Shown here: positions 1-64,000 of the stretch, in pieces
Numbering within the stretch: position 1 is the first letter of the stretch
How the letters are laid out: every line of letters starts with the position of its first letter
NCBI RefSeq assembly: GCF_030684315.1
Contig: NC_081358.1
Location: 93,150,458 to 93,214,457 of the forward strand
Direction of reading: 5' to 3'
From: Stegostoma tigrinum
Lineage: Eukaryota
DNA length: 64,000 nucleotides
Position numbers and translations under genes: made by a program
Notes under the pieces: generated by a model
What the model was told of the DNA's origin: nothing
Database searches by the model: none
What the model saw: only the letters and a program-made list of their open reading frames with translations

Positions 1-196
1 TGACTAGCCATCAAATAAGGGTACAAGATGATAAAAGAAAGAAATTTCCAGAAAAATTACTGAAAGATGCAAGAACTACATAGCAGTGATAAGGAGACAT
101 TTCAATTATCTGCAGGTAGGCAGTGTAAAAGGCAAAAAGGAAACAAATAGTCCTATAGTGTACTCCAACTGCTCTTATTTATTTCATTATAACTGG

Positions 197-260
197 AAAC
201 AGAGAAAAGAGACAAACAAACAGAGAAAAGAGACAAACAAACAGAGAAAAGAGACAAACA
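197..260. repeat. 21-bp tandem repeat (aaacagagaaaagagacaaac) x3, probably the 3' simple-repeat tail of the adjacent CR1 copy
   Basis: Three direct copies are visible; they produce the repetitive KQRKETN ORF. Confidence 0.85.
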
Positions 261-520
261 GCACAGGAACAGGCCCTTCGGCCCTCCAAGCCTGCGCGGA
301 TCAAGATCCTCTGTCTAACCTGTCATCTATTTTCTAACAGTCTGTGTCCATTTGCTCCCTGCCCATCCATGTACCTGTCCAAATATATCTTAAAAGACGC
401 TAACGTGTCTGCATCTACCACCTCCGCTGGCAACGCGTTCCAGGCACCCACCACCCTCTGTGTAAAGAATTTTCTACGCATATCTCCCTTAAACTTTCCT
501 CCTCTCACTTTGAACTCACG
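257..520 (-). mobile_element. CR1-type LINE 3' fragment
   Basis: ORF 323..508(-) reads FKGDMRRKFFTQRVVGAWNALP...FKIYLDRYM, the typical CR1 ORF2 C-terminus. Confidence 0.9.
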
Positions 521-929
521 AGGAGGATTAACTTTAGGAAGTTGAAAGAGAAACTAAACCAGGTGGAATAGCAGCAAAAATAGTAATGGAAGATTATCTG
601 GGCATTATCATTTTCTTGTTTGAGGGAGCTTGCTGTTCATATATTGGTTTGTGTTTCTTACATCACAATAGTGTATGTGTATCACAAAAGTATTGCATTG
701 AAAGTGCAAGCCTACTTCTCAGTATTAGTATCTTTGGCTTGGTAGGGCATAATTTCAGTCTGCCAGTCACATGAAATTTAAATAGTAAATGAGGGAACTA
801 AAACTTCATTAAGACAGACTGATGAAACGGACAGACAGATGGCAGATAAACTAAACACAAAAGGTATGGCCATAAATTAGGAAGAAAGAAAGGAAGAAAT
901 ACAAATTAAGTGGCACAATAAAACAAAGA

Positions 930-1092
930 ACCGCTATTGATGGAAATCTGAACAAAAACAAATTGCTGAAATAAATGAGAAGGTCTGGCAGCATCTCTGG
1001 AGAGAAAATAGGGTGAACATTTTGGGTGCAGTGACTCATCAGGTGCTATCACACCTACCGAGTTTCTCCAGCAATTTCTATTTGTTATCAAT
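930..1092. mobile_element. Short Penelope-like inverted-repeat element, degenerate
   Basis: Has ggtctggcagcatct...gagagaaa and tttctccagcaattt arms, plus a minus-strand CTGATGAGTC hammerhead-like remnant near 1033-1042. Confidence 0.55.
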
Positions 1093-1761
1093 TAGGCGGC
1101 ATAGTTTTATGGGTGAGAACTGAGACAGAGGTTTGGTCGAGAGGTGAGGGGTGAAGAGGTTGTATGGTGCAGGTGAAGAGCAGGGCGCACGTGCCCCTAT
1201 CTTTGAAGGCAGTAGCTCAATAGAAGAGATTACAAAAAGTCACTAAAGGATCCTTAACTTTATCTGACTAAGAAAGAACATTAAACATTACTCAAACATT
1301 ACTTGGGCTTTATCTGGAGCAAGGCGCATAATTCTTGGAACCTAAATTTAGAAGAAATGCCAAAGCATTTAAAAGGATGCAGAAGACTTTAGTGAGATAT
1401 AACTAAGGATGAGGGATTGAGGTTGTCCTCCCAACAGGTTTGATAAAGGTTTGGGTTACACAAGGGCCACTTGGTGCCTGATCTCAGAACAGGCTTAGTT
1501 CAAAAATGGACAAGAGAGCTGAAATCCCAAGGTAAGGTGAAAATGACTGCCCTTGATATTGAGACTCCATTTAACTGTGTGTGGCCTCTCATGTTACAGT
1601 TGATCTTTCTCTACACCTTCTCTGTAGCTGAAGATGATATTCTGCATTCTGTTCAATTACCCTAATGTAATTATATAAGTAATGATTTGTCTGATTAGCA
1701 CATAAAATATTTTTCATAGTATCTCAGTACATATGCCAGTAATAATGAATCATTGAATCAC

Positions 1762-2070
1762 CAAAGTGTGGAAACAGGCCATTCAGCCCAATGGGTCCAC
1801 ACTCAATGACCCTCTGAAGAATATCCTACCCAGACCCATACCCCCACTATATCCCGGTAACCCTGCACTTCCCATAGCATTCAAGGATGTGTAGGTTGGC
1901 TATGGGCAATTTAGCATGGCCAATTCCCCTAAATTGCACAGCTTTGGACTGTGGGAGGAAACCAGAGTAACAAGAGGAGATCCATACAGACATGGGGAGA
2001 ATGTCTGTGTGCAGTTTGCACAGTGACGAGAGGGTGGAATTGAACGGGGTCCCTGGCACTGTGAAACGAA
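1762..2070 (-). mobile_element. HE1-like tRNA-derived V-SINE
   Basis: Shares motifs (ttggactgtgggaggaaacc, gtccctggcactgtga) with the copies at ~21.0, 39.3 and 54.4 kb; CR1-like tail. Confidence 0.8.
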
Positions 2071-2084
2071 GCACAGAGTCAAGA

Positions 2085-3090
2085 GACTTCGCAAAACCAG
2101 AGGCAATGGGAATCAGGGATACTGTCTGCTGGTTGGAGTCATACCTAGCACAAAAGAAACAGTTATGGTTGTTGGAGGTCAGTTATCGCAGCACGAGTTC
2201 TTCAGGGTAGCGCTCCAGGCTCAAGCATTTTCAGTTGCTTTATTATGACATTGCCCACAAAGGTCAGAAGTGGGATGTTTTCTGATGATTACACGACGTT
2301 CAACATCATTCACAACTTGTCCAACACTGAAGCAGTCCACGTCCAAATGCAGCAAGACATGGACAACATCCAGGTTTGAGCTGACAAGTGCAAGGCAATG
2401 GCCATATCTAAAAAAGGAGAATCTAAATCATTGTCTCTTAACATTCATAGGCATTATTATCACAGAATCACCCACTGTCAACATCCTAGCTGTTACCACT
2501 GAACAGAAACTGAAATGAACTAGCCACATTCAATGGCTATAAGACCGGTCAAACAACTGCACAGCACAATGCCGGCTCCCCAAGCCACAAGTCAGGAACT
2601 TGATGGAACACTTCCTATTTGACTGGATTAGTGTCAACAAGAAGCTTGACACCTTCCAAGGCATAGCAGCTTGCTTGATTGTTTTTGGATGTGGTGCCAT
2701 TCACTCTCTCCAACAGTAACAGTTTGTACCATCTGCAAGATGCACTACAGAAATTGAATTGGGCTTAAGATAACAGCTTCAAAACCCACAATACTACCAG
2801 CTAAAAAGGACAAAGACAACAGATGTATGGAAACAGCATCACGTGAGGAGTTCCCTTCCAAGACATTAATCACCCTGACTTGGAAAAAACATCACTACCT
2901 TGTCTGTGTTACTGGTTCAAAATTCTGGAACACCTTCCCTAACAACATTATTGGTCTGCATAAAACAAATAAGGTGTGGCTCTTTTTTTTAAAAAAGGCA
3001 GCTCACCACCACCTTCCAAGGGCATCCAGGGTTAGGGAATAAATGCTGGCACAACCAGCAACTCCCATATACTTTGAACAATTTTTTTAA
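2085..3090 (+). mobile_element. Degenerate CR1/L2-group LINE 3' portion (second family)
   Basis: RT remnants such as WLESYLAQ; homologous to 4630-5490(-), 10680-11780(+) and 17760-18480(-). The tail aataaatgctggc is shared with the SINE at 11.93 kb. Confidence 0.7.
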
Positions 3091-3094
3091 AAAG

Positions 3095-3212
3095 CAGTAA
3101 GGAGAAACTCTCAGCAACTAAAGGGCAGTGACTTAGAAGAACAGGTGGCAGTTGAACCCAAGTCTCTTGGCTCAGAGGCAGGGATATTCCCAACACGTTA
3201 CACGAGCGCCAA
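3095..3212 (-). mobile_element. Short tRNA-derived SINE-like element (related copies at ~45200-45318 and ~58715-58828)
   Basis: The minus strand shows A/B-box-like motifs (gggttcaa). The three copies are visibly similar. Confidence 0.55.
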
Positions 3213-3485
3213 GGAGAAAAAAAACACATTTAAAAACATTAAGTACTACTACTGACAACTGAATGTATTTATCCCAACCGCCAAATTATCTGGAATATTC
3301 TACCCGAAGGAATGGTGAAAATAAACTTAACAGTAATTTTCAAGGAAGAGTTGAATAAATACTCAAAAGGAGGAAAATCCAGGAAAAGCCACCAAAAGAG
3401 GCAGTATTGATACGCTCGGCCGAATTGCAGTGAGGAGCAGAGTCTCCAGCTTCCGGTCGCGATTTCCGCTGGGGTCACCTTGAAC

Positions 3486-3627
3486 GCTGTAAACACAAGT
3501 TGTTCCTCTCCTCCGCTAGATCTCAATGTCAAGAGAGTCACTGCAGGGGACAGCTACTGGAGCTGGTCACTGACGCCATGATAGACCCGGTACCTCTCCC
3601 ATCACTAACCAACCACGGTCGGGACCC
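3486..3627 (+). repeat. 142-bp direct repeat, copy 1 (UQCRB intron 1)
   Basis: gctgtaaacacaag...gtcgggaccc; 4 mismatches to copy 2 at 4178-4319. Confidence 0.97.
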
Positions 3628-3789
3628 CGCAGTCACCTTACCTCCCCCACCCGTCCCCGGAGGATCCCCACACATCCCTCTCAGAGACAGGCTAAGGTGC
3701 CCACTTCTCTCACCAACTCCACGTAGAAAGCGCCAGGAACTTTATGCATAGCCGGACTGTTTCCCTCTCCCCTTCCCGTTCTCCCTCAC

Positions 3790-3808
3790 CTGGGGCTCTA
3801 GCCGCCAT
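3790..3808 (-). CDS. UQCRB: UQCRB (complex III subunit) coding exon 1, MAARAP(+G); the remaining exons were not found and probably lie left of the window
   Basis: aagATGGCGGCTAGAGCCCCAG|gtgagg is a 19-nt, phase-1 coding exon in a CpG island. This matches the short first coding exon of vertebrate UQCRB and the known UQCRB-MTERF3-PTDSS1 order and orientation. The call rests on synteny and exon geometry. Confidence 0.78.
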
Positions 3809-4100
3809 CTTGCTGCTTAGGAGCTCAATGCGACTGCGCCACCCGTCAAAAGTTGCGGCGCAAAGATGTAACGTAAACGCGTCGCGTGACCGCGGTTTAA
3901 CGTATTTACACGCACTCGATCGGAAGGACAGCGCCGACCCGACTTACATGCACGTGCCCGATGTGAGTCACAATGACTGCGCGTGGGCCAAAGATCGTAC
4001 GCCGGCATCGTCCGCGCATGCGTACGTGCCTTTTCCCCGTATAAGTGGTGTCTGTTCCGGGTTTGGTGCTTTCCAGTGAGTATGGGACTGACGGCGAAAT
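3800..4100. promoter_or_regulatory. CpG-island promoter of UQCRB with YY1, E-box, NRF1-like and ETS motifs
   Basis: High CpG density. GCCGCCATCTTG (YY1) at 3801-3812, CACGTG at 3951, GCGCATGCGT (NRF1-like) at 4014-4023 and TTCCGG near 4055. This set is typical of nuclear OXPHOS genes. Confidence 0.8.
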
Positions 4101-4177
4101 CACCTTGTTAGGCAGTAATACAATGCAAGTTTTCATTAATTTCTTCGCATGGCAATGGCGAACAGTGTAGCTCCCGG

Positions 4178-4319
4178 GCTGTAAACACAAGTTGTTCCTC
4201 TCCTCCGCTAGATCTCAATGTCAAGAGAGTCACTGCAGGAGACAGCTACTGGAGCAGGTCACTGACGCCAGGATAGACCTGGTACCTCTCCCATCACTAA
4301 CCAACCACGGTCGGGACCC
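4178..4319 (+). repeat. 142-bp direct repeat, copy 2 (upstream of the UQCRB promoter)
   Basis: Near-identical to 3486-3627. Confidence 0.97.
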
Positions 4320-4629
4320 GATGGATTGTAGGGGGAAAGGACAGCATTCATAGATACAGCGCTCAAGCCACAAACTGCACCAAAGATGAAAGAAACTAAG
4401 CACAGAAGAAAAATTAATTCCACAGCCCCAAGCAATATTAGTGCCTTTGTCCAGGAGTTTATGGATGTGTAGATCTAGATTTCTGTCATTTATGGCATTA
4501 GTTTTCTGCTTTTGAACACAAAGCATCTACATGCATTCAATACAGTCAAGCTCAAGGAACAACATCTCATAGTTACATTACAAATATTTGCAGCTGTCCT
4601 GTGTTTGCACTGATGTCGTTTTGTTTATA

Positions 4630-5490
4630 AGATGTGGGCATTGGTTGCTTGGCCAGGATTTATTCCACGTCTGTGAGGGCCTGGAGAAGTTGATGATGAG
4701 CTGGCTTGAATGCACCAGTGCTTGCGGTGTAGGTTCTTTTAGAAAGGAAGTTCCAGGAGTTTGATTCAACAACACAGAAGGAGTGGTGATGTATTTCTAA
4801 GGCAGGATTGCATGTGGGGCTTGTAGGGAACTTGCAAGTGGTGGTGTTTCCATGCATCTGCTTCCTTCTCCTTCCAGGCATTAAGAGTTCATGGGTTTGG
4901 AAGGTGTTGGCAAATAAGCCAGGGCAAGTTGTTGCAGTGCATTTTATACACACCGTTACTACAGTGTAACAGTAGTGGAGGGAGGGAATATTTAAGTTGT
5001 TGGATGGTGTGCCAATCAAGGGGGCATTTTTTTTTTCCTGAATGGCGTTGCGCTTCTTAAATATTGTCAGGGCAGCGTATGGAGAACATTTCATCTTAGT
5101 CCTGATTTGTAAATGGTGTTCAGACTTTGGGAGGCAGAAAATAAAATTCGACAAACACCACAAAATTCCTTGCCTCTAACCTTCTCTTGTAACTACAGGG
5201 CGTTCTACTTCAGTTTTTTATCAATGGTACAAATTTTGATAGTAAGGATTCAGTGATTGTACTGCCGTTGAATGTCACAGGACAGTGTTAGATTCTGTTT
5301 TGTTTGAGAAGATTATTGTGCAGCATTTATGTAGTGGAAATACTACTTTTCAATTATCAGCGCAAGCCTGGATGCTGTCTAGGTCTTTTTGCATATGTTC
5401 ACGGACTGTTTCAGTGTGTAAACAGTAGCGAATAGCACTGAAACTGTGAAATCATCAATGAACTTCTCCATTTCTAAACTTATGATTGAA
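4630..5490 (-). mobile_element. Degenerate LINE 3' portion (same family as 2085-3090)
   Basis: Reverse-complement similarity to 2085-3090 and 10680-11780. Confidence 0.65.
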
Positions 5491-6707
5491 GGAGAACAAG
5501 GAAGCTTGTATTTATTTAAAGTTTTTAAGATTGACAGGAGACCTTCTTGAGACATTTAGCAGGATAGATGGAGAGAAGTTGTTTCCCCTTGTGGGAAGAG
5601 TCTAGGACCATAGGTTGCCCATTTAAGACAGAGATGCGAAGGAATTTCTTCTCAGAATAGTGAATCTGGGGCATTCTGTACTGTAGAGAGAACTGTCAAG
5701 GTTGGATCATTAAGTATTGACAAGGCTGAGTTAGATAAGTTTTTACTCATAAAAGAATAAAGGGTTATTGGGATAAGACAGAACAGTGAGGATTGTCATA
5801 TAAGCCATGATCTCATTGAATGCCAGAGCAGACTTGATGGGCTAAATGTTCCATGTCTACCCATATATCTTTTGATAAGTAGAAAATAATTGTAAAGGTA
5901 ATTACCAGAAGCACCCAGTGTGACCCAGTTGTTTTTGGCGTGGTGAGTGACGATGGTTCCGTATACACAGCTTTAAGGGTAGTAGTGGTAGCAGCAATTT
6001 TAATCATAATATTCAAAGGAAAATTGAATTAATATCTGCATGGCTATGGGGAACGATTGGCAGAGTAGGACAAATTGGTAACTTTTTCACGAGCTAGCAT
6101 AGACACGGTGAGACAAATGGCTGCCTTCCGTGTTTTTACTATTCTGTGATCCCAAAGATGAGCTTGGGAGCCAGCTGGTGTTTAGGACTAGAATTCCCCA
6201 TTCCTGCACTGCTTGGGAGGATGGTCTGCATACTTTGTCAACGTGTGTTTTTCTCATACTGGACTGTTGATACACTGGAGAAGGCTTCACTTTTCCAGAT
6301 CTCAGAGTCATAGAGATATTGAGCAGAGAAACAGACCCTTCAGTGCAACTCATCCGTGTTGACCAGATATCCGACATTAATCTAGTCCTATTTGCCAGCA
6401 CTTGGCCCATATCATTTTAAGCCCTTCCTGTTCATATACCCATCCAAATACCTTTTAAATCTAGCGATAGTAACAGCCTCTGTCAAGTCCTCTGGAAGCT
6501 CATTCCATACACGTATCATCCTCTGTGAAAAAGTTGCCCCTTAGATCCCTTTAAATCTTTCCCCTCTCATGTTAAACCTGCACGGTCTAGTTTCCCTACC
6601 CTGGGGAAAAGACCTTGTCTGTTTACCGTATCCATGACCTTCATGATTTCATAAGCCTCTGTAAGGTCACCCCCCTCAGTTTCTGACTCTCCATTGATCA
6701 AGCGCCT

Positions 6708-7860
6708 TAGAACATGGAACATAGAAAAGTACAGCACAGTACAGGCCCTTTGGCCAACGATGTTGTGCCATGGATTAATCCTAATCCAAAAATAAAATAA
6801 CCTAACCTACATTCCCCTCAATTCACTGCTGTCCATGTGCATGTCCAGCAGTCGCTTAAATGTCACTAATGACTCCGCTTCCACGACTACCACTGGCAAA
6901 CTATTCCATGCACTCACAACTCTCTGAGTGAAGAACCTTCCTCTGACGTCTTCCTCTATACCTTCCACCTAACACCTTAAAACTATGACCCCTCGTGGCA
7001 GTCAGTCCTGCCCTGGGGAAAAGTCTCTGGCTATCAACTCTATCCATGCCCCTCATTACCTTGTACACCTCGATCAGGTCCCCTCTCTTCCTCCTTCTCT
7101 CCAGTGAGAAAAGTCCAAGCTCAGTCAACCTCTCCTCGTAAGACAAGCCCTCCAGTCCAGGCAGCATCCTGGTAAACCTCCTTTGCACCCTTTCCAAAGC
7201 CTCCACATATTTCCTATAATAGGGCGACCAGAACTGGACACAATATTCCAAGTGTGGTCTCACCAGGGTTTTGTACAGCTGCAGCAAAACCTCGCGGCTC
7301 TTAAACTCGATCCCCCTGTTAATGAAAGCCAAAACACCATACGCTTTCTTAACAACCTTATCCACTTGTGTGGCAACTTTGAGGGAGCAATGCACTTGAA
7401 CACCAAGGTCCTGCTGTTCCTCCACACTGCCAAGAATCCTGCCTGTAATCCTATATTCATCATTTAAGTCAGACCTTCCAAAATGCATCACTTCGCATTT
7501 ATCCACGTTGAACTCCATCTGCCATTTCTCAGCCCAGCTCTGCATACTATCAATGTCTCGCTGAAGCCTGCAATAGCCCTCGATACTATCAACGACACCT
7601 CCAACCTTTGTGTCATCAGCAAACATACTAACCCACCCCTCAACATCCTCATCCAAGTCATTTATAAAAACTACAAAGAGCAGAGGCCCAAGAACAGACC
7701 CCTGCAGGACACCACTCAGCACTGACCTCCAGGCAGAATACTTACCATCTACAACCACTCTCTGCCTCCTGTCAGCCAACCAATTCTGAATCCAGACAGC
7801 CAAATCACCCTGTATCCCATATCTCCCAACTTTATGAATGAGCCTGCCGTGGGGAACCTT
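6708..7860 (-). mobile_element. Young 5'-truncated CR1/HER1 LINE with an open RT ORF, nested in an older CR1 (~6305-6700 and ~7860-9640)
   Basis: ORF 6901..7803(-) has GVLQGSVLGPLLF, FADD and RPHLEYCVQFWSP; (agaacat)n tail at ~6708-6725. Confidence 0.95.
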
Positions 7861-9640
7861 AGTTCTTCACTATCCTGTCTATCTGCAAATTCATTTTCAA
7901 GGAACTGTGAACCTGCACTCCGAGACCTCTCTGCTCAGCAAAACTCTCCAGGACCTTACCGTTAGGTATATAAGATTTGCCCTGGTTTGCCTTTCCAAAA
8001 TGTCGAACCTCAATTTATTTAAATTAAACTCCATCTGCTACTCCTCAGCCCCTTGGCTGGATTGATTGAGGTCCCCTTGTATTCTGAGGGTTTTGTTGCT
8101 GTCCACTACACCTCCGATCTGCAAACTTACTAACCATATCTCCTCGGTCCACATCCTAATCATTTACATAAAATGATGAAAAGCAGTAGACTCAGCACTG
8201 ATCCTTGTAGCACACCACAGGTCACAGGCTTCCAGTCTGAAAAGCAACCCTCCATCACCACCCTCTGTCTTCTACCTTTGAGTCAGTTCTGCGTCCAAAC
8301 AGCTGGTTCTCCCCCTGTTCCATATGATCTAACCTTGCTAACCAGTCTATCATGAGGAACCTTGTTGAATGCCTTCCTGAATTCCATACAGAGCATGTCC
8401 ACTGCTCTGCCCTCATTAGTAATGTCTGTCACTTCAAAAAATTCAATCAAGTTAGTGACATACAATTTCCCACTCACAAAGCCACTTTGACCATCCCTAA
8501 TCAGTCCTTGCCATTCCAAATACATGTAAATCCTATCCCCTAAGATTCCCTCCAGCAACTTGCCCACCACCAATGTCAGGCTCACCCCGGTCTATCGTTC
8601 CCTGGATTTTCCTTACCACCTTTCATGAATAGTGACACCATGTTAGCCAATCTCCAGTCTTGTGGCACCTCATCTGTGGCTGTCGACGATACAAATATCT
8701 CAGTATGGGGCCATCTTTTTTCTCACTTCCCACAGAGTTGTAGGGTACACCTGATCAGGTCCCAGGGATTTATCCACCTTTATGCATTTTAAGGCATCCA
8801 GCACCACCTCTTCTGGAATATGGACATTTTTCAAAATGTCGCTATTTATTTCCCCATGTTCTGTATCATCCATATCCTTCTCCAAAGTAAACATTGAGGC
8901 AAAATACTTGTTTAGCATCTCCCCCATGTCCTGCAGTTCCACACATAGATAGCCTTTCTGATCTTTAAAAGGGTCCTATCATCTCCTTAGTTACCATTTT
9001 GTCCTTAACATATTTGTATAATCCCTTTGGATTATTCTTAATCATATTTGCCAAGGCTATCTCACGTCCCCTTTTTGCCCTCTTGATTTCTCTCAAGTAC
9101 ACTCCTCCTGCCTTTATACTCTTAAGGATTCACTTGATCTCTGCTGACTATAACTGGTCGTTGGATAAACATATGGATGATAATGGACTAGTGTAGGTTA
9201 GATGGGCTTCAAGATTGATTCACAGGCTGAAGGACCTGTACTGCGCTGTAATGTTCTATGTTCTATACCTAGACATACACTTTTCTTCTTCTTAGCCAAA
9301 CCCTCATCTTCTCTCGTCGTCTAGCATTCCCTACACCTACCAGCCTTGCCCTTTACTCTAACAGGAACATACTGACCCTGGACTCTCGTTATCTCATTAT
9401 TGAAGGCTTCCCATTTTCCAGCGGTCATTTACCTGTGAACATCCGCCTCCAATCAACTTTTGAAAGTTCTTGCCTAATACCATAAAAATTGGCCTTCCTC
9501 CAATTTAGAACTTTAACTTTTGCATCTGATCTATCCTTTTCTAATCGCTATTTTAAATTTTTTGAATTATAGATCAGTGCCCCCAAAGTGCTTCCTCTTT
9601 GACACCTCAGTCACCTGCCCTGCCCTATTTCCCCAAGAGT
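7861..9640 (-). mobile_element. Older fragmented CR1 ORF2
   Basis: ORFs 8283..8585(-) (SLTLVVGKLLE, FRKAFNKVPH) and 8700..8942(-) (LNKYFASMFT, KSLGPDQVYP). Confidence 0.9.
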
Positions 9641-10679
9641 GTCTCATGTTGGATAATTTAATTTCATTCTCTGGGACATTTGTTTCTCCAATCCTGCCTG
9701 CTTTTGTCTTACAATATCACATGTACCAATTTTAACCATTTTTGTTTTCTATTTAAATATTGTATGTATTTGAGTAACCCTTCAATCCTTTTTAGCCACT
9801 CAATCAGAACATGGTTGATTTCCATCTTTAACTCATTTATTATCTGATAAAAATGTCTTAATATTGATCCAAAAATCCATTGCATTTAAACATTTCCTAA
9901 CCTCGACTTCAAATAAACAATTTCCCAATTAATTTTTAGTTTCCCATGTACAGCTGATATTTTGTCCTCCTCCATTGTAAATGCAAAGGCTTGATTTTAT
10001 CTGGATGTGCTAGGATAAGGAGAGCACCTGGTGGTGTGCAGGAAACCATACATCAGTGTGTCTGTCAGTTCCTCTTAAACACAAGTTATTTCTGGGTTTT
10101 CAGACCAATGAGGTTCAGCACACCTGACAACAACGTTAATTTCAGCTTCAGCATTCAAAAGAGCATTGCAATTCTAAGCTGGGGAACAGCTTAGAAGATT
10201 GTATTTTGCTTTAAATGACTCCTTCCTCATAAGATGAGGCATGCAGGAGGAAGAAACCTCTCCAGTTAAAGACCAAGATAGCATTACTGGAGCCAGCAGA
10301 GGTCAGGACCAGAAGAATGTAGTCAAGATTCAGACTCTAAATCAAATTCATGATGAAACAGGTCAGTAAGGGCAATATACAAATATTAATATATGAATAT
10401 ATGAATCATGCCAGTCTCCTGTCTTCCGAAACCTACTTCAACAAATCAGTCCTTACAGCAATCCTTCTCAGTCAGCCATGCAGTACAAAAAATGACACGC
10501 CAATCTGTCACATGTAATAAATGCTCTCCTTCCATCTAACACATTCTATTATTCTCATCTTTGGTCAGCAGAAAGCAAAGAATGTAAGAGCAAGGCAGAG
10601 AAAAATGGAAGGAGTCCTTCACCAGTCTATCCATTGACAGCTGCAAAGGAGGCAACATTGGGTCATCAGCAAAGTCCAC

Positions 10680-11780
10680 AATATGGCCTTAGTTCAAATA
10701 TAGCCTCAGTTCAAACATGGACAAAAGAGCTGAATTCCAAAGGTGAAGTGAGGTGACTGTGCTTGACATCAAGGCAACATTTGACTGAAACTTGGAGCCC
10801 TCGCAAAATTAGAATCTAAGGAAATCAGGGAGGAAATTCTCTGCTCATTGGAATCATACCTAGCACAAGAAAGGTGGTATGTTTGTTGAAGGTCAGGCAC
10901 TTCAGTTTTAGGATATCACTACAGCATTTCCTCATGGTCCAATCATTTTCAGTTGTTTCATCAATGACTCAAGATGACAGCTGCAGAAGTTTGTTGATGA
11001 TTATTCAATGATTGCACTCAACATCCAAAAGCAGCAAGACCTGGTCAGCATTCGGGCTCAGGCTGACAAGAGGCAAATAGCCTTCGTGCTAGGCAATGAC
11101 ATCTCCAAAAAGAGAGAATTCAACCAATACTCCTTCGTGTTCAGCCACGTTCCTGTTGCTGAATCCTTCATTAACAACATCTTGGGTGTTATCATTAACC
11201 AGAAACTGAACTGCACATTCCACGTAAATGCTGTGGCTACGATAGCAGGTCAGAAATGGGGAAAAGTGCTGTGAGTAAATCACTTCCTGACTCCCTAAAG
11301 CCTGTCCATCTACAAGGCACAAGTCAGGAGTCTGTTGGAATATTTTTGCTCTTGCCTAGATCAGTGCAACTCCAACAACACTCAAGAAGTTCAACACAAT
11401 CCAGAATAAAGCAGCCTTTAGTCCCTCCACCACTGATACACAACAATAATGTATACTATTTACAAGATGTAGAGAGGTAACTCACCAAGGATTTTTTGAA
11501 AGCATCCTCCAAACCCATGACCTCTATCATCTCAATGGACAATGACAGCACATGGGAACACCGACACTTGCAAGTTTCTTCCAAGCCACCTGCACTCCTG
11601 ACTTGTAACTACATCTTCAGTGCCACTGGGTCAAACTCGCTCCCTAACAGCACTTCAGCTTGACCTACACCACATGGACAATTCTAGCTGGTGCTTATCA
11701 CCACTTTCTCAAGGACAGTTTGGGCTGGACAATAAAAGCTGGCCTTGCTAGCAAAGCAGTTATTCCCAGAATGATGGATT
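10680..11780 (+). mobile_element. Degenerate LINE 3' portion (same family as 2085-3090)
   Basis: Colinear similarity to 1490-1580 and 2085-3090. Confidence 0.7.
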
Positions 11781-11929
11781 CATCAAACCCTAAACTTGGT
11801 CATTAATCACCTCAGTGTTCTGCAGCAAAGTGCTCTCCAATCATTAATAAGGTCTGACTGCTGCCAATAAAATAAAGCAGATTAAATACATTTAACAATA
11901 TGAGTCTGTAATGCACTTCTATTAAAAGT

Positions 11930-12292
11930 GGGGAGGCAATGGCCTGCTAGTATTATCACTGGATTGTTAACCCAGATAACCGGATAACATTCCGGGGACC
12001 CGGGTTCAAGTCCCACCACGGCAGATGTGGAATTTGAATTCAATTGAAAAATATCTGGAATTAAGAATCTAATGATGACCATGAATCCATCGCAGATTGT
12101 CGGGAAAAACCCACCTGGTTCACTAATGTCCTATAGGGAAGGAAACTGCCGTCCTTACCTGGTCTGGCTGACATGTGACTCCAGATCTAGAGCAATGTGG
12201 TTGACTCTGAACTGCCTTCTAGGCAATTAGGGGCGGACAATAAAAATGGCCGAGCCAGCGATGTCCTCATCCCGTCAATGAATAAATAAAAA
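11930..12292 (+). mobile_element. tRNA-headed SINE with a LINE-derived tail (other copies at ~54295-54930 and ~58130-58460)
   Basis: B-box gggttcaagtccc, a conserved body shared with the 54.65 kb copy, and an A-rich end. Confidence 0.85.
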
Positions 12293-12550
12293 GTAAAATG
12301 TTCCATGGAGCTTTACAAGAATGCTTCCAAAAAAAACTTGACATTGAGCCACCCAAAAATATTAAGGCAGGTGCTGGAAAGGAACATGTTAAAAGAGGAG
12401 ATGTTAAAAGATAGTGCATTGGAAGGGTTAGACTGAGAATTTTAGAGCTTAACTCCTTACCAGCTGAAACCACTGCTGCTACAATGGGCTGATGAAAGCT
12501 GGAGACTTGCAAGAGGCTATTGTTGGAGAAACCAGATGCCTGAGCCGCTC

Positions 12551-12975
12551 TGTGACATCTACGACCGCGATCTTCTTGTCTTTCTTAAATATGAGATCGG
12601 GTTTCCATAGGGAGCCGTGTTTGTCGATTAGTCTGGGCTCCACATACGATGTCCAGCCGTACTTACTGACGTGTTCCTGCAACTGGTCAGCGATCTTGTT
12701 ATGGCGTTTGATTCGAGCGTTTTTAACGAATGGGCAGTATCCTGAGATGTGTGGTAGGGTCTCATTTGCCATCTCACATCTACGGCATAGTTTGTTTCTG
12801 TTCGGCCTACCTCTAGATATTGTGGTTCTCGTCGGGTATAGATTACACCGCAAGAGCACGCTGTTAATGAATCTAGAGGATTTTTGTTGTACTCCAGCCT
12901 TAGTCCAAGAGTTAGAGATCTTGTCATCTCTAAAGTACTGGATGCCCGTTCCCTGACATTCCAGCTTTTGCCTGA
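12551..12975 (-). mobile_element. Internal fragment of an RLE-type non-LTR retrotransposon (R2/NeSL/Utopia-like): CCHC knuckle plus the start of the PD-(D/E)xK endonuclease
   Basis: In ORF 12479..13069(-): QGTG...CRRC...ETLPHISGYC...RIKRHNKI...EPRL...KPDLIF...VVDVT. Confidence 0.9.
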
Positions 12976-13189
12976 GGTTTATTGGACTCGAAGTGGGGAG
13001 ACCCAAGACCATGGAAAAATTTGAAAATAAGGACAAGAATTTCAAAGTGGCAAGCACAGGGTGATGCATGAGCTTTTTTTTTTAAAAAGAGTTAGGACAG
13101 AAGCAGCATAATTTTGGAGTAGCTGAAATTTAAGGGAGACTATCTAAGAACGCACTGTGCCAACTGAGCCTAAATGTAACAGCTACAAG

Positions 13190-13570
13190 TGATGGTGACA
13201 GTGGTGGCTCAGTTGGTACCTTCAAGTCAGGAGTTGCAGATTCAAGTCCCCAGACCCAAGTACAAAATTAGAATCCAGTGTGGTACTGAAGGAAGTACTA
13301 TATTTCAGTTGAGGCATTAAATTATGGCCCAATCTATCCTTTCTGATGGACATTATAGATACTGTGCAGTATTTCAAACAGCAGAGGAATTATTCCCAAT
13401 ATTTTAGCTAATATTCATCCCATATCACAAATTATCTTTTCAATATTATTTTGTTGCTTGTGGGGGGGGGCCTTCAGCGCATAATTTAGCTGCCGTTTTC
13501 AGACATTATCTCTCAGGAAAAATGTACTTAATCAGTTTAAAGAGCTTTGGGATTCTGTATAAGGCACAAA
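13190..13570 (+). mobile_element. DeuSINE-like element (related copies at ~22690-23080, ~57890-58570 and ~60855-61110 minus)
   Basis: tRNA-like head (gtggctcagttgg...ttcaagtccc) and a Deu-domain-like core ending ttgcttgtggg. Confidence 0.6.
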
Positions 13571-13814
13571 TCATCTTGGATGATGATTTCAGCAACGAGC
13601 TGAGACAGATCATGTGATAGTGGTGCAAGCAGGCAGTCTTGATCACAGACAGAATACAGAGTTAGATTCTCAGCTCAGGCTACAGGTGAACAATTTAATT
13701 CACTTTCTAAACAGTGACCAAGCAGAGGAATGGAATCAGTAGTGATGAAATTTGTAGCTGTGTCTCAAAGACAGATGAAAGATGAGCAAAATATTATGGA
13801 TGTTGAAGACCTGA

Positions 13815-13985
13815 CAGACAAACAGAAAGTGCTGGCTGTATATACCAGGTCTGGCAGCATCTGTGGAGAGAAAAACAGAGTTGATATTTCATGTCTGTGT
13901 TCTGATGAAAGGTCACTGACGCAAAATATCAACTTTCTCCCCCATAGATGCCACCAAACCCAAAAACAATTGTTTCAGTCTCCAT
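13815..13985. mobile_element. Short Penelope-like inverted-repeat element with a degenerate hammerhead core
   Basis: gtt-CTGATGA-aaggtcactgacg-caaaat-atc-aac near 13899-13933; arms are ggcagcatctgtggagag and ctcccccatagatgcc. Confidence 0.6.
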
Positions 13986-14715
13986 AACATAACTGGGCAA
14001 TTTTCTGTGCACTCCACATTGGAAATAAAAGGTGACAAATCAGAAGCAGTGGAGGGGTCAACAGAGATGATAACATAAATTGCTTAATTAAAATATATCT
14101 CATTATTCATTCATGAGTAAACATGTTCAAATTTTCACAAATTAAAATTGGCTCATGAAATACTGTCTTGATCTATGTACAATCCTGATAGGGGCACTTC
14201 TAGCAATTGTAAGCCACAAATACAGAACTGATTTAGAACATTGCTTGTTACAGTTCATCTAAATTCAACATTGCTCAGAATCAAACAACTGCATTGTTTC
14301 ACAAATATGAATGTCTGCTTGCATCTTAACATGATGGCTCTTAAAAGACTTCATGTAGTTTTTTAGGAGAAATTCTTAGTCCAGTTACCATTAAAATATT
14401 CTTACCAAATCTGTAGCGTATTCACCCCTTAGCCCTGGAATCAATCCTGCTCATAATAAAGGATAAAGGTGGCAGATTTCTGGCAAGCAGTGACCACAGA
14501 AATTATTTTTACAAAAGGTTAAATCCATTTCCCAGCGAGGATTGATTCAGAACATTGAACCACACGCAAAATCTACAATCACATTTAGAGAAATGTTACA
14601 ACTTTTCTTTGGATTCATTATCAGATAGTTATATCGTTGCAACTAAGCAAACCACCAGTCTGGAAATTATATATCGAATAACTATATAAACTGAGAAAAT
14701 AGTCATGACCCTAAA

Positions 14716-14725
14716 TTTATTTATT
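14716..14725 (-). terminator. Putative MTERF3 polyadenylation signal (two overlapping AATAAA)
   Basis: tttatttatt on the plus strand, ~45 nt downstream of the stop codon. Confidence 0.55.
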
Positions 14726-14766
14726 CCTTTTGTAAGTCGGCACATATTGAAACCATTTAAGAGAAT

Positions 14767-14961
14767 TTAAAGTGTCTTTTGGAATGCCTCAAAATCCAGC
14801 AGTGTGCCTTTTGCTATCTTTACACAGAATACTTCATCAGGTGTTGCAACTAAATTATCCAGTGAGATGTAGTTAGGCTGAGTTGGATCATATTGCGCTC
14901 GTCCCAAGTGTTCAAGAAACAGATGTCTGTCTTTTATTCTCAGAAACTTTGCATTAAAAAC
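14767..14961 (-). CDS. MTERF3: MTERF3 last coding exon
   Basis: ttag|[38 protein letters not shown]...FQKTL*; 195 nt. Confidence 0.96.
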
Positions 14962-15807
14962 CTAAGGCAAGAATAAAGTTTTTTTTGATTAGGTGGGGAA
15001 AGTTAATTCTCAACATATGCAGTAATAAGGACAATAAGTAACAAGAACATTCCTCAATCACCTAAACACACATTCTTTCGTAATACCAAAGTCAAAAAGT
15101 TAATATTCAAAATTAATGACACTCAAAACTTCAGTTACTGTCACTAATGACAAAAAAGCTTTTTATCCATATTAAACTAAGTAGATAAAATATTTTGTTG
15201 AAAATTTGTAAGACTGTACACCACTGGTAGTGTTGAGATGTCCATGGTAGAGAGATATGTTCCCTTATAGTGTGGAAAGGAGAGGTTTTGGTTTTTGGCA
15301 AAGATTGGAAGGAAACTGGGGCATACAAGAGGTGAAGGAAGAAGGAAAAGAAAATAATAACTATTCCTACATCAATATCGTGCACAAGCGTAAGCAAAGA
15401 AAGAATGCTGGTCAGCCATCCAATCTCAAACTGCGGCAAAATACAGAGACCCTGATAAGGATGAATTGAAGGAATAGTAAGAATTTGTAGGAATAGTATT
15501 ATTTCATGCTCTCCCTCACTACAGTTAAAAATGCAGTAAAAATTAAAATGTAATATAGTTTTTATCATCAAATAAGATACTGCATGGGGTAATTCATTTC
15601 AAAGACAGCTTTGGTACAATTCAATTCAGCCTTGTTGTGATAATTCCATTTTAATTTTAAAATAATCTCTCATTGTCTAAAGAGGAATCAGTATTAATAA
15701 ATCAATAAAGAACCACCCCAATCAAGGTCTTGAATTCACTGGAATACTGCTAAGATTAGGACATAGTGCATTTAACATAAGAAGGTGAAGAGAATGTCCA
15801 TATTTAC

Positions 15808-15969
15808 CTGAGGAAATTTTGTAATCAGGTGATGGGGGATTCCCATGGTGTTGTGCAAGTAGTCAAACGTCCTGGTCACTTTTTTCTTACTAGCCAGGAG
15901 GAGTTTGGGGACGCTGATTACCATGTGCTGGATTTCATTATCACGAAATCCCAATTCAATCCGACAAAC
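15808..15969 (-). CDS. MTERF3: MTERF3 coding exon 6
   Basis: [17 protein letters not shown]...HLITKFPQ; AG/GT boundaries; 162 nt. Confidence 0.96.
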
Positions 15970-17759
15970 CTGGAAAACAACAAAATTGCCAGAAGGTGAG
16001 ATTTGCAATGATAAAATTGGCACAACCGGATGGAAAACTAACTACTGCAGCCATTAAATAATAGTTAAAATCAAATTGGTTCAATTTTGGCCCAAAAACA
16101 AAATACCATGGAAGCAAGAAATATGAAATAAAACAGAAAATGCAGGAAACACTCAGTCGTTTTGTGACACCTGTTGACTATTTCCAGCATTTTCTATTTA
16201 TACTCCATTTTAGTATTTACTGTCATGTGACTGGATGTAATGGCTTTCCTTTTAAATAAGAAAGGATTGTATACCTAATAATTTTGAAATACGAACTATA
16301 AAATGCATCATTTGGAATCCTAAACTTTTAAAAATGGAAATTGCTATTGTGAACTTAATGTTGAAATCTCAGGATATAGCGAGCTGTTTTCATTGCCAAA
16401 CCCAGCTTGTAAAACAGTGACAATATGGTGGTAGGGTTTCTCCCTCAGTGTCAGCACATTTTGCGATGATGGTACTGCAAAAATTTTGGGAGTTTCAGTC
16501 ACTGATGGAGGAAAGACAATACCCAAATCAGGATGGTGTGACTTTGAGGGAACTCGTAGCTAGTGCAAATGCTCTTATCCTTCTCAGTGATAAAGATTGC
16601 AAGCTTGTTGAAGTGCTACAATGTATCCTGCATATCCTGCTACTAAAGTGCTATTCACGAAAGGGTGAATCAGGAATACAATAGCAGGTATTAATGAAAT
16701 TGAAAGAATTAAACTAATTAATGTCGAGCTGTTTGAAAAGAAGTGATTATCTTGAAATTTGAAAGTTGTGGAAAGGAAGTGAGGGATCTTTTGCCACAGA
16801 CTAAGCATAATTTGTTGTTTGGAAGATGTTGGGCCATTGGCAACAGTACTACTGAAGATCACTGGAAAGTGGTCATGTGTTTTCTTATTTGAGTTGGTCA
16901 TTGCTTGGTACTTACATGGCATAAATGCTAATTGCCACTTCTTCGACTAAGTCCAGATGTGGTTAGAATTTTGATTCATCACAACAGTGGTAAAATATGG
17001 ACGATTAATTTTCAACTTCCATTACCTTATTTTAACATTGGAGGTTTTTCACGGACTTAGATGGTTTTAAAAAGGACAAACACTGATCTAAAACGGCTAA
17101 AAATTAAGACAAGTTCAGGAAACCAACATAGAATAAACAAAAATTGGCTGAACTGAAATTAGCATTTTACCTAAAGACAGTGAAATCAGTCCCACTGTGC
17201 CAGGCATCAAGAAATTCAAATCTCATGTTTTAATATATTTGTATAAAAATTGCATATGTTGGTTAGGAAAAGGTTGGTTGTAACTATTCCAGCTTGGAAA
17301 GACAATTGAGATGTCACTTGATGACATTTTCCATCACAAGTTGGCTGATGGTGAAGGGAACATAGGTTGTGGATGGGAGAATGTTCAGGTAGAAGAAACT
17401 AGAGGGAGCTAGTGTCTAAACACCTACCAAATATCACCAATACCAACTGGATTACTGGGAGTCTACTCTTGGAGTGCCTTAATCCTGCATGTGAGAGCAT
17501 TCTCCATTAATCACTCCATTTACAATTAAGATTCTGAGAAGTAAATCCACAGACACGGAATGGAACAAATTTAGAATCCACGGATAACACTAAAACCCTC
17601 ACCCCTTTACTCATTGAGCTCTAGGAAGAGGAAGTGGGAGTTGGAGTTACAAGACACACATGGCAAGAAGCAAATGAAGAACTTGGCAGTTGAGTCACAA
17701 AGCCGGAAACGATGTAAATGGGCAGGGAAGGAGAAAACACAGAGTGCAGTGTCAGAGAG

Positions 17760-18480
17760 TGTTACATATAGCTAGTCCAGTTCAGTTTCTGATCAATAGT
17801 GATACCTAGAATGTTGATCCAGGTGATAGTAATGCCACTGAATGTCAAGACACATTGGTTGGAGAAAGCCACTGCCTGGTATTTGTGTGGCACTTGTCAA
17901 TCCAGGCATAGATATTGTCCCCTGACATGACAGACCTCCAACAACAACTGTCTTCCTTTGCACCAGATATGACTTGAACCAGTAAGTTTTCTTCCTGATT
18001 CACAGTGATGCCAAATTTTTCCCGGGCCCCTTGACACCACACTGTCAAATGCAACACTGATGTTAAGGGCAGTCACTCTCATCTCCTGTCTGGAGTTTAA
18101 CTCCTTAGTCTATGTTTGAATGAAGTCAGGAGCTGCATGGCTGTGGTGGAACCCAAACTGGATGTCAGTAACCAGGTTATTGCTTTGAAGCAACATTTGC
18201 TTAGCAATAGCACCTTCCATCACTTTACTGATCAAGAATAGACTGATGAGGTAGCAACTAGGTGTGTTGGACTGGTCCTGCTTTGTGTGTACAGGACATA
18301 CCGAAGCAATTGTCCACATTGCCAGATAAATGCCAGTGTTGTAGCTGGACTGGAACTGTTTAACCCAGGGAGCAGCTAGTTCTAGAGCATAATGATTCAG
18401 TACTTTTGCCAGAACATTATCAGGGCCCTAAGTCTTTGCCGTATACCCTGCCTTCAGCCATTTCTTAATATCACGTGGAT
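17760..18480 (-). mobile_element. Degenerate LINE RT fragment
   Basis: ORFs contain ISKVMEGAI, QFGFHHSHAAPD and RVTALNISVAFDSV. Confidence 0.75.
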
Positions 18481-18502
18481 CTGGCCTAATCCAATTGGGT
18501 GC

Positions 18503-18887
18503 TGTGACGCCTGCCCTGTGACCCCATTGGCTGATGCCAGAGAACATTCCAGAAGTGCTCAGAAAGGAGACATGAGAAGGGACATCTAGCATCCATTCAC
18601 TGAGAGAAGACCTGGCCAGCAAAGGCTCCATGTAAGACCCGCCTCTGCTTCAAGACGATGATCCTGAGTCACCTGTTGAAGGAGTTCGGTGAATTCAATC
18701 AGGCAGCCCAATCAAATGCACCAGAGCAGCTAGTATATATATTTTTCAGACAGGCAGCTAGTTTGGGGAAACGTTAACTTAATTTGTTGTGTAAGGGTTG
18801 TTTTTTAACTTGAGTATTTTACTTAAAAAAATGTTTCAACCACAATCCTTTGATTCTGTCATATATAGCAGTACCTAGGTTATCACA
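18503..18887 (+). mobile_element. Putative LTR (TGTGA...TCACA) followed by ~1.3 kb of unclassified internal-like sequence
   Basis: Inverted TGTGA/TCACA termini and an abrupt change in composition. No recognisable gag/pol motif was confirmed. Confidence 0.35.
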
Positions 18888-20727
18888 TTTTGTGAGTAAT
18901 AGACTTCTCTAAGTACCTATATAGAATATTTCACAGGCAACATCGGGTGTACCTGAATGGGCCTCAATAGGAACTGATCCTAAGTTGCTCCAAAGTCAAA
19001 CCCAACAGCCTCCACGTGATGGCTAGGATTCACTCACGTGAATCCGGGTAGAATAATTGGGCCACAAACCAGGTGTTTTGAAAAGTCAGACAAACAAATT
19101 GCAGAATTTGTAGCTAGGTTAGTTAAAACTGTGGGTGAAGTCTAGAGTCAGCCATGAGAAAGGCTAAGTGCTAGAGTTTCAGATGGGTGTGACATGCTTT
19201 TCCGATACACCTTAGACTTAAGAGGGATAGAATAGGAATTTAGTTAAAGCTGGACCCCAATCCCAATGGACTCCCATATTCCTGCGACTAGAGACAGAGG
19301 GGGAGAATAAAGGGGCAAGGAAGCCAAATAAAGGGTCAAGCGACCCACGAGGTAGTTATTCAAGTCAGAATACAGAGAAGCTAGAGTAGGATCAGGGACC
19401 CAGAGAGTGATAAAGCAGCTAATATAGGGTCAGGGATGCATGGGAGAGCAAGAGAGAGAGAGAGAAATAGATTAAAAGGAAACGCTCATATAATTCCCAG
19501 AGTGGGAGATGGTGCTAAGGAAGGACCTAAATAAGAAGTGGCCCAGGTAGGTTGCTCATTGCAGTGAGCAAATATCGGGTCTGGGACAAGCGGGACAGAA
19601 ATGCTGGGAGAGAACAATCATGTTAAGTAGGCTCACTGGGTGACGCATTAATGACACAAGCTCCTCAGATAAAATATTTTGCCATTCAAGATAAAAACCA
19701 CTTTAAATTGTCCAGAGAAACTCTCAACCTGGACAACGGCATAACCTGGGTAGCCTTAGAGTGGGTGGACAGGGGGAGTATTGTATTACAGTCTGACTCA
19801 AAGAGTATCAACATAGGACTTTACAGCATTATGTCACCAGTATCACCTTCTATATTGGGCCACACATACCCACCAGGATAGTCCTAACATGACTCGCAGG
19901 CATACACAGACACAGAAGAGAGGTCGGAGATGAATTGCAAGTGAGGAATTCTGGCAGACTGGAGGGGAATATTTTGAGAAGTACATTACAGGCATCAAAT
20001 CCCCTGCCCGAGAAGCTACAAATTCAGGTTCGATAGCCACCAACCACATGGCCTTCACCAAAATAGTGCAGCAAACCAAAGGATATGTAAGAAATTAGTT
20101 ACTACTTGGGGAGAGGATTTCTGGGACTAGGGCTTGAACATCCAGATACATCCATGAATCGACCTCCTGTCACGCCTGGCTGTGTCGCTCATCCAATTCA
20201 AGCTAATATATCTCATCATCCACACAGTAAAATTCATCTGGTGGAAAAAAGAACTACACAGAATCAAAGTATGGAGACAATGCTCAACTAATGACCTCAA
20301 CAGATATATTTTACGGTCTTTTGTACATATCTATAAATACTCTTCTTAAATCTGAATTCACAAAAAGGTAGTACAAATTTGTCTGTATTTTTGATTTTAC
20401 AATGTTTGAGATTTATATTACATTTGAGGAAATGCTTAAGATTAGGACATGCTTTGCCTTGACTTTTGTAATGTTCAAGTTCTCTGTGTACAAGTTTAAC
20501 GTTACTCTTTTTAGAGTAGCAATTTAGCGTGTTTGTATACCAAAAGTGTCAGGGATTTTGGGCTGACTGTCTGAGACTGAGACTTGCTTGCCAGCAAAAG
20601 AGAATTTAACTTGGGTTATGTGATCCTATTCGCTGATACTGACAGGAGCAAGAGGATCAATATCTCACAGACGACACAGGGACCTGTAAAAAAATCTTTC
20701 CTCAAAAAACACTGCAATTCCACCTAC

Positions 20728-20799
20728 TTTGAGATTTTCTTTGATGGGTTCCAAGCTGCCAGTCAACAATTTGGGAAGACGGGTGACCAGATCACGAGT
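20728..20799 (-). CDS. MTERF3: MTERF3 coding exon 5
   Basis: ctag|[24 protein letters not shown]|gtagg; 72 nt. Confidence 0.95.
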
Positions 20800-21014
20800 C
20801 TAGCACAAAATGAAAGAAACTCAAATTAAAATTTAAGATAAAAAGAGTAGATAATTTAAAAACAGGATTTATAGTCTCTGGAAAAATGTTAACATTCAGA
20901 TAAACATCCATTATCAGAGTCAAATCTGGTGAGAGATAAAGGTTGAGTAGAGACACATCATTACTTTTTCTTGGTAGAACAGTTTCTTTCATTTAGAAAG
21001 AATGGAGAATGAGA

Positions 21015-21312
21015 TCATAGAATCCATACAGTGCGGAAACATGCCATTCAGCCTATCGACACCATACTGACCCTCCAAAGAGCATGGCACCCAGACCCAC
21101 ACACCCCCAGCCTATTGCTGTAACCTTATATTCACTCTGGCCAATCCAGTTAATGTCTGGACTGTGGGAGAAAACTGGAGCAGCCAGAGGAAGTCCATGC
21201 AGACACGAGGAGAATGTGCAAACTCCACACAGACAGTCATCTGAGACTGGAAATTAACCCAGATCCCTGGCACCGTAAGGCAGCAGTGCTAACCTTGGGG
21301 CACCATGCCGCA
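21015..21312 (-). mobile_element. HE1-like V-SINE
   Basis: The minus strand begins ggcatggtgcc...gttagcactgctgcc; the body matches the other copies. Confidence 0.8.
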
Positions 21313-23388
21313 CCTTGAAATCTTGCCCTAGATTATCATTGATTGTGTCCAATCAGTTGACTATGAATTAAATTGAATCTAACACTTGCTGAATGTTTTC
21401 GGCATCTTTTGTTTTTGTCCTTTGATTCATTCTCTGTCCCTCTACTTGTGTCATTGTCCATCTCTCTCACCTTCCCTTTCCCTGTTCCCATCGACCATCC
21501 TTTCTACATTTCTTTAGTTGCTTAAAACTGTATCTGTAACCTTATCTGGTTTTGAAGAAAGATTATCAACCAGAAATGTTACCTCTTTCTTTTTTCCCCA
21601 TGGAAGCTGATCTGTGGAGAATTGCCAATATTTTCTTTTTTTATTTCTTTTGAGTTGAGCCTTGGCTTCTCAATATCCTTAACTGTGTCATCATTAGTTG
21701 CTGAGCCTTAAATTTTTTTATTTTTATCTATAAACCTCTCTGGTTGTGCTCTTCCTTTCAGAATATTCTATTTCTTTTATCAAACTTTTGATTTCAGTTG
21801 TATTTTCTCCAAATGGCAGAACAATAAATTTGTTTGGAAACACTGCTTAAAAGTCCCAATGGGATATTTTCCTGTTTTAAAATGCACTATATAGTTGTTC
21901 CCTAAAAGAATACTGCAGGCCATCGTCTATGCTCACTAGTATAGCAGAGGCAAATAGCATTACTGATGAAAAATAGTGCTAATCTATTTTCAACTGAAAA
22001 GGCATTTCAACATCTGAAAGATTTACCTAAGAAGGAACTTGTAAAAAAATTCAAATCTACTTTCTTTTTGCCACGAACAGCAGAAAATAATCACTCTGTT
22101 AGCTGTACATTTACGATAAATCAATAGTTAAGTTCTGTTACAGGACCATAAAGATCCACTTGCAGTTCCAACTTGATGGGCCATAACATCCGGGTGTAAT
22201 TCCTTTATAAGAATTTTCCACATGATAAAACTTTCTCTCAGCCGTGCTGTTGAGATGCCCTGAATTGCAAGGTGGGGGACAGTGGGTGGTAAGAGTATTC
22301 ACCTCTCAGATTGTTCTCACACATCAAGAAGGTGTTGGACAACTGCCTGGTGACATTTTCAGCTAGATTCATTTCACTAGATGGTGCTATGTGTGCGTGC
22401 AAAAGGGAGAGCATTAGCATTTTTTTCACCAATGCTGGTAATTTCAGGTTAATAGCTGTTTAGCAAAACCTGAGACATTTATGTGGATTAATAAATATTT
22501 CACCAAAGACTCAACAGAATTTCAGCAGGAATCCGTAACAAGGCAGATCATGGAAAAGGGAATTCTGCCTGTCTCCAGTGCAAAAACAGCATAATTTTTC
22601 CCTTTTACCTTGTCAACTATTCATAACATTGTATACTGCTGTCTCAACAAAAATATACACTTGTCTTACATAACTCTTACTTCTTAAAAAGCTCAGTTTG
22701 TGGCATTCTCATGATGGAGTCAGAATGTTGTAGCTCAAGGTCTATTCCAGAAAGGAAACACACCATATAAACTGGCAGACCAATGCAACACTAAGAAAGC
22801 TTTGTATTATTGAAAGTGTCACTCTTTGGTGATGCTTCAAACTGAGGGTAGTCTTATTGTCTCAGTGATTTAGGTTGATATTAAAGATTCCAGGTGGAAC
22901 TTGTGCACAACAGGGAATTTTTTTTAGTATACTGGTCAATCTTTCCAGACCACTAAAACTAAATTAATTGATCATCCATCACATTATTGTTTATGGCATC
23001 TTGGCTGTGCAACCACTATAATGTACTTCAAAGCAATTCATTTCAAGTGAAGTACTTTGAAGCATGGTAAGGTGCCAAGTAAAAACAAGGTTTTTCTTCT
23101 TCTTTTAAATGCCAAAGTAATAAAGCATCACTTTAAAATCCACACTCCCCATCAATAGGCCATCCAATTAACAGTCTCATGCTATACTTAACATTGATGA
23201 TTGATGGCAATGATCAAAGACAAGATAAGTGGCATTAAGGTTGGTTATTCTGTGTCCATGACGGGATTACAGGAGCAGCAATTACAGAAGGTCTCCTCAC
23301 CCCACAGCATCAAGTCTCAACATGTACCACTTCACTTCCCTCATAACAGCTCCACATACACAGTATTAAATTCATCACACAGCGTTAC

Positions 23389-23536
23389 CTTTTGCACATT
23401 TAACCTCAGTTCTCTCTGGTAGAATGCCAGCCTATTGTCCAGTCTTTCCACACTGAAGTTTAACAAATAAGGGGCTCCTGACACCATACTTGAAATGGCT
23501 TCTTTGCTGAATTTCTTTGATTGCAGGTACTGTATT
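23389..23536 (-). CDS. MTERF3: MTERF3 coding exon 4
   Basis: [49 protein letters not shown]; 148 nt; AG/GT. Confidence 0.96.
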
Positions 23537-23689
23537 CTAATAGGAAATGAAAAACCACGGGCGTTGAATTGAGAAAAAGAGAAACAGACATTTAAAACCA
23601 AACATATCACCAAATATCTTGCATCCCTATTTGGATTTTACAAAGTGTTTCAGGACATGGGGGAACATATTATTTATCTAATTATTTAG

Positions 23690-24690
23690 TATGCTGACTG
23701 ATAACCAAGGTCAGAAAACATGGAGTCAAGAGGCAGACGGCAGAGTTGATTACTTCTGGCTTCAAGACTAAATACAGAGAGTGACAGTAACTGGCAGTTA
23801 TTCTGATTTGCAGACATGGGAAGTGATGTTCCATAAGGATCAGTGTTGGGTCTGCTGCTATTCAAAATTTACATGAACAACTTGGTCCTCAGAATCAAAA
23901 ACATAATTTCATAATTTCAAAGCAACAAGTCGGGGGAAGGTCCTTTCATAAACACCACTGAAGACGATGGGACAAATTAAGGAGGACAGTAATAAGCTAG
24001 TAGAATGGACAAATAATTAACAAAAGAAGTTCAATGCAGGTGATTAATAAATGTGAGATAGTTATTTTGCCTAAAGCATAGGGAGGTCAATCATTACTTT
24101 GAATGGCCATGTCTTAGTGGGAAGGTGGAACAAAGGAGTATTTCAGAAAACAAATATACCTCAACACTAAAAGCTGCACCAGACATCAGCAAGATCACAA
24201 AAATACAAAACAAGCACATGGTTTTATTTCTTGATGGATAGAATACGCAAAGAAGGGACTGATGCTAGATCTAAATCCATGCTTATATACATATATGAAA
24301 GATTTACAGGCTAGCGCTCTTTTCCGTATGAAGAGGGTCATGGGGTGACATTAGAAAGCTTTTTAAAATTTAAAGGTTTTGCTGGAGTGGTTACAGACAG
24401 CATGTTTCCACTTGTGAGAAAGAATAAAACTTTACTCACCATGATAATCACCAAGAATTCTAATAGGAAACTCAGTAGGAAGTTCTTTATCCAGAGTGGT
24501 GAGAATGTAGAAACTGCCACCAACTGGATAGTGCAAATACATTTAAAGGAAAGCTACAGAAGTAGATGATGGGAAAGGATTATGATGACAGATTTAGATG
24601 AAAATAGGTGGGAAGGAGCTAGAGTAAAACATAGGCTCTGCCATTAATTGGGTTAATTGATTTGCTTCTGTCTGTGCGCTGCACCATATG
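23690..24690 (+). mobile_element. Old CR1 LINE fragment
   Basis: Contains the ggatcagtgttggg (GSVLG) motif and a CR1 3' remnant (RKFFIQ). Confidence 0.7.
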
Positions 24691-25773
24691 TAATCCTACC
24701 AAAACACTGTCCTGACATAGTTCATAGTTAATAAGTTGGTTTTTTAATACATTTTATCTCAACAATTTTTGTAGCTTTAACAAAATGATCTTTTAATTAT
24801 TTATCTGGGCTTCTTTAATAGCCTGTAAATAAAGAAGAATTATTATACCAATTTAACAGTAATACAATTCCTGCTACTCCCACTGTTAAGTTGCATTTGT
24901 ATTAGTCCTTTAACCTGGCACAATTGTCACAAAACATTTTAAACACTTATTTATAAGGAATAACAATCAAGCCCAGGAAAAATTACAATAAGAGAGCTTT
25001 GCTCAAACTCATTTGATTCAAGGCATTTTTAAGAAGTAAAAATGGAGATGGAATGTTTAAGCCTGAACTCCTGAGTGGTTAAAGACACAGCAATGATTAG
25101 GTTAGGACGGGGAGACCCCAGTACACTAGATCCAGAGGAACAGAGAGTCTCTAAGCTTGTTGATATTGCTGGAGAAATTGACAGGCATTGGAGAGGTAAA
25201 AGAGGAATAAATCATAATTTTAAATGAGAGTCAGAGGGACTGGGATCCAAGATGTTTATGAGAAGAAGAGGTGACAGTAGATCAGAACTTGGTATAGGAA
25301 CGGGTACAACATTCTGGCTAAGCTAAAGTTTAGAGGGTGAAGAATAGAGGTTCTTCAGAATAGACTAGTTTGGAAATAACAAAGACATGTACGAAGTTCT
25401 CAGCACCAGATACATTCATAGTACTAGACTTAGTAGGCTGAATCGTCTCCTCCCATGCTGGCATGACTATGACTCTATGTCTATCTACATTAATCTTTAA
25501 GCTGTAGACCAAGTCTTGTAGTCTCCCACTATTTTGTTTTACAAGCATTTAGACACTACAAGTAAATACCTCAGCTTTTGTTCCCTATCTTTAGATAGCA
25601 TTTCCCCATTGACATTTATTGGCCCAATACCTCTTTTCATCTATCATTTATTCCTGCCATACTTGAATTTGTTCCATTTTATGCTTCCATCCAGATTTTC
25701 CTTCTGATTTCTCTATGCCACCAATTTTCTGGTATTTCTTAAGCTAGGTAGATTCCAAGATCGCTCACATTAC

Positions 25774-25963
25774 CTCATTTGTAGATTCTCCATATCCTCA
25801 GTCAAAATGAAGGGGTTTCTTGTGAGGAATGCTCCAAGCAGATGATCATCTACTCCTACGTCTTTTAGGAACAGAAGTCTCTCTTTTACATCTCTGTTAA
25901 AATCTAGTCGTAGCAGCATATTGGCCACATTTGGTCGCCTTTCTAGTTTAGACAGATCTACAC
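25774..25963 (-). CDS. MTERF3: MTERF3 coding exon 3
   Basis: [63 protein letters not shown]; 190 nt. Confidence 0.96.
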
Positions 25964-27025
25964 CTGTAAGATAAAATTTACAATAAAATACATCATGACA
26001 CAGCGCAATGTCAAATTACTATGTCTTAATAGCTGCTATTTGTTTTCTGGCTGTAACAATTAGTAATAAAACAAAGGCATCCGTATAAATGAACTGTATA
26101 CTTTTGTACACAGCAATGCTATTGGTCCCAGAATTCTAACAAAAATCTGTGCATATGTGAAGTTCTAAAGAAAATGGTCTGCATTAGCAGACAGGGAGCA
26201 ATCTATGTGACCTAGTGGATGAAGAAATAAGTAACATCAAAGTGAATGATGAGTGTTTTTTATTTCAATTTTCCCCACAAGTCTCAAAAAAACTTATGAT
26301 GAGTACCATCAGGCTTTAATAAAGGCTAATAGAATCCTTGAATACATTGCATGTATATTCTAATGTTGAACAAAATCACTATAACATCCTTCCACAAGAA
26401 TGTGGTTAGGCTTCATTTAGAACATCGTGTCTGGCTCTAGCCCTGTTATATGATGGGAGATTTACAGGCACTTAAAAAAAGGTCAGAGGAAGGCCATGAG
26501 AATAACATCTACTTTGAAAACTCTTAGCTATCAGGATAGAATTAAAGAGCAGAGATTTTTCTCATCCTAAAGTCTGGACTTGGGAGATATTTGAAAAGGA
26601 GTATTAATAATAATGAAAGAGTTAGTCAAATAAGCACAGAACTAGCTTAGATCGCAAGAGTTCTTGTTTCTCCAGGATCATCAACTCATTTTCTCTTTGT
26701 CAATGCTCTCCAGCTCTTTTCCTGTGTTTTTGCTCCTTTTAAGAGTTGCTCACCATTTGAAATCATAATTCTTAATAACACCATGTTTGTATTGGAAATA
26801 CTCAGTAGACTGACTTTCCTTCTCTTTCCTGCCATTTCAGACATCTGTCATCCACAAGGATTCAATTCTTGAGTGGAAGTTAAATAAAAGAAAATTAACC
26901 ATGAAGCTTGGGCAAATAAAGATAACAGGCATAGGTGATTAAGAGTCAGCTAGGAGAATCTGCTGCATCAATACCCGTAAAGCACTGTAATTATCTAGAT
27001 TTACTTTCATAGAATTATTACATAC

Positions 27026-27178
27026 CTAGAAGCACCAGCTTGGTTAGGGTCTCTGACTGGTCAACATAGTCACGCAAGGTAAATGAGATAGGAGGGAACG
27101 AAGGACTTGTCTCAGTTTGCAAAGCTGCTTCTTCAGATATTTCATCAAATGGAGAATGAGGTGGAGCAACATCTAATT
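27026..27178 (-). CDS. MTERF3: MTERF3 coding exon 2
   Basis: [20 protein letters not shown]...[19 protein letters not shown]; 153 nt. Confidence 0.95.
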
Positions 27179-29498
27179 CTGAGATTTAAATAAAAATATT
27201 AAATTAGCTGATTTACAATTCTAGCACAGAACAGATTAAACAGAGCACACTTAACTCTTCTAACCACTCGTGTTATATTTCATAGGATGTACGGCACAGA
27301 AACGGGTCAGTTGGGTTAGTGGGTCAGTGCCAGTAGTTCTGAAGAAAAGTCATACCAGACTCAAAACGTTAATTCTCTTTCTCTCTCCACACATGCTACC
27401 AGACCTGCTGAGTTTCTCCAGTATTGCCTGTGTTTGTTTCATGCCACTGGTTCTGCTCAACCTGAACCTTCTCACCTTTTCTCACCTGACCTATTCAACC
27501 CTTCACTCCCTTCTCCCTCATCTGCTTGTTTACCTGCACCTTAAATTCTTCACTATAGCCTTTAATTAATTCCTGTGATAGTGAGTTTCACATTTTTTAA
27601 TACATTTTAGGTAAATTAATTACTTTTGAGTTCCCTACTGGATTTTGCAGTGAAAGCCTACTTTGACAGCCTCTAGTTATGCTCTTCCCCACATGAAGCA
27701 ACATTCTTTAAGCATTCTATCAAAATCTTTAGCAATTTTAAAAGGTCTCTTTTTAACCTTTTGACCAAGAATAACAGACACCATTTGTTAATCCTTTACT
27801 GATATGCATATCCACACATTTATGGTATCATCCTTATAAATCTTCTCTGTATTCTAAACAATACAACTCTAGTTTTCTCTGATAAGACACTTCCAAGTAC
27901 CGACCCAATATCTCATCTGTCTCACTGTCATACATTGTTCATAATGCTCCTATCGGGTACCTTTTCGTAACATTCCAGATGTTACACAAGTTGTTGCTGT
28001 ATAGCATTTTAATAATAATACTTCACAGACAACCAGAACTATATTCAGTACCGAGTACAGTCTAAGCAAGGTTTGTTACAGGTTTAGCATAGTGCGAAGT
28101 TTTCGATTCTATCCCTCTTGAAACAAAGACCAGTGTTTGGTGTGCTTCATCTTTAATGGCCTAGCTAGCTTTTGGCACAACTTTTAGCAATTGGTTTATT
28201 TATTCTCCCTGGAGCTCTTTGTACATCCACCTCACAGACTTTACTTCCAAGCAATAGTGGCCTCCCTATATTTCCTAGAAAATATAGTCTCTCTTAATTA
28301 TCTGTGTTGCAATTCATTTGCCAATTACTTTACCGCTCTGCAAGTTTATTAATACCCTTCCGTAATTTGTTGGCTGCCTTCCTCAGAACTGACTTTCCGT
28401 TCTCCCTTGCTCCTGCCCGAAGTAGTGTCATCTACAAATTGATAATTTGTTTTTGATTCTAGAGCTACTTATTTCCAATTTTCATTTCAGATTTCCAGCA
28501 TCCACAAAATCTTGCTTTTGTGATCTGCTAACCTTCTTCTTTCCTAACAATCATTAGGCACTTTATTTGTAGTCAATGTTGCAGAACTTCTCAGTTTCAT
28601 TGTGATGCTTAACACCACTCCAAAGTAAGACTTGTAAGTACGTCACCAGGAAACTCCATTATGAGATATGTATATCTCCACTGAATGTTACTAAGAAATC
28701 AATGTAATTTCTTTCAGATGAAAGAAATACAATGTAGTGCATCACTCATTCATACAATTTAGGGACATTACAAATACATGAATCGTGTGTGATACTTGCA
28801 ATGTTGCCACCTTATGTGTGTGCACTGCAAAGGTTCAGTCTGTAGTTTGAACTCATTCACATAACTACATGGAAGAATTAGTAATAAATATCTAAATTCC
28901 AGGTGAAAACAGGCTTAGATTGTGTTGCATTGACCTCAGTGAAGAAGCGTCTCGACTCGAAACGTCAACTTTCCTGCTTCTCTGATGCTGCCCGGCCTGC
29001 TGTGTTTCTCCAGCTCCACACTGTTATCTCTTTCAATTTTGGATAACCATTACAAAGCCAGTTATAAAGGCACGTTTCCCAATAGAATATTCCAAGGAGA
29101 CTCAGACTATCAAAAAAGATTTTACACCGAACCACTCAAGGGGACAGTAAGACAGACTTGATCAAAAGAAGTCAGACAAAGGTACAGAGGTTTAGGGAGG
29201 GGTTCCAGAGTTTAGGACCCAGCCACCTGAATGTTAATTGAAGATTAACTCATGGCAATTTGATATTGAAGGGCACCTTAAAAGCACCAACACCATCATT
29301 CTGTATGTGTTCATATGATGATGCAGGAAAATTCTTGCAATAGCATTTCATTGATCTAATAACTCCCTGGTTCATTGGCTGAATTAAAAATGTGCAACTG
29401 GTGAAATAGATATATGAAGAAGACATTCATCTTCAATACATTGAATGTATATCAATTTACACTTTAACTGCATTCAACTAAAAAATAACATTGCTTAC

Positions 29499-29826
29499 CT
29501 ACAGTTTGTATATCTTTCACCAGACTAGGCACTTCTGATTTGCCATGGTTATCATCTGTGTTTTGCATAATACTGCTTTCTGTAAACTGTCCAGTGCCAT
29601 CTTCTTTACTTGGTGGCAAGTTTGATGCTGAGGAACTCGATTTAGAACTTTTCAACATCCAGGGTTTTTGCGTCAAGAGGCATTGACGTGCATCTAAACC
29701 AAAGCGAGTCTGAATGCCGTAGGAAGCTGTAGGCAACACCTTTATTTCTTGCCTTGAAGACCAAACTAGACCAGTAATTCTCAATGAAGTCCATCGGTAA
29801 CAAATGCGATGACACAGTGAGGACAT
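29499..29826 (-). CDS. MTERF3: MTERF3 first coding exon (mitochondrial presequence region); the exon starts at 29848
   Basis: Acceptor tttacag|G, ATG at 29826, donor TAG|gtaagc. The 328 nt join the other exons in frame to give 1248 nt, or 415 aa plus stop. Confidence 0.9.
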
Positions 29827-31180
29827 CTTTGTTCAATTTAACGTGATCCTGTAAACAACAAATGTAATGAGTAAATAGTAAGCCATATTCATAGAACATA
29901 GAACAGTACAGCACAGAACAGGCCCTTCAGCCCACAATGTTGTGCCGACCATTGATCCTACATATTGAGAAAGAAAATTTTCTGGAACACATTTAACAAA
30001 TTCTTCATCATCCAAACCTTTAACACTGTGTAACCTCCACCAACCTCACAACCCAACAAGACCTCAGCCTTCCCTCAGTTCCGAACCCCTGCACATCCCC
30101 AGCTTTCATCACCCATTCCTTTAGCTGAAGGCCCTAAGCGCTGGAACCCAGCAACTCCCCTCCAACCTCTCCCCACGCCACCCGCCCCCAGACGCTCCCC
30201 AAAACCTAATTCCGTGATCCCTGCCACATGTCTTCATATCTCCCTCAGCGGTCTGGCGCCTCCCCGCGTCCAAGATGCCGTGCAAACATCCGGGATGAGC
30301 GGCTTAACTGATGAGAAAAGGCCAGACAGCTGGTGTGCATTAGAACTATGGTAAAGATTATGTTAAAATTAATTTTAAGTGTTTCAAAGCTTTAACCCTT
30401 TGAATACTTACAGATTTGAAATAGAAAAGCAAAATATGAAATGTAGACCATGGGCTGAATTTTCATTCTGGGTTGCAACTCTGGCACAGGTATATTTCCG
30501 GGTCCTGACCCCATCACATCAGTGCCTGATGTCCAACACAATTTGTTAACCTGAAGGCCAGTGTGTCCATCACCAACCAATTAAAAATGATGGCTAGAGA
30601 GCCAACAGTGAGGCTACTGAGCACTGAAAGATTGGTTGCTCACCTCTGACAAAGTTCCACTGTAAATGTAGAACAGGGTGCTGTCGATGTCAGGAGGACA
30701 GAGATGGAAGTGTCCTCTGAAGACCGATTCATAAATTTTAAAAATCAGTGGGACCCCAGCTGCCAGGCCAGCAATGTAAATGGGCAGTCTTTAGAATAGC
30801 TAGAAGCCACTGTGGCTATTGGTAGTTGTGACGGGCAGGGGCACTATGAAAGGTCTCATACTAAATGGAGTATAGCCTCTAGGTTTAAGACAGAAGTCAT
30901 GGTGTAAATCACACTGGCACTGGGCACAATCATCAAATCCTTACTGCATATTGGACTGGTGCCAGAGAATTGGAGACTTAGAAATGTTACACCCCTAATT
31001 TAGAATAAAGGAAGAGAACCCAATAACTGCTGGCCATACAACATGGCATTTGCAGCAGAGACAGAGTGGTTAGCAAAGCATGTGAGATCTTCATCTTCAC
31101 AAACAGAAAAAAAGTATTAAGTACAAAAAGTACAGAAATGAATTTCTGCTGAACCCTTATAAAGCTCTGATTAGGCCGCA

Positions 31181-33554
31181 CTGCAACCTCTCAGTCTGGA
31201 ATATTTGGGACCAAGCCATTTCTGGATTACAGAGAGAGGTTAAAATTCTTAACCACAAGTATTAGAACCAGAAAACATCATGCATATAAATATTTACTGG
31301 AGACACAAAATACTGATAACATTTTGTGAAGTAATAATAAAATTTATTTTACTTATTCAAATATACATATTTATGCTTATAATTTCAAAGTACTGTATCA
31401 AAATGCTGTTGATGACTTAAAGGGAACAAGTTATTCCATACATTGCTTTGTTGCACCAATATTTAGAAGAGGCATAGGAGAAAATCGATGATAATTGATA
31501 GCAAGAGCAGTCAACTCTGGGTCCTTTGTTTCATTGACTCTGCTGGTTGATGGGATCGAGCTCAGCGATGTCGATGGTGTGTGCACAAACGACTTTCCAA
31601 CTTCATCAAACATTTGCTGCAGCTTCATTTGTTTCATGTGTTTTGGTTGCTCACTTATCAGTTTCTCTTGGATCCTGTGTACATGCATTATATCTTGCTG
31701 GCTTACAAAGCTTTGTTGCTCAAGAAAGCGAATGAAACGGGAAGCTAGACTGATCCCCTCTTCCAAGGTAATTTTCTCCCCAGTAGCATTATCTTCTTCA
31801 TTGCTGTTATCACTATCCTCAGACTTGCGGTGTAAAACTACCTGAATTGTCTCTGAACTTGTTACTTGTTGTACAACTGAAGTATTATCTTCACAATTTA
31901 ACCATGTCAAAATGTCTTCCTCATTTAAGTCACTTCCCATTTGCTTGGTACAACACAAGAGATCAGTCACCATTGCCTTGGCTTCACTTAAATTAAAACC
32001 CTCCGAGCTTTCCCCTGTGTCCTCATCGTTAAACACAATTACAGGACACAACTTACGCCATGCATTTTGTAAGGTTCTCCTTGTGACACTGTCCCATGCA
32101 TTTGCCAAACACCACATACCATCTTTGAGACTCAAGGCATTCTCAAAAGCATCAACACCACCAGTATTGTAGCGGCTCACAAGACGACGCAAAAAACTGT
32201 TTCTGTAGTGACTTTTCATTGACCTAATAACTCCTTGGTTCATTAGCTGAATTGAAGATGAGCAACTAGCAGGTAGAGAGGTAGGGAAGACATTATCAGC
32301 ATCTAATTGTTCTCTAGGGGGGTGAGCTGTGCAGTTGTTTAAAAGAAGGAGAATTTTGCAATCTGAAGCCAAGCCAACCTCTCTACAGTGTGCACGAGCC
32401 TCTGGAACAAAATGATTATGGAACCAATCACTCAGTATTTCCTGGGTGACCCTTGAACATTTATTGGCTTCATAAAGCACCGGCATGATTTTCATTCCTT
32501 TGAAAACACGAGGCTTAGGACATTTACCAACAACCAAAAGTTTACACTTATGTGTTCCAGCAACATTAGCACATGCGAGCACAGTAATTCTTTCTGCTGA
32601 TTCTTTGTAATCATGTACCATCATCTCCTCTGCACCAGCAAGCCTGTGTCGTGGCAGACATCTCCAGAAAACATCTGTCTCATCCACATTATATATTTGC
32701 TCAGGGCTAAGATCCTCATCCTTCATTAACATTGCAAAGTCAGTATGTAACATTCAACAGCCCGTTTATCTGCAGAAGTTTGTTCACCAGTAGCCTTGAG
32801 GTGAATTCCGTGCCTATGTTTAAACTTCTGCAACCAACCTTGAGAGTACTCACACACAGAATTAATTTTCATATCAGTAAGAAATTGTTTGGCCTTTTCC
32901 ATCAGCATTGCTCCCGAAATAGGGAGCCCCTCACTACGACGTTGCCTGAACCACTTATACAGGACATTATCATGGTCAGCAGATTTAGCACGATGCAGCA
33001 TTCTGCGTTCATTAATTCCTTTAACTGTGTCACTTTCAGCACAAAATTTAAATAACTTTTCACGCTGCTTCTTGATGTCATAAATTGTTGAGACCCCCAC
33101 ACCATATGCCTCACACAATGACTTTACTGAAGAACCTTTATCTAGTTTATTTATGATTTCAATCTTTTCTGAGATTGTAAGTGTAACATGCTTACGTTTT
33201 GCTGCACTTTTCTTAGATGCCATGGTGAAAGTTCAAAAGACAAACTATATCCTAAGAATAATTAGGTCTGCTCAAAATCACCCCTGCAGAGAGTTTGGGC
33301 GGGAAATGGCAGGCAACAGAGGGGATGAGGTGATCCTGTAGGATGGAAGAGTACAACAAAGTTAAAAAGTCACTCTGAGTACAAGACAAGGTTACAAAGT
33401 CACTCAACCCTTGAAATCCTGCGCTCTCCTCAACGAGGTGAACTCATGCCTTCCCGATTTGCTGCAGCACCTGGGTCTAGATCTGCTCAAAAGATATCCA
33501 GAGAACTGTTTTTATCTTTCTAAACAATAAATTTCCAGGCCGGAGAAGTTGCAG
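31181..33554 (-). mobile_element. Full-length Tigger/pogo-family DNA transposon (~2.37 kb) with decayed TIRs, inserted into a CR1 fragment
   Basis: TIRs at 31181-31201 and 33533-33554 (18/22 aligned positions identical). The flanks rejoin as CR1 'aaagctctgattaggccgca...gagtattg' (KALIRP..EYC). Confidence 0.85.
31431..33223 (-). CDS. JRKL/TIGD-like pogo transposase (HTH_psq + CENP-B HTH + DDE_1), split by one 1-nt frameshift at ~32745; intact gene or recent pseudogene
   Basis: ORF 32726..33223 (KRKHVTLTISEK, LYKWFRQRRSEG, SQGWLQKFKHRHG) and ORF 31431..32753 (IYNVDET, RITVLACAN, LLLNNC, QLMNQGVI) overlap. No internal stop codons. Confidence 0.88.
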
Positions 33555-34000
33555 AGTATTGTTCCCGGTTCTTGTGATCACACGTGAGGAAACATCTAGA
33601 TGTGCAGAAGAAACTTACCAGAAGTGACAGCATAGATGAGGGACATTAGCTGCAAGGTTAGTTTGGAAAAATTGGTGTTGTTCTCCTGGAACAAAGGAGA
33701 TTCAGTAAGAGCTTTATTAGAATATGGCATAAAATAGAGAAGTAAAAACTGTCCAGAATTAGATGATAGTACAAGGGCTAAGGGAACACAGCTGTAAAGT
33801 TTAGGATAAGGGAACAGTATAAGCAACAAGTATAAATGACCTGGAAGATGCTAACAGGTTGCTGGAAGTAGAAACCATCATTTATAGAGAAGATTGAACG
33901 GACGCTACAGGGATTGAGTAAGGAAATGGAATCGAATGGGTCGTTCCGAAGACAGCTAGCATATACTCGAATGACCAAATGATTACGTACTGTTCAGGTT
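33555..34000 (+). mobile_element. CR1 fragment, right half (left half at ~30930-31180)
   Basis: gagtattg...gtgcagaagaaacttaccag continues the CR1 RT C-terminal sequence interrupted by the Tigger element. Confidence 0.7.
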
Positions 34001-34089
34001 CGACAGGCAATCTAAATTAATTTAAAGAATTTAAAAGAGCAGGAACAAGTCAGGAAAGCTGTTAAAAAGGCGTTGGGGTTTGCTAGGCC

Positions 34090-34450
34090 TTTGTCAGGCG
34101 CCAATTAATCTGCAACTGGTGGTTACGTCCATCTCTGAGTAGCACGCCACTTTCGGAAAGAGATATAAGTCTGAGGGAGTTTTCAGAGCGGTCGCTGGGA
34201 TAAAAGATTTCGGTTGGGCTACCTGTAGAGAGTAAGGTGAAGCCGCCCGGAGAGCGCACACAACAGCCTCACAAGTACTCACCGTAATCATTCCGACCGG
34301 GAAACAAAGTGTAGAGACTGAATGAGCACTGCTCCAAGGAGGAAGAGAAACAGTAGCGCACTGGCTGCACGGCACAGGGTTCAGTGCTCGTACAGGCTAC
34401 CGCTTCCTCAGCTCCAAATCGGTGAAGGCGTGAACCGACTAAATCGGAGG
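34090..34450. promoter_or_regulatory. CpG-rich bidirectional promoter / first-exon region of MTERF3 (-) and PTDSS1 (+); candidate MTERF3 non-coding exon 1 ends at 34283
   Basis: Local CpG enrichment and a consensus minus-strand donor ACG|GTGAGT at 34283/34282. The head-to-head arrangement of these genes is known in vertebrates. Confidence 0.65.
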
Positions 34451-35505
34451 AGGAGACGTAGGCCATTCGGCCCGCTGAGACTGCTTCGCTACTTAATCGT
34501 GGTTGATCTATTAATCGTCAACTTCACTTTCTTCGGTCCCCCTATAATCATGGATTCCCTCACTGATATAAAAATATCTTTGTCAGCCTTGGATGTAATT
34601 AATAACTTTATTCCAGAGGGCTTTTGAAGCAATGAATTCCACACATTAAGTACCATGTTAGAGAAAAAAAGTCCTTCACATCGCAGTTTTAAACTCTCTG
34701 GTCCTGGTTTCTTTCACGGGGAAACAACTTGTCCACAATCTATCCTCTTGAATCCTTTAATAATCTTGTATATTTCAATAAGCTTACCTTTCATTCTTAT
34801 AAATTCCAACAAGTACAGGCCTATTTAACCTTTCTCAAAGACAGTCTTTCATACTTGGCATCAGCCTAGTGAACCTTTGCTAGATTGCTTCCAATGCCAG
34901 TGTATCATTTTTTTAGATGAGAGCCCCGAAACCGTTCACAGTATTCCAGCTGTGGTCCGACTAGCGCCTTCTGTAGTTTTAGCAAAATCTCCCTTTTGTT
35001 TTTACTCCTTTCTCTTTAAAATAAATATCAACATTCCATTTGCTCTCTCCCTAGTTAGTGATGGTTTTTTAAGCCATGCTGTTTCTGGGTCCCTCTACAC
35101 AGACTTGAGGACTATCTCTTTTTCTTGTCAGACTTAGTAGGTCTCTGTCTCTCTCTACTTTGTGTCCTACTGGGCCGTGTAAGGAGGTCTCTTTCTCACC
35201 TGCCACAGCTTAGATTCAGGGCGCTGTTTCAACCCATTGCTCTCAACGCAGACTAGCGAGCTATCTGTTTCCCTCTCCTGATAGAGCAGGCTGGAAGGTG
35301 TCTCTCTGTGCATCCTGCTAGGGTGGGTTAGGAATTTTCTCTGTCTCTTTATTCTGATGATCTGGATTAGATGGTGTCTCCGTTTGTGTCTGAACTGAGA
35401 CACATCTCTCTGTCTTGATTAAAAGTGTTTCTCTGTATGCCCCATTGGCCTGAGTAAGAGGTAGCTCTCTGCCTCTGTCTAGAAAAACAAGTGTATCTCT
35501 TTATG

Positions 35506-35666
35506 AGATAGTAGCAACTGCAGATGTTGAAGAATCTGAGATAACAAAGTGTAGAGCTGGATGAACACAGCAGGCCGAGGAGCAGGAAGGCTGACGTTTC
35601 GGGCCTAGACCCTTCTTCAGAAAAGAAGGCCTGCTGTGTTCATCCAACTGTACACCTTGTTATCTC
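35506..35666. mobile_element. Short Penelope-like inverted-repeat insertion with a 14-bp TSD and a minus-strand hammerhead core
   Basis: TSD tgt(a/g)tctctttatg at 35492-35505 and 35667-35680. Core CTGAAGA-A-GGGTC-TA-GGCCC-GAAAC-GTC at 35620-35593(-). Confidence 0.8.
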
Positions 35667-36383
35667 TGTGTCTCTTTATGCCCTGAATATCCTCGAATGG
35701 GATGTGTCTCCTTCTGTCTAAGTTGCGAAGTATGTGTCTTTCTCTTTCCCTCGGTCTGTCTGTGCGTCTCGTTGGGAGGTACCTCTTATCTGTCTCTGAG
35801 TATCTGGGTTACAACGTTTGTGTGTGTGCATGTGTTCGGAGGTGTGTATCTATTTGGGTTAGAAGGTATCTCTCTCTGTCTGGGTTCGGAGGTCTGTCTC
35901 TCTGTTGAAACAGCGCCCTGAGTATCTAGGTTACAACGTTTGTGTGTGTCTGTCTGGGTTAGGGAGTCAGTCTGTGTCTGTGTGTGTGTTTGTCTGGGAT
36001 TATGAAGTATCTCTATCTCTTTATTTGGGTTAGGAAGTGTCTGCAAATTTTCTGACGCTGCTCTTGGATACCCACGTGCACCCAAGGACGTTCTAAAATG
36101 TATCATTTACCAGAATGGAATAGTCCATCACAAAAAAAAGAGGAGGAACTTGTTGAAATCTCTTTCACATGTTCAATCCACAACTCCTCTATTCAAAATA
36201 TTTCAGCTTAGTTTTATATAAAGATTTGATGTATGTCTGATAAATGTCCCTTCCGTGTTGCCATGAGGGGATTGTTTGTATTTGCCGATGAACTGATTTC
36301 TCCCCCACCCCTCTTCCCTCCGCAGACTGGTTGGGTGGAGTTTCTCGGCTCCTGCTGGCAGTGCTAAGCGGAACGGTGCAGCT

Positions 36384-36562
36384 ATGGCGTCTGCTAAAGG
36401 CAGCAGGACAATCAGCAAGGATGATGTGAATTATAAACTGCATTTCCGTATGATCAATGAGCAGCAAGTGGAGGATATCACCATTGACTTCTTCTACAAG
36501 CCTCACACTATCACCCTGCTCACTTTTACCATCATTAGTGTCATGTATTTCGCTTTTACTAG
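36384..36562 (+). CDS. PTDSS1: PTDSS1 (phosphatidylserine synthase 1) coding exon 1
   Basis: [46 protein letters not shown]...FAFTR; 179 nt; donor gtactg. Confidence 0.97.
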
Positions 36563-36895
36563 GTACTGGCTGCATCCGGCTCTTAACCTGCTATTTACTA
36601 GCTGACTCCTTCCGTACCAATGCATGTATGTCTGGCTAGTTCTGCTGTTAGGCCTGCTTTATAAAGTAGCATTTTCCAAACTTATAGTTTGCTGGCTTTA
36701 AATCTATGTCGCATGTAGATTTTTTCCCTCCGTAGGGTACATATACCGCTTTCAACTTTGTCTCACAATAACACATTCGTGCGGATAGATCATGAAATGA
36801 ATCTGTTTCGTGGTGTGTGAAATGTTGAATATGATGACTGATGCATTGCTGAAATAATTTGATATGACAGGTCCTGCAATTATTTTTACATCTAG

Positions 36896-36987
36896 AGATG
36901 ATTCGAGTCCAGAAGACAATATATGGAAGGGCGTTCTTTCCGTGGTGTTCTTTTTTCTAATTGTAAGTGTTTTAGCATTTCCTAATG
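36896..36987 (+). CDS. PTDSS1: PTDSS1 coding exon 2
   Basis: [30 protein letters not shown]; 92 nt; AG/GT. Confidence 0.96.
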
Positions 36988-37111
36988 GTAAGTTGTTTGT
37001 TACAAGTGAGAATTGTGAATAGTCACATTTCTTGCAAATTATTTTACATTTTCTGAAATAATTTGTTTATTCATGGTCCGTTGTTAAAGGATGTTCCCTT
37101 TAATTTTTCAG

Positions 37112-37156
37112 GTCCTTTTACCAGACCGCATCCAGCAATATGGAGGATGGTTTTTG
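37112..37156 (+). CDS. PTDSS1: PTDSS1 coding exon 3
   Basis: GPFTRPHPAIWRMVF; 45 nt. Confidence 0.96.
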
Positions 37157-38892
37157 GTAAGCCGTACAGCTACAAGTCTTTCTCCCAGTTAAATTAGTAT
37201 TATACGATTTTGAAAATTGTTGGGCAGTTGCTTATGAAAACTTACCAAGTGAGTCCACAAGATGAATCAAATGTTCCTGGTCTGATTCCACATGAATAAA
37301 TGATTGTGAATGCCTATAAGTGATGTCTAGACCTATTTGATATGCCGGTTGCCTCCCAAAGTGGAAGTTATTGTTCCAGGAGCTTATAAAAACCTGAGCC
37401 GTGTTCATTGCTTCTGATCAATGGTGATATTTCAGTTGTACGATTGTACTGCACAGAAGGTTGTTCAGCCCTTCATGCTGGTAATTCCTTCTAGTTAGAC
37501 CTCGTTTACCTGTGACAAATGCTGTGACACAGAAGGATGTATTATGACAGGTGACCAAAAGCCAAGACGAAGATAGATTTTATTGATAAAGTAGTTTACA
37601 TATAGTACAATCTCACAAGTAGAACACAGCAAATTCACAGACAATTGTTTGAATAGCTTTGGCTTAGGAGCAAATATTGCCTAAGATACTCAATTTCTCA
37701 ACTCTTCAAAAAGAAATCAACTATGCAAATATTCCCATCTAGCTGAGCAAGAATACCAGAAATAATTTAGCATCTCTGCCTTTTGTAGGTCATTTTACTG
37801 CTTGATCTTTTCACTGGTGAAAGCTCATGTCCATCATTCTTGTTCTGTCCATCACTTGACTTGCAATTTTTTTTCTGTAACTTGCAACAACATAACAAGT
37901 CTGGACATTTTGCATGAAAACATTGGGCATTTGTCTCCCAATCTACCTGTTAAAACCAGCATAGGACCTGTAGTGTATATTAGAATTGACAGAGTATTGC
38001 TAATTAATACAAGACAGAGACAAGGTACCCTCTTTCGAAGATGGCACCAAAGAGGCGACATTACAACTTTTCACCACACTCGTTCAAGTGCACGTGACAA
38101 TAAAGGCTATTCTATTCTACTTGGGATAAGGGTCACATTTTCAGGATGGCATCCTGTAAAATGTTGTAAGCTACAATTCCAAAGAATCTCAAAAAGCTAG
38201 CATTCAAGTTCAGCAGGTAATTGGGAAGGCAAATGAAATGTTGGCTGTTTATTCAAAGAGACTGGGGTATAAAAGTAGGGAGAATTTGCTGAAACAATAA
38301 AAGACACAAATCATGCCACGGCTAGAATACCATGAAGACCTTTGGGCCTCTTTTCTAAGGATATACTGGCATTCGAGGCAATCCAGAGAAGGTTCACCAG
38401 ATGATGCAGGAATTGTCTTATGAGGAGAAGTTGAGTAGATTGAGTCTGTACTGTTTGCAATATAGGAGAATGAGAAGTGACCTGTTGAGTATTCAGGATT
38501 CTTAGGGGACTTGACAGGCAGAATTCCCTGTGTTTTTTTTTCTGCGTAGACCTCCGAGGTCTGTGCGTGGAAGCAGTGTTTGGAACTGGAAGGCAATGCT
38601 GTGAACTGCATCAGCACACCCGATTGTGGTGCGCAAAACATTGGAGTCACTGCATGCGAATGTGCAGGTATCTCTCGTTTAGGGCCAAAGTGCATAATCT
38701 CAGAATGAGAGATCACACATTTAAAACAGAGGTGAAGAGGGATTTCTTCTCTGAGAGTCATAAATCTGTGGAATTCTTTCCTGCAGATGGCTGTTGAGGC
38801 TGGATCATTAAGTATACTCAGGCCTGGGATAGACAGATTTTTAATCACCCAGTGAATCAAAGGTTATATGGAAAAAACAAGAAAGTAGAATT

Positions 38893-39106
38893 GAGATAAC
38901 AAAGCATGGGGCTGGAGGAACACAGAAGGCCAGGTAGCATCAGAGGAGCAGGAAGACTGACGATCGGGTCAGGGTCCTCTTCTGAAGAAGGGTCCAGAGC
39001 CGAAACATCAACTTTCGTGTTCCTCTGACGCTGCCTGGCCTGCTGTGTTCTTCCAGCTCCACACTTGGTTATCTCGGACTCCAGCATCTGCAGTTCTCGC
39101 TATCTC
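38893..39106. mobile_element. Short Penelope-like inverted-repeat insertion in a CR1 3' end, with TSD
   Basis: aaagtagaattgag is duplicated at 38882-38895 and 39107-39120. CTGAAGA-A-GGGTC-CA-GAGCC-GAAAC at 38982-39006. Confidence 0.8.
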
Positions 39107-39319
39107 AAAGTAGAATTGAGGATTTTTAGTTCAGTAGTGATCTTGTTGAATGGTGGATCAGACTCAGTGAACTTATTTCCTGAATTGAGGAATTGGTGAG
39201 ATGCAAAATTCAGAGGCAACCTGGCATAAAAGATTGCTGTTAGACATGTTCTGTTTGAATTTTAACTGCAAACTGGGTGATCCCAAATGTGAAATTTAAT
39301 TCAGCTGTAAGTGGGCAAT

Positions 39320-39597
39320 TTAGGATCGCTATGGTACAGACTGAAGAGCATCCTACCCTTTCCGATAGTACCACATTTACCATAGTTAACCCATCTAGTC
39401 TGCACATCCCTGAACACCGTAGGGGAATTTAGTAATCTGCACGTCTTTGGACTGTGAGTGAAAACTGTAGCACCTGGTGGAAACCCACACAGACATGGGG
39501 GCGACGTGCAAACTTGACATGGACAGTCACCCGAAACTAGAACCAAACATACGTCCCCTGGAGCTGTGAGGCAGCAGTGCTAACCACCGAGTCACCA
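39320..39597 (-). mobile_element. HE1-like V-SINE
   Basis: Same head (gttagcactgctgcctcacagc) and body as the other copies. Confidence 0.75.
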
Positions 39598-39769
39598 TTT
39601 TGGGGATAGTTTGTTAGAAAATTTGCACCTAATCCTTCTACTGCTGCACATTTCTGTTCTGATGCCATTAAATGACTCAAATTCACTTTTTGAAAATTTT
39701 CATTTGAAATCTCTAAACGTTTAATTTTGCACTTATTCTAAGCTACTCTGTTATTTGGTTGTTTAGAGT

Positions 39770-39900
39770 GTCTGTTAATTGCATTTACTAAAAGCTTGTA
39801 GATCTGAACAAGTACACCTCATAATTTCCTCGCGTCTGTTAATTGCATTTACTAAAAGTTTGTAGATCTGAACAAGTACACCTCATAATTTCCTCGTGTC
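39770..39900 (+). repeat. 64-bp tandem duplication upstream of PTDSS1 exon 4
   Basis: tctgttaattgcatttactaaaag...cataatttcctcg starts at 39771 and again at 39835; 2 mismatches. Confidence 0.95.
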
Positions 39901-39955
39901 ACTGGCTAATGTATTGTTTACTATGTGTTTTGCTTCATTTTGTGTGTCACTTCAG

Positions 39956-40080
39956 GCCTCAGTGTGCTCTATTTCCTTTTTCTGGTGTTTCTGCTGTTCC
40001 TGAATTTTGAACAAGTGAAATCTGTCATGTATTGGCTGGATCCTAATCTACGCTATGCCACACGTGAAGCAGATGTAATG
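39956..40080 (+). CDS. PTDSS1: PTDSS1 coding exon 4
   Basis: [42 protein letters not shown]; 125 nt. Confidence 0.96.
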
Positions 40081-41848
40081 GTATGTAGAACAGGAGTGCA
40101 TTTAGATTATCCAGTTGCTCCCTGTTGTAATGATACTTTCATGAAGATTGAAAGCCTGGCTGTTATCATTTGTCATTCCTTAGCATTTTCACCATGATGA
40201 AGAACCTAAGACACGCAAACAGTATTGTTTTTAAATTCATTGTTTTTTTTGCATTCATTTACAGTGTCTTACTGTATTTAACACTTCTGTAATCTTATTT
40301 TTCTTCACGTTCACTACATAGTTAATCAAGTGACTGACTCATATGATATTTGTAAACATCACATGTTTTATTGTTTCAGTTGATGTGAAGTTCAATTCTC
40401 AAATGATCAGAATATTATTTCATGGATGAGTAGAGATGCTGTTATTTTGCAGTAAATTGAATCAATGGCAAATATGCTGTACATGAAATAAAATACTCTG
40501 GAGTTAGTCAAACTCAATTTAACAGATGAGCATTGATGCATTTAGAGCCTTAGATGTACAAATGGTAACATTTGCATTGCAACGGTGACTAGTCAAAGCA
40601 TGTAACCAGAATTAATTTAGAAATATTTTTCTTTAGTCATCACTTGTTGAAGAATTCTAAATTGATTTCTTCTCATGTTGTCCTTTGACAGCATATAACC
40701 AAATGTATATGTAAACAACTGTTATGTAAATCCTATCATTTATTAGTAAGGTGAGAAGGATGTTTTGCAATTTGGAATCAGGCACCTGCCTATTCTGTTG
40801 TAAATAAGTAACCTTTGAAAAGTAATTCTATGGAAATGCTTGGTTAAGATTGCTAGTTTGTTCTAATATAGGTCAGTGCCTAACAAGGAGACCCAAGTTC
40901 AACTAAAGTCACATCTCGTATTTTGCGATTGAGTTTTCTTCATTTCTCTGAACATTATGATTAACATTTCAGGGAGAAAGTTAAAACTGCAGTGTTGTTG
41001 AGAGGAACTGGTCTTGTTGAAGTTACTTTCTCCTAGCTCAGTCAAGGAACAACATTCATGATTTTATGGAAATGTGAATTTAATGTTTCTTGGCTGACTT
41101 GTGGTTGAAATGCATGGGACTTTTTTAAAAAATTATTATTCTAAATTTTATGCATTTAATCAATTTTTTTTGTTCCACGATTTTACCCTCTCTTTCCCAA
41201 GGATTTTATACACACTATAAAAATCTCAAATAAGACAATGCCTCATATAATTATGCCCTTTGGATCAGCTCGAGACTGCCTTCCTCCTAGGTACCCTGAA
41301 GGTCAGTTACATTAAAAACCTTCCCAAAGTTGGTATTTTCCATGACAAGGGGAAGGAAGAAAATCTCTGCTTAATTAACGTTGGATGGCTTTTAGTAAAC
41401 ATACTGAGCTAACCAAACCACTGCATCAGATTGTGCATCTGTTGGGAGAATAATTTCTTCATTTTAAGTGGGGAGAAGCTTGATCTTTGGGAATGAATTG
41501 CATTCTCAATGAGATTCTTCTTTGAAAATACTTATACTTGGCTCCCTTTTGTTTCAATACCTATGTATAATGACAGCTCTGCAAACTTGCCAACCTGGTT
41601 ACTATGTTTGTTGTTCAAACCATGTAAACAGAAATCCAGTTAAAAGTAACCAAGCCTTTTAGTGCCTTTGAGAACGGTTCTTTCTTTAGTGTGCTGTTTC
41701 AACATTTCAAGACTACCTTGTTTTAATATTTTCTCTGATTTTGAAATTATATGAGAAGAATGCTGGATAAGGCATTCATCTATGCCAGGCTTTTACCATG
41801 TCTGATTTTGAAGATTATAGCAATTTTGCTGTATTTTGTTTTTAATAG

Positions 41849-42052
<204 letters not shown>

Positions 42053-43476
42053 TAACTAAATTACAGATTGTATTGTTAATCAAGACCTCCTCAAGATTTT
42101 GAAGTATGTTGTGTTATTTTGGACTACATCTGCAACTTGACATGTCAATCTCAACTTGATTGTTTTAAATGAGGAATGGTACAGAATAGGAACAAGACAT
42201 TGTCTTTTAACTGCCAAACCAAGTTACAGAGTGACAGTAAATTTTCTTGTGCTGTTACGCAAAGCCATATGACTAGCAGATACTTGGTGTTTGTTTTATT
42301 ATTTTGATTTTTACAAATAATCAAGAAACAGTCTAGGTTCATGTCCCAATCTCTGCTGAGTAAGCAGGTTTTAAACAATTGCTATGGAAAATGGTAACAC
42401 GCTTTCCTAGACTAATGGGGGAATAATCAAAGTCCCTGATCCTGTTTGCAATCCAGTTTCGTACTGCTTGGAATAAAACTGTCATGATTTCAAAACATGG
42501 AAAATTTGTATGAATTTATAAATCTCAGTGCTATTTAGGAATTAACATCAAATGCCTGTGATGCCCATGATGGAATACAAAATCATTTGACTTGGTAAAT
42601 TTGCACTCTCCCTTATAAGAGTTAATGATGGTGGAAACTTATTGGGAAAAGTATGCTGCTTTTATGAAAATTTAGTTTAGTTTAACTTGCTCAATTACAG
42701 TTTGCAATCTCTTTTGTATATGCTAAGACACTTTAATCCCATGGAGACTATGGCAACCGTTGAGTTTACAGGTTGATTCCATGAGCATTTGCTCAATAGG
42801 CATTGTCCATCCAACGCTATAATTGATCTCCAAGCATTTTGTAAATTAACCAAGAATTGTTCCCTGGAGAGTATTATGTTCTGCTGGAACTATTCTTTAT
42901 AGATCTACAGAAGGCATTAATTTGTAACCGTTCTTTGTGGTAGCGGCTCCAGTTTTCAACTATGAATTGCGTAGTAGAATAGCATTTATTTGGTGATCTA
43001 CTTTTAAAATTGGTTCTCAAGATGCATTCAATCTTGGCAAGATCCCATTTATTCACATAAACTTTTCCATGTTTCTGCTGAGAGGTCAGGATAGTTTCCT
43101 TCTCAGTGAAGAATGGAAAGGGCAGAGTAATCCCTAGTAACAACACCATGTTGTTATGATTCCAACAGATGATCATCCTGGAAATGTCAAATCCCAGAAA
43201 CCTGGCTTGATTAGTCATTCATTTAAAGTTTTGTGGTTGGTCAGTGTAGTGATCAGTCACTGAAACTCATGCATTCTCATAACAACAGAACATGTGTTTA
43301 TTGTACAAAAGATAACAAAAACAAACAAAGGTATACAAATATAGAAGACAGTTAGAAAGATCTTAACAAATACATTAAAACAGAGAGCTTCAACCTGTTT
43401 TCTAACACTCTGTTACAGAGACTTAATCCGAGAGAAACAGGAACTTTCATGCCCATCTCAACCCAGTAAGTTTTTT

Positions 43477-43746
43477 GGTAGGCAAACAGGAGGCTGGAAG
43501 AACACAGCAAGCTAGGCAGCATCTGGAGGAAAGGAGCAGTCAACGTTTCGAGTATTACCCTTCTTCAGGACTGTATGTGGTGGTAGGGGACTCAGGAGCT
43601 CCCCCTACCCCCACATCCAGTCCTGAAGAATGGTAATACTCGAAACGTTGACTGCTCCTTTCCTCCAGATGCTGCCTGCCTTCTTTTGTTCTTCCAGCCT
43701 CCTGTTTGTTTACCTTGGATTCCAGCATCTGCAGGGATTTTTTTGT
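43477..43746. mobile_element. Penelope-like tail-to-tail inverted-repeat insertion (~105-bp arms) with a minimal hammerhead motif on each strand
   Basis: Arms at ~43484-43590 and ~43601-43708. Imperfect TSD cccagtaagtttt / cccattaagcttt at 43462 and 43747. Confidence 0.85.
43618..43654 (+). ncRNA. Minimal type I hammerhead ribozyme motif (mirror copy at 43537-43573 on the minus strand)
   Basis: cagtc-CTGAAGA-a-(t/g)ggtaatactc-GAAAC-GTT-gactg: 5-bp stem I, stem II and a palindromic ACGT stem III. The minus copy has the better-paired stem II. Confidence 0.65.
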
Positions 43747-44019
43747 CCCATTAAGCTTTTACTTAATTAACTTCTCCACTTTCTTTTTCTTGGAATTGGA
43801 GGCAGTTTTACAACTCCTGAGTCTGCTAGCATGAGCTCCTCATAGTTTTGATAAGCTAAACTTTCTCGGTTCTAACAATTAAATTTCTATCTAAACTGGT
43901 CTGGCTTGTTAGTTCCACAGAGTAGAAACTATTTCTGCAGTCACTGATTGGTTTCCCTGAACTGAGTTAATTATTCTGCCAGAAGAAATTGTTCTATTTT
44001 GTGAATTGAGGACTGGATT

Positions 44020-44865
44020 AAACATAGAACATAGAACAGTACAGCACAGTACAGGCCCTTTGGCCAATGATGTTGTGCTGACCTATCATCCTACAAAGAT
44101 CAAACCACCCTGCATACCCTACATTTTACTATCCTCCATGTGCCTATCTGCGAGTTGCATAAGAGCCTCTGAAGTATCTGACTCCACTACCACTATTGTC
44201 ATTGCTGTCCACATGCCCACTACTTTGTGTGTAAAGAACCTACCTCTGACATCTCCCCTATACCTTTCTCCAATCACCATAACATTATGCCCCCTTGTAA
44301 TAGTCATTTCTGCCCTGGGGAAAGTCTCTGGCTATCCACTCTATCTATGTCTCTCATCGCCTTGTACACCTCTATCAAGTCATCTCTCATCCTTCTTTGC
44401 TCCAATGAAGAAAGCCTTAACTCCTTCAACCTGTCCTCATAAGACCTGCCCTCGAGACCTAGAACTTTCTATTTTGAAGTGAAAACTGAACTGAATTTTT
44501 TGATTCGTAGAGTCATGCAGCACAGGAAGTCCAAGTTGTCTATGCCAACAAAGTTGCTCAAGCTAAACTAGTGCCACTTGCCTCCATTTGGCCAATATCC
44601 CTTTAAACCTTTCCTTTTCATGTAACTCTCCAAATGTCTTTTCAATGTTTTAACTACATCTGCTACATCTACCACTTCTTCTGGCAGTTCTTTCCACAAA
44701 TGAACACCTTTTTCTGAAAAACTTGCCCCTTGGGTCCCTTTCAAATCTTTCTCTTCTCACCTTAAAAATAAGCCCCCTGGTTTTGAACTCCCCCACCGTA
44801 GGGAGAAGACATTTTCTATTCAATTTATATATACCCCTCATGATTTTACAAACCTCTATAAGCAA
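44020..44865 (-). mobile_element. Two adjacent CR1 3' fragments (~44020-44460 and ~44508-44865)
   Basis: ORFs contain RYRGDVRGRFFTHKVV and LIEVCKIMRG; (agaacat)n and agagtcat tails. Confidence 0.9.
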
Positions 44866-45383
44866 TGCCCTAATGTGTTTATTGTATCAGTTATGAACTC
44901 AGCATTATAAACATTTTATCCGTCATCTCCCAGGTGTTTGACTGAAGTCATGTGCCATCCTGGAATTGTGTATCTAGGTCACTGTCCAAATGATTTTTTG
45001 ACCTTTCTTTACAGAAAAAGTAAATCTTGACATAACTGACCGAAGTCTATCTGTCTCAATTTATTTTATTAAAAATACAAATTCCAAAATTTAGGTTTTG
45101 TACGCATTACATTGCAGTGACCTTGGGGCTGTGATGGATTTTTAAATGCTTTCTTTCTACACCTGTTTGAGACTTGGTGTAGTGGTGAGGTATTTAGGGA
45201 TATTTTCTAATCAACCTGTTCAGATTTGTTATTACACAGCTGTGGAGCAGATGAGACATGAACCTAGCTTCCCTGGCTCAAAGCTAGGGACACTAACATT
45301 GTACTATTGGAACCCATTGAGACACATTTATATTATTCTGTTAATAAATTTTAAGCTGTTCAACTGCTATAAGTTAACATTGA

Positions 45384-45584
<201 letters not shown>

Positions 45585-46639
45585 TAAGTGTCCTGAGTTT
45601 TTGTTTGTTCCACAATGCAAAGAATAACAGTACATTAATTGTCACAACAATTTGTGCTGGTGTTTATACACTATATGGGCAGCTTCTTACATCCTCATCG
45701 GACCCCACCCATAAGCATTGCCTTCCACTCATATGCACTTATCAGGTTTCCATTTAAAAGCATCTGTGTTATTTAACTCAGCTACATCTCCTGCGCCCTG
45801 GGTGAAAACCCTCCTCTTGAATTTTCCATTGCACGTATTAATCACTTGCCTTATGTATATGGCCTCTATTAGTTTTTTGGAGCACAAGTGAAAGCATTTT
45901 TCACTATCTTTACCCAAATAAAACTTCAAAATTCTAAAGACCTGTATCAGAGCAGCCCATAGTTTTCCTTTTCTAAAAGAAAGAACCCCAAACTTACCAG
46001 CCTTTCCTGAACATTAGCATTTCTGATATAAGACCAAGAGATGTAGGAGCAAATATAGGCCAATCGCCTCATCGAATCTACTCCACCATTCGGTGACATC
46101 ATGATTGATCTGATAATCCCCAACTCCACGTCCCTGACTTTTCCTCACAGTCCTTGATCCCCTTACTGTTTAAAAATTCAGTTTTGGCCTTGAATATACT
46201 TAATGACCCAGTATCAGAGGCCTCCTGTGGTAAAGAATTCTAAGATTCGATACCTTCTTAGACAAAAATAATTCTTCACCACCTATGTCTAAGTGTATGA
46301 CCTCGTATTCTGAGATTATGCCTTCTGGTGCTAGACTCTGCTGCCTTTTTTGTTGATTCTTTCCTTGTCCTGTTACTACTACTGTATCTGGCCTTGAACC
46401 ATCAAGTCTTTTGTCATTTTAATTTCCCCTCTGTCCCACCTCATCAGATCTTCTTTTGTTCTTTTCCAAACCTCCTTGTTTAACGTGCCGCTTGATGAGT
46501 ATTTTCAATGTTTCCTGTTTCCTTCTTTTCCATTCTGTGGTTTACTTCTTCAATTATTTCTTCTCTCCCTTATGCCCTCCCCCCACCGCCCCAACAATCT
46601 TTTCTGTCTTGTATGTCTAATACTGTGTGTCTTTATCAG

Positions 46640-46781
46640 GGCAATACACACGACCAGTGGAAAGCTGAAACGGGCAGTGTTGCAGTTTACTCCAGCCAGC
46701 TGGACATACGTTCGCTGGTTTGACCCAAAATCCTCCTTCCAGAGAGTGGCTGGAATCTACCTCTTCCTAATTATCTGGCAG
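46640..46781 (+). CDS. PTDSS1: PTDSS1 coding exon 7
   Basis: [47 protein letters not shown]; 142 nt. Confidence 0.97.
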
Positions 46782-47819
46782 GTAAAAAATAAATCTGCAG
46801 AGCGTACGTGACTTTTCATTCTGACAAAGATGTTCCATTGTGACTTATTGGGTGGAACTTTCAACTTCAATAAGGCTAGAAATTGGCTGAAAGCAGATCC
46901 ACCACCCGTTGTGCATCATGTTGCGCAGATGGTTGATCGGCCTCAGCATGCTACTTGATAGCTCAGATCCATTTCTCCTAAAATTGCACCTCTCACTTTT
47001 TCGTCACTTTGTCTAACCTCATGTCGTAGTGTCGATGCTGTAGGAAGTGTGGGATAAAAATCAAGGAAAAAGAGAAAACACTGTGAGAAGGAAGGAGCAC
47101 AGTGGGAGAAGGCAAAACAAGTGAAGAGGAGAGAAAGGGAGGTGTAGCCATGCCAGTAAGATAACTGTGTAACCTCGGACCCATTTTCTCACTTCTATAA
47201 ATGAGTGGTTTGTGATTTATTGAAACCTTTTTTTTAATTGGTTTGGCCTGAGCTGCAGTATTTGAAAGGACGTTAAGTTGAATGTTTTGCTTGGGTTTGC
47301 TGGCTTGGTCACTTGCACAGTGCTTGAGACAGTGAAATATATGAGACTATTTAAAGTTTTTAAGAAGATTTTTTTCGGCGGGCACGTCTACAACCTTGTG
47401 TGAGACTGTGTCGTTCCTTATGGGAATGTTGACTGACATCTAACTGTATAGATCTTTGCTGAATTTGGAGCCTTGAACTGGTGGGATGAAAACCTGATAA
47501 TTTAAGTGCGTCTAGTACTTATTAATTAATTTAAATTTAAATCTGGGTGCAGTGGAAGGAGATGGAAAGCTGGTGCTTATATTGTTTGGAATTTTCAACA
47601 TAGATACTATATATGGTAGGAATTCTTGAAGTTCTAAGGATAGCAACAGCCTTTTTAGCCTGTTTCATTTCCTCTTTGTGATACTGGCAATTGAAGTTAA
47701 TGTAACTGTGAAGGATGTGGTCTTATCAAATTTCACAGCTTTTTGTTAAATGTGTGGTGAGTTAAGTGCAAATCTGATGAAGGATTTGCATTTCTACCAA
47801 CAGTATGCTACTTTATTGA

Positions 47820-48410
47820 TCCCTTTTTCCACTGAACTGATGTTGAAACCCCTCTTCCTTGCCTTTGTTATCTCCAGACTCCAATATTCAGGGCACTCCT
47901 GGCTCGTTTCCAGCATAAACTTCACAAACTCGGGTTCATTCAAAACTCTAAGGCCCGTGTCTTACTTTACAACTAGTCCCATTCCTCTATCACCTGTGTG
48001 CTTGCTGATCTTCATTGTCTTCTGGCCAAGCATCATTGTGATTTTAAAATTTTCATCCTTGTTTTCAGATTCCTCCATGATTTTGCTGTCTTGTGATTTC
48101 TGTAGTTTGCTGAGATAGCGGCACTCGGCTAATCATGCCAACTTCAGCTCCCCCATTTTAACTTCTGCAGCATTGGTGGATGTCTTTCAGTTGCTAGACC
48201 TCAAGCTCTGGAATACTTCCCTTGAATCTCTCTGCCAATCTCTCTTTCCTCCTTTAAGACACTCCTTAAGACGTACCACTTAGTGCCTGGTCACCTGACC
48301 TAATATCAATCAATGTGACTTGCTGTCATACTTTGTTTTATAATGTTCCTATGAATTGTCTTGGGACATTTCGTATTTATATTGCATCCTTAATGAAATT
48401 GTTGTTTTAA
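47820..48410 (+). mobile_element. L2-like LINE 3' fragment
   Basis: AFVISRLQYS motif (L2 RLDY-like), ctctggaa remnant and a ttgttg tail. Confidence 0.65.
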
Positions 48411-48690
48411 TTAGTGATCACAGGTTTAAAAGGAAGAAGGTGAATATTTAAACCAGTTTTCAGGTCAATTTTGTGCTCTTTTTCACCATGCACATCATTA
48501 CATTCTGGTTTCATTTCGGTAATACGTTTTGTGTATATTCAGCAAGCTTTGATTTGATAGATTACATTAATATAAACCAATTTTCATTGGAAAACCTTGG
48601 ACACGTTAGTTGAATGTTTTGTCAAGTTGTGTAACTCGGCCTGTAGATGATTCAGGTTTTAGCTTGTGAAATTTATGCAGGTATATTACT

Positions 48691-48937
48691 AAAAACTGGC
48701 AGAACTGCAAATGCTGTAAATCAGAAACACAAACAGAAATTGCTGGAAAAGCTCAGCAGGTCTGGCAGCATCTATGGAGAGAAATCAGAGCTGACGTTTC
48801 AGACCCAGTGACCCTTACTAAGGACTCAAGCAACGTGTTGTGAAGAAGGGTCACTGGACCCGAAACATTAACTCTGCTTTTTCTCCACAGAATCTGCTAG
48901 ACCTGCTGAACTCTTCCAGCAGGTTTTGTTTCTGTCA
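48691..48937. mobile_element. Short Penelope-like inverted-repeat insertion with TSD
   Basis: Flanks caggtatattact / caggtacatttct. gTGAAGA-A-GGGTC-ACTG-GACCC-GAAAC at ~48840-48866. Confidence 0.75.
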
Positions 48938-49078
48938 CAGGTACATTTCTGTTGTGAAAGATTTAACTGTCTTTAATATCTCCATACAAAACAATGAAAT
49001 TATTTACAATGTTACGTCATTATTAAGAAAGCTAAAGAGTTATTTGACTTCATTAAACATCTTATTTCTGTTATTTAG

Positions 49079-49191
49079 TTGACTGAACTGAACACCTTTT
49101 TCTTGAAGCACATTTTTGTGTTTCAAGCGGGCCATGTGCTGAGTTATGGTAGAATTCTCTTCATTGGAGTAATCACAGCTCCAACTGTACG
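49079..49191 (+). CDS. PTDSS1: PTDSS1 coding exon 8
   Basis: [37 protein letters not shown]; 113 nt. Confidence 0.97.
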
Positions 49192-49399
49192 GTAAAGCAG
49201 CTTTTTATCACTTTTCAAATGTACTGTTGATCTGTAGTGTTGATCGCGTGTGGAAAAATGTGTTATTTTCTAATCATCATCTCCTGCTGATATTTCTTAT
49301 TCCCTTCTGTGCATTGGTCTTCAGCTTTTTTCTCTTTAAATTTTCCTCAATCTTGCTCATTCCTTTTCCTCTTTTCTTTCACAGTTTCGCTTTTATATA

Positions 49400-52300
49400 C
49401 CATCTGTTTTGAAACAGCTACTTGTAGGAAAATTTACATCAGAGCAGTGGAAGTGTTTCAAAAAGGAAATAGTGAAAGCACAGGACCAACATGTTCATGT
49501 AAAGATTGAGGATGGGACCAAGACCAGAAAACCTTTGTTACTGAGAAAGCCCAGAATTGGATAAGGGTTAAAAAAAAGGAAGCTTACAGTAGAAATGGAG
49601 GGCTCAAAATACCAGATACTCTAGAGGTGTATAGAACACTCAGGGGTTACTTAAGAAAAAAGAAATTGGAGAAGCAAGAAGGGCATGAGAAAGGATTGAT
49701 CAGTAAAATAAAGTCCATTTTATAAGCATATTAGGGACCAGATGATGACGAGGGGAAAAGTAGAGCTCTTTAGGGACCAAAGTGGAAAATATGGTGGAGC
49801 CAGAAGTCATGAGTGAGGTTTTAAATGAGTACTGTGCATATGTATTCATGATAGAGATGGACATGTAGGATTAAAATTCAAGGAGATGGATTGTGACATA
49901 CTTGAATTAATTACAATCGAGAGGGAGGAAATATGAGCAGGATTGACTTGGATAAATCGCCAGGCCCAGAAGAAAATTATCCCAGGCTGCTGTCAAAGGC
50001 TGGTGGATGGAGATTACAGGGACCCTGACATTAATTTTCAAATCCTGTCTGTGAGCAGGAACACCCGAATGGGATTGCAGGGCAGCGGATGCAACAGTAT
50101 TCAAATAGATGATTGGGGATGATTGGATTGTCCAAGGAGCTATGGACCAGTGAGTCTGACTTCAGTGCTAGGGAAATGTTTGGAAAATGTTTGAGCAACA
50201 CAATCAAACCACTTGCAGAAGCAGAGATTAATCAGAGCCTGATTTTTGTCAAGGAGCGATCTTGTCTGACAAAGTGTACGTGGATTTCAGCAAGGCTTTC
50301 TACAACAATTTGCATGAGAGATTGGTCAAGGAAGTAAGAGCCCATGCAATCCAGGGCAATGTAGCAAATGGCTCCGAAATTGGCTTAGTGGCAGGAAGCA
50401 AAGGAACTGCTGCCTGAAAGATTGGCAAAGACAGTAGCCATCGCAACATTAGAGAAATGTTTAGGTGAATACTTGAAATGCCATAGCATACAAGGCTGTA
50501 GGTCAGTGCTGGAGAAAATAGGAAGCATGGATAGGTACTTGTTGAACAGCATGGAGATGATGGGTTGAATGACTGCTTTCTGTGCTGTGAAACTGTATGA
50601 CTTTATTTCCCTGTTTATTTCATATTTTTTGCTGTGTTTAGTTTATCATATGTTCCTTTATTGATTTACTACATTTTGTCAGTTGGTTGGAAACCAACGT
50701 TTACTCAGTGAAGGGATGAGTAAAGGCCATTGCGGGTCAGAAGTGTGATAGGAAGTGTGATAGAAGCTAAGGTTTGGGGCTGGACTGAGGGACAGGATAC
50801 TTGGGCTGCAAGGGGTTTGGGGTCTTCCACTGGAAAGGAGAAATTGCACTGGTGAGGAGGCAGGTTGGATCCTGCCTGGAGGAAGACATTCATCAAATCA
50901 AGGAGATTTGGGAGATAGATCTAATTTTATGAGCTGTACTTTTGGGTTAGGTGGGGTCATGTTGATGTTGTGGTCCCAACCAATGTTAGCATATGGTGGG
51001 ACTGTTGAAACACCAGTAAAGGTGAAATTAACGCAGAAAGAGTAGGGCTGCATCTTCGAGTGGAAAGGTGTCAGAAACTGTGGTTTGACATGAGGGGAAA
51101 CATTGGTTCCCAAGGCCTAATCCAAGAGAAGGGTAGCAGCAAAGCTCTGATGTAGATCTGGTAGAAGTACTGAAGAGGGTGAATGTGAAGATCAGAAAAG
51201 GAAGTATTGGAAATCTGACAGTCAAGAAATAAACTTGCAAACTTTTAGTAGTACAGAACTTGAATATTGCTGAATGAAATCACAGTTTTTCAAAACTTTA
51301 TATCTAGCACTCATCAAGACAATTTACAAGAAATACCAAAGTTAAGGAAAAAAAAAGTTTTACTATATAAGAGGAAAGTGCTGATTGGTCAGCAAGTAGA
51401 TTGATAGAGGTATTGCCATGGAGAATGTTTTGGTTAATTGACTGTTGAATTTAAACAAAATTTGACAGTTAATTGTCAATTATCATTAACTAAACATTCA
51501 TTGATAGGTGTTTTCTATTGAATTCCTTATTATATTCACAGAGTTTATTACTTTAGTTATTTTCAGTATCCTTTATTTGAATATGGGATATAGATGTTGT
51601 TGGCAAGACCAACAATATTGCCATTTTTTAATTGTCTTTAAGAAGATAATATTATTAAGCCGGAGACGGTTGTAGAAAAGATTTACCTGACTTGCCAGGA
51701 ATGTAGGATTGAAATTATTAGGAGACGCTGGAGAGGCTGGGACATTTTTCACTGGAGGTTGAGGGGTGAACTTATTGAGGTTTACAAAATTGTGAGGATA
51801 TAGATAAGGTGAATGGCAATTGTCTTTTCCTTAGGCTAGAGGATTTCAAAATTAGGGGGCCTATTTTTGAGGTGAGAAGAGGAAAGATTAAAAAAAGACA
51901 TGAAGGGCAACGTTTTCACGTGAAGCGTGGTTCATGTGTGGAATGAACTTCCAGAGGAAGTGGTGGATGCAGGTACAGTTCCAACATATAAAAAACATTT
52001 GGATAAGTACATGGGAAAAAAACATTTCGAGGGGTATGGGCCAAGCGCAGGCAGGTGGGACTAGTTTAGTTTGAGATTATGATCAGCACGGACTGATTGG
52101 ATTGAAGGGTCTGTTTCTGTGCTGTATGACTCTGACAAAAAGGGGTAGGAGCAGAAATAGGTCAGCCAGCCCTTTGGGTCTGCTCCACCATTCAGGAAGA
52201 TTGTGGCTGATCTTCTACCCTGACTCCATATTTCCACACTGCTCCTACATGCCATCACTCCCTTAGTGCCTAAAGATCTGTGCTGAATAATCTGAACCTC

Positions 52301-54050
52301 TGAAAATCTGCAGTAGAGAATCCCAAAGACTGTTAGCCCATTGACTGACCAATTATTCTGAAACTGTGACTCCAGGTTGGAAACTCTTCAGTCAGGGGAA
52401 AATTTCTTGCTGGTGTCTAGCCTGTCAAATCCCTTAAGAGTTTTATGTGTTTCAATTAGATCACTTCTCATTCTTCTAAATTCTAGGGGAATATAGGTCT
52501 ACTCTACACAATAAATCTACATAGGACAATCCTGTCATCCCAGGAGTCAGTCTAGTGAGCCTTCGTTGCAATCCCTCCAAGGCAAGTATATCCTTCCTTA
52601 AGTAAGGAGTCTAAAACTTCATAGAGTACTCTGGGTCTGGTCTCATCAGAGCCCTGTATGATTATGGTAAGACTTCTTTACTCTGAAACTCCAAGCCCTA
52701 TATGATAAAGGCTAGTATTCTAGTTTCTTCATGAAGCTTGCTGTATCTACATGTTGGCTATCCGTTATTCGTATTCAAGGTCACCCAGGTCCCTCTGACT
52801 AGTAACATTTAGCAGTCTACCACTACAAGCACATTAATTAGAGGCAGAAGCAGGCTGTTGGGACCCTCAAACCTTCTCCGCCATTCAGAATGGTTGTTGC
52901 TAATCAGGTTGTGTTTCAAATTTCCCATTCACCTATGATAATCTTTGATTCTCCTGCCTAATATCATCATCTACCTCAGCCTTACAAATAATCCCACTGA
53001 TCCTGCCTTCAGTACCTTCTAAGACAGGGTGTTCATTGTTTTTTAAAGTTCTATTTCTGTACTCTTCCTTTCTAAGTGAATAAGTTCGTGTTTCCTTGTC
53101 CAGTCACTCATAACATTTACGTTCCTCATTTTCCCACCTATTGTTAGTGAACCTAGTTTGTAAAATCAGTCCCCTCAAGTATATCATTGATTTGGATTGT
53201 AAATGGTTGCTGCTCAGGCACTAGTCTTTGTGGGCCAGCTAGCTATATACAGCCTGCAAACCCATAAATTCCCATTCATTCCTACTGTTTGTTTTCTGTG
53301 AGTGGTTAATCCAACATTCTTTCTGATATATTACCCTCCATGCCATGTGCAGTAATTTTGTGTAATAACATCATGTGTGGCACTTCAAGGAAGGGATTTT
53401 GAAAAATCCACATACGCCGCATCTGTTGATTTCCCCTCGTCAAACGGTTTTCCATTAGACTGAAAACAGAAAATGCTGGAAATCACAGTGGGCCAGACAG
53501 CATCTGTGGAGAGAAAGCAAGCTAACATTTCAAGTCTAGATGACTTTAGTTTGCTCTGATGAGTCATCTCAACACAACAGTATCTTGCTCTCTCTCCACA
53601 GATGTTGCCTACCTGCTGTGATTTCCAGCATTTTGTTTTTCGTTTTTGGTACAGATTCCAGCATCTGCTGTAATTTGCTTCTTGCATGTCAATTCTCATT
53701 CATCATATGATTTTTGAAATAGTTCAATTACATTTGCTATATTCCAGTTAATTAGAACTGTTCTAAAATCTTGAGTCTTCTGTAAAATTAAAACAATGTG
53801 TGCATACCCTTTTAAAACCCTTTGATGCAGACCATCACATCTAGGGGATGTGTCAGCTTTCAAAATCATTATACTTCTCCTGCACTATTCCTTTACTACT
53901 GCTAATTTCGTTAATTTTCTCATTCTGACTAGACTCTTGATTCACTACTATTTCCAGAATGTTCTTTGTGTCTTCTGCTGTGAAGACAGACAGACAGACA
54001 TTACAAACAAAAACTGTCATTTCCTTATTTTGTAATCTGAGAAAGGACAA
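49400..54050. mobile_element. Cluster of degenerate CR1 fragments in both orientations, with embedded Penelope-like remnants (~51255-51540 and ~53460-53680)
   Basis: Recurrent CR1 motifs (RSCLT, DFSK, tggaatgaacttccagagg) and gagtcat-type tails. Confidence 0.7.
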
Positions 54051-54362
54051 TAAGAAGAAATGTGCAGGTAATTAAAGTGTAGTAGTAAATTAATTAAAAA
54101 TTGAAATAGTGTGTATGCCTAGAATTAACAAGGGGCCTAACGAAGGTAACAGGGCATTATTGACCAAAGTGACATCAGCAAACACTCAAAAAGACTTAAA
54201 GCTAAAAGCACCGTAAGTGAAGAAGATTTACAAATAAAAAAAGTGGATAGCACAGGTAGAAGATATTGGGTTTGATCTAATCATTGTGACAACAGGAGAC
54301 TTGATGGCCTGATGATATTATCGCTAGTCTGTTAATCCAGAAACCCCAATAATTGACTTCCC

Positions 54363-54645
54363 TACACTGTGGAAACAGGCCCTTCGGCCCAACAAGTCCA
54401 CACCGCCCCTTGAAGCATCCCACCCAGACCCATCCCCCTATAACCCACACACTCCTAAACACTACGGGCAATTTAGCGTGGCCTGCACATCTTTGGACTG
54501 TGGGAGGAAACCGGAGCACCCAGAGGAAACCCCACCCAGACACGGGGAGAATGTGCAAACTCCACACAGACAGTCGCCTGAGGCTGGAATCAAACCCGGG
54601 TCCCTGGCACTGTGAGGCTGCAGTGCTAACTACTGAGCCACCGTG
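54363..54645 (-). mobile_element. HE1-like V-SINE nested inside a plus-strand SINE (~54295-54930)
   Basis: Well-preserved HE1-like copy; the flanks rejoin to the 11930-type SINE. Confidence 0.85.
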
Positions 54646-56319
54646 GGGGTTCTGGGGACCCGGTTTGAATCCCACCACGGCAGATGTTGCAATTTGAATT
54701 CAATACAAAAAGTCTAGAAGTAAGAATCTAATGATGACCATGAATCCATTGTCGATTGTTGGGAAAAACCCACCTGCTTCACTCACCTCCGTTACGGAGG
54801 GAAACCGCCATTCCTACCAGGTCTGGCCTATATGTGACTCCAGACACACAGCAATGTGGTTGACTCTGAACTGCCTTCTAAATGCTGCGTAGCCAGTGAC
54901 ACACTCATCCTGTTAATGAATTTTTTCTTTTAAAAAGAGGGTGGAGTTTAACTCACTCAAACTCATTTATTTTCAAAGTTGAGAATAGACCTATGGTTAC
55001 AGAGTGGGTTAAGTTTGGAATAATATATTCCAGGACGTTCTTCATAAAAAATAACAATTTAAAGTAGAATTTCTATTTAAACTTAAACGGGATCAGGAGG
55101 AATCTAGTCAGGGTGAAATGGAACCTAGAACTAATAGAAGAAATTGTTTCAATTAATATGTTTCAAGGACCAGAATTCCAACAAGAGCAAAAGCTTGAAG
55201 TGATTTGTTTTGGCGGGAAGAATATTAGTATTAAAATGAACAATACAATTCTCTTGTGGTGTCGAAGCAGATGGACCTGGGTGGAAATGTGTATCATTGG
55301 AGGTGATTGGAAAGATTTAGAGTGCGGTGAAGAAAACATGCAGAATCTGAGGCTTCAGTAAAAGGTTGAGTGTTCAAGAGCAAGGAGGTTATGTAAAACC
55401 TCAGTTAAACACTAACTTAGTATCAGCTGGAGTATTGTGTCTGGTTCTGGCTACTGCACTTCACAAAATATGTGAAGGCATTTGAGAGTGTGCAGAAAAA
55501 ATTCATTGATGTGACTAGGGTTAAGGAAGTTTAGTTATTTAAGAAGTTTGGAGAAGATGCTGCAGTTTTCCTTGGAGAAGGTTGAAAGCTGACTTAGTGG
55601 AGGTATTCAAAATTATGAGGGATCTAGACAGAGTAGACCGAGATAAACTGGTGGAAGGAACAGGATTCAGCGAGTGCAAAATTAAGAAAATTGGCAGAGG
55701 AAAAGGGAGACATGAGGAGAAACCTTTTCACACAGTTGGTAGGATTTAGAATGTGCTGTCTGAAAGTGTGGTGGAAAATGGGCTCAAACAAGGCATTTAA
55801 AGGGGATTGAATTACACTCTTGGGGGAAAAAAAGGAGTAATTCTGTGAGTTTTTGTTTGCCTCTCCTAAAATTTCTACCTCTTTTGCACTGCTCAGAACA
55901 CCCACTTTGAAGTCACCAATGACATCCTCTGTTGTGTCACTTGTAGCATTTGACATGTTCTTGCATAACTTTTCGCCACGGTCTGCCTCCCCAGCATTGC
56001 CTTCACTTGCTTCTCCTGTTGCCTGTCACAATCTAGCTAGCACAAGTTTAGCATTGAGGCAAGTGTGGAGGGGGAGAAATGCCAGTTATCTTCAGTGCCC
56101 AAGTTTGTAGTCTTGGTTCCTTTTTTCATCATGCAGTACTCATCCATTGACATCTAATCAGTTTCCAGATAATTGCCCCAACTTTGCAATCCTTCATGTT
56201 CCTCAGATACACATCTGACATCAGGTTGTGGATGAACTTGAACTTTTCTCAACCGTTTTCCAATCCCAATTCCTAGTTTCTTGCTGTGTTACAAAGAAAA
56301 CCTGAGCTTTAAACATATC

Positions 56320-56477
56320 CGAGATAATGGGAACTGCAGATGCTGGAGAATCGAAGATAATAAAGTGTGAAGCTGGATGAACACAGCAGGCCAAGCAGCA
56401 TCTCAGGAGCACAATCTTGCGCTCCTGAGATGCTGCTTGGCCTGCTGTGTTCATCCAGCTTCACACTTTATTATCTC
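56320..56477. mobile_element. Young Penelope-like fold-back insertion: perfect 56-bp inverted repeat, 10-nt spacer, 10-bp TSD
   Basis: Arms 56355-56410 and 56421-56476 are exact reverse complements. taaacatatc occurs at 56310-56319 and 56478-56487. Confidence 0.92.
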
Positions 56478-56670
56478 TAAACATATCTGCTCATCATCAA
56501 AGTCAGAAGAACTTTAGTGTATAACTTTAGTATTACAGTGGGCACTCTGGTTATGAGTAGCTGTTGAGCAAACTCACTCCTTTTGCACATGAGCTGTTTG
56601 GTGAAGGTATTTTTCATTAAAGGGGCTGATGAATTGCAAGTTATTGAATGTGTAGCTGAATGTAGCATAA

Positions 56671-56817
<147 letters not shown>

Positions 56818-58829
56818 TAAGTTGGTTATTTGTTTAACTCTTCCTCAACCATGTTAATTTTATGATATTTAACTCTTCAACATACATGTTTTTGATCAAT
56901 AATTGACTAAAAACAAAATGAGAATACCTTCTAATCAATGACAGACATTTTGATCAGTTCTCTTAGACATTTTAATCAGTTCAATTCATCTAACTTCCAG
57001 AAAGAAAGCAGAAGCTCTTTCTATCTTGCTTCAAGCCTCCTGTTTATCTGCTTGTGAATTAATTACAAATCTATCTAATAGGGTTTGCATGCCCTCTGGT
57101 GGTAGGCTGAAGACGTAGTGCATTTTATTCTAGGATATGGACAAAGGAAAATATTTCTACAAATAATATGTAATAGAATTGTATGATAGCTGATACTTTA
57201 ATCACTTATATTTAGAAGTTAAAAACATATGATTCTGGAATAATTGATTTATGAAATTTGTATTATTGCTACTAACAAGTATTGTGAAATGTATCTAAGT
57301 TCGTTAAATTCAACATTATAGAACTGAAATTTACGGAGACGTTATAAGTGTAGTTAATGTAATCCTGGAATAAAGCAAACATCAGGGAGGTTTATTTAAA
57401 TGAGGCTGGCTAAATGCAAGACATTTTCCTGCTATTCTTGAACATATGCCCCAAGGGGCAATGAACTATGTTTACACCATTCGCAACAATGAAACTGGTT
57501 GCAAACTGAACATAAAAGAGAATGTTGGAAAAACTCAGCAGTTCAGGGAGTTTTTGTGGACAGTGAAATATTTTAACGTTTCAGATTGAAGCTCTCATCA
57601 GAACCAGGAATACTGCTCGCAATTACAAACACATTGTCAAAATCCACAACAATTTATTTATCACTGTCTACCACAAATGTTGATAAGTCTTGAATGGTTA
57701 GTATGGTTTTGTGACTAGCCTGTTAGCAAAACCCCATTGCTGCACTTTGTTAATTCACTTGAAGGTAGAAAGCAGTGATACAATTAGACGGTGAGTTTTG
57801 TGCTTGTAATGTATTGTAGAACATAAGTAACGTAACTAAGAATAATATGCTGCTCGTCATAGATGTGTACTTTCCATCAGAAGTAACTCATTGGGAATGT
57901 TGTCAGCAAGTGGTGGGTTGAAGGCCTATCCCAGAGTCTTGAGAACAAAGTCTAAACTAACACTCCAGTGAAATCATCCAAGAGTGCTGCACTGTTGCAG
58001 GTGTAGTGTCCCACGTACAATGTTTAACAAGGCTCTTGCTTTGCTCTCGTGTTTGTATGAAAGAGCCCACTGTACAATTTCAATGCAAAGAAGTTGCGTT
58101 GTCCCTGCTACCGTGCCCTAAGTTGTAGAGGGAGGAGATGGCGTAGTGTAAATGTCATTGCACTGGTATTCCAGTACGTTAGGCTGATGTTCTGAGGACA
58201 TGGGTTTGAACCTCACTGTGGTAGATGCAAATAAAAATCTGTAAATAAAAGCTATTCTAATGGGAACTGTTGATTTTCATAAAAGCCTGTAAGACACAGA
58301 AGGAGGTGTAGGCTATTGAATTCATTGCGTCTCCTTGGCCATTTATTTATTAATGTCCTTTAGGAAAATAAATCTGTGTCTTTCCTGATCTGGCCTACGT
58401 GTGACTGCAAACCTACAGCGATGTGCTTGAGATTCCGTGAATGAAAACTTGAAAAAAAAATTCATAACAGCTTAGTTGGGCATCATCATGTTGCAGTTTG
58501 TGGGATCTTCCTGGATTTGAATTAGCTGCTGCATTTCCTATATTACAAAGTGACTTTGAAATATTATTTAAATGTTATTGGATTGGTAAAAGTTGATATA
58601 CAAAGCAACCTAGACGTTCTTGTACACCAGGCATAGCAAGTAACCTTACAATTGCAGCAACCGGTTGGGAAGCCGAATGGTATCTTGGCCTTCATTGTGA
58701 GATAATTTGAGTTGATGTTTTCCTAATCAGCCTGTTCAGAGATGTGATTACATACATCTGGAGTAGGTGCGATTTTAACCCGGGCCTCTTGGTCTAGCGG
58801 TAGCTGCACTGCCACAGCACGAGAGTCAG

Positions 58830-60240
58830 AGAGATAGAGACCTACAGCACAGAAGAATCTGCACTGGTCAGAAACAGCTACCTAGATATTCAAGTCCCAC
58901 TTTATATCGTGCTTGGCTGATACCTTTGCATGCCTTGGCATTATAAGTGCACATCTAAATACTTCTTCAATGTTTTGAGGAGTTCTGCCTCTACTATCCT
59001 TGCAGCCAGGAAATTCCAAATTTCCACCAAATCCATCACCTCACATTTAAGTAGACTGAATTCTCTTTGCCAATGATCAGCCTGTCTGATCTGTTTATCT
59101 GTATTCTCTGTTGATCTAAGGCTGTCCTCCTCACTATTTACCAAACCACCAATTTTTGTAACATCTGCAAACATATTGATCAACCCTCCTACATTCAAAA
59201 CTAAATCATTTATATAAAACACAAATAGCAAGAGACCAGCACTGACCCCTGGGAACCCCAATGGACGCAGATTTCCAATCAGAAAAACACCCCTCAATGT
59301 GCCATTTAGCGAATTTTGAATTCAATTTACCAAATTTCCTTGGATGCCATGGCCTGTTGCCTTTGCTATCAGTCTCCCATCCAAGTAGACTACGCTGAAT
59401 ACATTGCCCTCATCTACATACCTGGCCGCCTTTTCAAAAAACTCAATCAAGTTGGTCAGACAGAGGCTCCCTTTAACAAAATCACGCTGATTGTTCCTGA
59501 TTAATACCTGCCTCTCCAAATGCAGGTGGAAATGAGTACCCTACAGGGTTTGAGCACCAGAACAAGGAAGTCTTGCTGTAGCTATACAGGGTGAGCCCAC
59601 CCCTGCAATCTTGTGCAGTTTTGATCTCCTTACCTACATTCCCTTTGATATGTAGGGACCTCTGAGTGGTGACACAGTGGTATATATTAGAATGAACATT
59701 GTGTTTTAATGAAGATACAATTGCCATGGAGGGAGTGTAGTGAAGACTATCTAGACTGATTCCTGGAATGATTGATTTTGATGTATAAGGGGTGACTGGG
59801 TTGAATGGGAGTGTATTCATTGGAGTTTAGGAGGGTAAAGGCAGATCTCATTGAAATGTGTAAAATTCTGACAGGGCTGGACAGACTGGATGTGTGTATG
59901 ATGTTTTCCCCGGCTGGGGCGGTAGGGGTGTGTCCAGAACAAAGCTGGGTGATCACACTTTCAGGACGGCAGGTGATTATAGGCCGAGTTTGTTATTTCT
60001 TCACACAAGCGCTGGTTATTTCTTCACACAAATGCTGACGAACCTGTGGAATTCTGTACCAGGAACTCTGTGGGCGCAATGTCACAGAAATTATTTCAGA
60101 AAGAATTGGTGGATTTCTGGAAGCTAAACGTGTCAAGGGGAATGGAGAGAAAGTGGGCATGTGGCAATGTGGTAGAGAATCATAAAGAATGGCAGAATGT
60201 TCTCAATAGACCAAGTGGGCTCATCCTGCTCCTGTTTTAG
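58830..60240. mobile_element. CR1 fragments (minus ~58830-59520, plus ~59560-60240)
   Basis: ORFs contain FYINDLVLNVGGLINMFADVTKIGG, SLCLTNLIEFFE and RVKADLIEMCKIL. Confidence 0.85.
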
Positions 60241-61433
60241 GATTAGAGTTACATTTTACTGTCACATGCACTTAAGTTTAAGAATACGGTGAAAAGTGTA
60301 TTCTTCAGTGTGAGCTCGATAACGAAAGCCAGAATTTTAAAAAAGACCCCAGCAAATAATGAAACAAAGTCAAAAGGAAAGAAAAACATCCAGATCTTAA
60401 AGAAAGAAAAATGTCCAGATTTTGAAGTCCCATCTCAGTAAAGATGTATGGAATGCCCAACTTCCAATACAACACCCTCGCTGCGGCATGCAGTTTGTTA
60501 CTGATGCCGCTGCCTCCGATCACTGGGAAAAGCTTTACCGCTTTCTACTTCAGCATAAGCTCAAGGAACAACAAATTAACTGTTTTTAGACACTTTACAG
60601 CCATCTCTAATCATTGTAGAATTCAACAGTTTCTAAATGTTAGCTATTAGCGATGATTAAACTTTCCCCAGTTATACATCCTCAGTGTGCTTCCTTTTGT
60701 TTATTTATTTGTTCCATAACAACCTCTCTTTGCCTTTCACTATCTTCTGCTCATCCATTAATCTTTTTTGGCTTTCCACTATGTCACAGAGCATTCCATT
60801 TGGTAAATTCCCCTTTCCCACTTTGTGAGCCTTACTTTAAAACTAGCCTCTTTTGAAGTGTAGTTGCTGTTGTAATGTAGGAAATGCAGCATGCAACAAT
60901 TCCCACAAACAACAATTTGGTTGAGGGATAAATTATTGACCGGGATGATGGAACCCTCCACCTGCTCTCTTTGAAATAGTATTACGGAATCCTTTATATT
61001 CAGGCACCTGAATAATGCAGTACTTACTCAGTCTTGCACTGGAGTGATAATCTTGATTCTTTTCTAATGCTCGGGTCCTGGAGTATGTTTGTATCCCGAA
61101 TTTGAGACTTTAAGAGCTGAGTGTGAAATTCCTTCCCAGGCACTGTGATGCAAAGCAATTTGAAAGTTCCTGCCCGTGCCGGCCACAAGTGCGAAAATGC
61201 CCATGGACTCCAAAAAAATAAGAGAATGTGTTATGTGAGAATAGTACTGATGGAGTCACAGCTTACACCTGCATAATAATAGTTTCAACATCAGATCCTC
61301 CCAGGCCTCAAACATCTTGTGTAGGCTTGGATTGGGGGAATTTCACAAATTTCCTACGTCATCACCACCATGGTCTCATTTCTGACTCACCACAAACAGT
61401 GTAACATTAAATTTGTTATTGCAGTTATAACAA

Positions 61434-62055
61434 TACTATGGCTTTAAGAAATGTATTTTATTCTTTTTATTTTGCAGAGAGATTTTGAGGCAGAGGTAAT
61501 GAGCTGTCTCTTGAAAGCTGTTAAAGTAAACAGCTTCTTTCTTTTAAAGTTGGAACAATAGAAGCAGCCTGAATGGGTGGGGAAAGCTCCCACAAAACCA
61601 GGATTTTTAATTTTACCTCTCAGCAGTTGTTGCTGGGGTCTCGGCATGGTTTGGAAGTTACAGTACATCCCTTCCTGCCACACTATCTCAGAGTTTTCTG
61701 TTGGTCTTTTCCTGCTGCTGAAGTTGCATATGAGACAATTTGTTTTCTGAATTTGCCTTTGTCAAGGCAATGTTTATTGGATGTTACTATATTAGAAGAG
61801 TTAATTAATAGTAGTTACTGTATTTCTTATTTTGTTAGCATTCCAATAGAGTTACCAACTAAGACAATCCTTTTCTTTATTTTTTTTCTTTTGTATTTTA
61901 CCTATAGTGTATGAATAAAGTTTGTTTTGCTTAATATGACCAATCAAATTGCATCTGGAACCCAACAACTTACATTTACCTTTAAAATAAGAGAATGTTA
62001 GGGTCGAGGCTACGTTTTTAATATATTTTGAGGGGGTTTGGCCAGGTCCATAACA
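61434..62055 (+). mobile_element. Putative solo LTR (Gypsy-like)
   Basis: Ends in CCATAACA, starts with degenerate tactatgg (TGTTATGG-like) and has an internal AATAAA near 61914. No clear TSD. Confidence 0.5.
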
Positions 62056-62216
62056 CATCAAGCTACTTAGCAGGAAGAAATTTATTTTTATTGAATGCAT
62101 TTTGTGACACCTAGAAAACTTTGAATTAATCCTAAAAGCTGTAGGCTATGGACTGCAGGCTGTGATGCGGGACTTATTTGATGAGATCCGTCTAACTTTT
62201 TTTTTAATGTTAACAG

Positions 62217-62316
62217 TGCCATTTCTTTTCTGGAAGCACTAGTGTGCATCAAGTTTGGTCAAGATTTGTTCTCCAAAACAGTAGGACTGTACGTCATTCT
62301 TTGGCTTATTTGCATG
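62217..62316 (+). CDS. PTDSS1: PTDSS1 coding exon 10 (gene continues beyond the window)
   Basis: [33 protein letters not shown]; 100 nt. The cumulative 1173 nt stay in frame. Confidence 0.95.
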
Positions 62317-64000
62317 GTAAGAAATTTCAATGTTATTGTTCTAGTAAGTTTGGTATTAATTTCAAGTTGGAGCAGGATGTCTACATTCAACCTTTGTCAA
62401 CAAAGGCCCTGATGTTTATGTTGGGCTGGGTGTCGTGGGAGAGGGTATAGTCACAGCAGCAGCGAGATCCTGGCTTATTTTGACAGGGATGCCTCAGTAA
62501 TGTTTTCTCCCCCACCACCTTTCCATGTCCCAGCAGCGGCAGCCAGTCGGAATGAGGCCTTGGGCTGGCTTCAGGATGAGAGGTCTGCACCAGAGGGTCA
62601 TAGTCAGGAAGCAGAGAAGTGCGAGAGAGGATTGGGGTTTTGGGGGGGGGGGGGGGGGTGACTTTTGTGAAGATCCCAAGTTGGGCAGGATAGATTGTGG
62701 GATAAAGCATTGATTTTTGTTTGCGGAGTGAGGGGAAGCACTCCCACTATCTGACCCTGGGTTAAGGGTGGGGGTAGCAGTGGCGGGGGGTGAGGGGAGG
62801 TTGTAGTGCGCTGGATGATCAAAGACAGTCATATTTGTTTTCCTTGTGAGCTTGTGCACTGTGATTGTTGCCCAACCGGGGAAGGTCTCATCACTTGGCA
62901 TCTTTCTGGTCGCTGTGTCAATGAATTGTTTTAATAAGTTAATCACTTTATTGGGAGAAGAACAGAATTTGGGAAGGATTAAAATTACTTGTAACTGATA
63001 GAATCATTTACCATGTAATTATAATTGAGGGAAGTTCAAATTTTTGTGAAATTGTCTCCTTCACTTCTGTTATTGTGACTCAGTTTCCGTCAACTTATAG
63101 AGTCACACACAGCATGGAAACGTACCCTGTGGTCAAAGTAGTCCAGGCTGTGATCCCAAATTAAGCTAGAGCCACTTGCCTGTGTTTAGCCCATATCCCT
63201 CCAAACCTTTCTATTCGTGTACTTGTCCAGATGTCTTTTAAATGTTGTAACTGTACCTGCATCCACCACTTCCTCTGACAATTTATTCCATAAATGAACC
63301 ACTGTCAGTGTAATAGTGAGAAGCTACTTTTATCAGTCTACTACTGGCCTATCACATTAAGAAGTTAATACTCCTTTTAAAGTTTAACATATAATATTGA
63401 AAATACCTCAGTAGGTGTGATTTTGTTTTATTTTGTAACAAAAAGCTGGCAATCTTTGCATAATATCTAGTTTATAGCTTAGTTTCAGTCTTATAGAATA
63501 GGGATTTTCAAAGCTTTTGCTTCTTTTGCATTCCTGCCTTGTTATGAAAGCTTGACAGGTGTCTGTAACTTCAGTTTAATTTATAATTTTGGTTATTATT
63601 TTACTATTTCTGTTTTACTTGATGTGAATCTTGTTGTCAGTGGCCTAACTACATTTGTCAAGACACTGGTAATACCTTCGACAGTCACATGTTTGTCTTG
63701 GTCAGTGTTCACTCTGACTTGACACTTCATTTTATTGATGCCCCTGATGAAAATCAAGCTTTGCATTTGTGGGTTGTACAGTAAAAAATGGGGCCAACTA
63801 CTTGCAGTGGTGCAGAAGAAGCAGTGCATTCCCACCCAGGAAGACTCCCTCCCTCCTGACTGCCCCTGATAGCAGGAGCTCCCTCTGCATAAAAGCTTAA
63901 ATCCCTGAACATTCCAAAAATTCAAACACAACAGTCGGCTCATTTAAGGGCTGGAAACGTTGACTCAGAAAATGTCAGCAACTACCAGATTTTATTGGAT

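What the first reader, a model, noticed from the sequence alone, without database searches (positions are those of the whole stretch)
31181..33554. Candidate domesticated Tigger transposase (JRKL/TIGD-like) with a disabled catalytic triad at the MTERF3 5' end
Seen in sequence: the TIRs have drifted (18/22 match, no clean TA TSD) and the host CR1 is heavily decayed. Yet the ~597-codon frame has no stop codon and only one 1-nt lesion. Both DNA-binding HTH domains look intact. The first Asp (DET, 32684-32682) is kept, while the second and third are both Asn (AAC at 32339-32337 in LLLNNC and at 32240-32238 in LMNQG), with the DD32D spacing preserved. Established knowledge: CENP-B, JRK, JRKL and the TIGDs are domesticated pogo transposases that often lose DDD residues. 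Inference: this may be a lineage-specific domestication in a shark, still recent enough that TIRs are recognisable. I know of no such gene at the human MTERF3/PTDSS1 locus. Caveat: CpG decay may inflate TIR divergence.
Basis: partly seen in the sequence, partly recalled or inferred. Interest (0 to 1): 0.8.

Follow-up and report, generated by a model that had tools for sequence, protein, structure and literature searches.

The report
Shark-tamed Tigger gene inside MTERF3
An old jumping-gene enzyme inserted in the first intron of the mitochondrial regulator gene MTERF3 has stayed intact across several shark orders and likely became a host DNA-binding gene, but it lost two catalytic residues in one shark group and is frameshifted in this genome.

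Summary
The element is real: a single-copy Tigger (pogo) transposon in intron 1 of MTERF3, same strand, splitting a decayed CR1. Domestication is supported, but it is ancient, not recent. Open 595-598 aa orthologues exist in bamboo/epaulette sharks, white shark and two catsharks, and all 8 proteins keep D-D32-D. Catshark and bamboo-shark records place them at MTERF3. Sibling copies in this genome are 66-86% identical and stop-ridden. The D,N,N triad is shared with organism B and the published whale-shark protein, both in frame. The 1-nt frameshift is seen only in this species (labelled zebra shark). Window-versus-B dN/dS is 0.46-0.65 overall but about 1 in the DNA-binding and DDE parts, so this allele is probably a young pseudogene. 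Contigs show that the element's first 140-nt exon, with its ATG, also splices into MTERF3, giving a 12-codon upstream ORF. It is not JRK, JRKL or TIGD2; Gao et al. 2020 filed the whale-shark protein under JRK. A new member of a known kind; function untested.

The parts
31179..33556 (-). Tigger (pogo) element, full length, single copy, in MTERF3 intron 1
33533..33558 (-). 5' terminal inverted repeat (33556-33533) with flanking TA (33558-33557)
31179..31201 (-). 3' terminal inverted repeat; 19/24 to the 5' TIR with one gap (organisms B and C have the extra base); no TA beside it
33196..33335 (-). 140-nt exon inside the element: acceptor AG 33337-33336, transposase ATG 33223 (CACCATGG), donor GT 33195-33194; spliced to upstream exons and to MTERF3 exon 2
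   Evidence: joint in X16, X17, X6; loose ends in X5, X6
32726..33223 (-). Transposase frame 1: 160 native codons with both HTH domains, then 5 out-of-frame codons and a stop (165 aa)
32743..32744 (-). 1-nt deletion (frameshift), present in run X2 of this species, absent from organisms B and C
31431..32741 (-). Transposase frame 2: DDE_1 domain and C-terminal region, 436 codons, no stop; triad D 32684-32682, N 32339-32337, N 32240-32238
31343..31348 (-). Only AATAAA/ATTAAA hexamer in 31433-31100; candidate poly(A) signal, use not shown
29499..29848 (-). MTERF3 first coding exon (acceptor 29850-29849, ATG 29826); the spliced 12-codon uORF stops 11 nt before this ATG
33619..33648 (-). 3' end of a further 5'-UTR exon (donor GT 33618-33617, inside the CR1 relic) joined to the 140-nt exon in run X5; its 5' end not mapped
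34001..34500 (-). CpG island with MTERF3 first exon(s) (donors at 34222 and 34282), head to head with a PTDSS1-like gene on the + strand (gene name recalled from its sequence, not from a call)
31137..31178 (+). Decayed CR1 reverse-transcriptase relic, left part
   Evidence: E 0.023
33557..33727 (+). Decayed CR1 reverse-transcriptase relic, right part
   Evidence: E 0.005

Best explanation
This is a Tigger transposase gene that sits in MTERF3 intron 1, is intact in sharks of three orders and shares MTERF3's upstream exons; it was likely domesticated as a non-mobile DNA-binding protein, and the frameshifted copy in this genome is probably a young pseudogene of it. Steps: (1) shown: one copy, nested in a CR1 relic, same strand as MTERF3. 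(2) shown by contigs: upstream exons splice to an acceptor inside the element, and the exon then either uses a donor in codon 10 to join MTERF3 or runs on into the transposase frame. (3) inferred: the run-on form is an alternative last exon that makes the ~597-aa protein, driven by the MTERF3 CpG-island promoter. (4) inferred: the protein works through its tandem CENP-B-type HTH domains as a chromatin or transcription regulator, or as a repressor of its own family, and cutting is dispensable (about 0.55 for this step). (5) shown: both distal Asp became Asn in the ancestor of this species, organism B and whale shark, and the frame later broke in this species alone. (6) predicted: the spliced form carries a 12-codon uORF that would lower MTERF3 translation.
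For: Orthologues: 8 open proteins of 595-598 aa from 6 species, 68-83% identical where scored, one clade with support 100 that follows the species tree. Place: S. canicula accession adjacent to MTERF3, S. torazame within 4 numbers, C. punctatum named an MTERF3 isoform, white shark on the same contig. Neutral control: sibling copies carry 8 stops in 261, 21 in 485, 5 in 151 and 5 in 126 aligned codons. On the orthologue tree neutrality predicts about 19-21 stops and 28 frameshifts; 0 and 1 are seen. In the D-D-D lineages 7 of 83 changes hit family-conserved columns against 22 expected (p 2.5e-5). White shark vs catshark: DNA-binding region 92.4% identical, DDE 81.8%, C-terminal 78.9%, MTERF3 itself 88.9%. 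D,N,N with an open frame in organism B and whale shark. In that clade 4.3-7.5 lesions are expected and 1 is seen (P 0.005-0.07). Splice joints in 3 runs of 2 other organisms and loose ends in 1 run of this species.
Against: No DNA of the distant orthologues was available, so no deep dN/dS; only annotated, hence open, orthologues can be found by protein search. Window vs B: dN/dS 0.88-1.23 in the DNA-binding part (10 N:3 S) and 0.90-1.25 in DDE (17:5); the whole-frame signal (37:21; p 0.004-0.077 by transition bias) comes from the C-terminal third, where the synonymous rate is high rather than the nonsynonymous rate low. Synonymous sites of the first two regions also fall below the flank rate (8/300 vs 65/1090), so the flank comparison is confounded. 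Contig depth over the frame is close to intron depth in X16 and X6 and cannot show a mature mRNA. No protein, binding or knockout data. White-shark accessions are not adjacent to MTERF3 (nor are this species' own).
Confidence: 0.75

Rival explanations
1. The allele in this window is not dead: the frameshift falls just after the second HTH domain, so it makes a 165-aa DNA-binding-only protein from a last exon that would escape splice-junction-dependent decay.
For: Both HTH domains end by residue 142 and the break is after codon 160; strong ATG context; run X5 of this species has contigs over parts of the frame.
Against: On this species' branch the DNA-binding part has 7 N:2 S changes (dN/dS 0.9-1.3), including H115L and T75M; the part behind the break shows the stronger constraint (6:8), which fits a late break rather than selection for the short form.
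Confidence: 0.15
2. In the D-D-D lineages the protein is still a catalytically competent transposase or endonuclease with a host role.
For: All three Asp and their motifs are kept in 8 of 8 proteins; 0 of 22 changes on the bamboo-shark stem hit conserved columns.
Against: JRK also keeps DD32D/E (PMC7386202 Table 1), so a kept triad shows no catalysis; the clade of this species kept the frame after losing two Asp; TIR relics in this genome are degenerate (1 of 24 hits without mismatch).
Confidence: 0.15
3. Selection acts only on the element's 5' exon as a regulatory part of the MTERF3 5' UTR; the long frame is a passenger.
For: The exon is spliced into MTERF3 in all three organisms laid; dN/dS near 1 over codons 1-390 between this species and B.
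Against: A 140-nt exon cannot keep 1.8 kb open over about 0.6 amino-acid changes per site of tree length; changes avoid conserved columns far from the exon.
Confidence: 0.07
4. The frameshift is an assembly error and this species has an intact D,N,N gene.
For: It is a one-base change in an AA run; RefSeq flags the model LOW QUALITY; X2 may be the source of the assembly.
Confidence: 0.05
5. A neutral transposon fossil that is open by chance, or a young family.
For: TIRs are still visible; dN/dS near 1 in two of three regions in the nearest comparison.
Against: No other copy above 86% identity among 21 DNA matches; siblings are full of stops; P of no stop on the orthologue tree about 1e-8 to 1e-9.
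Confidence: 0.03

Closest known systems
JRK (jerky), Tigger-derived domesticated gene
   Same: CENP-B_N + HTH_Tnp_Tc5 + DDE_1, DD32D spacing, full transposase frame (PMC7386202 Table 1); RefSeq names the orthologues 'jerky protein homolog'.
   Different: Separate clade. This genome has another open gene (L023, 40% identical to the white-shark orthologue) that groups with the mammalian JRK-type protein P0102. Different locus.
JRKL, TIGD2, TIGD7, CENPBD1
   Same: Same domain plan; several lost the third Asp (DD34D/N, DD34S, DD34N, DD32G; PMC7386202 Table 1).
   Different: Spacing DD34 in JRKL, TIGD2 and TIGD7; reported there as mammalian domestications. Mammalian JRKL/TIGD2/TIGD7 sequences were not identified in my tree.
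Row 'JRK-rhityp' XP_020373306.1 in Gao et al. 2020 Table S2
   Same: It is the whale-shark orthologue of this gene by sequence (read by eye): 595 aa, N at both distal triad positions.
   Different: The table files it under JRK and labels it DD32D; the text calls cartilaginous-fish JRK hits pseudogenes. No separate gene, locus or splice link is recognised in the parts I read.
PGBD3 in CSB intron 5
   Same: Intronic domesticated DNA transposon used as an alternative last exon of a host gene, with dispersed relics of its family (abstract of PMC2268245).
   Different: piggyBac, not pogo; makes a fusion protein. Here the host exons are non-coding, no fusion appears among 9 MTERF3 proteins, and the element instead adds a uORF exon to the host mRNA.
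CENP-B
   Same: Only solved relative found: DNA-binding domain 1hlv_A, E 2e-7, residues 11-138.
   Different: pogoR-derived, mammalian, triad not recognisable (PMC7386202).

Membership tests
Tigger/pogo DNA transposon | CENP-B_N + HTH_Tnp_Tc5 + DDE_1 transposase | tested here: met
Tigger/pogo DNA transposon | TIRs and TA target duplication | tested here: met
   19/24 TIR, TA on one side here; TA-flanked motif found 24 times vs 1 control
Tigger/pogo DNA transposon | DDD triad, DD29-56D | tested here: not met
   D,N,N with spacing 32 in this window; met in 8 of 8 orthologues outside its group
Domesticated transposase gene (criteria of PMC7386202) | Single copy, not a multi-copy family | tested here: met
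   two tandem-like copies in bamboo/epaulette sharks
Domesticated transposase gene (criteria of PMC7386202) | Orthologues at one locus across species | tested here: met
   accession adjacency or shared gene model in 3 species, same contig in a fourth, shared flanks in organisms B and C
Domesticated transposase gene (criteria of PMC7386202) | Ka/Ks significantly below 1 | tested here: inconclusive
   0.46-0.65 vs organism B, p 0.004-0.077; near 1 over codons 1-390; deep DNA not available; protein-level tests support constraint
Domesticated transposase gene (criteria of PMC7386202) | Intact reading frame | tested here: not met
   frameshift in this species; met in organism B, whale shark and 8 other proteins
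Domesticated transposase gene | Expressed as mRNA and protein, host function | not testable with these tools
   splice joints seen in contigs only; no raw RNA reads or proteomics
JRK | Falls in the JRK clade | tested here: not met
   (quick tree); L023 occupies that clade in this genome
JRKL / TIGD2 | DD34D/N or DD34S spacing | tested here: not met
   spacing 32 vs PMC7386202 Table 1

The most novel reading that the evidence does not exclude
Galeomorph sharks carry their own domesticated pogo transposase that has stayed catalytically competent in white sharks, catsharks and bamboo sharks and is coupled to mitochondrial gene control: one exon either yields the transposase or places a uORF in front of MTERF3. 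The same gene can be followed through active, catalytically dead and truncated states in living species.
Probability: 0.15. Interest if true: 0.8.

Novelty: new member of a known kind. Interest (0 to 1): 0.45.

Why it matters
The 12 pogo-derived vertebrate genes listed by Gao et al. 2020 are tetrapod-, lobe-fin- or mammal-centred, and their shark hits were called pseudogenes. This adds an independent, shark-restricted domestication that is annotated under four different names. It offers a natural series (D-D-D open, D-N-N open, D-N-N frameshifted, duplicated) for asking whether a tamed transposase needs catalysis. It also shows a transposon exon adding a uORF to a mitochondrial regulator's mRNA. 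It is a known kind of event, and the allele in this window is probably the dying one.

Tried and rejected
No RNA holder was on record; runs marked RNA? or ? were laid as contigs and cannot rank expression. ESM Atlas returned only generic jerky/TIGD clusters and no usable range. Search for a transposase-MTERF3 in-frame fusion: none among 9 MTERF3 proteins, and the spliced frame is offset by 2 with a stop. The C-terminal tail was rejected as an orthology marker because sibling copies share it. Whether the splice acceptor came with the transposon: two sibling copies are too decayed. No orthologue from Heptranchias, Pristiophorus or rays among the best 120 of 231 hits, though MTERF3 of the first two is in the collection; the whale-shark protein and any basking-shark orthologue were also not returned, so this absence is weak. 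Blastn of the flanks found no CR1 partner. Reinitiation at ATGs just behind the break was considered and not tested. Earlier scan findings: none by sequence or words. Paper searches for this gene: 0 papers; 1; 13 listed, none with MTERF3; listings unrelated. The careful tree did not finish; the quick tree was used. No structure or complex was predicted.

Full report
Observation. The element lies on the minus strand. [quoted passage not shown] The triad reads D, N, N with 32 residues between the last two. A TA-flanked TIR pattern occurs 24 times in the genome with up to 2 mismatches against 1 for the reversed control, and only 1 of the 24 is mismatch-free. Two weak CR1 RT pieces abut the element and are contiguous in the query. 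The C-terminal frame is 100% identical to a RefSeq model labelled Stegostoma tigrinum, LOW QUALITY.

Copy number. A DNA search of the own genome gave 21 matches: the locus itself and 20 pieces at 66-86% identity. A protein search gave 73 matches; besides this locus only two have long open frames (L023, L025; 40% and 32% identical, which used a stricter first look, so counts are a floor). Sibling copies carry 8 stops in 261 aligned codons (L003), 21 in 485 (L028), 5 in 151 (L027) and 5 in 126 (L005). The family is old and dead here.

Orthologues. Searches returned eight open proteins of 595-598 aa: two each from Chiloscyllium punctatum and Hemiscyllium ocellatum, one each from C. plagiosum, Carcharodon carcharias, Scyliorhinus torazame and S. 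canicula. All 8 keep D-D32-D. With the window's model they form one clade (support 100, stem 0.45) that follows the species tree, apart from the clade of mammalian JRK-type P0102, where L023 falls (41 rows, quick tree). Position: S. canicula XP_038664895 precedes MTERF3 XP_038664896; S. torazame XP_072324184 is near MTERF3 XP_072324188; C. punctatum's proteins are named MTERF3 isoforms X1 and X2; the white-shark gene is on the MTERF3 contig but its accession is not adjacent, as is also true for this species. Organisms B and C share the flanks directly. The age of the split among these orders, roughly 200 million years, is recalled and comes from no call.

History of the lesions. Organisms B and C both have the base that this window lacks (4 of 4 runs). 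All 37 differences of B's contig over 31952-33224 are listed, and none falls on 32339 or 32240, so B is D,N,N and in frame. The whale-shark protein XP_020373306.1 in Gao et al.'s Table S2 is 595 aa and D,N,N (cell cut after about 350 residues); it lacks two residues where organism C lacks 6 nt, so C is probably that species. Run X2 of the window's species carries the frameshift in one contig but may be the assembly's source. The order of events is therefore insertion, long retention with D-D-D, two Asp-to-Asn changes in one carpet-shark group, then a frameshift in this species.

Selection. On the orthologue tree (0.60 amino-acid changes per site) neutrality predicts 18.5-20.7 stops and about 28 frameshifts, using 0.08 indels per substitution taken from sibling copies; 0 and 1 are seen. 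Protein search finds only annotated genes, but that bias cannot cover such odds. Within residues 1-400, changes in the D-D-D lineages hit family-conserved columns 7 of 83 times against 26.9% expected (p 2.5e-5); per branch only the bamboo-shark stem (0/22) and the internal branch (1/26) are significant, not catshark (4/23) or white shark (2/12). The window's lineage hits them 5 of 20 times, as neutrality expects (difference p 0.053). Between white shark and catshark the DNA-binding region is 92.4% identical, above MTERF3's 88.9%. By region: DNA-binding 10:3 and DDE 17:5 (about 1), C-terminal 10:13 (0.19-0.28), the last driven by a high synonymous rate. The frame differs at 58/1788 against 65/1090 in flanks (p 0.0006), but synonymous sites of the first two regions are also low. 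In the D,N,N clade 4.3-7.5 lesions are expected and 1 is seen (C's count is estimated, and 17 rows were hidden). Reading: firm constraint in deep branches, weak or relaxed constraint after triad loss, a late break here. This species' branch also changed near-invariant P327 and A221.

Transcription. The element is in MTERF3 intron 1, same strand. Contigs of X16, X17 and X6 join the donor at 33195, inside codon 10, to the MTERF3 acceptor at 29849; X6 also joins exon 1 directly to that acceptor. Loose ends join the element's acceptor (33337-33336) to exon 1 in X6 and to a further exon ending at 33619 in X5, a run of this species. Other contigs run from the exon into the frame; in X6 the depths are 64.6 for the exon, 37.5 towards MTERF3 and 20.3 into the frame, but intron contigs reach 14.3 and contig depth cannot measure level. 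In the spliced form the transposase ATG, the only one in the exon, opens MASKKSAAKRSR-stop, ending 11 nt before the MTERF3 ATG. That such a uORF lowers downstream translation is general knowledge, not tested here.

Mechanism. Most likely a promoter-sharing alternative last exon that gives a nuclear DNA-binding protein, with cutting dispensable. The expression route is partly shown; the molecular role is inferred from domain conservation and from the survival of the frame after triad loss.

Literature. PMC7386202: passages, section 9, a search of its 8 supplements and part 11 of 86 of supplement 5. PMC2268245: abstract and outline. PMC7677710: three passages, with no date for the split needed. 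Others: search listings only. Searches found no paper that treats this gene as a distinct domestication; most subscription journals and bioRxiv supplements were not covered.

Verdict. Observation confirmed, interpretation partly supported. New member of a known kind; interest 0.45.

Noticed in passing
P0002/P0026 and P0025/P0028: Bamboo and epaulette sharks have two intact copies on one contig; one C. punctatum copy pairs with one H. ocellatum copy (support 97), so the duplication predates their split.
   Followed up: partly
L023 (G000:C45:24420903-24422519): Open 589-aa jerky-type gene with D-D-D motifs that groups with whale-shark and bamboo-shark proteins in the JRK-type clade: a second conserved pogo-derived gene in sharks, where Gao et al. 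report only JRK pseudogenes.
   Followed up: partly
L025 (G000:C35:9618927-9620165): Open 560-aa TIGD1/CENPBD1-like frame (likeness recalled); third triad position reads L, like the whale-shark Tigger row labelled DD32L in the supplement. Possibly a third shark domestication.
   Followed up: no
P0042, P0048, P0049, P0054, P0062, P0063: Skate 'jerky' proteins and rodent 'jerky-like' proteins form one clade (support 100) apart from the JRK-type clade; horizontal transfer or a separate gene is possible.
   Followed up: no
window 33335 and 29848, minus strand: The element's acceptor and the MTERF3 exon 2 acceptor are both TACAG followed by GATCAC.
   Followed up: no
window 29890-30337: 448 nt absent from organism C (joint in X12 and X17): an insertion in this species' line, starting with a high-copy repeat, 40 nt from the MTERF3 acceptor.
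   Followed up: no
L011 about 1500-1760: Short non-autonomous relic with both ends of the family; 18 further matches at 70-95% over short stretches.
   Followed up: partly
window 32733-32725, minus strand: A change on this species' branch (K165M) makes a new ATG just behind the frameshift, and the stop of frame 1 overlaps the ATG of codon 167 (TAATG).
   Followed up: no
window 6901-7866 and 12479-13081, minus strand: Open CR1-type RT frame of 321 codons and a 200-codon frame resembling the end of another non-LTR element (likeness recalled).
   Followed up: no

What the first reader, a model, noticed from the sequence alone, without database searches (positions are those of the whole stretch)
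31343..34283. The transposase is laid out as a 3' exon trap driven by the MTERF3 promoter
On the MTERF3 strand the signals appear in this order: a consensus donor ACG|GTGAGT (34283/34282), an acceptor ctaattattcttAG|G (33253-33252) 28 nt before a strong Kozak caccATGG (33223), the stop at 31431 and AATAAA at 31348-31343. The MTERF3 first-coding-exon acceptor follows at 29848. One non-coding first exon could therefore splice either to the transposase, as a terminal exon, or to MTERF3. This parallels the CSB-PGBD3 exon trap. It would couple or trade off a nuclear DNA-binding protein against a mitochondrial regulator.
Basis: partly seen in the sequence, partly recalled or inferred. Interest (0 to 1): 0.72.

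Follow-up and report, generated by a model that had tools for sequence, protein, structure and literature searches.

The report
Shark transposase shares MTERF3's first exon
In these sharks an old jumping gene sits at the front of an essential mitochondrial gene: the mitochondrial message is spliced from a site inside the jumping gene's own tenth codon, and transcripts that skip this splice probably encode the jumping gene's protein, which is cut short in this species.

Summary
All five signals are at the stated coordinates, but the wiring differs. The element is a Tigger (pogo) transposon, about 33556-31179 on the minus strand, inserted into an older CR1 LINE upstream of the first coding exon of shark MTERF3. 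In 3 of 3 RNA-like runs from related sharks, MTERF3 is spliced from a donor inside transposase codon 10 (33195) to 29848. No joint from 34283 was listed, and two runs cross the proposed 33251 acceptor unspliced. The likely choice is splice at 33195 (MTERF3) or read through to the poly(A) signal at 31348 (transposase), closer to ZBED6/ZC3H11A than to a CSB-PGBD3 exon trap. The transposase start thereby becomes a strong 12-codon upstream ORF ending 11 nt before the MTERF3 start. Full-length orthologues in three shark orders follow the species tree, which points to domestication. In this genome the ORF is frameshifted near codon 161 (matched by a DNA-like run) and two catalytic aspartates are asparagines, leaving a 165-residue DNA-binding product. 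The whale-shark protein is tabulated in print as a JRK; I found no description of the MTERF3 link. Regulation and function are untested.

The parts
31179..33556 (-). Tigger/pogo DNA transposon remnant, about 2.38 kb
   Evidence: 26-nt inverted repeat, 73% complementary, at 33529-33554 and 31181-31206; both ends coincide with the break in a CR1 fragment; 20 of 38 related loci examined have TA-flanked TIRs and lengths of 1.9-2.7 kb
33529..33558 (-). Degenerate 5' terminal inverted repeat with the flanking TA (33558-33557)
   Evidence: weak against a matrix of distant Tigger TIRs, rank 1,907 of 127,956
31179..31206 (+). Degenerate 3' terminal inverted repeat; no TA on this side
   Evidence: rank 187 of 127,956
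32726..33223 (-). Transposase ORF, 5' part: 165 aa with both DNA-binding domains (CENP-B_N 9-60, HTH_Tnp_Tc5 83-143); the product this allele would make
   Evidence: the orthologue P0003 matches CENP-B 1hlv over residues 13-138
32743..32744 (-). One-base frameshift relative to relatives, near codon 161
   Evidence: runs X1 and X2 carry one more base behind 32743; run X5 matches the window from 30308 to 34560 with 0 differences and 0 gaps; tblastn changes frame at 32744
31431..32743 (-). Transposase ORF, 3' part: DDE_1 domain with the second and third catalytic D changed to N, and a C-terminal tail shared by the four shark proteins
33190..33198 (-). Splice donor AAC|GTAAGC inside transposase codon 10, used for MTERF3
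   Evidence: joint 29847-33195, GT..AG on the minus strand, in X1, X2 and X3 and not in X5; motif
29849..33195 (-). Observed MTERF3 intron (3,347 nt) holding most of the transposase
   Evidence: table 5
33196..33852 (-). Shared 5' exon: at least 120 nt in X2, up to 33852 in one X3 contig; made of transposase codons 1-10, the transposon leader, the TIR and a CR1 remnant. True start not mapped
   Evidence: table 8 (records 9 and 16); a contig does not prove a single molecule
29838..33223 (-). 12-codon upstream ORF in the spliced MTERF3 mRNA (33223-33196 plus 29848-29838), ending 11 nt before the MTERF3 ATG, out of frame with it
   Evidence: computed from the joint
29499..29848 (-). MTERF3 first coding exon, ATG at 29826
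31343..31348 (-). AATAAA 83 nt after the transposase stop; likely poly(A) signal of the read-through mRNA
   Evidence: RNA-like contigs end at 31404 (X1) and 31381 (X3) while X5 goes on: a weak hint
34277..34285 (-).
   Evidence: no joint from it is listed
33251..33266 (-).
   Evidence: bridged by X2 record 9 and X3 record 16
31062..31178 (+). CR1 LINE remnant, left half of the insertion target
   Evidence: nhmmer profile positions 58-176, E 3.6e-9; RT residues 169-205
33557..33702 (+). CR1 LINE remnant, right half of the insertion target
   Evidence: nhmmer profile positions 168-330, E 3.9e-10; RT residues 207-268
33801..34600 (.). CpG-rich stretch, likely promoter region of the shared transcript (inferred)
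   Evidence: CpG observed/expected 0.72-1.12 in four 200-nt windows

Best explanation
A Tigger transposon inserted, in the sense of MTERF3, into a CR1 remnant upstream of the first coding exon of MTERF3 in an ancestor of galeomorph sharks, and was kept as a single gene. Transcripts start upstream of or within the element's 5' end. If the donor in transposase codon 10 is used, 3,347 nt are removed and MTERF3 mRNA results (shown in relatives' RNA); it carries the transposase start as a strong 12-codon upstream ORF that should lower MTERF3 translation (inferred). If the donor is skipped, the transcript runs through the transposase and ends at the element's own poly(A) signal (partly shown), giving a nuclear DNA-binding protein (inferred). 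Catalytic residues were lost in the line leading to whale shark and this species. This species then took a frameshift that leaves only the two DNA-binding domains; whether that short protein is used is open (about 0.4).
For: Joint 33195 to 29848 with GT..AG ends in 3 of 3 RNA-like runs (2 organisms, 3 studies) and 0 of 1 DNA-like run; 4 of the 8 listed runs were laid. All 3 RNA-like runs have contigs on the transposase; in X1 and X3 the rest of the same intron (30092-30956) has none. Intact 595-598 aa proteins in Chiloscyllium, Carcharodon and Scyliorhinus torazame are 71-83% identical, form one clade (SH-aLRT 100) with the species branching, and the next full-length hit is 53%. The Chiloscyllium protein is named an MTERF3 isoform; the Scyliorhinus protein and its MTERF3 lie on contigs of the same length. 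Coding DNA differs less than non-coding: X1 47/1550 vs 36/598 (p 0.002), X2 50/1505 vs 40/720 (p 0.015), X3 19/793 vs 40/658 (p 0.0005). pN/pS 0.44 on 23 of 26 differences of one X1 contig. CR1 halves join across the element. Private changes in this lineage: 3 of 160 in the DNA-binding part, 19 of 234 in linker plus DDE, p 0.007.
Against: All RNA evidence is assembled contigs from related species, RNA only by guess; none is from this species, and contigs give no start, end, strand or level. The contig that reads through the donor (X3 record 22) has only 25 letters upstream of it, under the tool's 31-letter rule. X2 also has contigs in the non-coding intron (30338-30781), so pre-mRNA or DNA is present there. 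The TIRs are weak by matrix score and one TA is missing. This lineage has no overall excess of private changes (34 vs 37 in Chiloscyllium, p 0.81; DDE 19 vs 12, p 0.28), and its 10:5 non-synonymous to synonymous split does not differ from the relative's 3:5 (p 0.22), so neither relaxation nor continued use is shown. Synteny was not seen at DNA level outside this window. No protein, binding site or regulation is shown.
Confidence: 0.7

Rival explanations
1. An upstream non-coding exon (donor 34283) is spliced into the element at 33335 or 33251 in a good share of transcripts, so the element is a trapped exon that is then either re-spliced at 33195 to MTERF3 or read through. This keeps half of the first reader's model.
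For: The 34283 donor is a near-perfect consensus, rare by chance, in a CpG-rich stretch. The X2 MTERF3 contig begins at about 33316, close to the 33335 acceptor (12 of 15 pyrimidines). A public annotation groups transposase and MTERF3 as isoforms; a shared upstream intron would be one reason. Contigs drop minor forms.
Against: No such joint among the 4 listed; X2 and X3 bridge 33251 unspliced and X3 bridges 33335 too. Only 6 of 20 TIR-bounded distant relatives have an acceptor-like site in the leader and 2 of 20 an AATAAA in the tail, so exon-trap signals are not a general trait of those elements.
Confidence: 0.15
2. The transposase is not a functional gene. Its RNA is unspliced or prematurely ended MTERF3 pre-mRNA, and the element stays only because MTERF3 needs the donor in its 5' end.
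For: Frameshift and two D-to-N changes here; Gao et al. class cartilaginous-fish JRKs as pseudogenes; X2 shows non-coding intron contigs; MTERF3 is essential in mouse and fly.
Against: Dependence on the donor would protect about 30 nt, not a 1.8-kb frame, yet that frame is open in Chiloscyllium, Carcharodon, Scyliorhinus and whale shark, with lower coding than non-coding divergence. For this species alone the pseudogene reading stays open.
Confidence: 0.1
3. One reading: one exon ending at 34283 splices either to 33251 (transposase as terminal exon) or directly to 29848 (MTERF3).
For: The motifs lie in that order.
Against: The MTERF3 contig of each of the 3 RNA-like runs joins 29848 to 33195, not to 34283; 33251 is bridged unspliced in 2 of 3.
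Confidence: 0.05

Closest known systems
ZBED6 in intron 1 of ZC3H11A (placental mammals; PMC2780926, PMC5834713, PMC5910864, passages read)
   Same: Single-exon transposase-derived gene in the first intron of a host gene, on the host promoter, made when that intron is not removed; first noticed as an annotated splice form of the host, as with the Chiloscyllium protein here.
   Different: ZBED6 is hAT-derived and its mRNA runs on into the remaining host exons (about 13 kb). Here the element is Tigger, seems to end at its own poly(A) signal, and supplies the host's donor and an upstream ORF from its own coding sequence.
CSB-PGBD3 3' exon trap (primates; PMC2268245, passages read)
   Same: Transposase in a host intron, same strand, with AATAAA after the stop; host and transposase mRNAs are alternatives.
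   Different: PGBD3 is reached through its own conserved acceptor, in frame with upstream coding exons, giving a fusion protein. Here no acceptor use is shown, the choice is at a donor, and no fusion frame exists.
JRK and other Tigger-derived genes (JRKL, TIGD2, TIGD5, TIGD7, CENPBD1; PMC7386202)
   Same: CENP-B_N + HTH_Tnp_Tc5 + DDE_1 layout; DD32D spacing as in JRK; the whale-shark orthologue XP_020373306.1 is listed there as 'JRK-rhityp'.
   Different: In my tree the mammalian proteins named jerky group with skate and frog proteins, apart from the four shark proteins. The shark gene keeps TIR remnants and a visible insertion site, which fits a separate capture. The paper's text calls cartilaginous JRKs pseudogenes; 'MTERF' does not occur in its domesticated-gene table.

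Membership tests
Tigger family of pogo transposons | CENP-B_N and HTH_Tnp_Tc5 DNA-binding domains plus DDE_1 | tested here: met
   Pfam E 2e-12, 2e-15 and 1e-37
Tigger family of pogo transposons | DD29-36D catalytic triad | tested here: met
   DD32D in P0003 and D at all three sites in P0002 and P0004; decayed to D-N-N in this genome
Tigger family of pogo transposons | Short TIRs and TA target duplication | tested here: inconclusive
   73% inverted repeat at both CR1 breakpoints, TA on one side only; weak matrix scores
Domesticated transposase gene | Intact ORF inherited vertically | tested here: met
   595-598 aa in three shark orders, tree follows the species branching; broken in this genome
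Domesticated transposase gene | Purifying selection | tested here: inconclusive
   coding less diverged than non-coding in 3 of 3 runs, pN/pS 0.44 on 23 changes; no codon alignment across orders was possible
Domesticated transposase gene | Single copy at an orthologous locus | tested here: inconclusive
   one cluster per species; naming and contig lengths fit synteny; no genome held; a decayed related fragment lies at 29259-29402
Domesticated transposase gene | Protein made and host function shown | not testable with these tools
   needs proteomics, binding assays or genetics
3' exon trap (CSB-PGBD3 kind) | Element's own acceptor upstream of the ATG is used | tested here: not met
   33251 bridged unspliced in X2 and X3; no joint into the element listed; minor use not excluded
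3' exon trap (CSB-PGBD3 kind) | In-frame fusion with upstream host coding exons | tested here: not met
   all MTERF3 coding exons lie downstream; the observed joint is out of frame
3' exon trap (CSB-PGBD3 kind) | Element's poly(A) signal ends the transcript | tested here: inconclusive
   AATAAA at 31348; contigs end 33-56 nt short of it in two studies, weak hint
Intron-retention gene (ZBED6 kind) | Transposase ORF in host intron 1, expressed from the host's 5' end when the intron is not spliced | tested here: inconclusive
   shared 5' sequence and contigs on the ORF; a single read-through molecule was not shown
JRK orthologue | Groups with mammalian JRK | tested here: not met
   separate starred clades in a quick IQ-TREE run on 38 chosen proteins; the mammalian rows are taken as JRK by their database names only

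The most novel reading that the evidence does not exclude
An essential mitochondrial gene now depends on a transposase's coding sequence for its first splice donor, and the transposase's start codon sets MTERF3 translation as a conserved upstream ORF. The splice-or-polyadenylate choice at codon 10 is a regulated switch, kept by selection across galeomorph sharks, between a nuclear DNA-binding protein and a mitoribosome assembly factor; this species keeps the switch with a protein trimmed to its DNA-binding half.
Probability: 0.17. Interest if true: 0.78.

Novelty: new variant of a known kind. Interest (0 to 1): 0.52.

Why it matters
It adds a third way for a transposase to live off a host gene, beside exon trapping (PGBD3) and plain intron retention (ZBED6): the host's donor lies inside the transposase ORF, so one splice decision picks the product and the transposase start stays in the host mRNA as an upstream ORF. 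It also points to a shark-specific domesticated Tigger gene that is filed in print among JRK pseudogenes and in one database as an MTERF3 isoform. The series intact DD32D (Chiloscyllium, Carcharodon, Scyliorhinus), intact frame with D-N-N (whale shark), frameshift (this genome) shows domestication or decay in steps at one locus. MTERF3 is essential in mouse and fly (PMC3536695), so any cost of the upstream ORF is testable with a simple reporter.

Tried and rejected
Assembly error as the source of the frameshift: rejected for the sample behind X5, whose contig equals the window across it; X5 differs from the window at 29622, but it could still be related to the assembly's source, and contigs hide rare alleles. 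Three other joints lack GT..AG ends and touch repeats or come from the DNA-like run; not used. Whole genome: none held, so copy number and synteny were not tested. Cluster members and accessions of the shark proteins could not be looked up, so how the Chiloscyllium annotation links the two products stays open. Viral contigs (599 candidates) and prokaryote genomes (600 candidates) held no relative. A TIR matrix from 23 arms of 14 distant elements did not single out the window's ends. blastn of the joined flanks against six CR1 copies gave no alignment across the junction; tblastn and nhmmer did. The careful tree did not finish; the quick tree was used. Absence in squalomorph sharks and rays: no Heptranchias or Pristiophorus protein is among the 120 listed of 354 hits, but Cetorhinus, which should have the gene, is missing too, so this is not evidence. 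Earlier scan findings: none by place or sequence, one unrelated by words. No structure prediction was run; domains were clear from Pfam and PDB.
Full report
Observation. All motifs are at the stated coordinates on the minus strand. The host gene is MTERF3: the exon at 29826-29500 is 100% identical to a named Stegostoma tigrinum MTERF3, which maps in 7 coding segments down to 14770. I take the window to be from that species or a very close one (inference). PTDSS1 starts on the plus strand at 36384; the head-to-head layout in human is recalled, not from a call. By chance, the donor and Kozak motifs occur about 0.1 times per kb per strand, acceptor-like sites 0.57 and AATAAA 1.0. The proposed acceptor has 9 pyrimidines in 15; 17 sites between 33190 and 34300 have 10 or more.

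The element. Pfam gives CENP-B_N, HTH_Tnp_Tc5 and DDE_1, the Tigger layout described in PMC7386202 (section 9). A 26-nt inverted repeat, 73% complementary, lies at 33554-33529 and 31181-31206. Alone it is weak: a matrix from 23 TIR arms of 14 distant elements ranks the two ends 187 and 1,907 of 127,956 positions. The ends are fixed by other evidence. A CR1 reverse transcriptase from elsewhere in the window hits 31060-31181 with residues 169-205 and 33554-33727 with residues 207-268 (single E-values 0.08-1.5). A profile from six CR1 copies of the window hits both flanks in order (E 3.6e-9 and 3.9e-10), and cutting out the element raises the protein match across the junction to E 2e-7 to 4e-6 over five trial cuts. 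So the transposon jumped into an older LINE; TA is kept on the 5' side only. The acceptor, Kozak site and AATAAA all lie inside the element.

RNA evidence. No run on record as RNA holds the stretch; four RNA-like runs of two other organisms hold 5-9% of its words and four unlabelled runs of a third hold 95-97%. I laid X1, X3 (organism A), X2 (organism B) and X5 (organism C) on 29400-34560. All are contigs. Of 4 joints listed, one has GT..AG ends: 33195 to 29848 on the minus strand, in X1, X2 and X3 (30, 120 and at least 255 letters on the short side) and not in X5. The donor is AAC|GTAAGC in the arginine codon 10 of the transposase. X2 record 9 runs from 33312 and X3 record 16 from 33852 to this donor without a splice, bridging 33251. 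No joint uses 34283. All three runs also have contigs on the transposase. X3 record 22 runs from 33220 to 32892 across the donor, but with 25 letters upstream, under the 31 the tool asks for. Contigs end at 31404 (X1), 31381 (X3) and 31475 (X2), short of AATAAA at 31348, while X5 goes on; the loose-end table was cut, so this is a weak hint. X1 and X3 have no contig in 30092-30956, inside the same intron; X2 has two there, so it holds pre-mRNA or DNA. Depths cannot rank the two forms.

Consequence for MTERF3. The joint leaves the transposase ATG (CACCATGG) in the MTERF3 mRNA. It opens 12 codons, stops 11 nt before the MTERF3 ATG (AAAGATGT) and is out of frame with it. A strong upstream start so close to the main one should lower translation (general knowledge of scanning and re-initiation, recalled). 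Whether the relatives keep the stop was not visible in the 40 of 229 differences shown. Longer leaders would add up to nine more upstream ATGs.

Orthologues and selection. Four shark proteins stand out: this one, Chiloscyllium punctatum, Carcharodon carcharias and Scyliorhinus torazame, 71-83% identical; the next full-length hit among the 120 listed of 354 is 53%. In a quick tree of 38 proteins that I picked from the 129 held, they form one clade (SH-aLRT 100) split as (Stegostoma, Chiloscyllium) and (Carcharodon, Scyliorhinus), which matches the shark phylogeny as I recall it. Mammalian proteins named jerky fall elsewhere, with skate proteins. The Chiloscyllium protein is named 'transcription termination factor 3, mitochondrial isoform X1' though it has only transposase domains. 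For scale, MTERF3 is 81% identical between this species and Scyliorhinus and the transposase 71%. On the contig pieces shown, transposase DNA differs from the window by 2.4-3.3% and non-coding DNA by 5.6-6.1% (p 0.002, 0.015, 0.0005; X1 and X3 are one organism; one X1 piece straddling the stop was left out and one X3 piece straddling it kept). Of 23 listed differences on one X1 contig (26 in all), 10 are silent and 13 change a residue, pN/pS 0.44 (p 0.044 against neutral). Nine of the 13 are derived in the window's lineage.

State in this genome. X1 and X2 have one more base behind 32743; X5 equals the window from 30308 to 34560, so the frameshift is in that sample's DNA. The second and third catalytic aspartates are asparagines here and aspartates in the other three. 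The whale-shark protein XP_020373306.1 (595 aa), seen in a cut supplement cell of PMC7386202 and compared by eye, keeps the frame but also shows N at both sites, though the table labels it DD32D. Catalytic loss therefore came before the frameshift. The 165-aa product keeps both DNA-binding domains, and an unspliced mRNA has no downstream junction to trigger junction-dependent decay (general knowledge). Private changes are scarce in that part (3 of 160 against 19 of 234, p 0.007), but total private changes equal those of Chiloscyllium (34 vs 37), so a recent frameshift in a dying gene fits as well.

How it works. Shown in relatives: MTERF3 is spliced from a donor inside the transposase. Partly shown: read-through RNA over the transposase ending near its poly(A) signal. 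Inferred: a common promoter in the CpG-rich stretch 33801-34600, translational damping by the upstream ORF, a DNA-binding role. Confidence 0.7. Among 38 of 80 distant metagenome loci examined, 20 had TIRs; 6 of these had an acceptor-like site in the leader, 2 an AATAAA in the tail and 4 a donor-like motif near the start (several are near-copies), so neither wiring is a general Tigger trait in that set.

Comparison. It works most like ZBED6/ZC3H11A: intronless transposase gene in intron 1, common promoter, made by intron retention (PMC2780926 passages; PMC5834713 and PMC5910864 passages). It differs in the internal donor, the upstream ORF and its own poly(A) signal. It fails two defining tests of the CSB-PGBD3 exon trap, acceptor use and in-frame fusion (PMC2268245 passages). 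It is a Tigger-derived gene but not a JRK orthologue by my tree. MTERF3 is essential and needed for the large mitoribosomal subunit (PMC3536695 passages).

Novelty. The protein is in databases and, for whale shark, in a supplement of PMC7386202 (abstract, passages, section 9 and supplement rows seen); the yellow marks that flag pseudogenes there were not visible to me. Searches for MTERF3 with transposase (3 papers), pogo domestication in sharks (3), MTERF3 with uORF (1 listed), shared-exon domesticated transposases (10) and shark Tigger domestication (4) listed nothing on this link; I saw those only as listings. The library lacks most subscription papers, and bioRxiv supplements were closed, so a shark genome paper could mention it unseen.

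Verdict. The regulated-switch reading has probability 0.17 and would merit 0.78.

Noticed in passing
window 29259-29402 (-): Decayed fragment of the same transposase family in the next MTERF3 intron, same strand, 74% identical in DNA over 145 nt to the main copy; it also has N at the third catalytic site.
   Followed up: partly
window 36384-36562 (+): First coding exon of PTDSS1 (PDB phosphatidylserine synthase 1, E 3e-30), head to head with MTERF3.
   Followed up: yes
protein P0054: A Tigger transposase of Pelodiscus sinensis is named 'TOM1-like protein 2 isoform X1': possibly a parallel case of a transposase made as a host-gene isoform.
   Followed up: no
proteins P0043, P0045, P0101 with P0047, P0050, P0051, P0057, P0062, P0078: Skate 'jerky-like' proteins group tightly (SH-aLRT 98, short branches) with mammalian proteins named jerky, which suggests horizontal spread of their parent element or strong constraint.
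   Followed up: no
PMC7386202 supplement 5, JRK sheet, row 7: The whale-shark protein is labelled DD32D but its printed sequence has N at the second and third sites.
   Followed up: yes
protein P0027 against window 29865-29827: The Scyliorhinus MTERF3 isoform X1 has a 17-residue N-terminal extension that aligns into the acceptor region; likely a model that reads the intron end.
   Followed up: no
window 12479-13069 (-): 196-aa ORF with a CCHC motif and endonuclease-like end in a CpG-rich patch, like a non-LTR retrotransposon fragment (recalled likeness); no Pfam hit.
   Followed up: no
window 43477-43714, 48727-48935, 53464-53640, 56355-56476: Self-complementary stretches of 120-240 nt, 73-97% identical arms, MITE-like.
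   Followed up: no
window 3486-3627 and 4178-4319: 142-nt direct repeat, 97% identical, flanking a CpG-rich 550-nt stretch.
   Followed up: no
window 33356-33405: 20-nt direct repeat with 30-nt spacing in the element's leader, just upstream of the 33335 acceptor-like site.
   Followed up: no

Follow-up and report, generated by a model that had tools for sequence, protein, structure and literature searches.

Complex insertions of endonuclease-positive (EN+) Penelope-like elements (PLEs) carry a head-to-head inverted terminal copy, a target-site duplication, strong 5′ truncation and a 30–40-bp tail on one end only (PMC3846280, PMC8557442). An inverted pLTR with a 31-bp tail and a 9-bp duplication has been called a 'typical Penelope structure', for which self-priming has been proposed (PMC3846280), and a CX2-5CxxC zinc-finger linker between reverse transcriptase (RT) and endonuclease (EN) marks the Neptune elements and is common to Nematis (PMC8557442). 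The minimal type I hammerheads of metazoan PLEs have an extra base between positions 9 and 10.1 and a highly conserved G10.1-C11.1 pair; a single minimal motif gives no detectable cleavage, dimers give low cleavage, and in Schistosoma pairs of minimal motifs lie on opposite strands, 100–700 bp apart (PMC4209133). Tandem retrozymes, whose units are able to dimerise, are under-represented in Xenopus introns (10.64898/2026.07.22.740005). In the Anolis Poseidon element PAc, both target strands are cut and extended, two RT start sites bound the tail, the ribozyme does not cleave without the element protein, and no RNA reads end at its site (PMC11167929).

The fold-back considered here lies in an intron of PTDSS1 in Stegostoma tigrinum, within a window of 64,000 nucleotides of contig NC_081358.1. 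It is an ordinary member of a common, already published structure type, since such fold-backs are frequent in this genome and have been described before. The head-to-head inverted terminal copy, the target-site duplication and the strong 5′ truncation are those of the EN+ PLE complex insertions, as is the one-sided tail, which measures 32 nt here and 31 nt in Pen2a_Av. Unlike those insertions, the PTDSS1 fold-back has a duplication of 14 bp instead of 8–10 and arms of just ~115–150 nt, and units of this kind abound in the genome. Its hammerheads share with those of PMC4209133 the lack of a helix III loop, the palindromic positions 15.2–16.2, the extra base at 9/10.1 and a helix I of 5 bp, and differ from them in a helix II of just 4 bp with a 3-nt loop, in a spacing of 44 nt between the two motifs and in a sense copy that lacks G10.1-C11.1. 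The location of a hammerhead near the terminus is shared with PAc, whose two reverse-transcription start sites likewise define a tail; PAc, however, belongs to the Penelope/Poseidon clade, whereas the PTDSS1 family has a C-x4-C-x2-C linker as in Neptune/Nematis. Like the non-LTR retrozymes, the unit is short, non-coding and PLE-derived and carries a type I hammerhead in a vertebrate genome, but retrozymes are arranged head-to-tail with two motifs per RNA, whereas this unit is head-to-head with one motif per strand. A tandem retrozyme is rejected for this locus, as the arms are inverted and the unit has no direct repeat within 40000–48000. The main text of PMC4209133 makes no mention of sharks, and the supplements of the cited papers may list motifs of cartilaginous fish. 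A search of titles and the starts of abstracts, a scope that leaves out most subscription journals and repeat databases, found no report of this PLE family in sharks.

The fold-back locus and its host gene

Matches to Pfam PF03034 on the + strand flank the fold-back on both sides in a search of the shark's own genome and correspond to phosphatidylserine-synthase exons. The two exons align to residues 148–200 (E 1.8e-32) and 251–299 (E 8.2e-27) of phosphatidylserine synthase 1 and fit it far better than synthase 2, which confirms the placement in a PTDSS1 intron (42008–45431) proposed in the earlier note. The annotated features are as follows.

41849–42007, + strand: upstream PTDSS1 exon, residues 148–200 of the solved protein
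43462–43475, + strand: left copy of the 14-bp target-site duplication, 12/14 identical to 43747–43760
43477–43589, − strand: inverted, tail-less, 5′-truncated element 3′ end (pLTR), with 5/113 differences from the majority of 29 relatives
43537–43573, − strand: antisense minimal type I hammerhead motif; helix I of 5 bp, helix II of 4 bp closed by G10.1-C11.1, core intact
43590–43596, no strand: head-to-head junction of ~7 nt without clear arm assignment, from alignment to relatives
43597–43714, + strand: direct 5′-truncated element 3′ end, pairing with the left arm from 43602, with 7/113 differences from the majority
43618–43654, + strand: sense minimal hammerhead motif; core and helix I intact, G10.1 replaced by U at 43631, predicted cut after 43649
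43715–43746, + strand: 32-nt tail on one arm only, from alignment to relatives; the same asymmetry in 54/57 fold-backs
43747–43760, + strand: right copy of the 14-bp target-site duplication, pairing with the left copy
45432–45583, + strand: downstream PTDSS1 exon, end approximate, joined to the upstream exon in contigs from presumed-RNA runs

The inverted repeat (43477–43589 and 43602–43714) has arms of 113 nt that are 91% complementary across a 12-nt spacer, and its predicted fold is a 113-bp hairpin with a 46-bp perfect run, at −207.3 kcal/mol (z −23.7; 0/200 shuffles equally stable). The hairpin put at ~105 bp in the earlier note is confirmed as a predicted structure. The bounds given there, 43477 to 43746, were nearly right: the unit occupies 43476–43746, and the 14-bp duplication around it had been missed. 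The last 32 nt of the family 3′ end are missing from the left arm and form the tail of the right arm, and the junction adjoins short palindromic words.

Ten of the 113 paired arm positions differ between the arms. Against the majority of 29 relatives the right arm diverges by 6.2% and the left by 4.4%, compared with a mean of 6.4% for the relatives themselves, a set picked by likeness to the right arm. There are no compensatory pairs and only one shared change among 11 changed positions; the two arms decayed independently, and homogenisation of one arm by the other is rejected on that single shared change.

The duplication and the 10 arm differences make an assembly artefact unlikely. DNA contigs span the right insertion junction with 42 letters inside the unit and enter the left one by 29 letters, where the rule demanded 31. 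Contigs from two presumed-RNA runs, which bear a different organism label than the DNA runs, join the two exons and leave the unique intron sequence uncovered, a join that does not imply splicing of the insertion-bearing allele.

Several other repeats occupy the window. Directly 3′ of the fold-back in the same intron, read depth signals very high-copy repeats at 44021–44900. A Pogo/Tigger-type transposase on the − strand (31431–33232) consists of two overlapping long frames, one of 168 aa with CENP-B_N and HTH_Tnp_Tc5 and one of 440 aa with DDE_1 (E 1.2e-37); it is fairly intact and could be young or domesticated. LINE reverse-transcriptase fragments lie on the − strand at 6901–7866 (RVT_1, E 2.4e-15) and 58941–59321. 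At 12479–13081, also on the − strand, a 200-aa frame without a Pfam match has a CCHC-like motif and, after it, a stretch of restriction-like endonuclease type; we take it to resemble the end of an R2-like non-LTR element.

Parent element and abundance of related fold-backs

When the right arm was searched against the genome, 40 of 2204 first-look candidates were scored, and among these the matches at other loci are 86–90% identical. Some copies of the same subfamily extend more than 1.2 kb upstream into broken RT, CxxC linker and GIY-YIG frames, which end ~200 nt before the ribozyme. One longer copy (L032) matches RVT_1 at E 6.5e-4, and another (L035) matches GIY-YIG at E 0.008 with its ribozyme end ~200 nt further on, both below the curated Pfam cut-offs; among the 12 family peptides scanned with Pfam, 8 hit no relevant family and every score fell under the curated cut-off. 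The RT fragment groups with RVT_1/HTH_animal clusters at 0.97 in the Atlas and finds no match in the PDB. The linker is intact as C-x4-C-x2-C in 6/20 long loci and present in a relaxed pattern in 10/20. Because the longer copies continue into RT, linker and GIY-YIG coding sequence, the arms are identified, from sequence, as doubly truncated 3′ ends of an EN+ PLE, and the element is likely of the Neptune type. The Penelope-like origin named in the earlier note is upheld by these collinear copies. The PTDSS1 fold-back itself has no ORF, and none would be expected between arms that are both cut to ~115–150 nt.

The abundance of such fold-backs was gauged in dynein heavy-chain genes, whose position and orientation came from two Pfam searches; 16 blocks of 100 kb within them comprised 1,564,918 readable bases (1.565 Mb). 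A profile of the element end, which mostly matched sister subfamilies, gave 384 matches in this sample (199 sense, 185 antisense), only one of them a close copy of the PTDSS1 subfamily. Head-to-head neighbours lie at most 60 nt apart in 57/116 cases and tail-to-tail neighbours in 0/112; exactly one arm is tailed in 54 of the 57 tight fold-backs, and the ribozyme is covered on both arms in 15. In the subfamily of the PTDSS1 fold-back, 9/27 further loci are tight fold-backs; these loci were picked by the part downstream of the cut, with two duplicates and the PTDSS1 locus dropped and three lacking a passing alignment counted as misses. Scaling 57 units per 1.565 Mb to the 3.2-Gb genome (835 contigs) suggests around a hundred thousand similar units, a rough figure drawn from dynein gene bodies only. 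The window alone holds four more head-to-head pairs of related Penelope-like ends (38896–39097, 48701–48921, 53473–53676 and 56331–56462) and single element-end matches at 13799–13894, 27335–27437, 28940–29015 and 35515–35622. Palindromic units of 220–720 nt were also seen flanking fetched loci (L009, 2429–3149; L015, 2704–2926; L016, 2220–2439; L027, 2045–2431).

Hammerhead motifs and masking by the antisense arm

The family majority motif has a 5-bp helix I, CUGAAGA, an extra A, a helix II of 4 bp with a 3-nt loop, GAAAC and GUU. Both PTDSS1 arms hold the core (CUGANGA / GAAA / NUH) with the 5-bp helix I, and the letters and coordinates reported earlier for the two motifs (43618–43654 plus, 43573–43537 minus), with the predicted cut after U17 at 43649, are correct. 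The same is true of the stem I pairing and of the minimal type I layout, including the extra A after A9, which is part of the family majority and a conserved feature in PMC4209133, and the palindromic helix III that could form only in a dimer. A complete motif on each strand had been claimed as well, and this stands for the minus copy alone. In the plus copy, U10.1 faces C11.1 at a position where 26/29 relatives have G, the descriptor finds no stem II adjoining the core, and the predicted helix II pair probabilities drop from 0.8–0.97 to 0–0.34. The minus helix II is closed by G10.1-C11.1, in keeping with the earlier remark that stem II forms better there. An Rfam scan, corresponding to the hammerhead scan that the earlier note had proposed, returned 18 matches at E<=10, none of them to a hammerhead family; every one lies below the gathering score, and most are generic miRNA hairpins.

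An intact core occurs in only 4/54 related motifs, and both motif CpGs, which the PTDSS1 fold-back keeps in both arms, are kept in just 6/54. Two such CpG-keeping arms would be met about 1 time in 80 if the arms are independent. With thousands of candidates and a first reading that selected intact motifs, such retention is expected now and then. Protection of CpGs by fold-back geometry is rejected in the young subfamily (46/60 kept versus 160/214, p 0.87), as is a CpG island (local observed/expected 0.17–0.23).

The earlier note held that the sense ribozyme could cut the PTDSS1 pre-mRNA and that intronic fold-backs persist because the antisense arm masks it. Masking itself is sound as physics, because the helix I pair probability falls from 0.97 in the isolated motif to ~1e-42 in the full fold-back; the antisense arm is thus predicted to sequester the sense motif completely, as had been proposed. 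Cutting of pre-mRNA by lone motifs should make unmasked copies scarce in sense orientation. The strand test covers dynein genes only and mainly a sister subfamily, whose helix I has 2 bp against 5 bp in the PTDSS1 subfamily. Among the 280 matches that cover the ribozyme region in the gene-body sample, those without an inverted partner within 100, 500, 2500 and 5000 nt are in sense orientation in 118/239, 107/217, 66/128 and 37/74 cases, and at 2500 nt (p 0.79, CI 0.43–0.60) the sense strand shows no deficit of unmasked copies that span the ribozyme. With helix I required to have at least 4 bp, the descriptor fits 2/92 cores of the sample and no shuffles, too few to test, so helix I of at least 2 bp was used, which gives 69 near-intact motifs. 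Their unmasked members lean towards antisense (18 versus 12/30 sense), a lean that is not significant (p 0.36), and the CI of 0.23–0.59 would accommodate a mild sense depletion.

That lean, the predicted complete masking and the core and CpGs kept in both arms speak for an off switch. Set against them are a sense share near one half at all four distances, the small fraction of tight fold-backs in which both arms span the ribozyme, the U10.1 of the sense copy and the inactivity of single motifs in PMC4209133. Independent arm decay also tells against it, and 5′ ends in the youngest subfamily, a sister of that in PTDSS1, do not accumulate at the predicted cut (5 within 2 nt, compared with 7 in the average 5-nt window). 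The off switch is therefore very improbable and is not borne out as an explanation of intron tolerance. Antisense masking of PLE hammerheads in introns was not found in titles and abstract starts, a scope outside most subscription journals.

Host co-option of the hairpin as a double-stranded RNA element (an editing substrate, a small-RNA source or a splicing modifier) would be independent of the ribozyme and could draw on a pre-mRNA hairpin of 113 bp that includes a 46-bp perfect run. Equivalent hairpins are very numerous in the genome, however, the arms have diverged much like those of their relatives, and all miRNA model matches stay below the gathering score, so we give this possibility very little credence. 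The locus is in all probability explained by a single insertion of two short head-to-head PLE 3′ ends with a duplication, in which both hammerhead motifs are likely inactive passengers and the hairpin is likely a neutral by-product.

Two side observations concern the motifs. Many 5′ ends in the youngest subfamily cluster between 6 nt before the ribozyme core and ~50 nt after it, which could be due to RT stalling or merely to upstream subfamily differences. The gene-body sample also contains another, unrelated minimal-hammerhead family (for example in blocks from C26, C3 and C2), whose helix II is 6 bp long; an inverted partner lies 219–1730 nt away in 9/10 of its motif matches.

Route of insertion

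For the single insertion, the element endonuclease would make a staggered cut with its nicks ~14 nt apart, and each nicked strand would likely prime a separate cDNA, starting at the tail end in one case and ~32 nt inside in the other. Both cDNAs would stop just past the ribozyme and then be joined, after which the arms decay independently. In the pre-mRNA, the antisense arm comes before the sense one and would pair with the sense motif and shut it in, a motif presumably nearly silent anyway: the inverted arrangement gives one motif per transcript and hence no dimer partner, and G10.1-C11.1 is lost.

The youngest subfamily bears on how the two arms arise. It contains 35 tight fold-backs among 196 alignments, exactly one arm is tailed in 35/35, and 30/35 have a 9–17-bp target-site duplication, versus 0/35 swapped controls. 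Of these fold-backs, 17 have the longer 5′ reach on the tail-less arm, 13 have it on the tailed arm, and in 5 the arms are equal. The alternative of a snap-back, in which the inverted arm of the same element comes from self-priming on one template, was put forward in PMC3846280 on the basis of palindromes seen at inverted junctions. It accords with the palindromic words at the PTDSS1 junction, with the junction gaps of −4 to +11 nt in 34/35 young fold-backs and with the 5 equal arm starts. A snap-back copy cannot exceed its template, however, and the tail-less arm is the longer one in 17/30 unequal cases and in 12/18 when the difference is at least 10 nt, a signal that could be blurred by subsequent loss of sequence at the hairpin tip. 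A single tail in every case, with either arm free to be the longer, is not predicted by single-template self-priming, and we consider the snap-back rather unlikely. From the longer tail-less arms we lean slightly towards two separate primings joined at their truncated ends, the main alternative being later tip deletions. Whether the fold-backs at large are a fossil record of PLE insertion, in which both strands prime cDNAs at RT start sites ~32–35 nt apart that are then joined head-to-head, we judge to be evenly balanced. Titles and abstract starts held no dual- or twin-priming account of Penelope inverted copies.

The PTDSS1 locus alone is of minor importance, and the regularity of the whole class is of greater use. 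From the absence of strand bias, lone minimal hammerheads seem to cause host pre-mRNAs little damage, and the arm asymmetry, together with the 9–17-bp duplications, provides cheap genomic tests of the still unsettled mechanism of Penelope insertion.
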